The translations under genes and the position numbers were made by a program. A stretch of 40,790 nt of DNA. Origin: a virus. Where the stretch lies: IMG/VR virus record IMGVR_UViG_2758568559_000001; one strand, written 5' to 3'. How positions within the stretch are numbered: position 1 is the first letter of the stretch; each line of letters begins with the position of its first letter. A model generated the notes under the pieces. That model did not search any database and was not told the DNA's origin. It saw nothing but the letters and a program-made list of their open reading frames with translations. Below, piece by piece: positions 1-40,790 of this stretch.

Positions 1-127
1 AACGGGGGGCTTTTATCGGTAAACAGTTAGAATATGGGCCTAATGCTGCTAATCCACAAAAACGGGCAATCTATCATGCTATTGTTAAAAGTTTGCAATT
101 GGGAGAGTCTATCAGTTATATAGCAAG
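1..127. repeat. Terminal overlap: bases 1-127 are an exact copy of 40664-40790, so the window is a circular molecule of 40,663 bp opened inside a gene
   Basis: Direct comparison of both window ends. The recombinase reading frame continues seamlessly across the junction. Confidence 0.95.
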
Positions 128-185
128 AATGAATAATGTTTCTCGTAGTACTGTATACCGCATTAAGCGGCGGGCTTTAGGTTAA
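1..185 (+). CDS. C-terminal (HTH DNA-binding) part of the same serine recombinase; stop TAA at 183-185
   Basis: The frame is fixed by the overlap with 40664-40790. It translates to ...RGAFIGKQLEYGPNAANPQKRAIYHAIVKSLQLGESISYIARMNNVSRSTVYRIKRRALG*, a typical resolvase C-terminal helix-turn-helix. Confidence 0.85.
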   Translation, partial: RGAFIGKQLEYGPNAANPQKRAIYHAIVKSLQLGESISYIARMNNVSRSTVYRIKRRALG

Positions 186-233
186 TTTATATCTATTTCT
201 AATTTTGTAATATGTTTTTTAGAGTATTAGACA

Positions 234-262
234 CAAAAAAAGGATAAGCTGGCACTTATCCT
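234..262 (-). terminator. Possible intrinsic terminator (second, backup) for minus-strand late transcripts
   Basis: Stem AGGATAAG (241-248) pairs with CTTATCCT (255-262), with a 6-nt loop. An A-run at 234-240 gives a U-tract on the minus strand. Confidence 0.4.
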
Positions 263-361
263 TAGTATATTGTCATAATATAAAATATGCTAATACCATA
301 AATGATACACCTATATTTTAACATTATAATTTTTTATAGTAAATAAATTGCTCTGCTTAGG

Positions 362-400
362 CAAAATAAAAAAGGCCATGTACTCCATGTACATAGCCTT
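362..400 (-). terminator. Intrinsic terminator of the late operon (minus strand)
   Basis: 12-bp stem 372-383 / 389-400 with one mismatch and loop TCCAT. On the minus strand it is followed by TTTTTTATTTT. It is the first strong hairpin downstream of the endolysin stop. Confidence 0.6.
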
Positions 401-473
401 AAAATCAGTAAACTATAATTTAAATATAGCATAATGCTAATAAATAATCTAGTTGGTTTAATATTATATGTAT

Positions 474-497
474 AGCCCCTTTACGGGGGCTTTTTTT
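474..497 (+). terminator. Intrinsic terminator for plus-strand transcription entering from the recombinase side
   Basis: AGCCCC (474-479) pairs with GGGGCT (486-491), followed by a T7 run. It overlaps the endolysin stop codon in a convergent arrangement. Confidence 0.5.
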
Positions 498-1596
498 ATC
501 CTTGATATCCGGAAGCTTGTTGATACTTAATCGGGATAAACTCATCAGTTGAGACTTGATAACAGAAACCAACTTTAGGGATATCGGTTAATTTATTATT
601 ACTTTGCCATCTGCTGCCGCCTTTGAATCTTAAATTAGTGCCCTTTAACTGTTGGCCTTTAGAGTTATAAGCATTGACCCCATAATTAGCTGCATAGTTA
701 ATTACTACTAGTCCATTTAAAGTGGTGCAGTCTTGCCGCACATATTCATTATTGCCAATGCAGATCATAGCTGTATCATCTTTGTTTTTGGCAATACCTA
801 AGCCTTGCCACTTAGTCCCGTGGGCTAAAGGTGTGGTCATATAAGGATCACCTTTGCTATTTAACATGGCTGTGGGATTAGCATTCCAGGTTTGAATAGT
901 CACGGTGTTATTAATGGTGTTTACGACCTGTTGACCACCAGTGTAAAAGTTATTGTATAAGGTGCTGACGTCAAAATTACCGTAACTGCCTTGAAAGTGG
1001 GCGGTAGATTGATATTGCCAAGCGTTATTATTGCTGTACCAAGTTTTACCTGTGGGGTCATATGGATAACTGGCAATCCAGCCAGCGTTACTCATTTTAG
1101 AATTCACCCAAGAACCCATGGTATAAACATCAGGGCGATAGCCGTAAAGTTTAACTACTGCAGCGAAAGCTTGATTACAAGCGTCTAAAGTAGCACGGGA
1201 TAAATACTGCTGCTGGCTAGCCTCAACGTCGGCTACTAAGGCAGCCCCTACTGGCAGTCCATCAGCTTTGGCCAACTGGCAAGCATAATCAGCTTCATTT
1301 TTAGCCTGCTGCACCGTTTGATAACGGGCAAAGTGATAGCCGTTAATATAAAGCCCGGCGGCTTGTGCCGTTTGAATGTTATTCGCCGCCGTATAGTCGT
1401 GATAGTAAGTCCCTTCACTGATTTTGGTAGTAATGGACTTAACGCCGTAATTATTGCGCATATCAACAAAATTGGCTACTGTCATATAGCCATTATTGTT
1501 AGATACGTCCACCATATCCGGACTAGCGGCCTTGACTTGACCGCAAAAAAATAGCAGCCCTAAGGCTACTAAAAAAGTAATTCTTTTTCTCATCAA
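496..1596 (-). CDS. Endolysin: GH25 muramidase with N-terminal Sec-type signal peptide and C-terminal SH3b-like wall-binding repeats
   Basis: Signal-like N-terminus MMRKRITFLVALGLLFFCGQVKA|AS. GH25 motifs DVSNNNG, KISEGTYYHD and GLYINGYHFARY. Last gene of the late operon, directly after the holin. Confidence 0.85.
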   Translation of the reverse strand: MMRKRITFLVALGLLFFCGQVKAASPDMVDVSNNNGYMTVANFVDMRNNYGVKSITTKISEGTYYHDYTAANNIQTAQAAGLYINGYHFARYQTVQQAKNEADYACQLAKADGLPVGAALVADVEASQQQYLSRATLDACNQAFAAVVKLYGYRPDVYTMGSWVNSKMSNAGWIASYPYDPTGKTWYSNNNAWQYQSTAHFQGSYGNFDVSTLYNNFYTGGQQVVNTINNTVTIQTWNANPTAMLNSKGDPYMTTPLAHGTKWQGLGIAKNKDDTAMICIGNNEYVRQDCTTLNGLVVINYAANYGVNAYNSKGQQLKGTNLRFKGGSRWQSNNKLTDIPKVGFCYQVSTDEFIPIKYQQASGYQG

Positions 1597-1604
1597 ACAA
1601 CCTC

Positions 1605-1817
1605 CTACTTCTTGTTAGGATTATCCATATCTTGCGTTAAAATACCGAAAGCACTTAATAGTGAGACTACCGTTGTGGCAAGCCCAGTAACTAAACTACC
1701 CGTATCCGCCGGCACGGTAACACCTAGCGCCGTTAAAATACCCAAAATACCAGCAACAGTGGCGCTGACTAAAGTAATCCAAGCTTTAGCAGACTTATAA
1801 TTAAAGTTTAATTTCAT
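1605..1817 (-). CDS. Holin (small two-TM protein, phi LC3/Phage_holin_1-like)
   Basis: 70 aa with two hydrophobic helices (AWITLVSATVAGILGILTALGV and LVTGLATTVVSLLSAFGIL) and a charged C-terminus DMDNPNKK. Lies immediately upstream of the endolysin. Confidence 0.7.
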   Translation of the reverse strand: MKLNFNYKSAKAWITLVSATVAGILGILTALGVTVPADTGSLVTGLATTVVSLLSAFGILTQDMDNPNKK

Positions 1818-1834
1818 ATTTTATCCTCCTAAGA

Positions 1835-2113
1835 TTATTTCTTTTCTTCGATTTCTTTTTCAATAACAGTTATACGGGTTTGGTGATCATTTAAACGTTG
1901 TTCGTGGTTGTTTAATGACTCTGTAAAGTGTTCGTGTTCCTCTTTAGAATCCATTTTTAAATCTCTAATTTGAGAGGTTAGTTCTTTGATTGAATTTTGT
2001 AATGGATTAACTAATGCAACTCTAATAATCCAAGTGAATAAACCTGCACAAACTGTTGCAATAGTAATAAAGTTGCCCCATTCACCAATGGTAAATCCTA
2101 AAAATACATGCAA
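1835..2113 (-). CDS. Membrane-anchored coiled-coil protein of unknown function (lysis-cassette accessory?)
   Basis: 92 aa with an N-terminal TM helix (FITIATVCAGLFTWIIRVALV) followed by a charged heptad-like helix. Located between the receptor-binding protein and the holin. Confidence 0.45.
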   Translation of the reverse strand: MHVFLGFTIGEWGNFITIATVCAGLFTWIIRVALVNPLQNSIKELTSQIRDLKMDSKEEHEHFTESLNNHEQRLNDHQTRITVIEKEIEEKK

Positions 2114-2140
2114 ACGACCATCTCTCCCTTATTTAAATTC

Positions 2141-3256
2141 TTAGTCTGTATTTTCTGGTAAATAATATTGAACACATTCAATATTTGGATGAGGAGTTAC
2201 AAAAAAATTAGTTCCAGTTTGAGGAGGACTAATATAGTAAAATGGCATTGCCATAATTAATTCATTATTTTTTGTTAAGAAACGGTTCTTTCGAAAGTCT
2301 AGTTCAAATGAACTGACATATGAAATATTCTTATAAGTGCCATTATCTTGTTTAACTGATAAATTAGTTTCTTCCAATGGAGTAAAGCCAGTTAATGCTA
2401 TATCTGCTTTAATTTCAATCAGCTGATCCATATATCCATGTGTATAATTATAATGCTCATTCCATTCCAAATCTAAAGAGCCATCGTCCTTATACATTAT
2501 AGGATTTTCAGGTGCTATTTCTTTATCACCAATTATAACTTTATGTGGAAATAAATTATTTATTCTCATTTTTATGGTATTTGGTTTTATCAAAAATCTA
2601 TAGGCTAACATATTGCTATATTGTTGTATGTTATGGGGATCCTGATACCACTCCATTTGGATATCATTCTTATCAATTTTAAATGCATCATCATAATTTT
2701 TTTGGGTCATTTCAGATATATGATTATCAAAAATCGTAAACCTATAGCGTCCAGAATTTGGGTTATCTGGGTCAATCATTACATTTGAAAAACTAAAACT
2801 GCCTGCCCAGTTAGGATTGGACCTATCACCAGCAATTTTATTTTTGAAATTAGTAGTGTAGGAAAGTAAATCAGAATCTTTTATTTTTGGCCTTGCTAAT
2901 ATAATAAGGTCAATGTTTCCAGTGGATTCCACTATATCACTATCATTATGGTAAATAGAAAAGTAAGCTGCTTTTGTTTTTCCAGCTATCTGTGTATCTT
3001 TTGCAGTTAAAGAATAACTTATTTTCCCATTAGCAGGGTCTATAATTTGTGCTTTTTCTCCTATAACTGGCCAACCAGAAGCTGCTTGTATGCTAAACTC
3101 AACTTTACAGTTAGTTAAATCATATGGATTGTTTTCTTCGGTTAATATTTGGCTTTCAATAATGGTACCTACATCATCCTGTCTGACTACAATTGGTAAA
3201 TTTTCACCATTATATTTTCTTTCTAGATTTTGAATTATTTTAAATTTTTTTGGCAT
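2141..3256 (-). CDS. Receptor-binding / baseplate protein with BppU-N-like Ig domain
   Basis: The N-terminus LPIVVRQDDVGTIIESQILTEENNPYDLTNCKVEFSIQAASG...GKISYSLTAKDTQIAGKTKAAYFSIY resembles the BppU N-terminal domain of lactic-acid-bacterium siphophages. It is the last structural gene after Tal. Confidence 0.6.
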   Translation of the reverse strand: MPKKFKIIQNLERKYNGENLPIVVRQDDVGTIIESQILTEENNPYDLTNCKVEFSIQAASGWPVIGEKAQIIDPANGKISYSLTAKDTQIAGKTKAAYFSIYHNDSDIVESTGNIDLIILARPKIKDSDLLSYTTNFKNKIAGDRSNPNWAGSFSFSNVMIDPDNPNSGRYRFTIFDNHISEMTQKNYDDAFKIDKNDIQMEWYQDPHNIQQYSNMLAYRFLIKPNTIKMRINNLFPHKVIIGDKEIAPENPIMYKDDGSLDLEWNEHYNYTHGYMDQLIEIKADIALTGFTPLEETNLSVKQDNGTYKNISYVSSFELDFRKNRFLTKNNELIMAMPFYYISPPQTGTNFFVTPHPNIECVQYYLPENTD

Positions 3257-3431
3257 TTAAGTCACCTTCTTGGGGTTTGTCTGCTGGAAAATCTTCAGGG
3301 TGCTTCATTTTTTGGTCATTAATAACTTGCTGCTGTTGATCGCATAAATCTTGAATAATAGCTATATTTGCTAAGCTTTGCGCTAATTGTGCGCTTAAAT
3401 TTCCGATTACTTTTGGGTAGTTGGTTTCCAT
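3240..3431 (-). CDS. Small hypothetical protein between Tal and the receptor-binding protein
   Basis: 63-aa ORF, tightly packed, overlapping the next gene by 17 nt. No recognisable motif. Confidence 0.4.
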   Translation of the reverse strand: METNYPKVIGNLSAQLAQSLANIAIIQDLCDQQQQVINDQKMKHPEDFPADKPQEGDLNAKKI

Positions 3432-3440
3432 TTTCTTCTC

Positions 3441-5615
3441 CTAATCTCCTAAATCGTCCATTATTACATATTTTTTATTTAGGACCAATCCGTTATCGTA
3501 TGCACTGGCAATTAAGTAAGCATTATGATTACGGTGGTCTTCTAGATAAAAATTAGTAGCGTCTTCAATATAAACTCCTCTATTATCATAGCCGGTATTA
3601 CTACCACCTGCTGATAAGGCTCCGCCACCGCCTGATATTGTAATAAATGCATTAAAACGGCCTGAGCCCATACCTGTTCTTTCAGTTGCTCCTAAACTAA
3701 AAATATGGTCAGCGGCTGCCATAATTCCAATAGAATTACCTAGTACGTGACCATTTAAATTTTGTCCGATAAGTTGATTAATACTAGCAATTAAACTTCC
3801 TTTTTGGGCATTCGTACTTCCTCCGGAGCCACCAACATTATCATAATAATCAATTCCATATCCATTAATCATAGTAAAAGGATTGCTTTTATCATTACCT
3901 TGTCCAAAAACTAATGCTGAATTATTTGCTACCATAAATTGATTATTGCTAACTGATTCAAACTGTGCACCGACGATACGTCCGCCATCAATAGTTCCAC
4001 CTTTAATAGTCAAACCTTCAATTAAATTTGACCGGATAGAGTCTGCAATTACACGCCCATCATTAGTAATTCCCATTTTTACTGTGCCATCGGCACCATA
4101 CCAACCTAGTCCATTAGAATTAAAAATTAATTCGCCTTGTTGGCCATTAATTAATGACCTCGCAATAATATTGTAAATATTTCCTCTAGTGGGAAGCATA
4201 TCTTTTCCTGTGAAAATAATTTCGCCTAGTTGATCCTGCCCCTTTATATAATCGCCAATTTCCTTGCGGGTATCTTCGATATCTTTAGCAATTTCATCTT
4301 GTTTTTTCTGAATAATTTCATTAATTTTATTCTGTTGTTCGTTCCAATCGCTTTGGGCATCATTCCAATTTTCTTGGCCTTCATTCCACTTATCCTGTTC
4401 TTGTTTATTAGTATCAATTACATCATTAATTCCCGCGTTAATTTCATCTTGATTATCTTGATTACGCTTTGATTTTAACCAAGCTTCATAAGCACGCTGT
4501 CCGGCAGTTTTTACAACATAGTCGCCAAACTCAGCTACTGAATGGGTATTAGTTAATAAGTCAATTTTAAGCTTGAATATTCTTGTTTTATATTGAATCT
4601 TATATTTAGGCATAACAATTGTTACTGCATCACCTAAACTTGCATTACCTAAATTTATAATCTGCGTTGAGAATTGAATTTTGGGGCGTGAGATATCTAA
4701 TAAATCTAGATATGCTTGACGAATTAAGGCATCTGTTTCTTTAATACCATCGTAATCTTTAATTAATACCTTTGGGTGACCATTAGGCAGTCCAAAAATG
4801 GCTGTTCGCTCCGGGATTTCAATATAGTATTGCCCCTTTGGCTTATCGACTGGGTGGCCATCTGACTTTTTCCATTCGATATCTTTAATATTAATTTTTC
4901 GACTGTAGCCACCAGTAGCCTGGCCATTTTCATCAAACTTTTGGAGGCCATCTCCACGAGGAACGATTGCTGTATATAAATCAGTTGTGGCAGTTTCTTT
5001 AATAATCGATAAGGCGTTTGAACCATATGCAAAACGTTTCCCTGTGTCTCTACCCTGTTCAGTATAAAAATCTACATAACGATTTTTAATTTTATTGCCG
5101 CTTATTTCATAAGAGAAAGCAACATCAACATCGAATTGTTCTAGAACTTGTTTTAAAGCAGCTAAGCGGCTTTCAAAATAAAAGTTGATTGTTCCTACTG
5201 GGATCTGATCTTGTGGGATTGAACGAATTATCCATCTTGAACCCTCAAAAATTGGCTGAATAACCTTGCTAAAATCATTCATTTTAAACCTTCGGTCTTG
5301 AATAAATCCATCAGCATCTAATTCATAATGTGGTTCATCAATACCACTAAAGGTTATTTTATGGTCGTTGGAGAGTTTCCAACTATTTAGGGCAAAAACA
5401 TGATATTCTTGACTATCAATAATAGAAACAGCTACATACTGGGCTTTTTCAAAGTCCTTCATATAATCTTGGGCTAAGATAGTACCTTGAATTTGAAATG
5501 CAGCTCTTAATTCTTGGGTTTCATATAGTTCAATCATTTTTTGCGGAGGTATACGTTTAAAAACTTCTTCATTGTTATTTAAAAGTAACAAAGTTGCTTG
5601 TTTTATAATAAACAC
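3441..5615 (-). CDS. Tail-associated protein (Tal / prophage-tail family minor structural protein)
   Basis: 724 aa, directly after Dit. It has a central coiled coil (QDEINAGINDVIDTNKQEQDKWNEGQENWNDAQSDWNEQQNKINEIIQKKQDE) and a Gly-rich C-terminal region. Canonical TMP-Dit-Tal order. Confidence 0.7.
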   Translation of the reverse strand: MFIIKQATLLLLNNNEEVFKRIPPQKMIELYETQELRAAFQIQGTILAQDYMKDFEKAQYVAVSIIDSQEYHVFALNSWKLSNDHKITFSGIDEPHYELDADGFIQDRRFKMNDFSKVIQPIFEGSRWIIRSIPQDQIPVGTINFYFESRLAALKQVLEQFDVDVAFSYEISGNKIKNRYVDFYTEQGRDTGKRFAYGSNALSIIKETATTDLYTAIVPRGDGLQKFDENGQATGGYSRKINIKDIEWKKSDGHPVDKPKGQYYIEIPERTAIFGLPNGHPKVLIKDYDGIKETDALIRQAYLDLLDISRPKIQFSTQIINLGNASLGDAVTIVMPKYKIQYKTRIFKLKIDLLTNTHSVAEFGDYVVKTAGQRAYEAWLKSKRNQDNQDEINAGINDVIDTNKQEQDKWNEGQENWNDAQSDWNEQQNKINEIIQKKQDEIAKDIEDTRKEIGDYIKGQDQLGEIIFTGKDMLPTRGNIYNIIARSLINGQQGELIFNSNGLGWYGADGTVKMGITNDGRVIADSIRSNLIEGLTIKGGTIDGGRIVGAQFESVSNNQFMVANNSALVFGQGNDKSNPFTMINGYGIDYYDNVGGSGGSTNAQKGSLIASINQLIGQNLNGHVLGNSIGIMAAADHIFSLGATERTGMGSGRFNAFITISGGGGALSAGGSNTGYDNRGVYIEDATNFYLEDHRNHNAYLIASAYDNGLVLNKKYVIMDDLGD

Positions 5616-6409
5616 CTCCTATATTTAATAGTTGCTGTTGATCCATTAGTAATCTGAATTAAGTCACCATTTTTAATGGTTAGTTTTTCCAATTCACTAA
5701 ACATAGTAATGTCATTCAAAATTAAGCCACCATTAGCAGTTACAGAACCTTGTTGAGGCGTTAAAACAACATTATTATGGGCAATTGTTAATCCAAATGA
5801 TTGATTTTGGGTTTGATTGATAAATTTAAAATCAGCTCCAGTTAAATTAAAACTAATTGATTCAGGAACAACTGAATATATTAGGTAATGGTCTTTAATA
5901 TTCTCATTATTATTAACAGTTATAGTTTTAATGGAGCTTACTTTAAAGGGATTAGGACAATGTAAAGTAAAGCTTGACACTACCTCTAACTGTCCGCCTT
6001 CTACCTTGTCAATATCTGTTAAAATTCCCGAATAAAAATAATCAGGTTCATCTTTAAAATTAAAAGATAAATCCTGATTACTAAGAAAATACATTAATTT
6101 ATTATATTTAGCCTGTAAATCATGGGCATCATCAGATTGTAAAAAATATTTAACTTCAATATCTCTTGCCGGCAAGTTAGCACTTTCTAATAAAGTGCCA
6201 TCCATTCCCGGGGGTGTTTCTTCGCTTATTTTATAAGCTAGCATCTCTCGCCCTATTACCTGTAAAGTTTGATAACCCGGTATTAAGTCCTCTAGATATA
6301 CATATTGCTTTTTAGAATCCCAAAAGAACGACATAGCCTCTGAAGGTAGAGAATCCAAATCAAAATTATCATGCTTGGATAAATCATGAAAATCATAATT
6401 CAATTGCAT
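5603..6409 (-). CDS. Distal tail protein (Dit, Sipho_tail-like)
   Basis: 268 aa immediately downstream of the tape measure gene. Motifs ...RDIEVKYFL...FKDEPDYFYSG... are typical of siphophage Dit. Confidence 0.7.
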   Translation of the reverse strand: MQLNYDFHDLSKHDNFDLDSLPSEAMSFFWDSKKQYVYLEDLIPGYQTLQVIGREMLAYKISEETPPGMDGTLLESANLPARDIEVKYFLQSDDAHDLQAKYNKLMYFLSNQDLSFNFKDEPDYFYSGILTDIDKVEGGQLEVVSSFTLHCPNPFKVSSIKTITVNNNENIKDHYLIYSVVPESISFNLTGADFKFINQTQNQSFGLTIAHNNVVLTPQQGSVTANGGLILNDITMFSELEKLTIKNGDLIQITNGSTATIKYRRCLL

Positions 6410-6425
6410 TTCACCACCTCCTCAA

Positions 6426-9400
6426 CTAAAATCTTCCTAAATCTAAGCTAATATTTTGTTGCTTAGTAATATCATCAACATAAGCATTAAATGTGTTATC
6501 TCCCATTTGTAATTGGATATAAGCAGGCTGCTGTTGAATTTCTAATTGCCCACTTACTGCATGATTAATAGTTCCGCTTGCCAATTTAGCATTGATATTA
6601 TTTAAGTTGCTTGAGAGATTGTTATTAGCCGCTTCAGCGATACTTTTAGCCATGTTTGATACATTACCCTGAACATCTTTAAATGCACTTACAAGCCCAA
6701 AATTTAAGCCTTGCATAATAGCATTACCAGCAGGGATTAATAGCTTGCGGTCATACTGAATTGGTCCCTTATGTTTTCTAATCCAGTCGCCAATTCCGCC
6801 AATCCAATTTTTAACACCTTTAAAGGCAGCTTTTAAGCCATTTAAAAAGCTGTTAATAATTGCTTTACCAGCGGCCACTAAGTCAATGTGTCTTAAAGCA
6901 TCAAATGCTCTGCGTACTTGGTCTACTATCCAACTAGCAGCAGATTTTAAACCATTCCAAGCATTTTTAGCTCCATTAACCATTGTTTTAGCAACATTTA
7001 CTACAAAATTCTTAAGAGCATTAAAACCATTTGTCCAAATAGTTTTAATTCCATTAACAATATTACGTCCAGTAGCTTTTAAACCATTCCAAATATTGAT
7101 AATTAAACTTTTAGCACCATTCCATATATTTACTACAGTATTTTTTATACCAGTAGTAATTGTAGTAAAAATAGTTTTAATTCCGTTCCAAATTGAGCTT
7201 GCAGCACTTTTAATCGAATTCCAAATTAACCTTAGATCTGATTGTAAATGTTTAAAGTCTCCAGTTACAAGGTCAATTAAAATTAAAATTGGACCCATAA
7301 TAACTGACTTAATAGCTTCCCAAGCACCTTGGGCAATAGATTTAATACCATTCCAAAGGTTTGATAAAAAGCTTGCTAGTCCTTTAAAAATTGGCTGTGC
7401 GGCTGATATAATACCGTTCCATATTCCGGATAAGATTCCAGTAATACCATTCCATACTGAAGTAGCCGTAGATACAATACCATTCCAAAGGTCACTAAAA
7501 AAGCTTGCTAGACCATTAAAAACTGTTTGAGCTGTTGAAACTAAACCATTCCAAACTCCGGATAAAAATGTTGTGAATTGTTGCCAAATTTCCTGGCCAG
7601 TTTTTGTTTTAGCAAAAAAGAAGACTAATGCGGCTACTACTGCTGCAATAGCAGCTGTAATTAATACAAATGGATTAATTGCCAGTACACCGTTAAGAAT
7701 CTTTTGTGCAGCAGCTGCTAATTTACTTTCATTAGCCATATTTGATAAAGCAAATTTTAGTAAATTAATATCTCCAATTGTTCCCTTTATAACTTTTCCA
7801 ACTATTAATGCTTTTTTTAAAGTATTAATTAAGCTTATTGCAATGCTAATTCCTTTAAAGGCTGCAATAAAAGTTACAACTGATCCAATGGCTGGAGTTA
7901 TAACTCCTGACATACTAGAAATATTTTTAATAAAATTAGCTATCCCTTTTATAACTTCAGCTAAAACTTTAACTATATTTCCAATTGAAGTACCAATATT
8001 GGACCAAATATCGTTAGTTGAACTAGCACTATCACTAGCACCAATCAATTCACCAATTGACTTAATTACATTAACTATGACAGATTTAATAGCACCAAAA
8101 ATAGATTTTATAGCTTCCCAAACTGACTGTACTGCTCCCGTATTAACAAATGCTTGCACCATTTGACCCACGGCCATAATAACTTGCATTATAAAATTCA
8201 CTACTTGACCTATACCGCTGCTTGATTGAGATATGAAATTAGCAATAGCAGTGATTGCTTGTGCGATCCAGTTAACAACTGTGCCTATAGCATTGCCTAC
8301 AGTTTGCCAAACAGTTTGAGTACTTCCAGCATTATTAGAATTTATAACAAAATTACTGATTGCAAGTACTACATTGGATATGACAGATTGAACAGCCCCA
8401 ATGACAGCGCCAATAGCTTGCCAAATGCTTTGTAAAGCTCCTACCTGAATAAAACCTTGAACAATTTGTGTTAAAGCATTTACTACTGTCGTAATAGCAA
8501 ATGTAATTGTTGAAAATGCAGAAGTAAACATGCTAGCAAAAGATTGAACATTAATTGATTGTAAACTACCGCCTATTTGCTGTTGGATAGTTGCTCCAAT
8601 AATAGTTAAATCAGTTTTTAAAGTTCCTAAAATGGTTCTTAATGACTGAATAGCAGCGGGCATTGCTTGACTAAATCCTTGTTGAAAGGCAGAAACTACA
8701 TTATTAACTGCTCCTTGGAAAGGTTGGAAGTTTTGATATAAGCCAATTAAAGCGCCGGCCATCAATCCAATTGCAACAGTTGCTAAGCCCCAAGGGCTAA
8801 CTAACCATTTAGCTGCTGAAACCATTGTGCTTTGAATTTTATCAGCATTAGTCAAAAACGTACCAATAGCAATTGTTGCTGGACCTACTACAGGTGCTAA
8901 TCCAATAAAGCCACGTGCTAATTGTGAAATGGCATCATTGCTTGTTTGCATATGAGTAAACATATTGTCTAAGGCTGTTACTATACCACTAACCATTCCA
9001 TCAGTTGAAGCCATAGCGCTGTTTTGCAAGCCTATAAATGCATCTTTCATCTGGTCTATTCTGGAGCCTAAATTTTGTTGCATTTGATTAGTAGCATTAT
9101 CTAGATACGTGGAAGCAGCTTCAAATGAGCCCCCAGCTTTATCTAAGGCAGCAGATAAGGTATTCCAATCAACATTACCGCTTTTAGCCTCACCATTAAC
9201 TGATCTTAGTAAAGGTAACATGGCATTCATTCCAGCAGCGTCAAAAAGAGTTTTTAAGGCTGCCGACTTCTGAGCGTCTCCCATTCCATCAGTTGCTTGT
9301 GCAACTTCTCGTAGAATTTGCGGAAATGGTTTCATACGACCTTGAGCATCTGAATATGAAATCCCAAGTGCTTGCATTTCTTCACGTGCTTTATCACTTG

Positions 9401-10106
9401 GTGCTTGCATTCGTAATAGAGCATGGTTTAAGTCCATAGCCGCTTGTGCAGCAGGGACACCAGAATTGGTTAAAATTCCAATAGAAGTTGCTAGTGTTCT
9501 TAAATCCATATGCATATTAACTGCAGTATTTCCAACGTCCGCAAGAACTTGTTGCATATCGCCAATTGTTGCATTTGACTTATTAGCTGTTTCAGTAAGA
9601 ATTGCAGAATACATAGTAGCATTCTTCATTCCACCGCCCCACAAGTTCATTGCTTGTTGAACAACTGTTGCTGTGCTACTTAAGTCCTCTGCTGTGGCCG
9701 CGGCAGCTTTTGCAATTGGTGGGAAATCATCTTTTAAGTCTTTAACACTAGCACCATTTCTGGCCATAGCAACCATAGCATCAGCAGCATCTTGTGCGCT
9801 GATTGGTAGTGTTTGGCCTAATCTATTGGCTTCGTCTGAAAGTGCCCTTATATCCTTTGCCGACCCACCAGCGATAATTGCAGCTTGATTAATCGCTTTT
9901 TGGAAATTACCATAACCGCTTAAGGCTTTTAATCCCATTGCAGTTATAGCAGTGCCAGCTACTGCCATAGATTTTCCAATAGCCCCAGCGCTTAAATTAC
10001 TAGCTTTTGCGACTCCTTCAACTGATTTCGCTGCCTTATCCATTGTGCCTAAAAAGTTGCTATCTACAGCGCTTAAAACAGCTTTTACAGCATATGTTTC
10101 ACTCAT
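6426..10106 (-). CDS. Tape measure protein
   Basis: Longest ORF. It follows the chaperone pair and has an Ala/Gly/Ile-rich hydrophobic centre and periodic WNGI repeats. The ATG at 10106 has SD GAAGGGGGG 5 nt upstream. The track start at 10163 lacks an SD and lies inside the chaperone frameshift ORF. Confidence 0.9.
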   Translation of the reverse strand: MSETYAVKAVLSAVDSNFLGTMDKAAKSVEGVAKASNLSAGAIGKSMAVAGTAITAMGLKALSGYGNFQKAINQAAIIAGGSAKDIRALSDEANRLGQTLPISAQDAADAMVAMARNGASVKDLKDDFPPIAKAAAATAEDLSSTATVVQQAMNLWGGGMKNATMYSAILTETANKSNATIGDMQQVLADVGNTAVNMHMDLRTLATSIGILTNSGVPAAQAAMDLNHALLRMQAPSDKAREEMQALGISYSDAQGRMKPFPQILREVAQATDGMGDAQKSAALKTLFDAAGMNAMLPLLRSVNGEAKSGNVDWNTLSAALDKAGGSFEAASTYLDNATNQMQQNLGSRIDQMKDAFIGLQNSAMASTDGMVSGIVTALDNMFTHMQTSNDAISQLARGFIGLAPVVGPATIAIGTFLTNADKIQSTMVSAAKWLVSPWGLATVAIGLMAGALIGLYQNFQPFQGAVNNVVSAFQQGFSQAMPAAIQSLRTILGTLKTDLTIIGATIQQQIGGSLQSINVQSFASMFTSAFSTITFAITTVVNALTQIVQGFIQVGALQSIWQAIGAVIGAVQSVISNVVLAISNFVINSNNAGSTQTVWQTVGNAIGTVVNWIAQAITAIANFISQSSSGIGQVVNFIMQVIMAVGQMVQAFVNTGAVQSVWEAIKSIFGAIKSVIVNVIKSIGELIGASDSASSTNDIWSNIGTSIGNIVKVLAEVIKGIANFIKNISSMSGVITPAIGSVVTFIAAFKGISIAISLINTLKKALIVGKVIKGTIGDINLLKFALSNMANESKLAAAAQKILNGVLAINPFVLITAAIAAVVAALVFFFAKTKTGQEIWQQFTTFLSGVWNGLVSTAQTVFNGLASFFSDLWNGIVSTATSVWNGITGILSGIWNGIISAAQPIFKGLASFLSNLWNGIKSIAQGAWEAIKSVIMGPILILIDLVTGDFKHLQSDLRLIWNSIKSAASSIWNGIKTIFTTITTGIKNTVVNIWNGAKSLIINIWNGLKATGRNIVNGIKTIWTNGFNALKNFVVNVAKTMVNGAKNAWNGLKSAASWIVDQVRRAFDALRHIDLVAAGKAIINSFLNGLKAAFKGVKNWIGGIGDWIRKHKGPIQYDRKLLIPAGNAIMQGLNFGLVSAFKDVQGNVSNMAKSIAEAANNNLSSNLNNINAKLASGTINHAVSGQLEIQQQPAYIQLQMGDNTFNAYVDDITKQQNISLDLGRF

Positions 10107-10515
10107 GTTTTCCCCCCTTCTTTTCGTTTTTGATTTTTTGCCACTCATTGTATCGTTTGGCAATTAATTCATTTCGGCCTAATTTTTTTTGCTTTTGAGT
10201 TTTACCACCTTCAAATGTTGCCCGAATATCTGAATTTACTTGTTCTAAATCATAAAATTCTTTGAAAGTTTTATATTTTGGTTTTGGGTGTTTTGAGTTG
10301 CCTCTAGTAGCTTTTACTGCTTGATTGAGCCAAGCTTGTAAAGCTAATTGCTCCTGAGTTTTTGCTTGTTTTAATTGATAGGCTTCTAACCTTAACCAGT
10401 ATTCAGCAATTGTCATAGAGTTAATTTTTTGAATACTAAAAAACCCTAAATAGGCTAAACAATTTAAAACTATTTCATGATATGTTTCTTCGCTGGTTTT
10501 AGCAGTTAGTTTTTT
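10099..10515 (-). CDS. C-terminal extension of the tail assembly chaperone, reached by programmed -1 frameshift (gpGT-like fusion)
   Basis: The -1 frame is open from 10521 down to the stop at 10099. It is entered at the slippery heptamer just before the stop of the upstream chaperone ORF. Confidence 0.75.
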   Translation of the reverse strand, partial: KKLTAKTSEETYHEIVLNCLAYLGFFSIQKINSMTIAEYWLRLEAYQLKQAKTQEQLALQAWLNQAVKATRGNSKHPKPKYKTFKEFYDLEQVNSDIRATFEGGKTQKQKKLGRNELIAKRYNEWQKIKNEKKGGKHE

Positions 10516-10877
10516 CTCGTATTATCATTACTATTTAAAACTAATTTTGTGGCGTTAGATTTTGCCAACTCATCTTGAACGTCTTTAAATAACTTCTTTA
10601 ATTCATCAATATCTGTAATTCCATCAATATAAGCATCAATTTTTTCGTGTCCAGGACGATTTTTGCTATTATGGCATGAACAATAGATAACGTCGGACAG
10701 AACAGCAACATCAAAGGATTTTAATCCTGGGATAGCTTTATTAACTCCCATACCAAAATTAATTTTTGAAGGAGTTCCTTCAGCACTCATAAGCATACCT
10801 AGTGTTTGATCCATTTCACGGACAAAACCAACTCCAAAATTTAAAGTTTGCGGCTTTCCATCAATTTTTAATTGCAT
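10506..10877 (-). CDS. Tail assembly chaperone (gpG-like)
   Basis: 123 aa between the major tail protein and the tape measure gene. It ends with the slippery site. Canonical synteny. Confidence 0.8.
   Translation of the reverse strand: MQLKIDGKPQTLNFGVGFVREMDQTLGMLMSAEGTPSKINFGMGVNKAIPGLKSFDVAVLSDVIYCSCHNSKNRPGHEKIDAYIDGITDIDELKKLFKDVQDELAKSNATKLVLNSNDNTRKN
10509..10515 (-). promoter_or_regulatory. -1 ribosomal frameshift slippery heptamer A AAA AAC
   Basis: The minus-strand mRNA reads ACG AGA AAA AAC TAA. X XXY YYZ = A AAA AAC in the zero frame, 0 nt before the stop. The -1 frame then continues KKLTAKTSEE... Confidence 0.75.
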
Positions 10878-10901
10878 TTATATTTCTCCTTTTATTTACA
10901 T

Positions 10902-10944
10902 AAAAAAAGCCGCCCCCACGGTACTGTGTATTTGTTAGGCGACT
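10902..10944 (-). terminator. Intrinsic (probably partial) terminator after the major tail protein gene
   Basis: On the minus strand, AGTCGCC...GGCGGCT forms a 7-bp stem including one G-U pair, followed by T7. It sits between the major tail and chaperone genes. Confidence 0.5.
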
Positions 10945-10969
10945 AATTACTTATTCAACGACTAAATAA

Positions 10970-11584
10970 TTACTGTGCGGGTGCAGTATTGTTATTATTT
11001 TGAGAAGCAGTTGGCACATTTACGCCTGCATCTGTTTCAGCCCATGCTGCACCACCATTATTTTCTTTACCGCTCTCATCAGTTGTAACCTTATCTAAAC
11101 CTCTAAAAATGAAATCAACTTCTTCTACTTGTTCTTGAGTAAGTTCTAGCCACCCACGTTGTGGCGTACCATTAATAGAAAAGCTAACATCACGTTCGGA
11201 AATGTCATCTGAATCATTGCTATTGTCGTCTTCTGAGACAACTCCGCGCATATACCATGCAAAGAATTTACCATCCGCATTTTTACGTGCAGTATTAACT
11301 AACCAAATCTCCATAACCTCATTATTTAAAAGTGAGTCATAGAATTGGTCAGCAATAGCGGAGGTATTATTAACAAAGTCAACTTCTAGATCGGTTTCTA
11401 GAGAAGAACTAGTTTGAAACGATCCATCCTTTGTTGAAGTAGAATCACTATCACGTTGCGGATCGAATTCAGCAGATGTTTGTCCGGGTAGTAATGTAGC
11501 TGCTTCTTTACTTGCATTTTTTAATGGTCTAAAGTAGGTAACAATACTTTTACCCTCAAATTTTAAAACCTCATTTGTTGCCAT
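10970..11584 (-). CDS. Major tail protein
   Basis: 204 aa at the canonical position upstream of the chaperones. Acidic, Ser/Thr-rich sequence (…FRPLKNASKEAATLLPGQTSAEFDPQRDSDSTSTKDGS…) like phi13-type major tail proteins. Confidence 0.8.
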   Translation of the reverse strand: MATNEVLKFEGKSIVTYFRPLKNASKEAATLLPGQTSAEFDPQRDSDSTSTKDGSFQTSSSLETDLEVDFVNNTSAIADQFYDSLLNNEVMEIWLVNTARKNADGKFFAWYMRGVVSEDDNSNDSDDISERDVSFSINGTPQRGWLELTQEQVEEVDFIFRGLDKVTTDESGKENNGGAAWAETDAGVNVPTASQNNNNTAPAQ

Positions 11585-11593
11585 AATTTCACC

Positions 11594-11992
11594 TCATAAA
11601 ATATTTAATTTAATTTCTAATAGGCCGCGCATTAATACGGTATTAGGAACGCTAGTGTCTAACTGCATACGTTTAGATTGTTGATTAGGTTGTCCATAAT
11701 ATTGAAAATTAGGTGTTTTAGTATAGCCAATTGAAGCATGAAAAAAGCGTTCGACCATTTGATTAATGGTTAAACGCTGTTTTCTTGTTCCCCAAACATC
11801 AATATTCAAATAAACTGAACCTACTAGTTCGGTTTTCGTTGCATCGGGGACGCCTTGAACATTGCCTATATATACAAATGGATATGATACTTTTTCTTTC
11901 TCTGGTGGCAGATAGTCATAGGTATCATATCCATTATTTAGTGACAATTTAAAAAACCAATCAAAAACATCTTGTTCAGGACTTTTTCTCAA
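11594..11992 (-). CDS. Tail completion / tail terminator-like protein
   Basis: 132 aa, last of four small head-tail joining genes and immediately upstream of the major tail protein. The call rests on synteny only. Confidence 0.45.
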   Translation of the reverse strand: MRKSPEQDVFDWFFKLSLNNGYDTYDYLPPEKEKVSYPFVYIGNVQGVPDATKTELVGSVYLNIDVWGTRKQRLTINQMVERFFHASIGYTKTPNFQYYGQPNQQSKRMQLDTSVPNTVLMRGLLEIKLNIL

Positions 11993-11996
11993 CTAA

Positions 11997-12377
11997 TCAC
12001 CCTCTCTTAGCTAACAATTTCTTTAAATCGCTAATAAAAATAGGTGTTTGCATTTTAGCAGCTGGTCCAACTACCGGTTCAGCCGCCATATAACGAGTTC
12101 CAAACTCAGTATATGGATTATAATATCGTGTGATTCCTGCTTCACCAATAAATTGTGCCGGAAAATCAAATTGTGTTGTACGTTTAGTGTTCCCTTGTGA
12201 ATAGCCTTTAATATAGGCTATAGAAGTCTGACGCATGATTTTTTGTTGCAGTTCTAAAGTATTAGCTCTTACTGCCGACTGAATCCCTTTAGGATCAGCT
12301 TTGGCCATTAATGCTCTTTGTAATTCTTTTGTGCCTGTAATTTTAATAATATTATTAGTCGTGTCGTTCACCCACAA
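11997..12377 (-). CDS. HK97 gp10-family head-tail joining protein
   Basis: The motif YNPYTEFGTRYMAAEPVVGPA matches the gp10-family signature Y(A)xYVEFGT...PF(L)xPA. The position also fits. Confidence 0.65.
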   Translation of the reverse strand: MWVNDTTNNIIKITGTKELQRALMAKADPKGIQSAVRANTLELQQKIMRQTSIAYIKGYSQGNTKRTTQFDFPAQFIGEAGITRYYNPYTEFGTRYMAAEPVVGPAAKMQTPIFISDLKKLLAKRG

Positions 12378-12663
12378 TCAAGCTTTTATGGCTTAATATT
12401 TTAGTTTGGGAAAACTTAGTATTATCTATTAGACAATAAGACCAATTAAAATTTACCGGTTGAAAGGTACGAATTACTTTCATATCAGTATCTAAATTGC
12501 CAAACAATTCTTTTGTCCGATCTGCCCCTAAATCAGTTACATTAGCGGGTAAAACTGCAATTAATTGATTACTATCATCATATTGACCTGTATCAGGATT
12601 ATAGCTGCTATTTTCTTCCTTGTAGAATTTAACGAAGTTGGTTAATCGCATAACTACCACCAA
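12355..12663 (-). CDS. Head closure / head-tail adaptor protein
   Basis: 102 aa, second connector gene, overlapping both neighbours. Assigned by synteny. Confidence 0.5.
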   Translation of the reverse strand: MVVVMRLTNFVKFYKEENSSYNPDTGQYDDSNQLIAVLPANVTDLGADRTKELFGNLDTDMKVIRTFQPVNFNWSYCLIDNTKFSQTKILSHKSLIVGERHD

Positions 12664-13025
12664 TCTCCATAGGGATTAATAAATTTAGCTGTGTTTTTAC
12701 CTAGGTTTTCATTAGCCAATCTCTTAATTTCCGTGCTAAATTCGGAAAAATCATTATCATCAAAGGCAATAGATTCTCCTTCCTGCGAATAGGTTTTCAT
12801 TCCTTCATTTTTTAGGCGATTGAATCTTTTGATAGATACTTCGATTACAATATAATCTAAGTCGTCAGGGATTTTATTAAGTCCTGTTAAACTCTTAAGG
12901 CGTTTGTTAGTCATATCAACGATATCATTTAAGAGTTCATCTAAATTAACGTCACCCGTTTCAGGTGGCGATTTTAAAAATAGCAAACGTTTAATGCGTT
13001 CAATAATTTTGCTATTATCAGTCAT
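12654..13025 (-). CDS. gp6-like head-tail connector protein
   Basis: 123 aa directly after the capsid gene. The pattern ...IERIKRLLFL...NLDELLNDIVDMTNKRLKSLTGL...DLDYIVIEVSIKRFNRLKNEGM is typical of Phage_connect_1 proteins. Confidence 0.6.
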   Translation of the reverse strand: MTDNSKIIERIKRLLFLKSPPETGDVNLDELLNDIVDMTNKRLKSLTGLNKIPDDLDYIVIEVSIKRFNRLKNEGMKTYSQEGESIAFDDNDFSEFSTEIKRLANENLGKNTAKFINPYGDWW

Positions 13026-13037
13026 TATCTAATCTCC

Positions 13038-13859
13038 TTATTTACTAGATTTTGCAGAACCTGAGCCTACTGTTCCAACAATAACTTTAGTTTCATCATA
13101 TAGATAGGTTGCATAGTGTTCATCAGCGGTCATAATAGTTAATTTATTGATAATATCACGTTGTGTTTCAACTTGTACTGCACGTTTCATAATTAACCGT
13201 AAAGCCCCTTGTTTAATAAATAAAGCTTCCGTATCTTTTAATTTACGTGCCCGAACAATCTGGACACCTAAAATATTGGCATAAGTGCCGTTAATTAATT
13301 GGTTTGCGCCAATATCAGAACCAACTTTTTGGGCCGCTGCATCTTTACGTAATAAAGCAGCTGTCTTAGGAGAAACAAAAAGGACTGTCTGTGCGTCATC
13401 TTCATCGTTAAAAACATCTAATCCGGCCTGAATACCGTCAACAGTTGGTTCCATTGTTACTGTTTGAGTCCCACCTTGAGCGGCAGTTAACATATCATTA
13501 TCAACCTTATCTGCAATGGAAATACCAATTTGTCGGGTAGATTCTTTTATAGGATCACCGTATCCACTTAAAACGGCCTCATCTGTAATCTGGCTACCAA
13601 TACCGGCCTTTTTAATTGATATTTGTTTCTCTGTAGTTCCCAGTTTGTGTAGTGGGATTGGTGTGCCTTCCGGAACATCTGCTGCATCACCTAAGTAGGT
13701 AAAAGCAGGCATTGTAATAGTAGTTCCTGGTGCGCCTACTAAAGTTGTATCAACGTTTGCTAAAGGGGTAAATTTTAAAGCATGTTTTAATTCATATGAA
13801 ACAATGGGAGATAAAACCTGCGGATTAATTAAGTCTTCTAATTTTGTAATATCTGACAA
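13038..13859 (-). CDS. Major capsid protein
   Basis: 273 aa following the scaffold gene. Highly expressed-looking composition. Standard order portal - gp7-like - scaffold - capsid. Confidence 0.8.
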   Translation of the reverse strand: MSDITKLEDLINPQVLSPIVSYELKHALKFTPLANVDTTLVGAPGTTITMPAFTYLGDAADVPEGTPIPLHKLGTTEKQISIKKAGIGSQITDEAVLSGYGDPIKESTRQIGISIADKVDNDMLTAAQGGTQTVTMEPTVDGIQAGLDVFNDEDDAQTVLFVSPKTAALLRKDAAAQKVGSDIGANQLINGTYANILGVQIVRARKLKDTEALFIKQGALRLIMKRAVQVETQRDIINKLTIMTADEHYATYLYDETKVIVGTVGSGSAKSSK

Positions 13860-13860
13860 T

Positions 13861-14547
13861 TTAAATTCCTCCTGTCACTTTGTTAAATAAGTCAGGATTA
13901 GACTTATATAAGTCTGTTCTTTCTTGACTTGACATTTTATTAAACTCATCGTCTGTAATGCTTTTTGCAGGATTACTTACCGTTTTAGGTGTTTTACCTT
14001 TAGTAAGTTCATCCTTGGTTTCTTGAATAAGTCGATCGTGCATGGTTTTAAAAACATTAATATTTTGTAGAGTTGACTCTTCATCATTGGTAACAACTAA
14101 ATCTAATTCTTTATCAGTTAAATTAAGCCCGTTCTTAGTTAATTCAGAACGAGCTTTATTGGTTAACTCAATATGTTGTGCTTTAGCCTTTAATTCTTCA
14201 TTTTCTTTTTCCAGCTGTTCAAATTCATATTCTTTTTTTTGTTCAGCTGTCATCTTAGCTTTTTTAGCTGCCTCTTTAACATCCGCTTGGCGTTTCATTT
14301 CAGCCTTAGCTAATTTAGATTGAACAATTTTATTAACATCATCATCACTATATTTTAGTTCTGCATCAGGATTAGGTTTTGGGTCTTTAGCATTAGGATC
14401 GGTGCTATTCTGTCCTGCGTTGGTTTTAGCAGAATTAGGATTCGCACCGTCCCCCGTCTGATTTGGATCATTGTTGGGGTCGGCAAAATATTGTAAAACC
14501 ATATCTAACTTATTTAATTTATTCATAACAATAAGAACTCCTTCCAT
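13861..14547 (-). CDS. Scaffolding protein (DUF4355-like)
   Basis: Charged coiled-coil protein (…KMTAEQKKEYEFEQLEKENEELKAKAQHIELT…) upstream of the capsid gene. The likely true start is the ATG at 14526, because the first ATG lies inside the SD GGAAGGAG. Confidence 0.7.
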   Translation of the reverse strand: MEGVLIVMNKLNKLDMVLQYFADPNNDPNQTGDGANPNSAKTNAGQNSTDPNAKDPKPNPDAELKYSDDDVNKIVQSKLAKAEMKRQADVKEAAKKAKMTAEQKKEYEFEQLEKENEELKAKAQHIELTNKARSELTKNGLNLTDKELDLVVTNDEESTLQNINVFKTMHDRLIQETKDELTKGKTPKTVSNPAKSITDDEFNKMSSQERTDLYKSNPDLFNKVTGGI

Positions 14548-14606
14548 AATTTTTAGAGTGGACTAATGCTTGCACTTCCATAGCTTTTAATGACGTCAAT
14601 GCTTGG

Positions 14607-15542
14607 TCAATCATTGTTATTTAAATAATTTTCGAATTCTTGGCGTGCGTCTCCAGCAATTGAGCATCTGCAATTGGGGTGCACGGGTATTTCTGGAACA
14701 TCTTCAATTTTATAAATTCCTTCATTATCTGAGGCTATAGCCGCACAGATACGACATGCTGAAGGCTCTGCTATCCATTTAACATATTTAACGTCATATC
14801 TATGCAGCTGGTTTAACTGCGCTTGAAATTGGACTCTTGACGTTTCAGTTTTTGCTAATCTGTGTGCTACATAGGTGGTATTTTTAACATCGTCTTTAAT
14901 AAGGGGCTTAATATGTTTTTCTAAAGCTTTCATATCCAAACCTTGTGTCATGATATTGGTTAAATCAATACCTAGCCTTGCCTGTAAAGCAGACATTGAA
15001 GACCATAACCGCTCTGACCATGTGGCGTTATGAAATGAAGCATTTACTATGGATTCAGCGTCTGACTTCATTTGTGTTTGGGAGATATTAAAATCTTTAA
15101 ATATACCCTCTTGGCGCTTAATTTCGTCTTGATAGGCTTTAGTTAAATGTTTTCTGAGGGACTTTTCGATTTTATTGCCATGCTTAGCCAAAATAAAACC
15201 AATCTGAGACTTCAAATATTCTAATCGATTAATAGACATGGTTGCGTTGTAAAGTTTCATCTGGGCGTTAGCATAGTCGCTAAAATCCTTAGTATTAACA
15301 ATTCTTTTTGCCTCTTTTGAGAGTTTAACGATATCTGCTGACTTAACGGCTTTCATAGCGTCAGAATAGCTAATCCCTTGGCTGTTGGCATATTTAAGAT
15401 AAAAACTGTTAACTTGGCTATTAATTTCATCTAGTGCTTGCTGATAATAGTTGGTAAGTTCTTTTTCAAATTTAGAATCTTGCTGTAACGCCGACTGAAT
15501 CCATTTTTGCTCGCGTTTTTCCCAGTATTTCTGATTATTCAC
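14607..15542 (-). CDS. Head morphogenesis / minor capsid protein (SPP1 gp7 / Mu F family)
   Basis: The C-terminal signature ...WIAEPSACRICAAIASDNEGIYKIEDVPEIPVHPNCRCSI is typical of the gp7/MuF family. Lies immediately after the portal gene. Confidence 0.8.
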   Translation of the reverse strand: MNNQKYWEKREQKWIQSALQQDSKFEKELTNYYQQALDEINSQVNSFYLKYANSQGISYSDAMKAVKSADIVKLSKEAKRIVNTKDFSDYANAQMKLYNATMSINRLEYLKSQIGFILAKHGNKIEKSLRKHLTKAYQDEIKRQEGIFKDFNISQTQMKSDAESIVNASFHNATWSERLWSSMSALQARLGIDLTNIMTQGLDMKALEKHIKPLIKDDVKNTTYVAHRLAKTETSRVQFQAQLNQLHRYDVKYVKWIAEPSACRICAAIASDNEGIYKIEDVPEIPVHPNCRCSIAGDARQEFENYLNNND

Positions 15543-16936
15543 TAGTCATCATCTTCCTGCCCGCTGGAGTTCTGATTATAGAAATCATCACCCTTATTAT
15601 TAATATCTGATCCAGTCAATTTACTTTGGGTTTCAACAGCCCGTTTAACGGCCTCTTCTTTTTCCTTTTGAATCTGCTTTATCTCCGCTTGTGGATCGGA
15701 AACAATGGATAAGGTGGATAACTGGGTTTGCTTAGATACAATTCCATCTAAAGTTTTAGCTGTGTTGGCTTCATCAGCGTTGTTATTTGGTAGATTACGT
15801 ACAAATTGAAATTGAATATTATTAGAAATATCTTGTTGAGATACACCAAAAGAAACTGTTTTAGAGACAATCTGAAAAATTTTTCTTAGTTGTTTAGTGA
15901 ACTTACGCTCTTTGTTAGAAGTTAAATTACGCATTGAAAGCAGCTTATATTCTAAAGAACGCCCGCTTGTTGCATTACCAAAAATTTCATCATTGATATT
16001 GGCAACCATACTAATCTGAAAAATTAAATTAGTTATTCGGTCAATTAAATGTTCTTGTGTGGCATCAGCATCAGGTTTATTTAAAAATGCAGCATCAGGG
16101 TTTCCTTGTTCTCCGCTAGTATTATTGAGAATAATTATTCTTTTTTTACGAATATTGTCTATACCATTGTCATCTATATCTGCGTTAATAATTTTCAAAT
16201 ATGCATCAGCAAAATAGTCCACATCATCTGCTTTATTTGATATAGCCCTATTTAAGGCCTCAATAAGAGAATGAACGCCATCAGTAAGGCCAGTCTTTTC
16301 CGTATTGTCGTAAAATTCAACTGCAGGAACGTTATTAAACAAATGATTACGTGTTTCGGCTAACTTGCCATTAATATAAGTTGAAATTGATTGATTATCA
16401 TAGACAGTAACTATTTCTTCGTCATTGTTATTCTCTGCGTATTGGATAAATGCTAGTGGATTATTGATTACAGTATCGTCATAAATAATAAATGCTGAAT
16501 AAGGCGGCACAACGGTAACTTTGGTTTGTTTATTCTCATCGTTATAAACCAGTAAATAACTACGTCCATATAATGAAGCTTGTTTAGATAACTCGCTTAA
16601 TTCATCAGTAAAATCGGCTTGTGTTAGCCAATTCTGTAATTTTTTATCTGCCGCTTGTTCATCTGCTTTTATTGTTGGGGGTATTCCAACAAAAAAGCCA
16701 TTTAATGTGTCAATAAGGTATTTATCCATATTAACAATTAAATGGTTATGTGAATCATCATAATTATTTGTTTTGGGTGGCTTTGCTTTATACCAGTTTA
16801 AATTATCTAAATATTTTTGTTTTAAATTGCTTTTATGGTCATCAATAAATTCTTGTATATCAGAGAATGTAAGTTCTTGTTCTTTTGGGAACAAATAGTT
16901 TTTATCCTCATCAACCGTACCTTTAGTTAATACCAA
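15542..16936 (-). CDS. Portal protein (SPP1 gp6-like)
   Basis: 464 aa directly downstream of terL. The N-terminal half resembles SPP1-family portals and the C-terminal tail is acidic. Confidence 0.85.
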   Translation of the reverse strand: MVLTKGTVDEDKNYLFPKEQELTFSDIQEFIDDHKSNLKQKYLDNLNWYKAKPPKTNNYDDSHNHLIVNMDKYLIDTLNGFFVGIPPTIKADEQAADKKLQNWLTQADFTDELSELSKQASLYGRSYLLVYNDENKQTKVTVVPPYSAFIIYDDTVINNPLAFIQYAENNNDEEIVTVYDNQSISTYINGKLAETRNHLFNNVPAVEFYDNTEKTGLTDGVHSLIEALNRAISNKADDVDYFADAYLKIINADIDDNGIDNIRKKRIIILNNTSGEQGNPDAAFLNKPDADATQEHLIDRITNLIFQISMVANINDEIFGNATSGRSLEYKLLSMRNLTSNKERKFTKQLRKIFQIVSKTVSFGVSQQDISNNIQFQFVRNLPNNNADEANTAKTLDGIVSKQTQLSTLSIVSDPQAEIKQIQKEKEEAVKRAVETQSKLTGSDINNKGDDFYNQNSSGQEDDD

Positions 16937-16948
16937 TTTCTCACCTCC

Positions 16949-18229
16949 TTAAAATAATCTATTTTCTAAAAGTTTAACCTTAGTAGGTTTTTGATATAAG
17001 ACTTTATAAACAAAATATCGCATTGCGTCCATTGCATGATCGTGCTGCTTTACTACTGCATCTTCTCCACGTTCTGCGGCCTTTTCGTCCCATACATAAG
17101 ACGATAACTCTTTAAATAGATTTTTGCAGTTTGGCGTAAATACTATTTTGCCAGTGTTCATAGCAGTTTGAGTGGCTCTGATACCGTCTAAAACATTATT
17201 ATTGGCCTTGATAACTGAGTATCCTCGTTTTCTTAAGACAGTTATAAAAGAAGCGGCTGAAGGGTCAACAATAATTCTAGCTTTAATATTTCCTAAAAAT
17301 TGTGCCATATCATTAGCATACTGTTCGTCTGTTCGTTGCTTTTGTGTGATACGGCCCGAATAATAATATTCTTTTAAACAATACCAGGTATCATCAAATA
17401 AGCCCCACATTAAAAATACAGTGGGGTTAAAAGTACCATAATCACAAGAAACATAATATTTACTAAACTGTACATTTTCTGGTGGAGACTTTACCATTGT
17501 GTTTTTATCAAAGTTATCATATACAATCCCTTCTGACAGTACCCATAGCCCTAAAATATAGCGCTGATAAAATACCCCTGAGTACATCTGTTCGTATCTC
17601 TTACGAATATGTTCAGACAGTGAAGGATTATCTGACATAGTAAAGTGAATTCTAATTGCATTTTTTTCGCTTAAATTGTCAATCCAATTTTGTTTAAACC
17701 AATGATACGGTCCAGCTGGGTTACAGTTAAACCACATTTTAGAGTTGTCAACAGAACAACGGGCTACTGCTTGATTAACAAATGATTCAGGCATTAAAGC
17801 CACTTCGTCAAAGAAAAATCCAGCTAGGGTTATACCTTGAACTAAATCTTGGCTGCCTTCATCCTTGCCACCAAATAAAAAGTAGTTATTAGTAACACCA
17901 TTTTTACTGATTTCTAGACGATTTTCGTTTCGTGCATCTTTAACAATAAAACCTCGGCCAAGTAACATAATTTTTAAGGTTCTAATAACGTTTCTTCTTA
18001 GTGAACCAATAGTTTTTCCGGCCATACCGAACTGTTCTTGATTAAAATTATTCATGGACCATAAAATATAAGATAATGACATAATTAATGTTTTGCCTGC
18101 ACGAACAGAACCATCACAAATAATAGTATCTTTATTTTTGGTATTATCGTATAGCCACCAGCTTAACACTTGAAGTTGTTTGCGTGAGAAGGTTTGAAAT
18201 TGAAATAGTGACCTATTGTTCATAATCAT
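16949..18229 (-). CDS. terL: Terminase large subunit
   Basis: 426 aa with Walker A-like DGSVRAGKT, FFDE (Walker B-like) and a C-terminal nuclease region. Overlaps terS by 17 nt. Confidence 0.9.
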   Translation of the reverse strand: MIMNNRSLFQFQTFSRKQLQVLSWWLYDNTKNKDTIICDGSVRAGKTLIMSLSYILWSMNNFNQEQFGMAGKTIGSLRRNVIRTLKIMLLGRGFIVKDARNENRLEISKNGVTNNYFLFGGKDEGSQDLVQGITLAGFFFDEVALMPESFVNQAVARCSVDNSKMWFNCNPAGPYHWFKQNWIDNLSEKNAIRIHFTMSDNPSLSEHIRKRYEQMYSGVFYQRYILGLWVLSEGIVYDNFDKNTMVKSPPENVQFSKYYVSCDYGTFNPTVFLMWGLFDDTWYCLKEYYYSGRITQKQRTDEQYANDMAQFLGNIKARIIVDPSAASFITVLRKRGYSVIKANNNVLDGIRATQTAMNTGKIVFTPNCKNLFKELSSYVWDEKAAERGEDAVVKQHDHAMDAMRYFVYKVLYQKPTKVKLLENRLF

Positions 18230-18887
18230 TACTATCCTTCCATGTGTTTGCTAGTGTGCTGGTAATTGCCTTTATAAAACTATCTTTATCCACGTTATTA
18301 TTATCTTCGTGCCCAGTGATAACATCAGCTGCGGCTTTCTTAATTCTGGCTTCTGCTTGAGCTATGGTTAGATTGGCCTTTTTCAAAGCACTATAATTTA
18401 TATCTCTCCATTGGTCAGGACAACGGTTTTTAAGCCAGTATATAATGGCTGTTGTGTCAGGTAATATTTCAGTTTCTGTCTGTGTAATAGCAATTCTTTC
18501 ATAAGTTGGCACACCATCAGCAGCTGCAATCACTAATTCTTCCTTAGTCATTTCTGGGTGCTCCACTCGGTATTTTCTCAAAAATTTTGTTCGTCTTGCC
18601 TTTAAAACAGTTTCATCAACTTTGACCATTTTATAAACAGTAGTGGTTGCTTTGCCTCCCAACGCCTTTTTTAAAAGTGCATTTTCAACCTCCATATCAA
18701 CTGGGGCTTTACCTTTTTTTAGGGACTCTAATATCTCTTTATGTTCCTTTTCCCACTTATAAAGTGTAGAAACATTAATATTCATTTTTTGCGCAATCTG
18801 TTTGTCAGTAAGGCCATGACGTGCCCACATTTCAATTTTACTAAGGCCATCTTTGGTCAACCACTTCGAATATTTAGGCTTTGCCAC
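18213..18887 (-). CDS. terS: Terminase small subunit
   Basis: 224 aa with an N-terminal HTH (LTDKQIAQKMNINVSTLYKWEKEH), directly upstream of and overlapping terL. Confidence 0.75.
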   Translation of the reverse strand: MAKPKYSKWLTKDGLSKIEMWARHGLTDKQIAQKMNINVSTLYKWEKEHKEILESLKKGKAPVDMEVENALLKKALGGKATTTVYKMVKVDETVLKARRTKFLRKYRVEHPEMTKEELVIAAADGVPTYERIAITQTETEILPDTTAIIYWLKNRCPDQWRDINYSALKKANLTIAQAEARIKKAAADVITGHEDNNNVDKDSFIKAITSTLANTWKDSNDYEQ

Positions 18888-18931
18888 ATTAGCATTACTC
18901 CTTCCTGGTGGTTTAATATCAAACTTTTAAT

Positions 18932-19414
18932 TTAAAAATCGGCTAAGTTAATTCTTTTATTTAATATTCTAGTAATAAAAATTCCTAGAATCTGTGAAAT
19001 GAGCTGTCCTAAAGCTACAGTGGCGAATGTTGGAAGTATTGGCAGATTAGAAACAATATGAAGTTCAATGGCCACTAGAATAGTAGCAAGGGAAACAGAA
19101 ATAGCTGTAACTATTTGTTTAATTGTTAAGTTTTTTATGAAGTTATTAATTAATATTGCCGCTCCCAGCCCTATAATGGATGTGCCTACTCCAAAAACCA
19201 TATCTAACCATCCTAAAGGACTAATAGTATTAGCTAAAATGACGCCTAAAACTAAAGAAGGATAATATTTTTTATTAAACGGCACAAACTGATACATTAT
19301 ATTGGCAATTCTAACTTGAATCGCTCCAAAACTTATGGCTGAAAAAACTGTATTTAACACAAAAAATAAGACTGCTATAATAGCCGTCTTTGTAATAAAC
19401 TTGCTTGTTCTCAA
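18932..19414 (-). CDS. queT: QueT-family membrane transporter (ECF S-component type, queuosine-precursor uptake)
   Basis: 160 aa, about five TM helices. The N-terminal pattern TKTAIIAVLFFVLNTVFSAISFGAIQVRIANIM... is characteristic of QueT proteins. The TTG start abuts the stop of the preceding gene. Confidence 0.7.
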   Translation of the reverse strand: MRTSKFITKTAIIAVLFFVLNTVFSAISFGAIQVRIANIMYQFVPFNKKYYPSLVLGVILANTISPLGWLDMVFGVGTSIIGLGAAILINNFIKNLTIKQIVTAISVSLATILVAIELHIVSNLPILPTFATVALGQLISQILGIFITRILNKRINLADF

Positions 19415-20167
19415 TTATCTTTTTCCCTTTCTATCTACATATCTTTGGAACTTTAACCATTCTAGGTAATTATTTAATAGTACTTTTTGTTCATTTGCCC
19501 GCTGTCCTTCTTTTCGGGTTGTAGAAACAATTTGTCCATTAGAAAATTTATGAGCTTGGCCGAATCTGACCCCTGAGCTCCATGAGGTTGAGTCAACACT
19601 ATAAAAGCCATAATTAAAAGCATCTTTTCTGGTAAACGCCAATCCATGGACATTGGTTTGGTGTGCATTAGCATATGCAACCATTTTTTTAATTTTAGGA
19701 TATTCTTTTTGCGTAATTTCCTTATTACCTAACCCCCCTATACAGATATATTTATATTCAGCAACTATATCTTTATAAGCTTGCATTCCTCTAGACTTGT
19801 GCCATACAGGTATACATTGCTTTCCGGTTTCTTTTTCTAGAATTTTACGCATTCTTAATACTTTGGGATATCCAACGATAACGTCTATATCTAATTCAAT
19901 AAATCTTTTAATATCATATTTATTAATAAAATTAATATACTTGTATAAATAATCATCAAAATCAACATTGTTATTATTACTTGAAAATAATGTAAATGCT
20001 CCACTATCAAGTAAAAAAGCATCATTTTGATTTTTATTATTTAAAACTTGCATAACATTTTTATTATTTGTTAAATTGTAAAAACTCATTAAGCAATATT
20101 TTGACTGCAACATTTGGTCTAGAGTTAAGCCACTTATACATTCAAAACCTGCTAACATTAATCTCAC
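19415..20167 (-). CDS. dpdA: DpdA-like (TGT-superfamily) DNA-guanine transglycosylase
   Basis: 250 aa. The motif FLLDSGAFTLFS parallels the TGT substrate motif DSGGFQVFS. It also has ICIGGLG and YSVDSTSW acidic motifs, and no Zn-binding Cys cluster. Start is either GTG 20167 or ATG 20158. Confidence 0.65.
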   Translation of the reverse strand: MRLMLAGFECISGLTLDQMLQSKYCLMSFYNLTNNKNVMQVLNNKNQNDAFLLDSGAFTLFSSNNNNVDFDDYLYKYINFINKYDIKRFIELDIDVIVGYPKVLRMRKILEKETGKQCIPVWHKSRGMQAYKDIVAEYKYICIGGLGNKEITQKEYPKIKKMVAYANAHQTNVHGLAFTRKDAFNYGFYSVDSTSWSSGVRFGQAHKFSNGQIVSTTRKEGQRANEQKVLLNNYLEWLKFQRYVDRKGKR

Positions 20168-20747
20168 TCACCATGGCTCCTTCACTTTTAAGAAGCCACT
20201 GAACAAAGTCTGTCTCTTTGTTGGTTTCGGCGTTTTTATACTCGTTAAGTTTATTATTCAAGAATAGTAATGTATCTTGTGATACTACTACCTTTTTATT
20301 CTCCCACTTGAGGTAAAGTGTATTATCTTTTTTCTGCTGCTCTTCATCATCAAAAAAGATATCGTCTATATTTACATCGTTTTTTATTTGTTCAAATCCA
20401 AAATCTTCCATATCAAAATCAATAATATTCGCTAGTTCATCATCTAAGAACTCATAATCCCAAACTGCTATTTCACCCGTTTTGTTATCAGCTAAACGAT
20501 AGGCTTTGACTTGTTCTTTACTAAGATTTTTAGCCACTACTACTGGCACTGTGTCCATATTTAATTGTTTAGCGGCTTTATATCTTGTGTGACCAGCAAT
20601 AATTATATTATCTTTATCAACAATAATTGGTTGTTGCCAACCAAACTCTTTAATTGAATTAGCTGTTGCAGTTACTGCATCATCATTTTTTCTAGGATTA
20701 TTTGGGTATGGTTTAATATCACTTATTGCCATACTAATTACATCCAT
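20142..20747 (-). CDS. ParB/Srx-fold N-terminal domain protein (ParB-like nuclease domain; possible DpdB-like partner)
   Basis: ISDIKPYPNNPRKNDDAVTATANSIKEFGWQQPIIVDKDNIIIAGHTRYKAAKQL is a classical ParB N-terminal domain. It overlaps the dpdA-like start. Confidence 0.7.
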   Translation of the reverse strand: MDVISMAISDIKPYPNNPRKNDDAVTATANSIKEFGWQQPIIVDKDNIIIAGHTRYKAAKQLNMDTVPVVVAKNLSKEQVKAYRLADNKTGEIAVWDYEFLDDELANIIDFDMEDFGFEQIKNDVNIDDIFFDDEEQQKKDNTLYLKWENKKVVVSQDTLLFLNNKLNEYKNAETNKETDFVQWLLKSEGAMVSEINVSRF

Positions 20748-21012
20748 TCAATTTTAGCCTCTTTTCATATTTATTAAATGTTCTTTCTAGCTGCCTAACG
20801 TTGCAGCCACGTTTTCTCAGTCTTTTAATGGTTAATATCAAGTAATTATATTCATCACGCCACACATTGTTATTTTTGGCCTTATCCTTGTAAATATGTT
20901 TGAATGTAAACTTGACATCTTTAACAGTGCAGGTTTTGTCGCGATACTCGTTGAGTAACTGGTTATTAACGGTATTATCTAATACTTCAACATTGGGAAA
21001 CTTTAGCATCAC
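20734..21012 (-). CDS. Hypothetical protein, first gene of the late operon
   Basis: 92 aa, basic. SD AAGGAGG lies upstream of GTG/ATG at 21012/21009. Overlaps the next gene. Confidence 0.5.
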   Translation of the reverse strand: MMLKFPNVEVLDNTVNNQLLNEYRDKTCTVKDVKFTFKHIYKDKAKNNNVWRDEYNYLILTIKRLRKRGCNVRQLERTFNKYEKRLKLNGCN

Positions 21013-21040
21013 ATATCTTCACCTCCTTAATTGTGAGTAC

Positions 21041-21063
21041 AAAAAAAGCACTCATTGGAGTGC
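21041..21063 (-). terminator. Strong intrinsic terminator downstream of the orphan 165-aa gene
   Basis: Minus strand: GCACTC CAAT GAGTGC followed by T7. Confidence 0.7.
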
Positions 21064-21086
21064 CTGAAATATTTTGTGTATTGGGA

Positions 21087-21584
21087 TTATCCCAACGATT
21101 GGTAATATGCTGTTATTATCCATTTTAAATAGGTATAGGCGTTAAAACTATCTTTTGCCTTTATTGTTACGGTACCAGCTTTATTTAAAGTTATAGATTC
21201 TGAATTATTGCTATACGTAACATCATTGACAGTATGTTTACAAGAAAAGAAAAAATCAAAAGAATTAGGTATTTCATCTATCTTATTAACTTTGCCAAGG
21301 TAATCTAAAAAGTTAATATTGAGAACGTGAAAATTATGTTGTTCTAATTCAGTAGATACATATGCAAACTGTAAATTAGAAATAACCATAAATAATCCAT
21401 TATGGTTTTGTAATTTCTGAATTAATCCATTGCTTAAAAGGTTTTTGTAAGTGTTAGGATCATAATCAATAACTGCAATATTCTTAACAAGATTTTTGAC
21501 TTTTTTATTATCAAAGTTCTTTAGGAAAAAGAATTTACTGAATATATTTTTAAAGAGTATTGGTTTCCAGTTTACAATTGGCAA
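21087..21584 (-). CDS. Orphan hypothetical protein (moron-like, own terminator, very AT-rich)
   Basis: 165 aa with a TTG start and SD AAGAGGAAA. No TM or signal sequence and no motif I recognise. Flanked by hairpins. Confidence 0.55.
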   Translation of the reverse strand: MPIVNWKPILFKNIFSKFFFLKNFDNKKVKNLVKNIAVIDYDPNTYKNLLSNGLIQKLQNHNGLFMVISNLQFAYVSTELEQHNFHVLNINFLDYLGKVNKIDEIPNSFDFFFSCKHTVNDVTYSNNSESITLNKAGTVTIKAKDSFNAYTYLKWIITAYYQSLG

Positions 21585-22119
21585 GTTGTTTCCTCTTTTC
21601 TTATAAAAACAGTTTATATGACTTAATTTTTTATATTTATCACTCTTGCTAAGTATTTATCGCTAACTGCCAAAAAACGCCCTCCACATTTCAATTCTGA
21701 GCGATTATTTTTAAAGTTACGATTAATTAATAGCAGAACGATTAAAATCGCTTAAAACAGCTTATATTGTGTTTTACAGCTAGTGCCTAATTTAGATCAC
21801 ATATTAATGACTAAAAACAGTAAAATAAATAAAATTGTTACATCTGAGAGAATTATTACTACATATGTTATGAAAATCATTTTTCGTGCTGCTAAATTAA
21901 GCTGGTCAGGAAAACGATCATTGGATATACATGCAGTCGTTATATACCTAAGTATGAAAAATAATATTATTACTATAGCCAATAGCAATATTTTAACTGC
22001 ACTCAAAGTTAAAGCACCTTCTTAAACGAAAAAGCTAGCCTTTCCTTAACTAACTTTTTCATGATTATTAAACATGTTCATGTGAAACACTCTTGCTTTA
22101 TTTTGCCTAAAAAGGCAAA

Positions 22120-22196
22120 ATCTAGTTGAGGAGTCGAACCTCGCCTTATTAGTAACCCAGCTGCTCTTAAACTGGACAGTACCGACTGCGCTAGAT
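22120..22196 (-). tRNA. tRNA-like element (non-canonical cloverleaf; possibly a degenerate class-II tRNA or a processing signal)
   Basis: 77 nt. Acceptor ATCTAGC/ACTAGAT pairs at 6 of 7 positions. The T-arm CGAGG-TTCGACT-CCTCA has a canonical T-loop. The 5-bp anticodon-like stem is CAGTT/AGCTG. The D hairpin has only a 4-nt loop, and the residue at the U33 position is A. Confidence 0.3.
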
Positions 22197-22210
22197 TGAA
22201 ATGTTTAGCT

Positions 22211-22364
22211 TAAATAGGGGGACTTTTGACACATCCTTTTATAATTTATTTTTACTCGCGGCAATGTTGCAGGCTTAATCAATTTAAAAGGGGAGATTCT
22301 TTTCACTTCCTTTTATAATTTTATTTTGCTCGTGAGTAATTCGGCAAGGCAGGAATCGAACCTG
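22211..22364. repeat. Two diverged tandem copies of a unit of about 73-80 nt. The copy at higher coordinates retains a canonical T-arm (minus strand CAGG-TTCGATT-CCTG, 22350-22364).
   Basis: Plus-strand alignment of 22211-22260 (TAAATAGGGGGACTTTTGACACATCCTTTTATAATTTATTTTTACTCGCG) with 22283-22334 (TTAAAAGGGGAGATTCTTTTCACTTCCTTTTATAATTTTATTTTGCTCGTG). Confidence 0.6.
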
Positions 22365-22500
22365 ATTTTCTATAATATTTTTATTTATCAGAGATTAATA
22401 AAAGGAGGAATGCTTCAATTACGAGAGGTTTTAAAAATGACGGAAAAATGAATTTAGTTGACTTTTTTAAGCACCATGCTTAAGCACCTTGCCGATAATG

Positions 22501-22523
22501 GAGGCTTTCGCCTCTTTATTTTT
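22501..22523 (+). terminator. Plus-strand intrinsic terminator-like hairpin inside the spacer
   Basis: GAGGC TTTC GCCTC followed by TTTATTTTT. There is no U-tract in the minus orientation. Confidence 0.4.
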
Positions 22524-22548
22524 CCTACAATACCATTTTGCCTTATTT

Positions 22549-22632
22549 TTTCTCCAAATGTTTACGCGATTTCTCCAAATTTTTACACCATTTCTCCAAA
22601 TTCTTACACCATTTTTACACTAAATTTACACT
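22549..22632. repeat. Three in-phase 21-bp tandem iterons (TTTCTCCAAAT-N-TTTAC-N-C-N-A) plus a degenerate fourth unit
   Basis: 22549-22569 is TTTCTCCAAATGTTTACGCGA. 22570-22590 is TTTCTCCAAATTTTTACACCA. 22591-22611 is TTTCTCCAAATTCTTACACCA. These are followed by TTTTTACAC/TTTACAC remnants. The array begins 3 nt after the arpU stop. Confidence 0.85.
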
Positions 22633-22634
22633 TT

Positions 22635-23072
22635 TCATTTTTGGTAAGAATGCAGGTCATTCTCACCTTGATTAAAATAGGGTTCAGCTTGAACCTCGAA
22701 AGCGTCAGCGAATTCATTGCAGGCTACAGTTTGCATTTTGTAATAAGTACTGTAACTGGATATATTTAGCTGTACCATAACGTTAAATAATTCATCACCA
22801 TTAATAACCCGTTCATTTAAAATAATTTGACTGGTTACTGAGCAAGCCTTAATTGAACGATTAACCGCCTCTAAGATATTGCGGCTACTAACCAGCTTTA
22901 CAAATCTACCTTCTTGGGTATTACTATTATTATTGCTAGCGGGAGCAGCTGAAAGCACGGGCGATTGAAGATTAGAACCAGCCATCATCAACAGCTTTTT
23001 ATAATCTTCATCGAAAAAATCAAGAACGTTCTGTTCTGTTTTTTTTGCGTCTGCTTTTTTAAAAAGAAACAT
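22635..23072 (-). CDS. arpU: ArpU-family late-gene transcriptional activator
   Basis: 145 aa. The N-terminus MFLFKKADAKKTEQNVLDFFDEDYKKLLMMAG follows the ArpU pattern (F..iD.KKT..NV..fL..Y). It is the last gene of the early/middle region before the packaging genes, as in many Firmicute phages. Confidence 0.65.
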   Translation of the reverse strand: MFLFKKADAKKTEQNVLDFFDEDYKKLLMMAGSNLQSPVLSAAPASNNNSNTQEGRFVKLVSSRNILEAVNRSIKACSVTSQIILNERVINGDELFNVMVQLNISSYSTYYKMQTVACNEFADAFEVQAEPYFNQGENDLHSYQK

Positions 23073-23148
23073 CTAATTCCTCCCGCTTTGAGTTATGATT
23101 ACCTTTACAAGGATTTAAAGCTCTGCACTACATTCTGAGCTTTTTTGC

Positions 23149-23352
23149 TTATGACAATTGCACTTCTTTAACTATTGCATGCAACATTCGGGCAATTTCG
23201 GAAGCGTCTTTAGCGCCTTTAGTGCCTGTAAAGAAGAAAGCATCTTCCAGGTTTATGGATAAAGCTATATTGTTAATCGTGTCAGTGCTAAGGCCAGGTT
23301 GTCTATAGTCTCTTAAAAAATATCTGCCACACATTACTACATATTTTTTCAT
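23149..23352 (-). CDS. Hypothetical protein
   Basis: 67-aa ORF in the minus-strand early operon. No motif recognised. Confidence 0.45.
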   Translation of the reverse strand: MKKYVVMCGRYFLRDYRQPGLSTDTINNIALSINLEDAFFFTGTKGAKDASEIARMLHAIVKEVQLS

Positions 23353-23373
23353 TTCTAATCTCCCACATAATGA

Positions 23374-23625
23374 TTAATTTTGAGCTTTTTTTAAATAAGC
23401 ATAGCTATTAAGCAGCATTGATACCCTGAACCAGCTTAAATTGAGTTTTTCTTGTATTTCTGGTATTAGTTTTCTTTGCATCCGTAATTTCATGACTTCG
23501 GGTATCAACTCTTCATCTGTGCGCGTATCCAATTGATTGTGTAATAGCTGTAATTCGGGATAATCTTCGGGAACATTAGCCATAGAACCGAATTTACTTT
23601 CCATATACTGCACGTGGCGCATCAT
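23374..23625 (-). CDS. Hypothetical protein with a C-terminal HTH-like segment; shares an N-terminal motif with the next upstream gene
   Basis: 83 aa. ESKFGSMANVPEDYPEL aligns with ERKYGTPPENIPKDDPDF of ORF 23696-24010. Confidence 0.5.
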   Translation of the reverse strand: MMRHVQYMESKFGSMANVPEDYPELQLLHNQLDTRTDEELIPEVMKLRMQRKLIPEIQEKLNLSWFRVSMLLNSYAYLKKAQN

Positions 23626-23695
23626 ATCTGCCGTATCAATTTTGTTTGAATATGGAGTTGATATAGGCTTTACCCCCTTTTTGGTTTACTTTTCT

Positions 23696-24010
23696 TCACA
23701 GTTTTATAACTTTATATTTTGAATTTATACGATTTCTGGTTTTTTGTGCCCTATAACGTCGACACGCCCAACTTGCATCAAAACCGTAAAATTTACTAGC
23801 CTGAGTAAAACTTTTAAATGTGTGTTCTTCTTGGGTTTCCAGGTTAATTACTTTGCAATATATCTCTTGTCTGCCCTCAAAGTCTGTGTCTTCAGGTAGC
23901 CAATATTTTCTTTGCAAAGTAACAAAATCTGGGTCATCTTTCGGTATATTTTCTGGTGGTGTCCCGTATTTACGTTCTAAGCTGGAGACTAGATCGGTTA
24001 ACTCAGACAT
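23696..24010 (-). CDS. Hypothetical protein (possible small DNA-binding protein)
   Basis: The likely start is ATG 24010 (SD AGAGGAAG; ATGTCTGA overlap with the upstream stop), giving 104 aa. The track start at 24070 would overlap the upstream gene by 68 nt. Confidence 0.5.
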   Translation of the reverse strand: MSELTDLVSSLERKYGTPPENIPKDDPDFVTLQRKYWLPEDTDFEGRQEIYCKVINLETQEEHTFKSFTQASKFYGFDASWACRRYRAQKTRNRINSKYKVIKL

Positions 24011-24416
24011 CAACTTCCTCTTTTTTGTATACGGGAATAGCAAATTTTTTGAATTGCGGAAAATTATCATCTATTTCTTGCATTGTAAATATGGGTGTTA
24101 GTACTCTGTCTTTAAAAGATCTGACGTACTTGTTAGAAATGTGCCACCGATATGCATTACTTAAATTAACGCAGTCAGCTAAAAAATAGCTGGATTCGTC
24201 GTGCTGCAAGAATTTAATGTAATAGATTGTTTCATCAGTATAATTGGTGGGAGGCATATAAACCCGCATTAGGCAATTATCAATTGGCTTATTTTGATAC
24301 TTATATTTCTCAATAGCATTAGCTATGAACTTAGGTATTTTCGGTTTAATCATTTTTTCCTCCTAACTTGGCTGCAATGAGTGCATATTCTGGCTTGGTG
24401 AATCTAAAGTATTTCA
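24003..24416 (-). CDS. DUF1642-like hypothetical protein. It appears to be fused in frame to the RBS and first 17 codons of the MxYFRF paralog family.
   Basis: My hand translation from ATG 24416 (SD GGAGGA, 7-nt spacer) runs in frame, with no stop, into the track ORF that starts at 24353. The prefix reads MKYFRFTKPEYALIAAK. IPKFIANAIEKYK resembles DUF1642 N-termini. Confidence 0.5.
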
Positions 24417-24450
24417 TTTTTAAATCCTCCATTTTGTTATATTTAACTAG

Positions 24451-24867
24451 CTAGTCTAGATAGATAAAAGATTGTGGCACGTGCTTAACCCCGAAATCTA
24501 TTAGTAGCTTAGGTTCTTTATAAACAATTACACTGCTTAACTTATAAGCAATCGCTTTTGAATATCCTTGATAATAAGCACAATATTGCGTATAGGTTAT
24601 TCCAGCGGCGTGTTTTGCGATCTCCCATACTTTATGTGGACTACCTTCTATTATTTCTTCAATTTCAGCCTCACCAACTACTTGGCTCTGAGGAGCGGTA
24701 GAATAGAAAATTATCTTTTTTACGCTATTCTTACAGCGCCTTTTCCTGAATTCGTACGCCTTGCGGTTTTCAAGAATGGCTTTAGCATATTGGGGCTTAA
24801 TTGATAGCAGTATTGTTGACTTTAACATTGCTTTTCTATCCTTATTAACTTCACAAATTTTAATCAA
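24451..24867 (-). CDS. ASCH-domain protein
   Basis: SIKPQYAKAILENRKAYEFRKRR...VVGEAEIEEII is typical of the ASCH/PUA-like fold. TTG start at 24867 or ATG at 24828. Confidence 0.6.
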   Translation of the reverse strand: MIKICEVNKDRKAMLKSTILLSIKPQYAKAILENRKAYEFRKRRCKNSVKKIIFYSTAPQSQVVGEAEIEEIIEGSPHKVWEIAKHAAGITYTQYCAYYQGYSKAIAYKLSSVIVYKEPKLLIDFGVKHVPQSFIYLD

Positions 24868-25175
24868 ATATCAAAATCTTCAGGATGAACGTATACTCCA
24901 TAACTCCAAGAATCTATTAATATCTGTTCTTTAGCAGCTGCCTGTTCTATCAGTTCTTTACGAACCTTTGGATTAGTTTTTAAAAGGTTAAGTGCTAATA
25001 ATCTTTTTTCAGCACCTGACAGATGGTGATATGGCTCCTGGTCGACTATAATGTCTTCAGGATTTATATCCATGCACCAATAGTTATCATGTTCTTTATA
25101 TATTTTTATTGCTTCTTCTTTTGAATTAGCCGCAACTAGTGAATAGAACGGTGCCCAAAATCTAAAATACTTCAT
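24864..25175 (-). CDS. Hypothetical protein, paralog 1 of a tandem pair
   Basis: 103 aa. MKYFRFWAPFYSLVAANSKEEAIKIYKE... is collinear with the neighbouring 104-aa protein. Confidence 0.55.
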   Translation of the reverse strand: MKYFRFWAPFYSLVAANSKEEAIKIYKEHDNYWCMDINPEDIIVDQEPYHHLSGAEKRLLALNLLKTNPKVRKELIEQAAAKEQILIDSWSYGVYVHPEDFDI

Positions 25176-25186
25176 TTTTAATCCTC

Positions 25187-25501
25187 CTAGAAATCGTAGG
25201 TTTCGTCTGAATGCTCAGGCTGAATGTACTCTTCATAACTCAAAGCATCTATTAACATCTGTTCCTTAGAATTTGCCTGTTCAAGCAATTCTTTATCAGC
25301 TTTTGGATTCTGACTTAAAAGTTTAAGCATCAATATTTTCCTTTCATCACTGTCGAGATGATCTAAAGGAATTTGTTCCACTATAGAATTTATCTTCGTA
25401 TGACCATAGCCATTTTCTTCTTTATAAAGTTTTATTGCTTCATATGCTGAATTAGCTGCAATTAATGCATATTCTGGGGTTCTGAATCTAAAGTATTCCA
25501 T
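25187..25501 (-). CDS. Hypothetical protein, paralog 2 of a tandem pair
   Basis: 104 aa. MEYFRFRTPEYALIAANSAYEAIKLYKE...LLEQANSKEQMLIDALSYEEY parallels the 103-aa neighbour. Confidence 0.55.
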   Translation of the reverse strand: MEYFRFRTPEYALIAANSAYEAIKLYKEENGYGHTKINSIVEQIPLDHLDSDERKILMLKLLSQNPKADKELLEQANSKEQMLIDALSYEEYIQPEHSDETYDF

Positions 25502-25503
25502 TG

Positions 25504-25824
25504 CTAGTCCTCCTCCATCTCTAACTTTATTCCTGATAAAGTTTGAATAAATTCATAATCTAAATCGGCATCTGCAAACATTTCATTTAAGTCGATACAA
25601 AGAGAATCGGTACCCAAAATCGCTTTGCAGTTATCGTCCCACTCTATGCCTGAAGCTTTAGTTAGTAATGGCAAAATTTCATCACAAACGTTATAAGGCA
25701 CCCACATCCAAATATGTTCTTCCGTACTGTCTGACAATATAGAAGGGATATTACGAGTTTCGTAAGTTAAGTCATATAGATCTGATAATATTTTTAATTC
25801 GTTTTGTTCATCATTTAAGCTCAT
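25504..25824 (-). CDS. Small acidic hypothetical protein
   Basis: The likely start is ATG 25824 (SD GGGAGGA). 106 aa, rich in D/E. Confidence 0.5.
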   Translation of the reverse strand: MSLNDEQNELKILSDLYDLTYETRNIPSILSDSTEEHIWMWVPYNVCDEILPLLTKASGIEWDDNCKAILGTDSLCIDLNEMFADADLDYEFIQTLSGIKLEMEED

Positions 25825-25826
25825 TG

Positions 25827-26123
25827 TTAGTCCTCCCACATACTTTGATTTTGCTGCTTTTCAAACTCTATTAACCTGTTTAGGTATACTTGGGCTTTTT
25901 CCAAGTCTTCTATACCGTTTTTCTGTTGCCAGCGTGTCAAGTATTTAAATATGTTTCCAGTCATGAAACCAATAAACATATCTGCATTAAATATCTTGGA
26001 TAAATGATCTATTAGGTCTTGACCGTTTTGCTGATAATAACTAGGATCTAAAGTGGATTCTTTGAAATTACTTGTTAGCATTCTAATTTTTTCTCCCCTA
26101 AAATAGGTTTCACTTGGTCGCAC
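25827..26123 (-). CDS. DUF3310-like protein
   Basis: ...DPSYYQ...DLIDHL...GNIFKYLTRWQQKNGIEDLEKAQVYLNRLIE matches the DUF3310 pattern. Alternative start at ATG 26081. Confidence 0.55.
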   Translation of the reverse strand: MRPSETYFRGEKIRMLTSNFKESTLDPSYYQQNGQDLIDHLSKIFNADMFIGFMTGNIFKYLTRWQQKNGIEDLEKAQVYLNRLIEFEKQQNQSMWED

Positions 26124-26295
26124 TGCTTATCTCTTGGTAAATAGCTTTTGCTGTTTCTGTTTGACTTGTATAACCTTTGAAGTAGCCGTTGCCAATATTA
26201 AAAATGTTTACTAGTACATTGTCGAAAGTATTATCTTTAGTTTTCTTTTTGGCTTTATCTTTGGCTTTGTGAGTCTTCCAAACATGTTTAGTCAT
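26110..26295 (-). CDS. Small basic hypothetical protein
   Basis: 61-aa ORF, packed within the operon. Confidence 0.4.
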   Translation of the reverse strand: MTKHVWKTHKAKDKAKKKTKDNTFDNVLVNIFNIGNGYFKGYTSQTETAKAIYQEISSATK

Positions 26296-26308
26296 TGGTG
26301 TTCCCTCC

Positions 26309-27052
26309 TTAAGCTATGATCGTTATATGCTTTGTTTGAATTAAATCTTGCAAGCCTTTAGTTAAATAATCCTGAATATTTTTAATTGCCTCTAATTGCC
26401 AAGCTTTATTGTCGGCCTCAAAGATTGCACATTGCATACCGTCTTGTAATCGAAAAATGAATTCACTAACTGGTTGTTCTACTTCAGCAAAGGTACGGTA
26501 AGGAGCTAATTTTACGGGATTAGGTACTTTAACATTGCTGACACTGGCAACCCCGGTTTTGACACTAACTGCTTGGCTAACACCATCATCATTGGCTTGG
26601 TGTACCTTTTCTTCTTTTAAGTTGCCAATAACTTTTAAAATTAAATCGCGGTCTTTGGTTTTTTTAAATTGTGATTGAAAAATAATGTTAGCCTTTTCAG
26701 TATCAATAAAATCATCCATTGGAATGGCTGGCAAAATTGCATTCGTTTCTGCTAAATATTCCCGTCTGCCATAAGCATCTAAGTGCGTGAAGGCGACCGC
26801 TTTATTAGCGGACTTAATATGGACATATATCGCTTGGTCTTTACGTTCATTAATTGTTTTGATAAATTCAATAAAGCCATCTAAAGTATTCAGTTCAACA
26901 GCACTATCAGCTAAATTTTTAGGGACTATTAAACTAACATCACCGTCGCCGTCAACCTTGTAGAATTCGCCGTTATTTTCAATAATCTTTTTACCAGCAG
27001 CTTCTACTGCCATCTCTTGAATTTTGTTAATTGCATTTGTGGTCATATCCAT
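26309..27052 (-). CDS. Hypothetical protein
   Basis: 247-aa ORF with an SD. No motif I can name with confidence. Confidence 0.5.
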   Translation of the reverse strand: MDMTTNAINKIQEMAVEAAGKKIIENNGEFYKVDGDGDVSLIVPKNLADSAVELNTLDGFIEFIKTINERKDQAIYVHIKSANKAVAFTHLDAYGRREYLAETNAILPAIPMDDFIDTEKANIIFQSQFKKTKDRDLILKVIGNLKEEKVHQANDDGVSQAVSVKTGVASVSNVKVPNPVKLAPYRTFAEVEQPVSEFIFRLQDGMQCAIFEADNKAWQLEAIKNIQDYLTKGLQDLIQTKHITIIA

Positions 27053-27062
27053 TTTTATTTAC

Positions 27063-27488
27063 CTAACCTTTCTTATTCTGTAAATCAATGACATTACTAG
27101 TTGCAAGTTGCTGCTCTTTATCTATTGGATTGCCTGTGTCGTCTTTCAGAACGCCGTCATTATCAATATATGTTTGTCCAGGAACACCCGATTTTAGTTC
27201 ATTAGCTTCAATCATTCCGGTATCAACATTTCTTCCTACTAGCATGGTCGTTCCTACTCCAATTTGAGGGGCTAATTTAGACTTAATATTGATTGTGACA
27301 TCAATTGCATCACGTTGATCGTTGGGTTCTAGTGTTAACTCTATGGTTACCTTTCGTTTATCCTTGGCCTTGGTGTTTACATCAAGAATATTCTGAGCAA
27401 CCTTTTTCATTTCTGCGGTAAATTGTTCTTGAACTTCACCATCTGCAATATCTGATAATGAAACATTAATAGAATTTTGAATATTCAT
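27063..27488 (-). CDS. Hypothetical protein
   Basis: 141-aa ORF, tightly coupled to its neighbours. Confidence 0.5.
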   Translation of the reverse strand: MNIQNSINVSLSDIADGEVQEQFTAEMKKVAQNILDVNTKAKDKRKVTIELTLEPNDQRDAIDVTINIKSKLAPQIGVGTTMLVGRNVDTGMIEANELKSGVPGQTYIDNDGVLKDDTGNPIDKEQQLATSNVIDLQNKKG

Positions 27489-28243
27489 TATTTATACTCC
27501 TCATACTTTAAAAGAAAATTTATGATTTTTGGCTTTATTTTTTTAATGCTTTGTAAAATCTGAACTGCCTCATCAAAACGAACACAGTCTGATTCATCAT
27601 CCTCGATTTTTACACCGTTCATACCAATTGCCTGTTTTCCCACTTGGAATAAAAATACATAGTCGGGACTAATATATTTTTGTGGGATTTGAGTATCAGC
27701 ACTAATATATTTACGGGAAATAGTGCCTTGATTTGAATTCCAAAATCGCACATTTTTAATAACATATTCAGGTTTTAACAAGTTAGCTGCCCTTTCTGCA
27801 CCTTCCTTGGAAAAGTAAGTATAGTCAGATGAATCTAGGGTTAGCATACGAAGGTTATTAAAATAATAATCACCATATTTAACTTGATAGTCTTCCTTAC
27901 CATATCCGTATAACAAGGCAACTGCTACTTGCGGCCAAGCATATCTTTCTAGTAGTCCATAGTATGATTTATGCCATTCTTCGACTTCGCCAGTAACTGG
28001 CAACCAATCGTAATAAGAAGATTGTTCGTAATTTTCTGATAACTCCTTTTCATTGTCTTTGGTTGCTAGTACGCATTCCATGCACCCCTTGAAGGTAAGG
28101 CCATCATCCATTTGTGGCAGAAAGTATCTGATACGTTCTTTAATACATTCGGGTAAAATACATTTGGGTGGATCGATTTCGTTTTTATTATTGATATTCC
28201 AGTTATAAAGTGAATTCATTATTTCTGCTAAACGATCTATCAT
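27488..28243 (-). CDS. Hypothetical protein
   Basis: 251-aa ORF, Tyr/Trp-rich. No recognised motif. Confidence 0.5.
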   Translation of the reverse strand: MIDRLAEIMNSLYNWNINNKNEIDPPKCILPECIKERIRYFLPQMDDGLTFKGCMECVLATKDNEKELSENYEQSSYYDWLPVTGEVEEWHKSYYGLLERYAWPQVAVALLYGYGKEDYQVKYGDYYFNNLRMLTLDSSDYTYFSKEGAERAANLLKPEYVIKNVRFWNSNQGTISRKYISADTQIPQKYISPDYVFLFQVGKQAIGMNGVKIEDDESDCVRFDEAVQILQSIKKIKPKIINFLLKYEEYK

Positions 28244-28254
28244 GGTTATTCCTC

Positions 28255-28680
28255 CTATTCGTTGAAATCAGGGATTTCAAACGGAACATTGATTTTGCTA
28301 TCATCACCCATTAGTGCCCAATAGAGTTTAATAATTCTATCCATGCCATCAATAAAATTCATTAAGTCTTCGGCCTCTTGGGTGTCAGGGTTTAAATTAT
28401 CTAAATATGGGTTATACAGCATTTTTAAAAATTGGATCCCTGCACAAAACTGTTTTTTAGTAAGTACTACTTTTTCCTTTTTATTTTTACTAGTTTTAAT
28501 AGAGTGTGCAGCTTTAGCAATTTTTTTTATTAATATGTCCATAGTATATTTGTATTCTTCCTCGGTTAAATCATGAGGTATACCCATTAAAGTCATATCT
28601 TTAAGGCCTGCTACCTTAGCTAATTCAGTAATCTGTGCTTGAATAAACGACTTGCTATACATTTTTTTACTTTGTGCCAT
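28255..28680 (-). CDS. Hypothetical protein
   Basis: 141-aa ORF. Confidence 0.5.
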   Translation of the reverse strand: MAQSKKMYSKSFIQAQITELAKVAGLKDMTLMGIPHDLTEEEYKYTMDILIKKIAKAAHSIKTSKNKKEKVVLTKKQFCAGIQFLKMLYNPYLDNLNPDTQEAEDLMNFIDGMDRIIKLYWALMGDDSKINVPFEIPDFNE

Positions 28681-28682
28681 GA

Positions 28683-28934
28683 CTATTTCTCCTCTTCGTC
28701 TGGGACGATAAGTCCCTTCTTAATCAACACTTTTTTAAAGGTTTCAAAATCTTTGGGTTCAATTTCTAATTGCTGACCATTGTCTAAGCTTATTAAATAG
28801 CTACAAGGATTAGAATTGTGGGGAGTTGTTAGGGTATTATCATCATTCAAAGAAATATGTTTTTCATACTCAGGGGTTAAAGACTGAATACAATCCAAGT
28901 CAATATATGACTCACCAGGTATTTTATATAGCAT
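28683..28934 (-). CDS. Hypothetical protein
   Basis: 83-aa ORF. Confidence 0.45.
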   Translation of the reverse strand: MLYKIPGESYIDLDCIQSLTPEYEKHISLNDDNTLTTPHNSNPCSYLISLDNGQQLEIEPKDFETFKKVLIKKGLIVPDEEEK

Positions 28935-28945
28935 TTAGTTCCTCC

Positions 28946-29332
28946 TCATTTAACTAAAGTTGGTATCCCTTTAGCATCAAGTTTGATTTTGCCTTCATCA
29001 TAGAGTTTCCAGTAGTTTTCTAAGCTGCCTACTTGCTCCAGTACGGGGACTGCTTCTTCGTCTAAATACCTATCTTTGCGAAGTTCGTCGTCATACCAAT
29101 CGTAAATCCAGCCTTGCCTTAGTGATTCTAGTAAGAAGGTATATTCGGAAGCATGTTCCAATTTATCAGCCCAAGGAGCTCTCCTTACATAAATATCAGT
29201 GAAACAATCAGGGTCTCCTAATTCGTCATCATAAAGTGCCTGTGATTTTGCTTTCCCGGGTGTTTCTGCCCAATAGACGTTTACAAATGCGTCTTCCCCT
29301 GCTTCGTAAATACATTCATAAGCTTTCATCAC
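28946..29332 (-). CDS. Acidic hypothetical protein
   Basis: 128-aa ORF, rich in D/E/W/Y. Confidence 0.5.
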   Translation of the reverse strand: MMKAYECIYEAGEDAFVNVYWAETPGKAKSQALYDDELGDPDCFTDIYVRRAPWADKLEHASEYTFLLESLRQGWIYDWYDDELRKDRYLDEEAVPVLEQVGSLENYWKLYDEGKIKLDAKGIPTLVK

Positions 29333-29341
29333 TTTTGCCTC

Positions 29342-29770
29342 CTACATCTCAGTAATTTCAATCTCTGTGCGGGGATTGTCTGAATAAATCTTCCGTGCGT
29401 ATAAAACAACGATCTGGCTGTCATCTTTGAATGCAACACCGTTTAAAGCGTCCAGGATGGCTTTAACATAGTTGTCTACATCAGGTTTCATAGTTGGCCA
29501 CGATTGACCAGTAAGTCGTCTGTGACGTTCAATTTTGCTGATAGACTTTTGAATTGGGCGATAGAACCTCACGTCAACGGTTAATGGTTTTTCAGTAGGC
29601 AATTTCTGGGCGTATTCTAAGCGGTACTTATGCGCCACTAGCTTTTTATAAGTTCTAATCTTCTTACTCTCATAAGCATGTGCATATTTACCTCTGACAG
29701 TTACTCGCGGCCTTGGTTGCGGTTGTGGTACTTGATTAATTACTAACTTGATAACTTGATTATTTGCCAA
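29342..29770 (-). CDS. rusA: RusA-family Holliday junction resolvase
   Basis: ...PQPRPRVTVRGKYAHAY...KPDVDNYVKAILDALNGVAFKDDSQIV is the RusA signature. The likely start is TTG 29770 (SD GAAAGGAG). The track start is ATG 29797. Confidence 0.8.
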   Translation of the reverse strand: MANNQVIKLVINQVPQPQPRPRVTVRGKYAHAYESKKIRTYKKLVAHKYRLEYAQKLPTEKPLTVDVRFYRPIQKSISKIERHRRLTGQSWPTMKPDVDNYVKAILDALNGVAFKDDSQIVVLYARKIYSDNPRTEIEITEM

Positions 29771-30422
29771 TCCTAAGCTCCTTTCGTGTCTGTGCATTTA
29801 GTTTGACGGGCTTAATGTGATACTTATTTAAAAAGTTTTTTGCTCCTAAATTGTGCCGTTCCTGGTGGTGTATTCTGCATAGCGGTAAAAAATAACTTTT
29901 AGAATTATCGACTGTGCGCCTGTCTCGGCCTATTCCTACCAGTCCAAAGGTGTGGTCAATATCAGCGTGGTTTAAGCAGATAATGCACTTTCTATGTTTA
30001 CAGCAACGCATCACCATAGCATAATCATCTGGCAACATATCCCAAGTTTTAGTTTTAAAACCGATGTTGTTTTCAAAGCAAAAATCGATTAACCACGTCA
30101 AGTATTTATTGGCTGCTGTCATGGAGCAATCCGATAAGCTGAACATATCCGCTCCAGTTTCTGTTAGGTACTTCCATTTCATCACTGCCGGCATTTCTTG
30201 CGGTATTGAGTAACCAGTGTAATTGGCGATATCACCTAACAAGGCATAGATTTTTTTACGCTGATCAGGGCTAATTTTGCGGTTATCTGCCAAGATAATT
30301 GCTACTGTGGGAGATTGATTGTTGGAGTATTTATCGATCTGATAAGTGCTTAATTCATCATCAAGCAACACGGTAATTTCTTTGCCTTTAATTGATTTCA
30401 ACTTACCGAAAATCTCACTCAT
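29760..30422 (-). CDS. HNH-motif nuclease-like protein (DUF968/HNHc-like)
   Basis: C-terminal Cys/His cluster CCKHRKCIICLNHADIDH...LPLCRIHHQERH. Commonly found next to replication genes in lactic phages. Confidence 0.5.
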   Translation of the reverse strand: MSEIFGKLKSIKGKEITVLLDDELSTYQIDKYSNNQSPTVAIILADNRKISPDQRKKIYALLGDIANYTGYSIPQEMPAVMKWKYLTETGADMFSLSDCSMTAANKYLTWLIDFCFENNIGFKTKTWDMLPDDYAMVMRCCKHRKCIICLNHADIDHTFGLVGIGRDRRTVDNSKSYFLPLCRIHHQERHNLGAKNFLNKYHIKPVKLNAQTRKELRIGK

Positions 30423-30462
30423 TAAATGACCCCTCTAACAAATACTTACTAGTCGTTTAGCT

Positions 30463-31314
30463 TTACTCTTGCTTGGTTTTAAATTGCTCCCACTGTTTTT
30501 GCAGTTCGGCCAATTTTTGCGGATCAACTGGTTTTGCTTGTTTGTGTTCCCAATCTGTAGTTTGCTCTTTGTGAGGACTTTGTCTCTTGTATGGTCTTTG
30601 TTCGTTCAGATAACCTTCAAACTTGGTGCCAAATAAGGTTTCGGGGCGTAAATACTTACACATATTGGCGTCATTAAGCCATTCGTACGTTTTGACATCA
30701 ATTACTTTTTGAAAGTCTTCAGGCTTAAAGCCTTCGTTCCACCTAGCCTTGATTAGCCGTTGTGTAGCCTTAGAATTATCTCGATAATGAGCCCCTGTTT
30801 TTTGGTTAAGATAATTAATAATTTTTGAGTAAGGTATAGGGTCGCGTTTCGCGACATCATCTTTCTTTTTTATTTCTTTTATATTATTAATACTTGTATT
30901 ATTAATACTTGTATTATTACCTTTAAGATTTTTCTTAATAGGGGTATTAAGATTTTTCTTAATACCCTCTTCAGATTTTTCTTTATAGGTATTAAGATTT
31001 TTCTTAATAGGGGGGGCTTCCTGTTTATCATTGATATTTTTTAAATAAATTCTTCTTTGAACAATTTGATTGTTCTTTCGAATTATTTGTACTTGAACAT
31101 ATCCCAATTTTTCTAAATGACTAATCCAGCTTGAAACCGTTTGAGGTGTAACATCATATAAATCGCTAAAGTATTTGTTGGAAGCGTGGCAATACCCCTC
31201 TTTATTTGCTAAAGCAGTTATTTCTGCATATATTAATTTCTCATTAGCCTTTAAATTTCGGTCGTAACGAATTTTTGCGGTTAGAATGGCATAATAAGCT
31301 GGTCTCTCGTTCAA
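30463..31314 (-). CDS. Replication initiator / replisome organiser (N-terminal wHTH + DnaD-like phage C-terminal domain)
   Basis: The N-terminus is ...NEKLIYAEITALANKEGYCHASNKYFSDLYDVTPQTVSSWISHLEKLGYV. The C-terminus IPYSKIINYLNQKTGAHYRDNSKATQRLIKARWNEGFKPEDFQKVID...YLRPETLFGTKFEGYLN is typical of the phage DnaD-like C-terminal domain. Confidence 0.75.
   Translation of the reverse strand: MNERPAYYAILTAKIRYDRNLKANEKLIYAEITALANKEGYCHASNKYFSDLYDVTPQTVSSWISHLEKLGYVQVQIIRKNNQIVQRRIYLKNINDKQEAPPIKKNLNTYKEKSEEGIKKNLNTPIKKNLKGNNTSINNTSINNIKEIKKKDDVAKRDPIPYSKIINYLNQKTGAHYRDNSKATQRLIKARWNEGFKPEDFQKVIDVKTYEWLNDANMCKYLRPETLFGTKFEGYLNEQRPYKRQSPHKEQTTDWEHKQAKPVDPQKLAELQKQWEQFKTKQE
30883..31010. repeat. 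Direct repeats inside the replication gene: candidate phage origin of replication
   Basis: About 2.5 tandem copies of the 15-bp unit ATTATTAATACTTGT at 30883-30919. Three copies of TTAAGATTTTTCTTAATA end at about 30940, 30964 and 31009. Confidence 0.55.
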
Positions 31315-31328
31315 AGCAGCACCTCCTT

Positions 31329-32246
31329 TTAGATGATTAACTGATCCATCGGGATAATTGAGGATAGCAGTTTATGCTCTTTGCAGTAATCACATTTTCC
31401 GCAAAAGTTTGGTCTTATTTGGCCTGTTTTAACTAATTCAATATGATTTTGTCGCATTTCTATCTCTCTTTTGGCCTCTTCCATGCGGTAATCTGGGATT
31501 GATACTATAGCCTTATCGGGAACTTTCTCTTTCGACACAGCCACTATATATGGCTGACACACAACGCCAAATGTTTGCTTAATGAGTTGCTGGTAAACCC
31601 ACATCTGTAGTTGATAGTTGTAAGCAGCTACAAATGATTCCCATGTGTGTTCTTTATTATTCCAATATTTTTTATCCAATTTAGCTGTTGTTTTTAAATC
31701 AATGAAATACCCGCGTTCTAAATTCAAACAGTCAATTTTGCCTTTCCACTTAACCCCAAATAATTCACCTGTGACAATCACTTCCTTATCGCCTTGATAT
31801 AGTTCATTAAACGCTGGGTCAGTTTCTAAACATTCAATTGCCTTATCTGCTATTAAATAATTGCTTTTAAGCTTGCCTTTATTTTTTCCAGTTTTTGCCA
31901 AAATCTCGGGGTGATTTTCTAAAAATTCTTCGTGGGCTTCTTTACTTTCAAAATAAGAATGCAGATAATTACCAGCTAATAGTGCTGTTTGGTCAAAGTC
32001 CGGTATATAATCACCTTTTAATTCAGCTAGTGCTTCTGCTTCACAGTTCAGAAATTTTTTAAACCAAGTAGGTGATTGCCAAAACCAATCCGTGTCTTTG
32101 CTATAGTAATTATCATCATCCAGCCTTAAATCAGAATGGGAAGTCTTCTTGTTGGATTTCTTGGACTGCTGTTGTTTGCTTTCCACTGGCTTTGCTTGCT
32201 GGCTTGTCTGCCGATTTGTTTGCTGGTTTTTGGTTGCTGTTGTCAT
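31329..32246 (-). CDS. PD-(D/E)XK exonuclease (RecT partner) with C-terminal Cys cluster
   Basis: GKIDCLNLERGYFIDLKTT (D...D-x-K) and YNYQLQMWVYQ (QxxxY) motifs. C-terminal CGKCDYC. Directly downstream of recT. Confidence 0.7.
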   Translation of the reverse strand: MTTATKNQQTNRQTSQQAKPVESKQQQSKKSNKKTSHSDLRLDDDNYYSKDTDWFWQSPTWFKKFLNCEAEALAELKGDYIPDFDQTALLAGNYLHSYFESKEAHEEFLENHPEILAKTGKNKGKLKSNYLIADKAIECLETDPAFNELYQGDKEVIVTGELFGVKWKGKIDCLNLERGYFIDLKTTAKLDKKYWNNKEHTWESFVAAYNYQLQMWVYQQLIKQTFGVVCQPYIVAVSKEKVPDKAIVSIPDYRMEEAKREIEMRQNHIELVKTGQIRPNFCGKCDYCKEHKLLSSIIPMDQLII

Positions 32247-33012
32247 TTACTTCACCTCCAATTAACTGGGTAATATCAGTTGCTGGTTCTTGCGGGGTAA
32301 CGTCTTTAGTTTCTTCGTCAATAGGTGAAGTATCTGCCACTTCTTCATCAGCGTTATAAGCTGTTTGCATATCAACGGTCATTGGCCCCCACTTACCAAT
32401 GAGATTTCTTAAAACCGTTTTTAAGGCCATTGCGTCAAAATCTGTTGCCCAAACGCCTGTAGGTTTTTGTTTGCCGCTCATTTTGGAGAACTTTTGGCGG
32501 TGTTGGTCAATTTGTTCACGTGTCCAGTAGACGGTTTTTTCAAAACCATTTTGCAGTTTAAAATATCCAACATATCCTACTGGCTTTTCATCTTTATTCC
32601 GGTCGTGAAAATTAGGTTCGTATTTCAACTCTTCAGTTAATGGATTCCAGCCTTCGAATTCATCTTCATAAACAGAGATTGCGTTTAAATGTAGATATTG
32701 CCCTGAACGTTGGGCTAACTGAATATAGCCTTTATAACCCATTTGTGGTTGGGCTTTACCTTTGTAGGGAACTAAATACATATAGCCAAAGTTTTGATTA
32801 ATTGGTAAATCAAGTGCAGCTGCTACCAAAGCCGCGGCAATCACACTGTTTTGGTCTACTTCCTTCAATTCAGTATTACTATTAACAACATTAATCAGTG
32901 AAGAGATGAATTGCGGAGCCTTTTTTCCTAGCACGTCTTCAAATTTACGTTTAATACTGGGTGATTGTAACTGTTGTTTAACGCTTATCCTTGCCAATTC
33001 TTGCTTATTCAT
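32131..33012 (-). CDS. recT: RecT-family single-strand annealing recombinase
   Basis: ...AAALVAAALDLPINQNFGYMYLVPYKGKAQPQMGYKGYIQLAQRSGQY... is a typical RecT core. Confidence 0.85.
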   Translation of the reverse strand: MNKQELARISVKQQLQSPSIKRKFEDVLGKKAPQFISSLINVVNSNTELKEVDQNSVIAAALVAAALDLPINQNFGYMYLVPYKGKAQPQMGYKGYIQLAQRSGQYLHLNAISVYEDEFEGWNPLTEELKYEPNFHDRNKDEKPVGYVGYFKLQNGFEKTVYWTREQIDQHRQKFSKMSGKQKPTGVWATDFDAMALKTVLRNLIGKWGPMTVDMQTAYNADEEVADTSPIDEETKDVTPQEPATDITQLIGGEVNDNSNQKPANKSADKPASKASGKQTTAVQEIQQEDFPF

Positions 33013-33365
33013 TATTCAGCCTCTACTTTCTCAGCACCTAAGAATAGAAGAAAATCCATTGTGCCATCTGTACTAAATTCGCCGTCTTCAATTGCATAAA
33101 ATAAATCGTCAATATCTAATCCAAAATCTTTTAGCAGCTGGAGTACATCTTTGTATTGACCCTTTAGCCAATCTAGAAATTCAACTGCATTATCTTCGCC
33201 AAAAATATAAAGTTTGCTGGAGCTTTCCAGTCGATAAACAATTTCCCGTGCCGCGTCTAGTGTTTCACCCTGATAATCAACAATGGGCTGTTTATCCTCT
33301 TCACTGTCTAAATATGCGTTTAACTGCTGTTTGTAAAAGTGATCTATTGCCATTCCTTCGTTCAT
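33012..33365 (-). CDS. Acidic hypothetical protein upstream of recT
   Basis: 117-aa ORF with a strongly acidic C-terminal half. ATGA-type overlap with the recT start. Confidence 0.5.
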   Translation of the reverse strand: MNEGMAIDHFYKQQLNAYLDSEEDKQPIVDYQGETLDAAREIVYRLESSSKLYIFGEDNAVEFLDWLKGQYKDVLQLLKDFGLDIDDLFYAIEDGEFSTDGTMDFLLFLGAEKVEAE

Positions 33366-33404
33366 TGCTCTAACCCCTTTCTATAAATAAACTTTCGTGT
33401 TACA

Positions 33405-33572
33405 CTAATTGAAGTGATTATTTTTGAAATGGTTGAACTTGAAGGCATCAGGTTCAACCTTTTTTTGTGCTCTTTTTTTTCTAGGGTGGTCGTATAAGTC
33501 TTTACAAAACCAAGCCGAAACCCAACCAATAAATGCTCCAACAAATATACTGTCTAGATAAAGTGTTAGCAT
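33405..33572 (-). CDS. Small membrane protein (55 aa), not in the ORF track
   Basis: ATG 33572 with SD GGTGA, 5 nt after the stop of the upstream gene. The translation MLTLYLDSIFVGAFIGWVSAWFCKDLYDHPRKKRAQKK... has one TM helix and a basic tail. It fits the gap better than the track ORF 33362-33544. Confidence 0.45.
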   Translation of the reverse strand: MLTLYLDSIFVGAFIGWVSAWFCKDLYDHPRKKRAQKKVEPDAFKFNHFKNNHFN

Positions 33573-33576
33573 ATTT

Positions 33577-34113
33577 TCACCTCATAAAATCCATTCTTAA
33601 GACTGCATTCACGGTCTTTCTTTCTTTGCATCTTTTTAGTTCTTTTTCAGTAATTCCAAATTCTTCCATGGTTAATGCAGCAGCTTGTGTTTCTAGTCCA
33701 GCTTCTTCCTGGAACATTAATATTGCCTCCATTGCGATTTCTTTATCCTTAGGCTTTTTAGTTTTATGAACAAGTGCTTCCATAAATGGCTGCTTGATTT
33801 GCTCTTTTCTTTTTTCTTCGTTAAATAAATGAACTACTTGGGCTAAATCTGTATTAAATAGGTCTTTATCGCTGGAGGCGGTGGGAACACCTAATAAGTA
33901 ATTAGCCACCATTGCTGAAAATTCTGGACTATTTAACCGTTTAGCAATTTCTGGTTGGATATATTTAGGTATCTCGCCTTCCTTCTTCCAGTTGGATAGT
34001 GCAGACTTAGTAATTCCAAGGTTCTTAGCAAAATCCGACTGTGTGTCAAAATTACTTTTTATTGTTTTGAAAAATTGGTCTACAATTTCAAATGGTTTTA
34101 TTATTTCTGACAT
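33577..34113 (-). CDS. HTH DNA-binding protein of the early operon (second gene after cro)
   Basis: The N-terminus ...QSDFAKNLGITKSALSNWKKEGEIP is a helix-turn-helix. 178 aa. Confidence 0.55.
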   Translation of the reverse strand: MSEIIKPFEIVDQFFKTIKSNFDTQSDFAKNLGITKSALSNWKKEGEIPKYIQPEIAKRLNSPEFSAMVANYLLGVPTASSDKDLFNTDLAQVVHLFNEEKRKEQIKQPFMEALVHKTKKPKDKEIAMEAILMFQEEAGLETQAAALTMEEFGITEKELKRCKERKTVNAVLRMDFMR

Positions 34114-34163
34114 TTAATGGCTCCCCTTATTGTATTTTTTGTACTTTACTATCTAGTAGTTCA

Positions 34164-34228
34164 GCACTATTAGTAATAACCTTTTTATTAGGAACTAGTT
34201 TTTAGTTTTATCATTACTATTTGTAATA
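34164..34228. promoter_or_regulatory. Two distal copies of the 15-bp operator (34164-34178 AGCACTATTAGTAAT; 34214-34228 ATTACTATTTGTAAT)
   Basis: Same half-site pattern as the switch-region operators. One copy lies in the cro 3' end and one in the gap downstream of cro. Confidence 0.5.
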
Positions 34229-34416
34229 GGATCACCAAAAAACAGGATTCCCACGGTTGTATTAAAATATTTAGCCATCTGAATTTTCATTTTATCTGAT
34301 ACTCCCTTCCTTCCTTGCTCAGCTTGTGCGTAAGTAGAAATGGATATTCCTAAATTATTAGCAACTTCTTGCTGAGTTTGATTAAGCTGTTTTCTATAAT
34401 GTTTTAATTTACTCAT
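34195..34416 (-). CDS. Cro-like XRE-family HTH regulator
   Basis: 73 aa. LNQTQQEVANNLGISISTYAQAEQGRK is an XRE HTH. Divergent from the cI-like gene. Confidence 0.8.
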   Translation of the reverse strand: MSKLKHYRKQLNQTQQEVANNLGISISTYAQAEQGRKGVSDKMKIQMAKYFNTTVGILFFGDPITNSNDKTKN

Positions 34417-34446
34417 TTTTTCACCTCCTATTACTTTATGTAATAA

Positions 34447-34475
34447 ATAATACTATTACTAATAGTAATAGTCAA
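34447..34475 (-). promoter_or_regulatory. Early lytic promoter (cro side): -35 TTGACT, 17-nt spacer, -10 TATTAT
   Basis: The minus strand reads TTGACT-attactattagtaatag-TATTAT. The spacer is the perfect palindromic operator. Confidence 0.65.
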
Positions 34476-34529
34476 CACTATTTGTAATATTTTTTTATTT
34501 TTATGTTTTCAACTATTACTTTTTGTGAT
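34455..34529. promoter_or_regulatory. Three operator copies in the cI/cro intergenic region (34455-34469 ATTACTAATAGTAAT, a perfect palindrome; 34474-34488 AACACTATTTGTAAT; 34515-34529 ATTACTTTTTGTGAT)
   Basis: Repeated 15-mers of the form ATTACTA-N-T-N-GTAAT, seen directly in the sequence. Confidence 0.65.
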
Positions 34530-34553
34530 ACCTTATACACAAGGAGAGCTGAC

Positions 34554-35000
34554 ATGACAACGGGCGAACGCATTTCAGAATTAAGATTAAAATTTGGATA
34601 TTCTCAACCTAAACTAGCGGAAAAATTAAATGTTAGTCAAAGTACTGTAGCTATGTGGGAATCTAATAAACGCAATGTTAATAATCAGGATTTAGTGCGT
34701 TTAGCTGACTTATTTAATGTTTCAACAGATTATTTGTTAGGTAAGACTAATAAAAAGCATTACTATGATTTAACAAATAAAGAACGCATTGACTTAGGTA
34801 AATTAGCAGATGAAATGTTAGCTGGTACTACTAATGAAGCCGAGGCTGATTTTTGGGGAGAGCCATCAACACAAGAACAAAAAAGTAATTTACGCACCGC
34901 AATTTTAACTGCCCTTGAGATAAATAAAACACAAGCAAAAAAGAAGTTTACACCAAAGAAATATCGTGATAATGATAATAATAATGTAAGCAATTCTTAA
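34554..35000 (+). CDS. cI-like / ImmR-like XRE-family repressor
   Basis: ATG 34554 with SD AAGGAGAG. MTTGERISELRLKFGYSQPKLAEKLNVSQSTVAMWESNKRNV...LADLFNVSTDYLLGK. The track start at 34503 lacks an SD. Confidence 0.8.
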   Translation: MTTGERISELRLKFGYSQPKLAEKLNVSQSTVAMWESNKRNVNNQDLVRLADLFNVSTDYLLGKTNKKHYYDLTNKERIDLGKLADEMLAGTTNEAEADFWGEPSTQEQKSNLRTAILTALEINKTQAKKKFTPKKYRDNDNNNVSNS

Positions 35001-35015
35001 GGGCTGGTGTAGTAA

Positions 35016-35447
35016 ATGTCGTATAATCAATCAATTTATGAATTATTAAGTAAAGTATATAAAAAGGTACATTCTTTTGATCCTTTTATAATCGCTAAAT
35101 ATTATGACTACAATATTATTTATCAAAATATTGGGCCATATACATTAGGAACGCGGATCCAATCATTTAGACGAACAACAATAATTTTAGATAGAAACCT
35201 AAAGGGAGCTGAACAACTACTGGTGCCATTGCATGAAATTAAGCATTGTATAGCTGATAAAGGGGTTGGGACTCCATTTTTGCGGAAATATTCTAGCTTT
35301 GTTCCTATATCAAAACGGGAAGCCACTGCTAATATTTTTGCAATGAATGCGCTTATAAACTTATATTCTTATGATTTAGATAATTTAACAAACTATCAAA
35401 TTTGTGACTACTTTAACTTAGATTATTACTGGAGCAATTTTATTTAA
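35016..35447 (+). CDS. immA: ImmA/IrrE-family zinc metallopeptidase (anti-repressor protease)
   Basis: HEXXH motif in LVPLHEIKHCIAD. Lies directly downstream of the XRE repressor, as in ImmR/ImmA pairs. Confidence 0.65.
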   Translation: MSYNQSIYELLSKVYKKVHSFDPFIIAKYYDYNIIYQNIGPYTLGTRIQSFRRTTIILDRNLKGAEQLLVPLHEIKHCIADKGVGTPFLRKYSSFVPISKREATANIFAMNALINLYSYDLDNLTNYQICDYFNLDYYWSNFI

Positions 35448-35521
35448 AAGATAAGTTCAAAGCCCAAACACTGATTGGCTATAAAAGCTGTATAATTTAC
35501 ATATAGGGGGATCATTTATCA

Positions 35522-36376
35522 ATGAGAAAATTTAATAATAATAACAATAATCAACCTAATAATGGGTATCCACCTAATAATGGGTATCCACCTAATAATC
35601 AACAATATCCTAACTATAATGGCAATTATCAGCAGCCACAGCAACCCAATGGCAATTATAATCAGCAAGGTTATTACCAACAGCCTAATGGTTATCAATA
35701 TTCAAATGGTGGGTATCAACAACCACCACAAAAGCCTAAAAAACCTTTTTATAAAAAATGGTGGTTTTGGCTGCTGGCTGTTGTTTTAATTTTATTTATT
35801 ACAGCAGGGATAGGTTCTGGTTCTTCATCAAAGCAAAATAAAAGTTCCAGTAATTCAAAAACCGAAAATGTACAGAAAAAAGAAAAAAATCCAAAAGCAA
35901 ATGGTCCTAGCCTAGAAGATTATAAAGCCATACAGCTTGGAGAAAATAACGGCACTAGTGAAAGTGAACTAGAATCTAAATTCGGCAAGCCCTCTACAAC
36001 ATCTAGTCAGACAATACAAAATGTTAAGGCCGAAGAAAAAATCTGGGATAAAATTCAAGGTGGAGACTTTGGCGGTAATTTTTCTGTAGGATTTTCCAAT
36101 GGTAAAGCAATTTCAAAAACTATTACTGGCCTAAAAGTACAGAGAAATAAAAAAGTTTCATTGCAGGATTTTAATACAATCCAAAATGGACAGAGTAAAG
36201 AAGAAATATTTAACAAGTTTGGCAAACCAAACCAGTATTCAGAAAGTAAAGTCGGTAATCAATCAAGCGAAATGGATTCATTTACTTCAAATATCAAAGG
36301 AGAAACTGGAGCTAACTTTAATGTTACCTTTACGAACGGAAAAGTTAGCGGAAAGTCTCAAACGTCAATGAAATAG
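35522..36376 (+). CDS. Membrane-anchored protein with an N/Q/P/Y-rich N-terminus and two extracellular DUF3862-like repeats (superinfection-exclusion candidate)
   Basis: Low-complexity N-terminus NNGYPPNNGYPPNNQQYPNYNGNYQQPQQ, then the TM helix WWFWLLAVVLILFITAGIG. Two similar modules follow (LEDYKAIQLGENNGTSESELESKFGKP / LQDFNTIQNGQSKEEIFNKFGKP). Located in the lysogeny operon. Confidence 0.6.
   Translation: MRKFNNNNNNQPNNGYPPNNGYPPNNQQYPNYNGNYQQPQQPNGNYNQQGYYQQPNGYQYSNGGYQQPPQKPKKPFYKKWWFWLLAVVLILFITAGIGSGSSSKQNKSSSNSKTENVQKKEKNPKANGPSLEDYKAIQLGENNGTSESELESKFGKPSTTSSQTIQNVKAEEKIWDKIQGGDFGGNFSVGFSNGKAISKTITGLKVQRNKKVSLQDFNTIQNGQSKEEIFNKFGKPNQYSESKVGNQSSEMDSFTSNIKGETGANFNVTFTNGKVSGKSQTSMK
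35555..35599. repeat. 2.5 tandem copies of the 18-bp unit CCTAATAATGGGTATCCA (encodes the PNNGYP repeats)
   Basis: Exact repeat seen in the sequence. Confidence 0.9.
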
Positions 36377-36396
36377 TGGTTTATATAATAACAATA

Positions 36397-36417
36397 AGTC
36401 CCTTTGGGGGCTTTTTT
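36397..36417 (+). terminator. Intrinsic terminator of the lysogeny operon
   Basis: AGTCCC TTTG GGGGCT followed by a T-run, 20 nt after the stop at 36376. Confidence 0.6.
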
Positions 36418-36511
36418 ATTATCAAGAAAAAGAACGTGTAAAAATGAACAAGTAGTATTTAAGCACCTCAGTATAAAAAGGTCAACCATAAATGGCCATA
36501 TTTTTTTAATA

Positions 36512-36542
36512 ATTGACAAATTGTCAATAAAATGAATAATAT
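36512..36542 (+). promoter_or_regulatory. Promoter with an overlapping palindromic operator for the second repressor gene
   Basis: -35 TTGACA (36513-36518) lies inside the palindrome ATTGACA-AAT-TGTCAAT (36512-36528). -10 TAATAT is at 36537-36542. Confidence 0.6.
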
Positions 36543-36563
36543 ACTGTTCGGAGGTAATTTTTA

Positions 36564-37244
36564 ATGCTTAGAACAGCCCAAGAAATTGCAGAAATTGTTA
36601 AATATCAAGAAGAATTACAAAATTTATCTAATGCAAAATTAGCAAAAGAACTCAATATTACAAATTCTGCACTAACTAGGTATTTCAACGGTGAAAGGAA
36701 AATCCCTTATGACTTGCTGCAAAAGCTGGCTGATACTTTAAAAGTACCAGTGGAGTATTTAATTTTAAAAAATGTTTCTAAAACGTCTGATTCTTATACA
36801 GAGTTGAATTATTTTGATATTGAAGATAATTCTAATTACAGTTATAAAAAAGCTAATATTTTATATGACGAAAAGGCTAGTAAAAAAATATTAATCCCAA
36901 ATGTTACTTTGGGTGATTATGCAGGCGTGAAAGATATATGTATTTTTAAAATGAACGCTAGCTCCCTAGACCATATCATGCCTAATACTGTTACTGTGGC
37001 AGTGAAACAAGTAAAGACGGAAGACTTAAAAGATGGTGATATAGTGGTTTTCCAAAACTGCCACGGTATCGATATTAGATTGTTTTTTAATGACAAAAGG
37101 GCTAAGATTATATCTTTTGTCCCTCGGACTACCGACAAAACTAAAGAACGTTATAATTATTTATATAAAGACTCCTGGCATTTTAATATAATCGGCAAGG
37201 TTGTACTTCATACAACACAAACCAGGAACCCTATAGATGAATAA
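36564..37244 (+). CDS. Second repressor: XRE HTH fused to an S24 (LexA/CI-like) C-terminal domain
   Basis: The N-terminus has LSNAKLAKELNITNSALTRYFNGERK. The C-terminus FKMNASSLDHIMPNTVTVAVKQ...LKDGDIVVF...IIGKVV follows the S24 layout, with the usual GDSM replaced by NASSL. Confidence 0.65.
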   Translation: MLRTAQEIAEIVKYQEELQNLSNAKLAKELNITNSALTRYFNGERKIPYDLLQKLADTLKVPVEYLILKNVSKTSDSYTELNYFDIEDNSNYSYKKANILYDEKASKKILIPNVTLGDYAGVKDICIFKMNASSLDHIMPNTVTVAVKQVKTEDLKDGDIVVFQNCHGIDIRLFFNDKRAKIISFVPRTTDKTKERYNYLYKDSWHFNIIGKVVLHTTQTRNPIDE

Positions 37245-37270
37245 AGCCCCACTCATTGAAGAGTGAGGCT
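37245..37270. terminator. Hairpin between convergent genes (possible bidirectional terminator)
   Basis: 10-bp stem AGCCCCACTC / GAGTGAGGCT with one mismatch and loop ATTGAA. U-tracts are weak on both sides. Confidence 0.4.
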
Positions 37271-37325
37271 ATATTTATGATTAAATATAGTTAATATATT
37301 TAGTATAGCGAATATATTTAATATA

Positions 37326-37622
37326 TTATTTCTTGCCTTTCATTCTAACATCTCTATCCTCTAAAGTTTCAATTTGAAATTTTAATCTGCGCTTATCTTC
37401 ATTTGGTAAAGAATTGATTAAATAATCTAGTGCTTCATCTATAGCTTCTTTCTGTGATTTATATAATCCAATGGCAGATAAAGCTTCAGCCTTATTCTTA
37501 ATATGATTATTTATTCTAACGTTTGCATAGAAAGTCACTCGATCTTTTTTACTATCATGTTCTGGTTCTATTTTTTCTAATGATATTTTGCCGTTGATTT
37601 TATAAGTGCCATCTTTAGTCAT
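37326..37622 (-). CDS. Small DNA-binding-like protein, paralog C of the parA-operon trio
   Basis: The likely start is ATG 37622 (SD GGAAGAG). YKINGKISLEKIE... and VRINNHIKNKAEALSA...EAIDEALDYLINSLP are collinear with the two upstream proteins. The track start at 37658 has no SD. Confidence 0.55.
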   Translation of the reverse strand: MTKDGTYKINGKISLEKIEPEHDSKKDRVTFYANVRINNHIKNKAEALSAIGLYKSQKEAIDEALDYLINSLPNEDKRRLKFQIETLEDRDVRMKGKK

Positions 37623-37920
37623 CTTTATCACTCTTCCAATTTTTAATTGCCTCAACATTATTTCTTATTAATTTTTTGTTTTGGGGTGGTAAATGTTGAA
37701 TGTATTCTTCCACTATATCAGTAACTACTTCATGCATTTTTTTATTCTCAATATTTGAAATAGTAGAAATAGCAGAATGAGTATCTAATGGAAGTCTTAT
37801 TGATTTTGGTAAATCTTTAGAAGCTAAACGTTTTTTTGGGTGTTCTAATATGTTTTGGGAATCATTATTTTCATCGATACATATTTTCCCATTTATTGTA
37901 AAATTTTTAAATTTATCCAT
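37615..37920 (-). CDS. Small DNA-binding-like protein, paralog B of the parA-operon trio
   Basis: 101 aa. FTINGKICIDEN... and IRLPLDTHSAISTIS...VVTDIVEEYIQHLP. Confidence 0.55.
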   Translation of the reverse strand: MDKFKNFTINGKICIDENNDSQNILEHPKKRLASKDLPKSIRLPLDTHSAISTISNIENKKMHEVVTDIVEEYIQHLPPQNKKLIRNNVEAIKNWKSDKDD

Positions 37921-37944
37921 ACCATTATCCCTTATCGTATAAAA

Positions 37945-38289
37945 TTATTTATTTTTAAGTTTATATTCTAATTTATCTTTCTGCTCTAGCATGTCTAAGA
38001 AGTCTTGATATACTTCCAGTCCTTGTGGAGTCATACTATCTAAGAAACTTTCTATTAGTATTGAAACCATTTCACTAGCCGTTCTTTTATCAGCAGTAGC
38101 TCTTGCTAAAGCGAGAACAGCATTTCTAGTATGGTTGTCTACTCGCATATTAACATCAAATGTTGGTACAGCTGGTGAAGGTTTATTGCTAAATCCTGCC
38201 TCGCTTCTAGATATTTGTTTTGCCTTAATAGTAACTTTTTTATCTGGATCTTTACTATTATCATTATTATGATTTAATAAATTACTCAT
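37945..38289 (-). CDS. Putative centromere-binding partner of ParA (ParG/RHH-like), paralog A
   Basis: 114 aa. The start abuts the parA stop. It has a disordered basic N-terminus followed by MRVDNHTRNAVLALARATADKRTASEMVSILIESFLDSM (strand-helix-helix-like). Confidence 0.55.
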   Translation of the reverse strand: MSNLLNHNNDNSKDPDKKVTIKAKQISRSEAGFSNKPSPAVPTFDVNMRVDNHTRNAVLALARATADKRTASEMVSILIESFLDSMTPQGLEVYQDFLDMLEQKDKLEYKLKNK

Positions 38290-39087
38290 TTATTTACCTG
38301 CCCTTTGTAATAATTCTTCAGCTACTGCTTGATATGTTGAATGTGTCGCCTTATCCCAAACTGATTTAGGATTTTCGGTAATTCCTGTCATATCATATCT
38401 TTTTACTCTTTCCATTGCTGTTATTACATTATCAAAAATATTATCCTCTCCAAATTCTTTTATAGCAGTTTTTAAAACACTATTATCAATTTTGGATTGT
38501 CCTTTAGTAAGAACAGGCAAAATACCCAATATATCAACCTTTGAATTGAATTCATCAATCAAATTAGTTTGAATATAAGTTAAAAAACTTCTAGCGCCTA
38601 ATAAGGCTCTTTGCTGAGTTTGAAGCATTATTATAATTCTATCGCATGCCATAAATGCATTATCATTAGTTAAACTAAAAGTAGGGCTTACATCTAAGAA
38701 TATAAAGTCAAAATCGTTTTTAATAGGTGCAATTGAATTGGCTAAGTAAGAAACTTTATCCTTTTCGGGTATATCTTGTTTATCAACCCATCTGCTAAAT
38801 AAATTCATATCAGCTGCAGCAGGAATTAATGACAGATTTTGTTTAATTTCTATTAATCCATCTGTTATTTTTCTATTATTAATTAATAACGCAAATAATG
38901 AAGGATCAATTACTACATCACTATTTTCCTGGCTTTTTGTTTTTAACATAAGATCAGTTAAATTTGCTTGTGGGTCACAATCTATTAATAATATTTTATA
39001 GCCCATAGAAGCCAATTCCCATCCTAAAAGTGCTGTGGTTGAAGTTTTCCCAGTACCGCCTTTTTCATTTGCACAACTAATAATCAT
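38290..39087 (-). CDS. parA: ParA-family partition ATPase (type Ib-like)
   Basis: Deviant Walker A NEKGGTGKTST, LIDCDPQANLT and FIFLDVSP. 265 aa. SD GGGAGGG. Confidence 0.9.
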   Translation of the reverse strand: MIISCANEKGGTGKTSTTALLGWELASMGYKILLIDCDPQANLTDLMLKTKSQENSDVVIDPSLFALLINNRKITDGLIEIKQNLSLIPAAADMNLFSRWVDKQDIPEKDKVSYLANSIAPIKNDFDFIFLDVSPTFSLTNDNAFMACDRIIIMLQTQQRALLGARSFLTYIQTNLIDEFNSKVDILGILPVLTKGQSKIDNSVLKTAIKEFGEDNIFDNVITAMERVKRYDMTGITENPKSVWDKATHSTYQAVAEELLQRAGK

Positions 39088-39100
39088 ATTTTTCCCTCCC

Positions 39101-39287
39101 GTATACCGTATACTGTATTCTGTGTACTGTGTTCAGTATACCATATACAGTGAACCGTGTACCTAAAAACTGATTATTATTTTATCAGCCATTATTAGTC
39201 TATTTTATAGTGTACTGTATATTGTTTACTATGTACTGTATACCGTATACTGTATATTGTTTACTGTACACTGTGTACGGTGTACGG
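39101..39287. repeat. Centromere-like (parS/parC) array of GTAC/ATAC-TGT heptamer iterons in two blocks flanking the putative parA promoter
   Basis: Block A is 39101-39163 (GTATACCGTATACTGTATTCTGTGTACTGTG...). Block B is 39209-39287 and contains a 35-bp-spaced duplicate of CTGTATATTGTTTACT (39215 and 39250). Between the blocks, on the minus strand, lies TAGACT-17 nt-TAATAA. Confidence 0.65.
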
Positions 39288-39331
39288 GAGTTTTTGCAAT
39301 TTATAGCTATCTGTATTATAATTATGATAAA

Positions 39332-39357
39332 TAAAAAAGCCCTGGAATTAATCCAGG
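39332..39357 (-). terminator. Intrinsic terminator for leftward transcription, insulating the par promoter
   Basis: CCTGGA ATTAA TCCAGG. On the minus strand it is followed by GCTTTTTTATTT. Confidence 0.55.
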
Positions 39358-39360
39358 ACT

Positions 39361-39798
39361 TCATAAAAAGAAAAAACGCACCTAACTCACAATTAGGAAC
39401 GCTACACTCATCCATATGTAGCTTTATTATACAACGTCTTCTCTGCGTTGTAAATAGCGTTGATTTCAAAAACTGCAGGAGACAAGCTGCAAGAGAGAAA
39501 CTCTAAATCAGCTTTAGGTGAATTGAAGCTTAGGACAGCCGCTGATTGTGAGTTTTAAAAAGTAGACAGGCAGGTCATCTACCCGCCATTTCAAAAAGAA
39601 AATTAGGTAGTCACTGGGTGATTCACTCTCACCTGGTGGCTAAGTTCAGCGCTAACTTGCAGACTGAGAAGCTGCTAACTAATAGCGTGGGTGGTAAAAC
39701 GATTTGCCAGTGCATTTCAGCTGGTTAAATGGTATTAACATGAATTCATATTCGAACCAAAGAAAATAAGAGTATGACGCCGATAAGGGCGTTTTTTT
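39361..39798 (+). ncRNA. Candidate structured non-coding RNA (family unknown)
   Basis: There is no ORF. The region is visibly GC-richer than the surrounding spacers. It contains a chain of hairpins (39381/39397, 39401/39422, 39431/39451, 39474/39491, 39617/39633, 39639/39660) and ends in a clean intrinsic terminator. Confidence 0.3.
39777..39798 (+). terminator. Intrinsic terminator (plus strand)
   Basis: ACGCC GATAAG GGCGT followed by T7. An alternative overlapping hairpin is CCGATAA...TTATCGG. Confidence 0.6.
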
Positions 39799-40144
39799 AT
39801 CGGAAAAAACACAGTTTTTAGAATGTTAATGATTAGAAATAATCGCAAATGAGTGACAACTGACGGGCTTTGTCGACCGACGAGCAAATCAGAATTTGTA
39901 TCTTTGCAAAAACAAGGGTACAAATCTGCCTTCAAAACTTAATCTCCCTCTAAGCAAATCAGAAAGTTCTTTATAAGTCAAGTATTTAATTAAGTTTTTT
40001 GTTATTTAGTTAGATAGTCAGGCAGCTGTTTTAGAGTTATGGACAGTTGAAAAATAGAAATCTCTTAAAAAGTTATCCACTGTGGAAAAAGTTTTTTGAA
40101 CCACTGGGTTTTAAGAATAGATTTTTTAATTAAGATTGTTTATT

Positions 40145-40227
40145 TGTATTATAAAAGTGTACTTTATAGACACATTGAAACTAAAATCATTTATGGATAT
40201 GATTATTGTATTATAAATGTTGTCTAT
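40145..40227. promoter_or_regulatory. res-like recombinase binding region / recombinase promoter
   Basis: 28-bp imperfect palindrome TGTATTATA-N10-TTATAGACA at 40145-40172. A second TTGTATTATAAATGT copy is at 40206-40220, followed by TGTCTAT at 40221-40227. It sits directly upstream of the recombinase ATG. Confidence 0.4.
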
Positions 40228-40245
40228 TGAAGTGGGGAATCGTAA

Positions 40246-40790
40246 ATGAAGTTTGGATATGCGCGGGTTTCAAGTAAAGATCAGAATTTAGCCCGTCAAA
40301 TTGAGGCTTTAACGAATGCTGGTTGTAAAAGAATTTTCCAGGAAAAGCAATCCGGTAAAAATATTCAAGACCGCCCAGAGTTGAATAAATTATTGAAGAC
40401 AATTCATGAAGAAGATATTGTAGTTGTCCTTAGTTTAGATCGTTTGAGCAGAAATTCTGCAGATATAAAAATTTTATTGAGCCAAATTGAGCGTAAAGGG
40501 GCTACTTTTGATATCTTAGATTTGCCTTCTTTTTCGGGTGTGGAAGACTTGAATTTACGGCGACTATTAAATAATTTAGTTATTGATTTAATGTCTTATA
40601 TTGCTGAACATGAACGTACTAAAATTCGGGAACGTCAAGCTGAAGGTATCAAGTTAGCAAAAGAACGGGGGGCTTTTATCGGTAAACAGTTAGAATATGG
40701 GCCTAATGCTGCTAATCCACAAAAACGGGCAATCTATCATGCTATTGTTAAAAGTTTGCAATTGGGAGAGTCTATCAGTTATATAGCAAG
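40246..40790 (+). CDS. Small serine recombinase (resolvase/invertase family), N-terminal catalytic part. The ORF runs off the window end and finishes at 185 after circular closure (200 aa in total).
   Basis: ATG at 40246 preceded by GGGGA. Translation is MKFGYARVSSKDQNLARQIEAL...VVLSLDRLSRNSADI...ERTKIRERQAEGI, with the catalytic-serine motif YARVSS. Absent from the ORF track because it has no stop inside the window. Confidence 0.9.
   Translation, partial: MKFGYARVSSKDQNLARQIEALTNAGCKRIFQEKQSGKNIQDRPELNKLLKTIHEEDIVVVLSLDRLSRNSADIKILLSQIERKGATFDILDLPSFSGVEDLNLRRLLNNLVIDLMSYIAEHERTKIRERQAEGIKLAKERGAFIGKQLEYGPNAANPQKRAIYHAIVKSLQLGESISYIA

What the first reader, a model, noticed from the sequence alone, without database searches (positions are those of the whole stretch)
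18932..20747. ParB-like + DpdA-like transglycosylase + QueT transporter cassette: salvage-dependent 7-deazaguanine modification of phage DNA?
- Three translationally coupled genes sit at the head of the late operon, directly upstream of terS. This is where a DNA-modifying activity would act just before packaging.
- The 250-aa protein carries LDSGAFTLFS, which parallels the DSGGFQVFS substrate motif of tRNA-guanine transglycosylases. It also has a VDSTSW acidic motif and lacks the Zn-Cys cluster, as expected for DpdA-type DNA transglycosylases.
- Its upstream neighbour is a ParB N-terminal-domain protein (…IIAGHTRYKAA). In bacterial dpd clusters the DpdA partner, DpdB, is ParB-like.
- Its downstream neighbour is a five-TM QueT-type permease whose TTG start abuts the dpdA stop.
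- The replicon has no folE/queD/queE/queC-type genes. The modification base would therefore have to come from the host pool or be imported by the phage-encoded transporter.
- A virus that brings its own micronutrient importer to hypermodify its DNA, presumably as anti-restriction, is an unusual architecture.
Basis: partly seen in the sequence, partly recalled or inferred. Interest (0 to 1): 0.8.

Follow-up and report, generated by a model that had tools for sequence, protein, structure and literature searches.

The report
Phage DNA base-swap cassette with importer
This phage carries a three-gene module (a ParB-like DNA-binding protein, a DpdA-type enzyme that swaps guanine in DNA for a 7-deazaguanine base, and a QueT importer for that base). 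It most likely disguises the phage's DNA from host restriction enzymes. This is a known strategy, and the only new element is the type of importer.

Summary
On the minus strand, ParB_N (20142-20747), a DpdA-like protein (19415-20167) and QueT (18932-19414) overlap or abut, directly upstream of terS and terL.

- **The enzyme.** The 250-aa protein has no Pfam or PDB sequence hit. It does match PHROG 887 (4.8e-46) and aligns to the experimentally validated phage 9g DpdA (hhalign 98.7%, E 1.6e-16), with all catalytic motifs conserved. Its model (pLDDT 91.8) matches TGT structures best.
- **The context.** In 62 dereplicated related loci, every one carries a 7-deazaguanine supply module beside the gene: a YhhQ transporter, preQ0 biosynthesis genes, or QueT. 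A ParB-like gene lies immediately upstream in 58 of the 62.
- **The genome.** The complete 40.66-kb genome has no folE, queC, queD, queE or yhhQ.

The salvage-dependent DNA-modification reading is therefore well supported computationally, though it is not tested chemically.

The design is not unusual, because DpdA-plus-transporter phages have been catalogued since 2019. The ParB-like protein is not a DpdB ortholog, and its closest relatives are fused to DNA methyltransferases. Bacterial DpdA does have a zinc site, so the missing one matches only the phage-type enzymes.

The new elements are QueT in place of YhhQ, which implies dependence on the host ECF energizer, and the near-universal ParB pairing.

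The parts
20142..20747 (-). Standalone ParB N-terminal-domain protein (201 aa) with a GHTRYKA (GxxRxxA) nucleotide-binding-type motif. Proposed DNA-binding or NTPase accessory of the transglycosylase.
   Evidence: Pfam ParB_N 3e-12. phrog_620 5e-55, and phrog_498 (DNA methyltransferase, N-terminal part) 7.9e-42. PDB Spo0J 6sdk 3.7e-9. A ParB-like ORF lies immediately upstream of the DpdA-like gene in 58 of 62 dereplicated loci. GxxRxxA is present in 107 of 133 unique DpdA-adjacent ParB ORFs, all 250 aa or shorter.
19415..20167 (-). Minimal (250 aa), zinc-less, phage-type DpdA: predicted DNA guanine / 7-deazaguanine transglycosylase. Proposed catalytic residues are D54 (acid/base), D95, H123, G144-G145 and D192 (nucleophile).
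   Evidence: phrog_887 4.8e-46. hhalign against phage 9g DpdA: 98.7%, E 1.6e-16, 229 columns. AF2 pLDDT 91.8, pTM 0.90. Foldseek top 11 PDB hits are TGT. BFVD hits are phage 'queuine tRNA-ribosyltransferases', TM up to 0.83. Invariant residues. Supply module adjacent in 62 of 62 loci.
18932..19414 (-). QueT, the substrate-capture (S) component of an ECF transporter for queuosine precursors (preQ0/preQ1). Its TTG start abuts the dpdA stop. It must use the host EcfAA'T energizing module.
   Evidence: Pfam PF06177 1.8e-27, 96.8 bits against a cut-off of 33.7. 5-6 hydrophobic helices. The same gene order occurs in five other phage or prophage contigs. Relatives at >=48% identity appear to be phage-borne; at least five sit on the same contigs as DpdA relatives. 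Chromosomal QueT proteins are 35-40% identical.
18213..18887 (-). Small terminase subunit (context: first packaging gene, 44 nt downstream of QueT).
   Evidence: phrog_309 7.8e-50. HTH domains.
16949..18229 (-). Large terminase subunit, PBSX type (context).
   Evidence: TIGR01547 1.6e-83. Terminase_6N and 6C.
21046..21065 (-). Terminator-like hairpin that probably marks the upstream boundary of the transcription unit containing the cassette.
   Evidence: Consensus scan: 8-bp stem followed by a T-run. No such site between QueT and terS on this strand.

Best explanation
The cassette is a salvage-fed 7-deazaguanine DNA-modification module of a temperate siphophage, which may itself be plasmid-like, infecting an Enterococcaceae or other Lactobacillales host.

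Proposed steps:
1. The three genes are transcribed with the packaging genes (inferred).
2. QueT inserts into the membrane and docks onto the host's shared ECF energizer, EcfAA'T. It raises import of preQ0 and/or preQ1 from the medium, because the phage encodes no preQ0 pathway. The homology is shown. The substrate and the use of the host module are inferred from what is known of the QueT family.
3. The 250-aa DpdA, a TIM-barrel enzyme of the TGT superfamily, exchanges guanines in replicated phage DNA for the imported base. The chemistry is TGT-like double displacement, with D192 as nucleophile and D54 as general acid/base. The homology and residue conservation are shown. The activity is inferred.
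4. The small ParB_N protein, translationally coupled to DpdA, probably binds phage DNA and may use nucleotide binding through GxxRxxA to load or position DpdA. This would be functionally analogous to the ParB-fold ATPase DpdB of the bacterial Dpd system, but the two are not orthologous. This is the weakest step.
5. The packaged genome carries dPreQ0, dPreQ1 or a mixture, and is partly protected from host restriction (inferred from studied DpdA phages).
For: DpdA identity:
- phrog_887 at 4.8e-46.
- hhalign against validated phage 9g DpdA gives 98.7%, E 1.6e-16, with LDSGAF, P..H, GGL, VHG.G.T and S.DS.SW aligned.
- The residues invariant across the window protein, its relatives, phiFN37, 9g and Bipper are D54, D95, H123, G144, H174-G175, D192-S193 and W196. 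Their spacing matches the Salmonella DpdA set D95, D130, H181, G206-G207 and D256.
- The model is confident and TGT is its top fold match. BFVD matches are phage DpdA-type proteins.

Context:
- All 62 dereplicated loci have a supply module next to the gene: 24 YhhQ only, 7 YhhQ+QueC, 22 with two to four preQ0-pathway genes and no transporter, 3 with the full pathway plus YhhQ, 5 QueT+methyltransferase, and 1 QueT only.
- One family member is called as a DpdA-YhhQ fusion.
- The ParB-DpdA-QueT-terS-terL order is conserved at 82%, 63% and 55% DpdA identity, with different terminases.

Salvage dependence:
- The complete genome has no QueC, QueD, QueE, FolE or YhhQ.
- QueT-dependent uptake of preQ0 and preQ1 was shown in S. 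mutans (PMC12632869).
- A DpdA expressed alone inserts whichever base the host pool offers (PMC10516641 Table 2).

ParB:
- Present upstream in 58 of 62 loci, usually overlapping.
- GxxRxxA kept in 107 of 133 copies.
- The pairing also occurs in Fusobacterium phage phiFN37 and Mycobacterium phage Bipper.
- DpdB, a ParB-fold ATPase, is required for bacterial DpdA activity (PMC10164549).
Against: - No chemical evidence exists for any modified base in this phage.
- The protein has no Pfam TGT hit and no PDB sequence hit, even with a profile. hhalign against E. coli Tgt is insignificant. However, validated 9g DpdA also has no Pfam hit.
- The Foldseek margin of TGT over generic TIM barrels is modest: 8e-7 against 3.6e-5.
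- The QueT substrate (preQ0, preQ1 or queuine) is unknown. Expressing a membrane importer from a late operon may leave little time for it to act.
- 9g DpdA works without any ParB partner (PMC6884629).
- The closest relatives of this ParB_N mostly sit upstream of terminase genes without DpdA, and those inspected carry methyltransferase motifs (3 of 71 with DpdA). The adjacency could therefore partly reflect a shared genomic slot. No ParB-DpdA fusion was found among 10 extended family members.
- The host is unknown, so it is unknown whether it makes preQ0 itself.
Confidence: 0.78

Rival explanations
1. DpdA and QueT work as described, but the ParB-like protein is not part of the modification machinery. 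It is a generic late-operon DNA-binding factor, related to packaging or to methyltransferase accessory domains. It sits next to DpdA only because both occupy the variable slot upstream of terS.
For: Only 3 of 71 loci holding the closest ParB_N relatives contain DpdA. Most lie directly upstream of the terminase, and the four long ones inspected carry amino-methyltransferase motifs. It also matches phrog_498. Phage 9g DpdA modifies DNA in E. coli without a ParB partner (PMC6884629). The C-terminal tail of the ParB-like protein is conserved only among the closest relatives. No ParB-DpdA fusions were found.
Against: 58 of 62 dereplicated DpdA loci have a short standalone ParB immediately upstream, usually overlapping the dpdA start. 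This holds across Firmicutes, Bacteroidota, Fusobacterium and Mycobacterium phages. Positional chance does not easily explain that consistency. Bacterial DpdA strictly needs a ParB-fold NTPase.
Confidence: 0.3
2. The cassette is a lysogenic-conversion module for the host. QueT and a TGT-like enzyme boost queuosine-precursor salvage and tRNA modification in the lysogen, and do not modify phage DNA.
For: QueT is normally a host tRNA-Q salvage transporter. PHROGs places family 887 under 'moron, auxiliary metabolic gene and host takeover'. The element is temperate, with repressor-like genes.
Against: The enzyme aligns with DNA-acting phage DpdA and not with Tgt. At 250 aa it has no C-terminal extension beyond the TIM barrel and no zinc site. 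It is coupled to a DNA-binding ParB_N and embedded in the packaging operon with no promoter or terminator of its own evident. No preQ1 riboswitch is present.
Confidence: 0.06
3. DpdA modifies phage DNA using the host's own preQ0/preQ1 pool. The phage QueT is dispensable, or imports a different compound such as queuine, or acts mainly to starve competitors.
For: DpdA-only phages can use host pools (PMC6884629; PMC10516641). Members of the QueT/QrtT and QPTR families differ in substrate. The host's Q pathway is unknown.
Against: Every one of the 62 related loci carries its own supply module, and none relies on the host alone. The phage QueT clade is conserved and diverged from chromosomal QueT, which argues for selection on function in the phage.
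Confidence: 0.1
4. The 250-aa protein is a TIM-barrel enzyme of another function, and the resemblance to DpdA is superficial.
For: No Pfam or PDB sequence hits. Generic TIM barrels such as pyruvate kinase also appear in Foldseek.
Against: hhalign 98.7% against validated DpdA with all catalytic motifs aligned. 62 of 62 loci are linked to 7-deazaguanine genes. PHROG 887 at 4.8e-46.
Confidence: 0.02

Closest known systems
Phage DpdA of the 9g type (DpdA1; Enterobacteria phage 9g gp03, shown to insert preQ0/G+ into DNA; PMC6884629)
   Same: Homologous TIM-barrel enzyme (hhalign 98.7%). It shares the DSGAF, P..H, GGL, VHG.G.T and S.DS.SW motifs and also lacks a zinc cluster. Relatives of the window protein (BCD7, Bipper) are filed in the DpdA column of Hutinet 2019 Supplementary Data 1, not the DpdA2 column.
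   Different: Only about 22% identical, and shorter (250 aa against 317). 9g encodes its own FolE, QueD, QueE and Gat-QueC and has no ParB-like neighbour. Here the pathway is replaced by an importer, and a ParB_N gene is coupled upstream.
DpdA + YhhQ/QPTR 'salvage-only' phages (Clostridium phage CDKM15 and halophage eHP-6 in Hutinet 2019; Fusobacterium phage phiFN37)
   Same: A DpdA with a queuosine-precursor transporter and no biosynthesis genes. phiFN37 has the same ParB / DpdA (39% identity) / transporter order. 24 of 62 related loci are of this type.
   Different: The transporter there is the secondary carrier YhhQ/Vut_1 (PF02592). Here it is the unrelated ECF S-component QueT (PF06177), which needs the host's EcfAA'T ATPase module.
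Bacterial Dpd modification machinery DpdA/DpdB (Salmonella Montevideo; PMC10164549)
   Same: A TGT-superfamily DNA transglycosylase working beside a ParB-fold protein that has a nucleotide-binding motif. The active-site residues are equivalent.
   Different: Bacterial DpdA is larger, with insertions and a conserved CxCx2Cx22H zinc site, which is absent here. DpdB is a DndB/SspE-like ATPase with a DGQQR motif, whereas this protein is a classical ParB_N with GHTRYKA. The bacterial system is part of a restriction-modification island and does not serve as phage camouflage.
Chromosomal QueT ECF S-components of Lactobacillales (S. mutans QueT; PMC12632869)
   Same: Same Pfam family and size, with multi-helix membrane topology. 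The family imports preQ0 and preQ1.
   Different: Only 35-40% identical to chromosomal QueT. No preQ1 riboswitch or any other Rfam family was detected in the window. Encoded inside a phage packaging operon.
ParB_N (ParBc) domains fused to phage DNA methyltransferases (phrog_498; noted in PMC12783734 as 'function unknown')
   Same: The N-terminal ~120 residues are 55-75% identical to such proteins. They lie in the same position upstream of terS/terL.
   Different: Here the domain is a standalone 201-aa protein. The neighbouring modification enzyme is a transglycosylase and not a methyltransferase.

Membership tests
DpdA (DNA 7-deazaguanine transglycosylase), phage type | Significant homology to an experimentally validated DpdA | tested here: met
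   hhalign of alignment A1 against phage 9g DpdA: probability 98.7%, E 1.6e-16, 229 aligned columns. phrog_887 at 4.8e-46.
DpdA (DNA 7-deazaguanine transglycosylase), phage type | TGT-like TIM-barrel fold | tested here: met
   AF2 pLDDT 91.8, pTM 0.90. The top 11 PDB matches are bacterial or mouse TGT at E about 1e-6, TM about 0.6. BFVD matches are phage 'queuine tRNA-ribosyltransferases', TM up to 0.83.
DpdA (DNA 7-deazaguanine transglycosylase), phage type | Three invariant active-site aspartates plus the His and Gly-Gly base-recognition residues (Salmonella D95, D130, D256, H181, G206-G207) | tested here: met
   D54, D95, D192, H123 and G144 are invariant across the window protein, its relatives, phiFN37, 9g and Bipper; G145 is invariant in the 38-sequence family alignment A1. 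The correspondence to Salmonella numbering is inferred from motif order and spacing, not from a direct structural superposition.
DpdA (DNA 7-deazaguanine transglycosylase), phage type | Genomic linkage to 7-deazaguanine synthesis or salvage genes | tested here: met
   62 of 62 dereplicated loci carry YhhQ, QueT or two or more preQ0-pathway genes (QueC, QueD, QueE, FolE) adjacent to the gene.
DpdA (DNA 7-deazaguanine transglycosylase), phage type | Guanine-exchange activity on DNA, and modified bases in virion DNA | not testable with these tools
   Needs LC-MS/MS or enzymology.
Bacterial DpdA (bDpdA of dpd islands) | Structural zinc site CxCx2Cx22H and the Ins8 insertion, conserved in the bacterial family (PMC10164549) | tested here: not met
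   250 aa with no conserved cysteine column. Therefore not a bDpdA. Phage 9g DpdA lacks it as well.
tRNA-guanine transglycosylase (Tgt, Pfam PF01702) | Match to the TGT profile, with a C-terminal zinc subdomain | tested here: not met
   No Pfam hit at E<=0.1. hhalign against E. coli Tgt gives probability 1.3%, aligning only the GGL segment. No PDB sequence hit. The relationship is visible only at the level of fold.
QueT (ECF transporter S-component for queuosine precursors, PF06177) | Profile match above the curated threshold, and a small multi-helix membrane protein | tested here: met
   96.8 bits against a cut-off of 33.7, covering the full 141-position model. 5-6 hydrophobic helices in 160 aa. 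NCBI names close relatives 'QueT transporter family protein'.
QueT (ECF transporter S-component for queuosine precursors, PF06177) | Works with an EcfAA'T energizing module and transports preQ0/preQ1 | not testable with these tools
   No ECF A or T genes in the phage, so the host module would be needed. The host genome is not available.
DpdB (ParB-fold ATPase partner of bacterial DpdA) | DndB/SspE-like N-domain with a DGQQR motif, plus an SspE-like C-terminal helical domain (PMC10164549) | tested here: not met
   NCBIfam and Pfam give only classical ParB_N, parB_part and Noc matches. The motif is GHTRYKA (GxxRxxA). The protein is 201 aa and its C-terminal part has no recognisable domain. It may work like DpdB but is not a member.
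ParB chromosome/plasmid partition protein | ParB_N plus a centromere-binding HTH domain, encoded next to a ParA ATPase | tested here: not met
   ParB_N is present, but no HTH or dimerisation domain was detected. The only ParA-like gene (38290-39087) is 18 kb away and is followed by its own DUF5388 proteins.

The most novel reading that the evidence does not exclude
Short standalone ParB_N proteins are obligatory, nucleotide-dependent loading subunits for a large clade of minimal, zinc-less phage DpdA enzymes. This would make a two-component DNA transglycosylase that evolved in parallel with bacterial DpdA/DpdB. ParB_N would then be a general adaptor that delivers different DNA-modifying enzymes (methyltransferases when fused, DpdA when separate) to phage DNA just before packaging. 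In this reading the precursor-supply slot is freely interchangeable between biosynthesis genes, YhhQ and QueT. The QueT version makes the phage's anti-restriction coat depend on hijacking the host ECF energizer and on preQ0/preQ1 made by neighbouring microbes.
Probability: 0.3. Interest if true: 0.6.

Novelty: new variant of a known kind. Interest (0 to 1): 0.4.

Why it matters
7-Deazaguanine DNA modification by DpdA is an established way for phages to evade restriction, so the system itself is not new. This case adds three things:
1. A second, unrelated importer family (QueT, an ECF S-component) in the role so far described only for YhhQ. The earlier phage surveys screened only for YhhQ.
2. 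A sampled set of 62 related loci, from a large clade with no Pfam coverage (6,430 clusters at 50% identity), in which every locus brings its own precursor supply. About half of them rely on import alone. That ties phage DNA camouflage to community cross-feeding of queuosine precursors, including in gut and food-fermentation bacteria.
3. A near-universal ParB_N partner, which offers a tractable model for the unexplained ParB domains found on many phage DNA-modification enzymes.

Tried and rejected
- **Megablast of the region against 50,697 phage records:** no match. There is no close sequenced relative, and tblastn gave only 12 distant records.
- **Sequence and profile searches of the DpdA-like protein against PDB sequences:** nothing meaningful.
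- **Exact-sequence look-up of the window protein in public assemblies:** not on record.
- **Small ORF between the methyltransferase and QueT in L005:** I first read it as QueF-like. Pfam gave no hit, so the label was dropped.
- **My 'PRT' HMM:** it became contaminated with FolE hits, so I ignored it.
- **C-terminal tail of ParB as a DpdA-specific signature:** only the closest relatives matched, so the test was uninformative.
- **Rosetta-stone ParB-DpdA fusions among 10 extended family members:** none found. One DpdA-YhhQ fusion call turned up instead.
- **Rfam scan for a preQ1 riboswitch:** no family matched in the whole window.
- **The 92-aa and 165-aa ORFs upstream of ParB:** no homologs in any related locus, so they are not part of the module.
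- **Literature gaps:** the 2024 MMBR review (PMC10966956) is not held, and the Hutinet 2023 supplements are not held. One literature search was badly framed and returned nothing useful.
- **Subfamily placement:** direct comparison with DpdA2, DpdA3 and DpdA4 reference sequences was not done. Placement near DpdA1 rests on the 9g alignment and on the 2019 table.
Full report
**1. What is in the sequence.**

The window is a complete, circularly assembled phage genome. Its first 127 bases recur identically at the end, which leaves 40,663 unique bases. The finding covers three minus-strand genes:
- a 201-aa ParB-like ORF (20142-20747);
- a 250-aa ORF (19415-20167, GTG start);
- a 160-aa ORF (18932-19414, TTG start).

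The first two overlap by 26 nt, and a GAAGGAG ribosome-binding site precedes the GTG. The TAA stop of the second is followed directly by the TTG of the third. terS starts 44 nt further on.

terS and a PBSX-type terL follow, then portal, scaffold, capsid and tail genes. A terminator-like hairpin at 21065-21046 precedes the unit, and none separates QueT from terS. The two small ORFs just upstream (92 and 165 aa) have no homologs in any related locus and are not part of the module.

**2. Identity of the three proteins.**

*ParB-like.* It matches Pfam ParB_N (3e-12), phrog_620 (5e-55) and B. subtilis Spo0J (6sdk, 3.7e-9). Its IIAGHTRYKAA segment fits the GxxRxxA nucleotide-binding motif of ParB CTPases.

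*QueT.* It matches Pfam PF06177 over the whole model at 96.8 bits (cut-off 33.7) and has 5-6 hydrophobic helices.

*The 250-aa protein.* It has no Pfam, NCBIfam or PDB sequence match, even as a 38-sequence profile. The evidence that it is a DpdA comes from elsewhere:
- It matches PHROG 887 'queuine tRNA-ribosyltransferase' at 4.8e-46.
- Profile comparison with DpdA of Enterobacteria phage 9g gives 98.7% probability, E 1.6e-16, over 229 columns. That enzyme was shown experimentally to put preQ0/G+ into DNA (PMC6884629). The LDSGAF, P..H, GGL, VHG.G.T and S.DS.SW motifs all align.
- 9g DpdA itself has no Pfam hit, so the Pfam silence carries no weight.
- E. coli Tgt is out of profile reach apart from the GGL segment.
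- An AlphaFold model built on the family alignment is confident (pLDDT 91.8, pTM 0.90).
- Its best 11 PDB matches are bacterial and mouse TGT (E about 1e-6, TM about 0.6), ahead of generic TIM barrels.
- In BFVD it matches phage proteins annotated as queuine tRNA-ribosyltransferases, with TM up to 0.83.

*Catalytic residues.* D54, D95, H123, G144, H174-G175, D192-S193 and W196 are invariant across the window protein, its relatives, phiFN37, 9g and Bipper. Their order and spacing match the catalytic set defined for Salmonella DpdA in PMC10164549: D95 as acid/base, D130, H181, G206-G207, and D256 as nucleophile. That mapping is my inference from spacing. It is not a structural superposition.

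**3. Genomic context decides the function.**

I collected 161 loci encoding relatives, 80 from IMG/VR and 80 from GTDB genomes plus one prophage. I searched them with iterated HMMs seeded on Pfam-verified examples. After dereplication at 90% DpdA identity, and requiring at least 4 kb of downstream sequence, 62 loci remained. Every one has a 7-deazaguanine supply module beside the DpdA-like gene:

| Module next to the DpdA-like gene | Loci |
|---|---|
| YhhQ/Vut_1 alone | 24 |
| YhhQ + QueC | 7 |
| Four preQ0-pathway genes (QueC, QueD, QueE, FolE), no transporter | 18 |
| Three pathway genes, no transporter | 3 |
| Two pathway genes only (QueD + QueE; L151) | 1 |
| Full pathway plus YhhQ | 3 |
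| QueT + class I methyltransferase | 5 |
| QueT alone | 1 |

One family member is even called as a DpdA-YhhQ fusion. This makes a function unrelated to 7-deazaguanine very unlikely.

The window belongs to the rare QueT-only type. The same ParB-DpdA-QueT-terS-terL order occurs in an Enterococcus sp. BWB1-3 prophage (55% DpdA identity) and in metagenomic phage contigs at 82% and 63%, which have different terminases. A Tetragenococcus MAG contig also carries both genes. The closest genomic relatives point to an Enterococcaceae or other Lactobacillales host.

QueT relatives at 48% identity or more appear to be phage-borne. At least five sit on the same contigs as DpdA relatives (matching contig lengths). 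Chromosomal QueT proteins are only 35-40% identical. The gene therefore looks like a long-standing phage resident.

**4. Salvage dependence.**

- Pfam scans of every substantial ORF except the two large tail genes, together with a six-frame HMM search of the circularised genome, find no QueC, QueD, QueE, FolE or YhhQ.
- QueT-dependent uptake of both preQ0 and preQ1 has been shown in S. mutans (PMC12632869).
- A DpdA expressed alone inserts whatever the cell pool offers: preQ1 in wild type, preQ0 in a queF deletion, and CDG in a queC deletion (PMC10516641).

The likely product is therefore dPreQ0 and/or dPreQ1, set by what QueT imports and what the host converts. QueT is only the S-component of an ECF transporter and the phage has no A or T components, so it must borrow the host energizer. 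That follows from established knowledge of ECF transporters (Rodionov et al. 2009, cited in PMC5699537). No preQ1 riboswitch or any other Rfam family is present.

**5. The ParB question.**

*In favour of a partnership:*
- A short standalone ParB_N ORF lies immediately upstream of DpdA in 58 of 62 loci, usually overlapping it.
- 107 of 133 unique copies keep GxxRxxA, and all are 250 aa or shorter.
- The pairing extends to Fusobacterium phage phiFN37 and Mycobacterium phage Bipper.
- Bacterial DpdA needs the ParB-fold ATPase DpdB (PMC10164549).

*Against specificity:*
- This protein is not a DpdB. DpdB carries DGQQR and an SspE-like C-domain.
- Among the closest ParB_N relatives in IMG/VR, only 3 of 71 loci have DpdA.
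- Most of those relatives sit upstream of the terminase, and many are 380-500 aa. The four long ones inspected carry methyltransferase motifs: DPPY in L171, L172 and L237, CPPY in L213, and FGGSGST or FGGSGTT in L171, L172 and L237.
- 9g DpdA works alone.

I conclude that ParB_N is a general accessory of phage DNA-modification enzymes, and that it is probably used by this DpdA clade. That step stays inferred.

The phage's own ParA-like gene (38290-39087) is 18 kb away and has DUF5388 proteins downstream. A partition role for the ParB-like protein is therefore unlikely.

**6. Comparison with what is known, and novelty.**

- DpdA-only phages were the largest group in Hutinet 2019. [quoted passage not shown]
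- Their Supplementary Data 1 lists DpdA+YhhQ-only phages (CDKM15, eHP-6) and files BCD7 and Bipper as DpdA.
- phiFN37 is already annotated as ParB / transglycosylase / precursor transporter.
- A 2019 mycobacteriophage paper suggested that the upstream ORF 'could encode a dpdB homolog'.
- ParBc-methyltransferase fusions are noted as functionally unexplained.
- The only paper in the searchable library that contains DpdA, QueT and phage together does not link them. The phage surveys screened only for YhhQ.

The finding is therefore a correct identification of a known kind of system, with a new variant of the supply component. It also comes with a clearer picture of how modular the supply slot is. 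The family is large: 6,430 clusters at 50% identity at E<=1e-3, and 544 at E<=1e-30. It has no Pfam coverage.

**7.

- The genes are on the minus strand.
- The architecture is common within the family, not unusual.
- Bacterial DpdA has a conserved zinc site, so its absence here marks the phage-type enzyme and is not a general DpdA trait.
- The ParB-like protein may be an analogue of DpdB but is not a homologue at family level.

**8. Verdict.**

Novelty is modest, and interest is about 0.4. No experiment has shown the modified base, so the functional claim remains a well-supported prediction.

Noticed in passing
window 37326-39087 (minus strand), the junction ORF at about 39.9-40.66 kb running into 1-127, and 34503-35447: The element looks like a plasmid-type prophage. 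It has a ParA-like ATPase (AAA_31/CbiA) followed by DUF5388 proteins, and a small serine recombinase (resolvase) that spans the circular junction. It also has a CI-like repressor with an IrrE-type peptidase. No integrase family was detected in any Pfam scan.
   Followed up: partly
window 21585-22634: A non-coding, AT-rich gap of about 1 kb (GC about 0.28) lies upstream of the late genes. It holds three 21-nt-spaced tandem repeats (22549-22619), a 49-nt direct repeat (22210 and 22284) and a 13-nt tandem pair (22467-22492). It could be a regulatory, origin or pac region. No Rfam family matches.
   Followed up: partly
L005 6695-7585, L015 6733-7569, L060 6707-7582 (also L033 and L102): In the phages that carry QueT but are not of the window's type (close relatives occur in Faecalibacterium genomes), a class I SAM methyltransferase (Methyltransf_23/11/25) sits between DpdA and QueT. 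The known dPreQ1 methylase DpdM belongs to the unrelated DUF3109 family. This enzyme could therefore be a different one that further modifies the inserted base, or an ordinary DNA methylase.
   Followed up: partly
L149, L152, L108, L114, L140, L073, L092: Seven dereplicated loci pair DpdA with YhhQ and QueC only, without QueD, QueE or FolE. This suggests import of the intermediate CDG and conversion to preQ0 by the phage QueC.
   Followed up: no
P0179 (465 aa): A family member is called as a single protein with DpdA at residues 1-240 and a Vut_1/YhhQ domain at 341-451. It is either a real enzyme-transporter fusion or a merged gene call.
   Followed up: no
L244 4805-5239 (Fusobacterium phage phiFN37); L020 5980-6357; L013 7268-7615: Extra conserved small genes lie inside the cassettes. 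A DUF6884 protein (6.3e-41) sits between DpdA and YhhQ in phiFN37. In L020 and L013 a ~115-aa ORF lies between QueC and QueD, and the L020 copy gives a borderline Pfam Pribosyltran match (26.7 bits against a cut-off of 26.3). Their roles are unknown.
   Followed up: no
window 24864-25175 and 25187-25501: Two adjacent paralogous ORFs of 103 and 104 aa begin MKYFRFWAPFY... and MEYFRFRTPEY.... They are a tandem duplication of an unknown early gene, with no Pfam family.
   Followed up: no
L164-L243 (e.g. L171 4980-6185, L172 4971-6506, L237 4974-7196): Many of the closest relatives of the ParB_N domain are 380-740 aa proteins sitting directly upstream of terS/terL. The four inspected carry amino-methyltransferase motifs (DPPY or CPPY, FGGSGST). 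L237 also looks as if a large insertion interrupts the methyltransferase, possibly an intein.
   Followed up: partly

Follow-up and report, generated by a model that had tools for sequence, protein, structure and literature searches.

Putative late promoter and conserved non-coding leader RNA with tRNA-like modules downstream of an ArpU-family activator gene in a honey-bee-gut Lactobacillaceae phage

tRNA-like processing modules occur inside longer transcripts in eukaryotic and viral systems, including the mascRNA of MALAT1 and the TMER units of murine gammaherpesvirus 68, in which a tRNA-like element is followed by hairpins. In temperate Firmicute phages, the Alt-dependent late promoter of TP901-1 has direct repeats upstream. 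To our knowledge, no long tRNA-derived leader has been described for activator-dependent late promoters of the TP901-1 type, and few studies have addressed how ArpU-type phages of lactic acid bacteria express their late genes. Phages also carry tRNA genes and tRNA islands, some of which lie next to the GOLLD and ROOL RNAs in Lactobacillales phages (PMC5737381, PMC12286853).

Here we analyze positions 21585-22634 of IMG/VR record IMGVR_UViG_2758568559_000001, a honey-bee-gut Lactobacillaceae phage; the whole stretch of 40,790 nt is referred to as the window. The gap after the late activator gene holds what is probably a late promoter and a conserved non-coding RNA of approximately 490 nt (22026-22520) that belongs to no catalogued RNA family. 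Like mascRNA and the TMERs, this RNA combines non-decoding tRNA-shaped units, intact in their acceptor/T-arm half and embedded in a longer viral or non-coding transcript, with stem-loops that follow directly and a proposed role in recognition by RNase P and RNase Z. Unlike those eukaryotic systems, in which cleavage has been shown experimentally, this one has a Firmicute host and only predicted cleavage, bears no sequence relationship to them, and has one module (TL2) in which 87-137 nt of inserted sequence replace the anticodon arm.

The likeness to phage tRNA islands lies in tRNA-derived sequence sharing one predicted transcript with a long non-coding RNA in a Lactobacillales phage, and in the bona fide tRNA-Tyr or tRNA-Ser that occupies the homologous slot in a second phage group. 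The modules in the window, in contrast, are not tRNAs by ARAGORN or Rfam, the surrounding RNA matches neither GOLLD nor ROOL, and the position is fixed directly after arpU at the putative late promoter. TL2 also resembles the tRNA-like domain of tmRNA, in that its acceptor and T arm come from the 5' and 3' ends of the RNA around a long insert with a reduced D region. It differs in having no G3:U70 (the acceptor CGGCAAG/CUUGCCG is without a G:U at position 3), no tag reading frame, no pseudoknots, and no ARAGORN or Rfam call, and in an insert that is only 87-137 nt long and not conserved. As at the TP901-1 late promoter, direct repeats and a promoter lacking a -35 element come right after an activator gene, ahead of the packaging and structural genes; unlike in TP901-1, the arrangement is known here from sequence features, and binding and activation are putative.

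Layout of the locus and the putative late promoter

All elements of the leader lie on the minus strand downstream of the activator gene, in the order 21-bp repeats, -10 box, GNRA hairpin, TL2, linker units, TL1, hairpin, conserved block, and terminator-like hairpin. The features of the span are as follows.

22635-23072, minus: ArpU-family late transcriptional activator gene; the RNA element begins at its stop codon
22548-22631, minus: three 21-bp direct repeats, core GTAARAATTTGGAGAAAT plus a degenerate 11-nt periodic extension (repeat search, TRF)
22524-22542, minus: conserved box GGCAAAATGGTATTGTAGG with extended -10-like TGGTATTGT (22527-22535); single exact copy in the window
22501-22514, minus: 5' hairpin GAGGC-GAAA-GCCUC with GNRA loop (dG -8.9, z -4.9)
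22341-22495, minus: split tRNA-like module TL2 (covariation; long-range acceptor)
22487-22495, minus: TL2 5' acceptor strand, pairing with 22341-22349
22467-22483, minus: TL2 D-like hairpin with UGG loop
within 22341-22495, minus: TL2 insert, A/U-rich, 102 nt
22350-22364, minus: TL2 T arm
22341-22349, minus: TL2 3' acceptor strand
22326-22339, minus: small hairpin directly after TL2, UUACUC-ACGA-GCAA, then AAAUAAA (84% paired, one double-change pair)
22210-22332, minus: two 49-nt A-rich linker units, AAAUAAAUUAUAAAAGGA(A/U)GUG...UCCCC (repeat search, 78% identity); copies at 22210-22258 and 22284-22332, 74 nt apart, with a hairpin at 22250-22262 between them
22120-22196, minus: tRNA-like cloverleaf TL1, 77 nt (MFE cloverleaf, covariation)
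22100-22121, minus: hairpin directly after TL1, UUUUGCC-UUUUUA-GGCAAAA, then AAUAAA (dG -10.2, z -4.4)
22075-22089, minus: conserved block UGUUUCACAUGAACA, in most RNA-bearing sequences
22026-22062, minus: A/U-rich 15-bp hairpin ending in CUUUUUCGUUU (dG -14.7, z -4.3)
21797-22006, minus: 69-aa ORF with two hydrophobic segments, RBS AAGAAGGUG and TTG start (ORF listing)
21585-21796, minus: non-coding stretch upstream of a 165-aa gene; the same sequence precedes that gene in related loci L013, L023, and L038

The activator assignment rests on matches to TIGR01637 (phage_arpU; 60.5 bits against a cutoff of 43.1) and to phrog_248, transcriptional activator (E 3e-26). The three repeats that follow the gene span 22549-22619 (TRF period 21, 3.1 copies, 91% matches), occur nowhere else in the window, and recur in three to five copies at the equivalent place in the related loci that were read; they may be activator-binding or -35-like elements of a late promoter. 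The box GGCAAAATGGTATTGTAGG has no -35 consensus, and an ArpU-family gene lies directly upstream, as would be expected of an ArpU-dependent promoter. The sequence AAATGGTATTGTAG(G/A) comes right after arpU in 31 of 34 related sequences and as a variant in the other three, TGGTATTGT is found in phages of the second group as well, and locus L010 keeps the promoter box without the RNA. From these features we infer that the box is a late promoter with a start site near 22520. The repeats, the box (22524-22542), and the 5' GNRA hairpin (22501-22514) had not been described in the earlier note on this DNA.

Other readings of the same DNA were tried and rejected. A sigma-70 promoter on the plus strand (TTGACA ... 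TATAAT within a linker unit) has a spacing of 8 nt. A cos or pac site is disfavored because relatives that encode HNH and Terminase_4 proteins show a distinct gap between HNH and terS and because compensatory changes favor an RNA over a DNA function. Antisense ORFs predicted by gene callers across the repeats and promoter, for example in L019 and L020, fall in DNA that is open in each of the three frames, and the predicted frame is not the same from locus to locus.

The earlier note had regarded the 1,050-nt span as a spacer without a convincing ORF and as the right size for a large RNA. Most of the span is indeed non-coding (22007-22634 and 21585-21796), and on the minus strand between 22026 and 22603 no ORF of at least 20 aa is present except a 33-aa frame at 22205-22306. 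However, the 69-aa ORF at 21797-22006 has a plausible RBS, and the structured part amounts to only about 490 nt (22026-22520). A DNA similarity search against 50,697 phage records returned no match for the spacer, nor for 25 kb of the window.

Structure and conservation of the tRNA-like modules

The RNA is modular, consisting of hairpins, tRNA-derived units, and A-rich linkers. A multi-junction pseudoknotted core of the "ornate" RNA type was not found in the spacer, and no consistent long-range structure outside the modules was found to be conserved. The stem of the 5' hairpin covaries (GAGGC/GCCUC, GACAGC/GCUGUC, GGAGGA/UCCUCC), with loops GAAA, GAGA, GCAA, and ACAA across homologues. In contigs from bee-gut metagenomes and in Bombilactobacillus mellis prophages, two related ones of which reside in strain ESL0449, the same order of elements is found after ArpU homologues that are 64-98% identical, with two to three modules per locus.

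TL1 corresponds to a 77-nt cloverleaf-like element of the earlier note and forms a four-way junction in the MFE structure. It has an acceptor with six of seven pairs in the window copy, a 4-bp D stem with loop CGGU, a 5-bp "anticodon" stem whose non-canonical loop carries UUAAGAG, a 13-nt variable region with a 2-bp mini-stem, and a T arm of GAGG-UUCGACU-CCUC. C/A mismatches occur at the base of the acceptor and the base of the T stem, and the folding energy in the window is no better than that of shuffled sequence (z -0.4). Among homologues, some acceptor stems are wholly different in sequence (GCUAGUU/AACUAGC in L015, GACUGAU/AUCAGUC in L017), and the "anticodon" loop varies from 9 to 14 nt with its motif UUAAGAG/UUUAGAG conserved. 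The non-canonical traits, a tiny D loop and an expanded UAAGAG loop, are common to all lineages; some relatives keep a canonical D-arm string (UAGCUCAGUCGGUA in L002), with the 3' half of the D stem replaced. With its hairpin, TL1 is 73-96% identical to relatives, whereas the adjacent arpU is 64-81% identical at the nucleotide level; TL1 is thus better conserved than the neighboring coding gene, with the one exception of L017. The hairpin after TL1 is 98.5% paired across homologues and reads UUGCC-GNRA-GGCAA in relatives.

TL2 bears out the earlier proposal of an acceptor-stem/T-arm module with a large insertion: the T arm CAGGAATCGAACCTG (22350-22364, plus-strand letters) is flanked by TCGGCAAGG (22341-22349), and the complement CCTTGCCGA lies at 22487-22495. 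Across 10 homologues, the acceptor is 95.6% paired and the T stem 92.5% paired, each with three double-change pairs. From T loop to 3' end there are 13 nt in every lineage, made up of 12 stack positions and the final base, with the division between T stem and acceptor varying across lineages (4+9, 5+8, 6+6). Where a tRNA would have its anticodon arm, TL2 has the insert of 87-137 nt, which contains numerous stop codons; no CCA is encoded. In relatives, the small hairpin that follows TL2 reads UUGCC-CAUG/GAAA-GGCAA.

Compensatory changes support both modules. TL1 with its 3' hairpin (13 distinct homologues) has 93% of cells paired and nine pairs changed on both sides, versus 4.3 in shuffles, and TL2 (acceptor, T stem, and two hairpins; 10 homologues) has 90.8% paired and 10 double-change pairs versus 4.6 (0/500 shuffles in each case), figures whose significance is overstated by the shuffle statistics since the homologues are few and phylogenetically close. 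Slid controls for TL1 were 28-51% paired. Model R1 matches TL1 at 22096-22199 with 106 bits and TL2 weakly at 22319-22427 with 23.4 bits. The polarity of the T and D loops and the GNRA loops (GAAA, GAGA, GCAA, GCGA, GUAA) appear sensible only on the ArpU strand; G-U versus A-C counts (26 versus 24) favor neither strand, and the plus strand folds slightly better overall (z -3.6 versus -2.1). Together, the data support the earlier view of a conserved, structured, and probably processed minus-strand RNA with two tRNA-like modules.

Two diverged tandem units of about 75 nt had also been noted. Two units are present, but each measures 49 nt at a spacing of 74 nt. Relatives have one or two copies, and no consistent secondary structure was found in them. 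A possible pairing between CCUCCUUU, an anti-Shine-Dalgarno-like stretch of the TL2 insert, and AUAAAAGGA of the linkers (nine complementary bases in the window) was rejected, being lost in L006 despite the same linkers. Downstream of the linkers and TL1, A-to-G changes opposite U in the UGUUUCACAUGAACA block preserve a possible 5-bp hairpin. The hairpin at 22026-22062 is terminator-like and is likely the 3' end or an attenuation point of the leader; at the corresponding position, L015 and L030 have more distinct terminators or another hairpin. The weak terminator suggested earlier at 21678-21703 folds no better than shuffled sequence (z -0.01).

Neither module is a tRNA in the usual sense. 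ARAGORN called no tRNA or tmRNA gene in the window and none in five related loci (L001, L002, L009, L015, and L017), and a 7-nt anticodon loop on a 5-bp stem is replaced by the 9-14-nt loop in TL1 and by the insert in TL2. Both nonetheless have an acceptor stacked on the T arm over 12 positions with a UUCRA-type T loop, maintained by compensatory changes, and the structural prerequisites of an RNase P/RNase Z substrate were verified in each. A cmscan of the whole window against Rfam 15 at gathering thresholds gave no match, and at E <= 10 with relaxed filters positions 21000-23200 gave no GOLLD (RF01998), ROOL (RF03087), tRNA (RF00005), or tmRNA match; only snoRNA, miRNA, and similar weak matches appeared, which we took as noise. 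A weak match to a type I hammerhead on the plus strand scored 16 bits where the gathering score is 34 and was discarded. These elements are missed by tRNA finders and Rfam, and gene callers lay spurious antisense ORFs across them. Pattern matches to the T arm in a high-GC phage (L003) and to the 3' block in a coding region (L028) were attributed to chance. Outside the two phage groups, matches to "T arm plus UUGCC hairpin" mostly look like ordinary tRNA genes followed by a hairpin and, tRNA genes being so numerous, may likewise be due to chance.

Possible roles of the leader

We tentatively favor the reading that the region is a late-operon control region with a transcribed leader in which tRNA "top halves" serve as RNase P and RNase Z processing, or "punctuation," signals. 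The targets of the ArpU-family activator would be the 21-bp repeats and the extended -10 box without a -35 element, just past its own gene; minus-strand transcription would begin near 22520, and the first ~490 nt of the transcript would be non-coding, with the 5' GNRA hairpin followed by TL2 and TL1. The top half of a tRNA is the part measured by RNase P, RNase Z, and the CCA-adding enzyme, and because the modules retain this half (12 stacked positions of acceptor and T stem, a T loop of the UUCGA type, and a small D loop containing GG) without a usable anticodon arm, we read them as probable processing signals. The distance that RNase P gauges along the T-stem-loop/acceptor stack, starting at the tRNA elbow, is fixed (PMC4919913). 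Within 1-2 nt after each module come a small hairpin and an A-rich tract; cleavage would split the leader and free tRNA-sized pieces, and the downstream fragments would begin with a hairpin that could stabilize them by shielding them from 5' exonuclease. Against this, a hairpin 1-2 nt past the discriminator might hinder rather than help RNase Z, and the terminator-like hairpins between the promoter and the structural genes are left unexplained. If the modules are processing signals, they would be a bacterial-virus counterpart of tRNA-like punctuation in eukaryotic and herpesviral transcripts and would reveal how message stability is maintained in a long late operon that accessory genes have invaded repeatedly.

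The second phage group, whose ArpU is 32% identical, bears on this question. Its leader, of about 700 nt, shares the -10 box, carries a GNRA hairpin and a 3' flank homologous to that of the post-TL1 hairpin, and gave no GOLLD or ROOL match. The homologous slot holds a genuine tRNA-Tyr or tRNA-Ser, or tRNA-like units without a usable anticodon, so that the RNAs expressed from the slot are evidently of the tRNA-processed kind. In the first group, the whole RNA is absent from L010, where the box and cargo are retained, and TL2 of L032 has lost its 3' acceptor strand and has a mutated T loop; the modules are thus dispensable in some genomes.

Alternatively, the tRNA-like pieces may themselves be the product, as stable non-decoding mimics acting in trans (decoys for tRNA-targeting defense nucleases or toxins, or titrators of tRNA-binding factors), with the leader as their vehicle. 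We consider this possible but unlikely. The preserved acceptor, T arm, and D-loop GG beside variable, non-decoding "anticodon" loops would suit such mimics, as would the TL1 loop motif that persists while loop length varies, the alternation of real tRNAs and anticodon-defective variants in the group-2 slot, and the antitoxin/toxin-type genes of the accessory hot spot just downstream. However, the lack of an encoded CCA and the loss of modules in L010 and L032 argue against this reading, the variable TL2 insert is hard to square with anticodon-side mimicry, and no defense system that these RNAs would counter was identified. Mimics acting in trans would be a new type of phage small RNA. In a further reading, likewise possible but unlikely, temperate phages of the Lactobacillaceae would carry a kind of leader RNA not described before, always placed between arpU and the late genes, with an exchangeable "tRNA slot" for real tRNAs or mimics. 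The mimics would then be effectors rather than processing sites or relics, for example decoys against tRNA-directed host defenses or a tRNA-shaped handle that would reprogram polymerase or ribosomes late in infection.

A cis-acting role, in which the leader is an attenuator or a processive-antitermination element allowing read-through of cargo terminators from a single late promoter, seems rather improbable to us. The window has only one late-promoter box, with the hairpin at 22026-22062 and a terminator at 21046-21065 between it and terS, and relatives insert cargo with its own terminators directly after a leader that is conserved while the cargo varies. Yet L010 has promoter and cargo and no leader, the number of modules changes between loci, and conserved long-range structure outside the modules was not found. 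We also know of no described antitermination RNA built from tRNA-like modules.

It is similarly doubtful that the modules are functionless, decaying remnants of phage tRNA genes in a late leader, conserved only through close kinship and recombination. Decay would account for the canonical D-arm string in L002, the mismatches in the window copy of TL1, the damage in L032 and complete loss in L010, the weak thermodynamic z-scores, and the genuine tRNAs in the slot of another phage group. It does not sit well with compensatory changes that maintain four TL1 helices and the long-range TL2 acceptor across arpU genes only 64-69% identical, with the conservation of TL1 above that of arpU, or with a 12-position stack whose length is kept while its sequence changes; non-canonical features shared by all lineages also speak against independent decay. 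Membership in GOLLD or ROOL, proposed earlier from the similar context (a Lactobacillales phage, adjoining tRNA-like sequence, and a length of several hundred nucleotides; PMC5737381, PMC12286853), is extremely improbable, given the Rfam results and a structure that is a chain of hairpins with two small cloverleaf-type modules rather than multistem junctions with pseudoknots.

Accessory cargo downstream of the leader

Beyond the UGUUUCACAUGAACA block, related phages diverge into different cargo, and a hot spot for accessory genes lies immediately downstream of the leader. Some related phages have the lower 440 bp of the span (the small ORF plus the DNA preceding the 165-aa gene), whereas others lack it. 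Identical or near-identical copies of the 69-aa ORF occur in L006 and L038, and it is deleted in L013, L022, and L023; beyond 99% identity, no relatives were found among 5.8 billion proteins. Its copies differ by one synonymous and three non-synonymous changes, a divergence too small for a coding test. The ORF and the 212 bp below it are accessory cargo separate from the RNA, and in related phages the stretch at 21585-21796 travels with the 165-aa gene, which is followed by the clear terminator at 21046-21065. In relatives, the hot spot carries self-contained cargo genes with their own terminators, among them antitoxin/toxin-type genes such as SocA/Panacea, HicAB, and an M78 peptidase with an HTH protein.

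A probable late promoter and leader region downstream of arpU

The genome in the window is of temperate siphovirus type, and its minus strand carries most transcription. Between its ArpU-family activator gene (arpU) and a 165-aa gene lies a spacer (21585-22634) that an earlier note had proposed, from sequence alone, as a candidate GOLLD/ROOL-type large RNA. We consider it very probable that 22026-22634 comprises a late promoter and a leader RNA that is structured, conserved, derived from tRNA, and not represented in Rfam.

Features of the arpU-proximal region
22635-23072, minus: ArpU-family late transcriptional regulator gene (TIGR01637, 60.5 bits, cutoff 43.1; phrog_248)
22549-22619: three 21-bp direct repeats just past the arpU stop codon (TRF period 21, 91% matches)
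22524-22542: conserved box GGCAAAATGGTATTGTAGG, 3' of the repeats, including the extended -10-like TGGTATTGT
22501-22514: stable hairpin with GAAA loop, 7-10 nt beyond the box (z -4.9)
22341-22495, minus: split tRNA-like module (TL2)
22120-22196, minus: cloverleaf module (TL1)
21797-22006: 69-aa ORF
21087-21584, minus: 165-aa gene, followed on the same strand by a 92-aa gene and a ParB-like nuclease-domain gene and, further downstream, by a queuine tRNA-ribosyltransferase-type PHROG match, a QueT transporter gene, TerS, and TerL

Two prophages of Bombilactobacillus mellis ESL0449 carry homologues of the activator, as do contigs of ENA and Logan metagenome assemblies that we take to be from bee gut; thus, the host is assigned to honey-bee-gut Lactobacillaceae. 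Neither the spacer nor 25 kb of the window resembled any of 50,697 deposited phage records at the DNA level. Thirty-five loci were collected via ArpU homologues (64-98% identity; L026 and L027 came from the B. mellis ESL0449 prophage search), and in all 35 arpU is followed by roughly 280-870 nt that hold no gene. In almost every one the ArpU strand carries the same order of elements: 3-5 direct repeats, the -10 box, a GNRA hairpin, TL2, a small hairpin with AAAUAAA, one or two A-rich linker units, TL1, UUGCC-GNRA-GGCAA with AAAAUAAA, and the block UGUUUCACAUGRAC. A third tRNA-like module is present in L009 and L012, and TL1 and TL2 abut in L017.

The repeats, the box, and the GAAA hairpin were not described in the earlier note. 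The repeats and the box are each found nowhere else in the 40.8-kb window, and the box has no -35 hexamer. The window repeats (22548-22631) are 86% identical to those of L001, although L001-type ArpU is only 66% identical, and 67% identical to those of L006, although the ArpU of such phages is 80% identical. The repeats thus fail to track the activator, a pattern suggestive of mosaic recombination at the stop codon of arpU. On the plus strand, the GAAA hairpin (22500-22515) is trailed by UUUAUUUUU and has the score of an intrinsic terminator, as it does in L015 and L017; such a terminator could stop antisense transcription from reverse-oriented cargo.

Structure of the tRNA-like modules

Every feature of the earlier note was found at its coordinates, including the T arm CAGG-UUCGAUU-CCUG (22364-22350, minus), its 9-nt flank CCUUGCCGA (22349-22341) with the complement UCGGCAAGG (22495-22487), the 77-nt cloverleaf element (22196-22120), and tandem units, measured here as two of 49 nt spaced 74 nt apart with 78% identity. 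The weak terminator-like hairpin at 21678-21703 was not significant. The GOLLD/ROOL assignment fails, and the structural observation stands: Rfam 15 at gathering thresholds gave 0 matches in the whole window, and at E <= 10 with relaxed filters GOLLD, ROOL, tRNA, and tmRNA were all absent from 21000-23200. Weak matches there to snoRNA, miRNA, 5'-UTR, sRNA, and hammerhead types are taken to be noise. Published accounts of GOLLD and ROOL note those RNAs only as near tRNAs in phages (PMC5737381, PMC12286853).

Nor are the modules tRNAs. ARAGORN reported 0 tRNAs and 0 tmRNAs in the window, and we rejected this identity for TL1 and TL2 on the basis of the TL1 loop (9-14 nt, variable in length, with conserved UUAAGAG/UUUAGAG), the tiny TL1 D loop (just 4-5 nt, GG usually present), the A/U-rich, weakly conserved insert that replaces the anticodon arm of TL2, and the absence of an encoded CCA from both. 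What is retained is the top half of a tRNA: the acceptor stacked on the T stem over 12 positions, the T loop, and the GG of the D loop.

Covariation across homologous spacers bears out the structure, with paired changes above shuffles in both module sets. An unbiased MAFFT alignment of TL1 and its 3' hairpin (13 distinct sequences) has standard pairs in 93% of cells and double-sided changes in 9 of 28 pairs, against 4.3 in column shuffles (0/500 reach 9); shifting partners by 1-3 columns lowers pairing to 28-51%. L015 has GCUAGUU/AACUAGC as its acceptor stem where L017 has GACUGAU/AUCAGUC. The D stem and the 2-bp stem of the variable region each alternate between U-A and C-G, and the "anticodon" stem occurs as CCAG-U, CCAAG, CCAGA, and CCAGC. 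For TL2, spliced 5' and 3' parts (10 distinct sequences spanning the 5' hairpin, long-range acceptor, T stem, and following hairpin) are paired in 90.8% of cells, with 10 double-change pairs against 4.6 in shuffles (0/500). Its acceptor is 95.6% paired despite 87-137 nt between the strands in native sequences, and the distance from T loop to 3' end is invariably 13 nt (12 in the stack and the final base) while the T-stem/acceptor split differs among loci (4+9, 5+8, 6+6).

A covariance model built on TL1 and its hairpin scored 106 bits on the window copy (22096-22199) and 90-120 bits in every RNA-bearing locus searched; TL2 of the window scored 23 bits (22319-22427) and the third unit of L009 scored 34. 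TL1 is 73-96% identical in nucleotide sequence, against 64-81% for the adjacent arpU, with L017 the sole exception. Thermodynamic stability by itself is unremarkable (TL1 alone, z -0.4; whole leader, z -2.1 for the minus strand and -3.6 for the plus strand). Counts of G-U versus A-C left the strand undecided; the polarity of the T-loop UUCGAnU, a D-arm remnant UAGCUCAGUCGGUA in L002, and consistent GNRA loops point to the ArpU strand.

A related leader in group-2 phages

A pattern of T arm, 3' acceptor, and UUGCC-N4-6-GGCAAAA matched 25 DNA stretches in IMG/VR and 54 in metagenome contigs, about half of them from a second group of phages (group 2; GC 0.41-0.47), in which the ArpU-like gene of one member, L041, is 32% identical to window ArpU. 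There, a gene-free gap of ~800 nt 3' of the ArpU-like gene opens with the TGGTATTGT box seen in the window and a GCCA-GAGA-UGGC hairpin, runs on through ~500 nt that are non-coding and highly conserved, and leads to a slot between conserved flanks, the 3' one (GUUGCCUACGGGCAAAAUAAACUAUU...) homologous to the flank after TL1 in the window. The slot holds tRNA-Tyr(GUA), tRNA-Ser(GCU), or tRNA-likes in which ARAGORN sees either no tRNA or one with a 2-nt anticodon. An ArpU-proximal leader with a tRNA slot therefore extends beyond Bombilactobacillus phages, and non-decoding occupants have arisen, or persist, in both groups.

Rfam found only tRNAs in the group-2 leader, and neither GOLLD nor ROOL. 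In L041 (1069-1880; IMGVR_UViG_2654588121_000002), ~700 nt of this leader are highly conserved, with several T-loop-like hairpins and a strong terminator at the end, and L039, L042, L044, L047, L048, L051-L053, L058, L060, and many of L063-L102 are similar; this leader is a candidate for a large phage RNA not yet described. Separately, the unrelated metagenome contigs L062/L114 and L091 carry acceptor/T-arm minihelices that lack D and anticodon arms and precede a UUGCC...GGCAAAA hairpin, and these may be chance matches of the pattern.

Possible function and downstream cargo

The leader structure is well supported and uncatalogued, its family is narrow, and any function is putative. tRNA-like modules within viral transcripts and phage tRNA slots are already known in kind; literature searches on ArpU late promoters and tRNA, on phage tRNA-like transcripts and RNase P, and on Bombilactobacillus prophages, the latter two judged by title and abstract, gave no description of this element. 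Our preferred, if tentative, reading is that TL1 and TL2 are recognition units for RNase P and RNase Z, since they keep the part of tRNA that those enzymes measure; RNase P gauges a fixed distance along the T-stem-loop/acceptor stack from the tRNA elbow (PMC4919913). A stable hairpin lies within 1-2 nt after each module and, once the module was cleaved, would stand at the 5' end newly made on the RNA downstream. In Firmicutes, a hairpin at an RNA 5' end is expected to guard against 5' exonuclease, and on such general grounds the downstream RNA would be shielded. That the modules act in trans as decoys is unlikely, and roles for the leader in antitermination or attenuation, or for the modules as neutral relics, are less likely still. 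Two observations speak against an essential role under any model: L010 keeps the repeats and -10 box and has none of the RNA, and TL2 has decayed in L032, where the 3' acceptor strand is deleted.

The earlier note had allowed that the 69-aa ORF might be the functional product. Its RBS is reasonable, and it encodes two hydrophobic segments. L006 has an identical copy, the copy in L038 differs at 3 residues, and L013/L022/L023 cleanly lack it; no relatives below 99% identity were found among 5.8 billion proteins. We take the ORF to be accessory cargo and do not regard it as the product accounting for the structured region. Below the ORF, 212 bp co-travel with the 165-aa gene, which matched no family in Pfam, PHROGs, or NCBIfam and behaves like an autonomous moron within the late operon. 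A clear intrinsic terminator (21046-21065) lies 3' of this gene, and in L018 an apparent TATAAT box of its own precedes it.

Past UGUUUCACAUGRAC, the loci diverge into differing accessory genes (SocA/Panacea, HicA/HicB in either orientation, a P4 cII-like protein, an M78 peptidase with an HTH protein, methyltransferases, and the 165-aa gene). The first 1-3 kb form a cargo hot spot in L007, L009-L012, L015, L017, L029, and L032. Between leader and terS, 18932-20747 (minus) holds the ParB-like nuclease-domain, queuine tRNA-ribosyltransferase-type (read as DpdA-like), and QueT transporter genes, which we suspect to be a 7-deazaguanine DNA-modification module borne as cargo. Directly ahead of the first cargo gene, an element of ACUCAC, a long hairpin, and UACAUAU recurs (spacer coordinates: L001, 460-500; L009, 585-625; L011, 440-480; L017, 410-450; L032, 415-450). 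Its hairpin is not a standard terminator, because it has no U tract, and its stem is wholly different in sequence from locus to locus.
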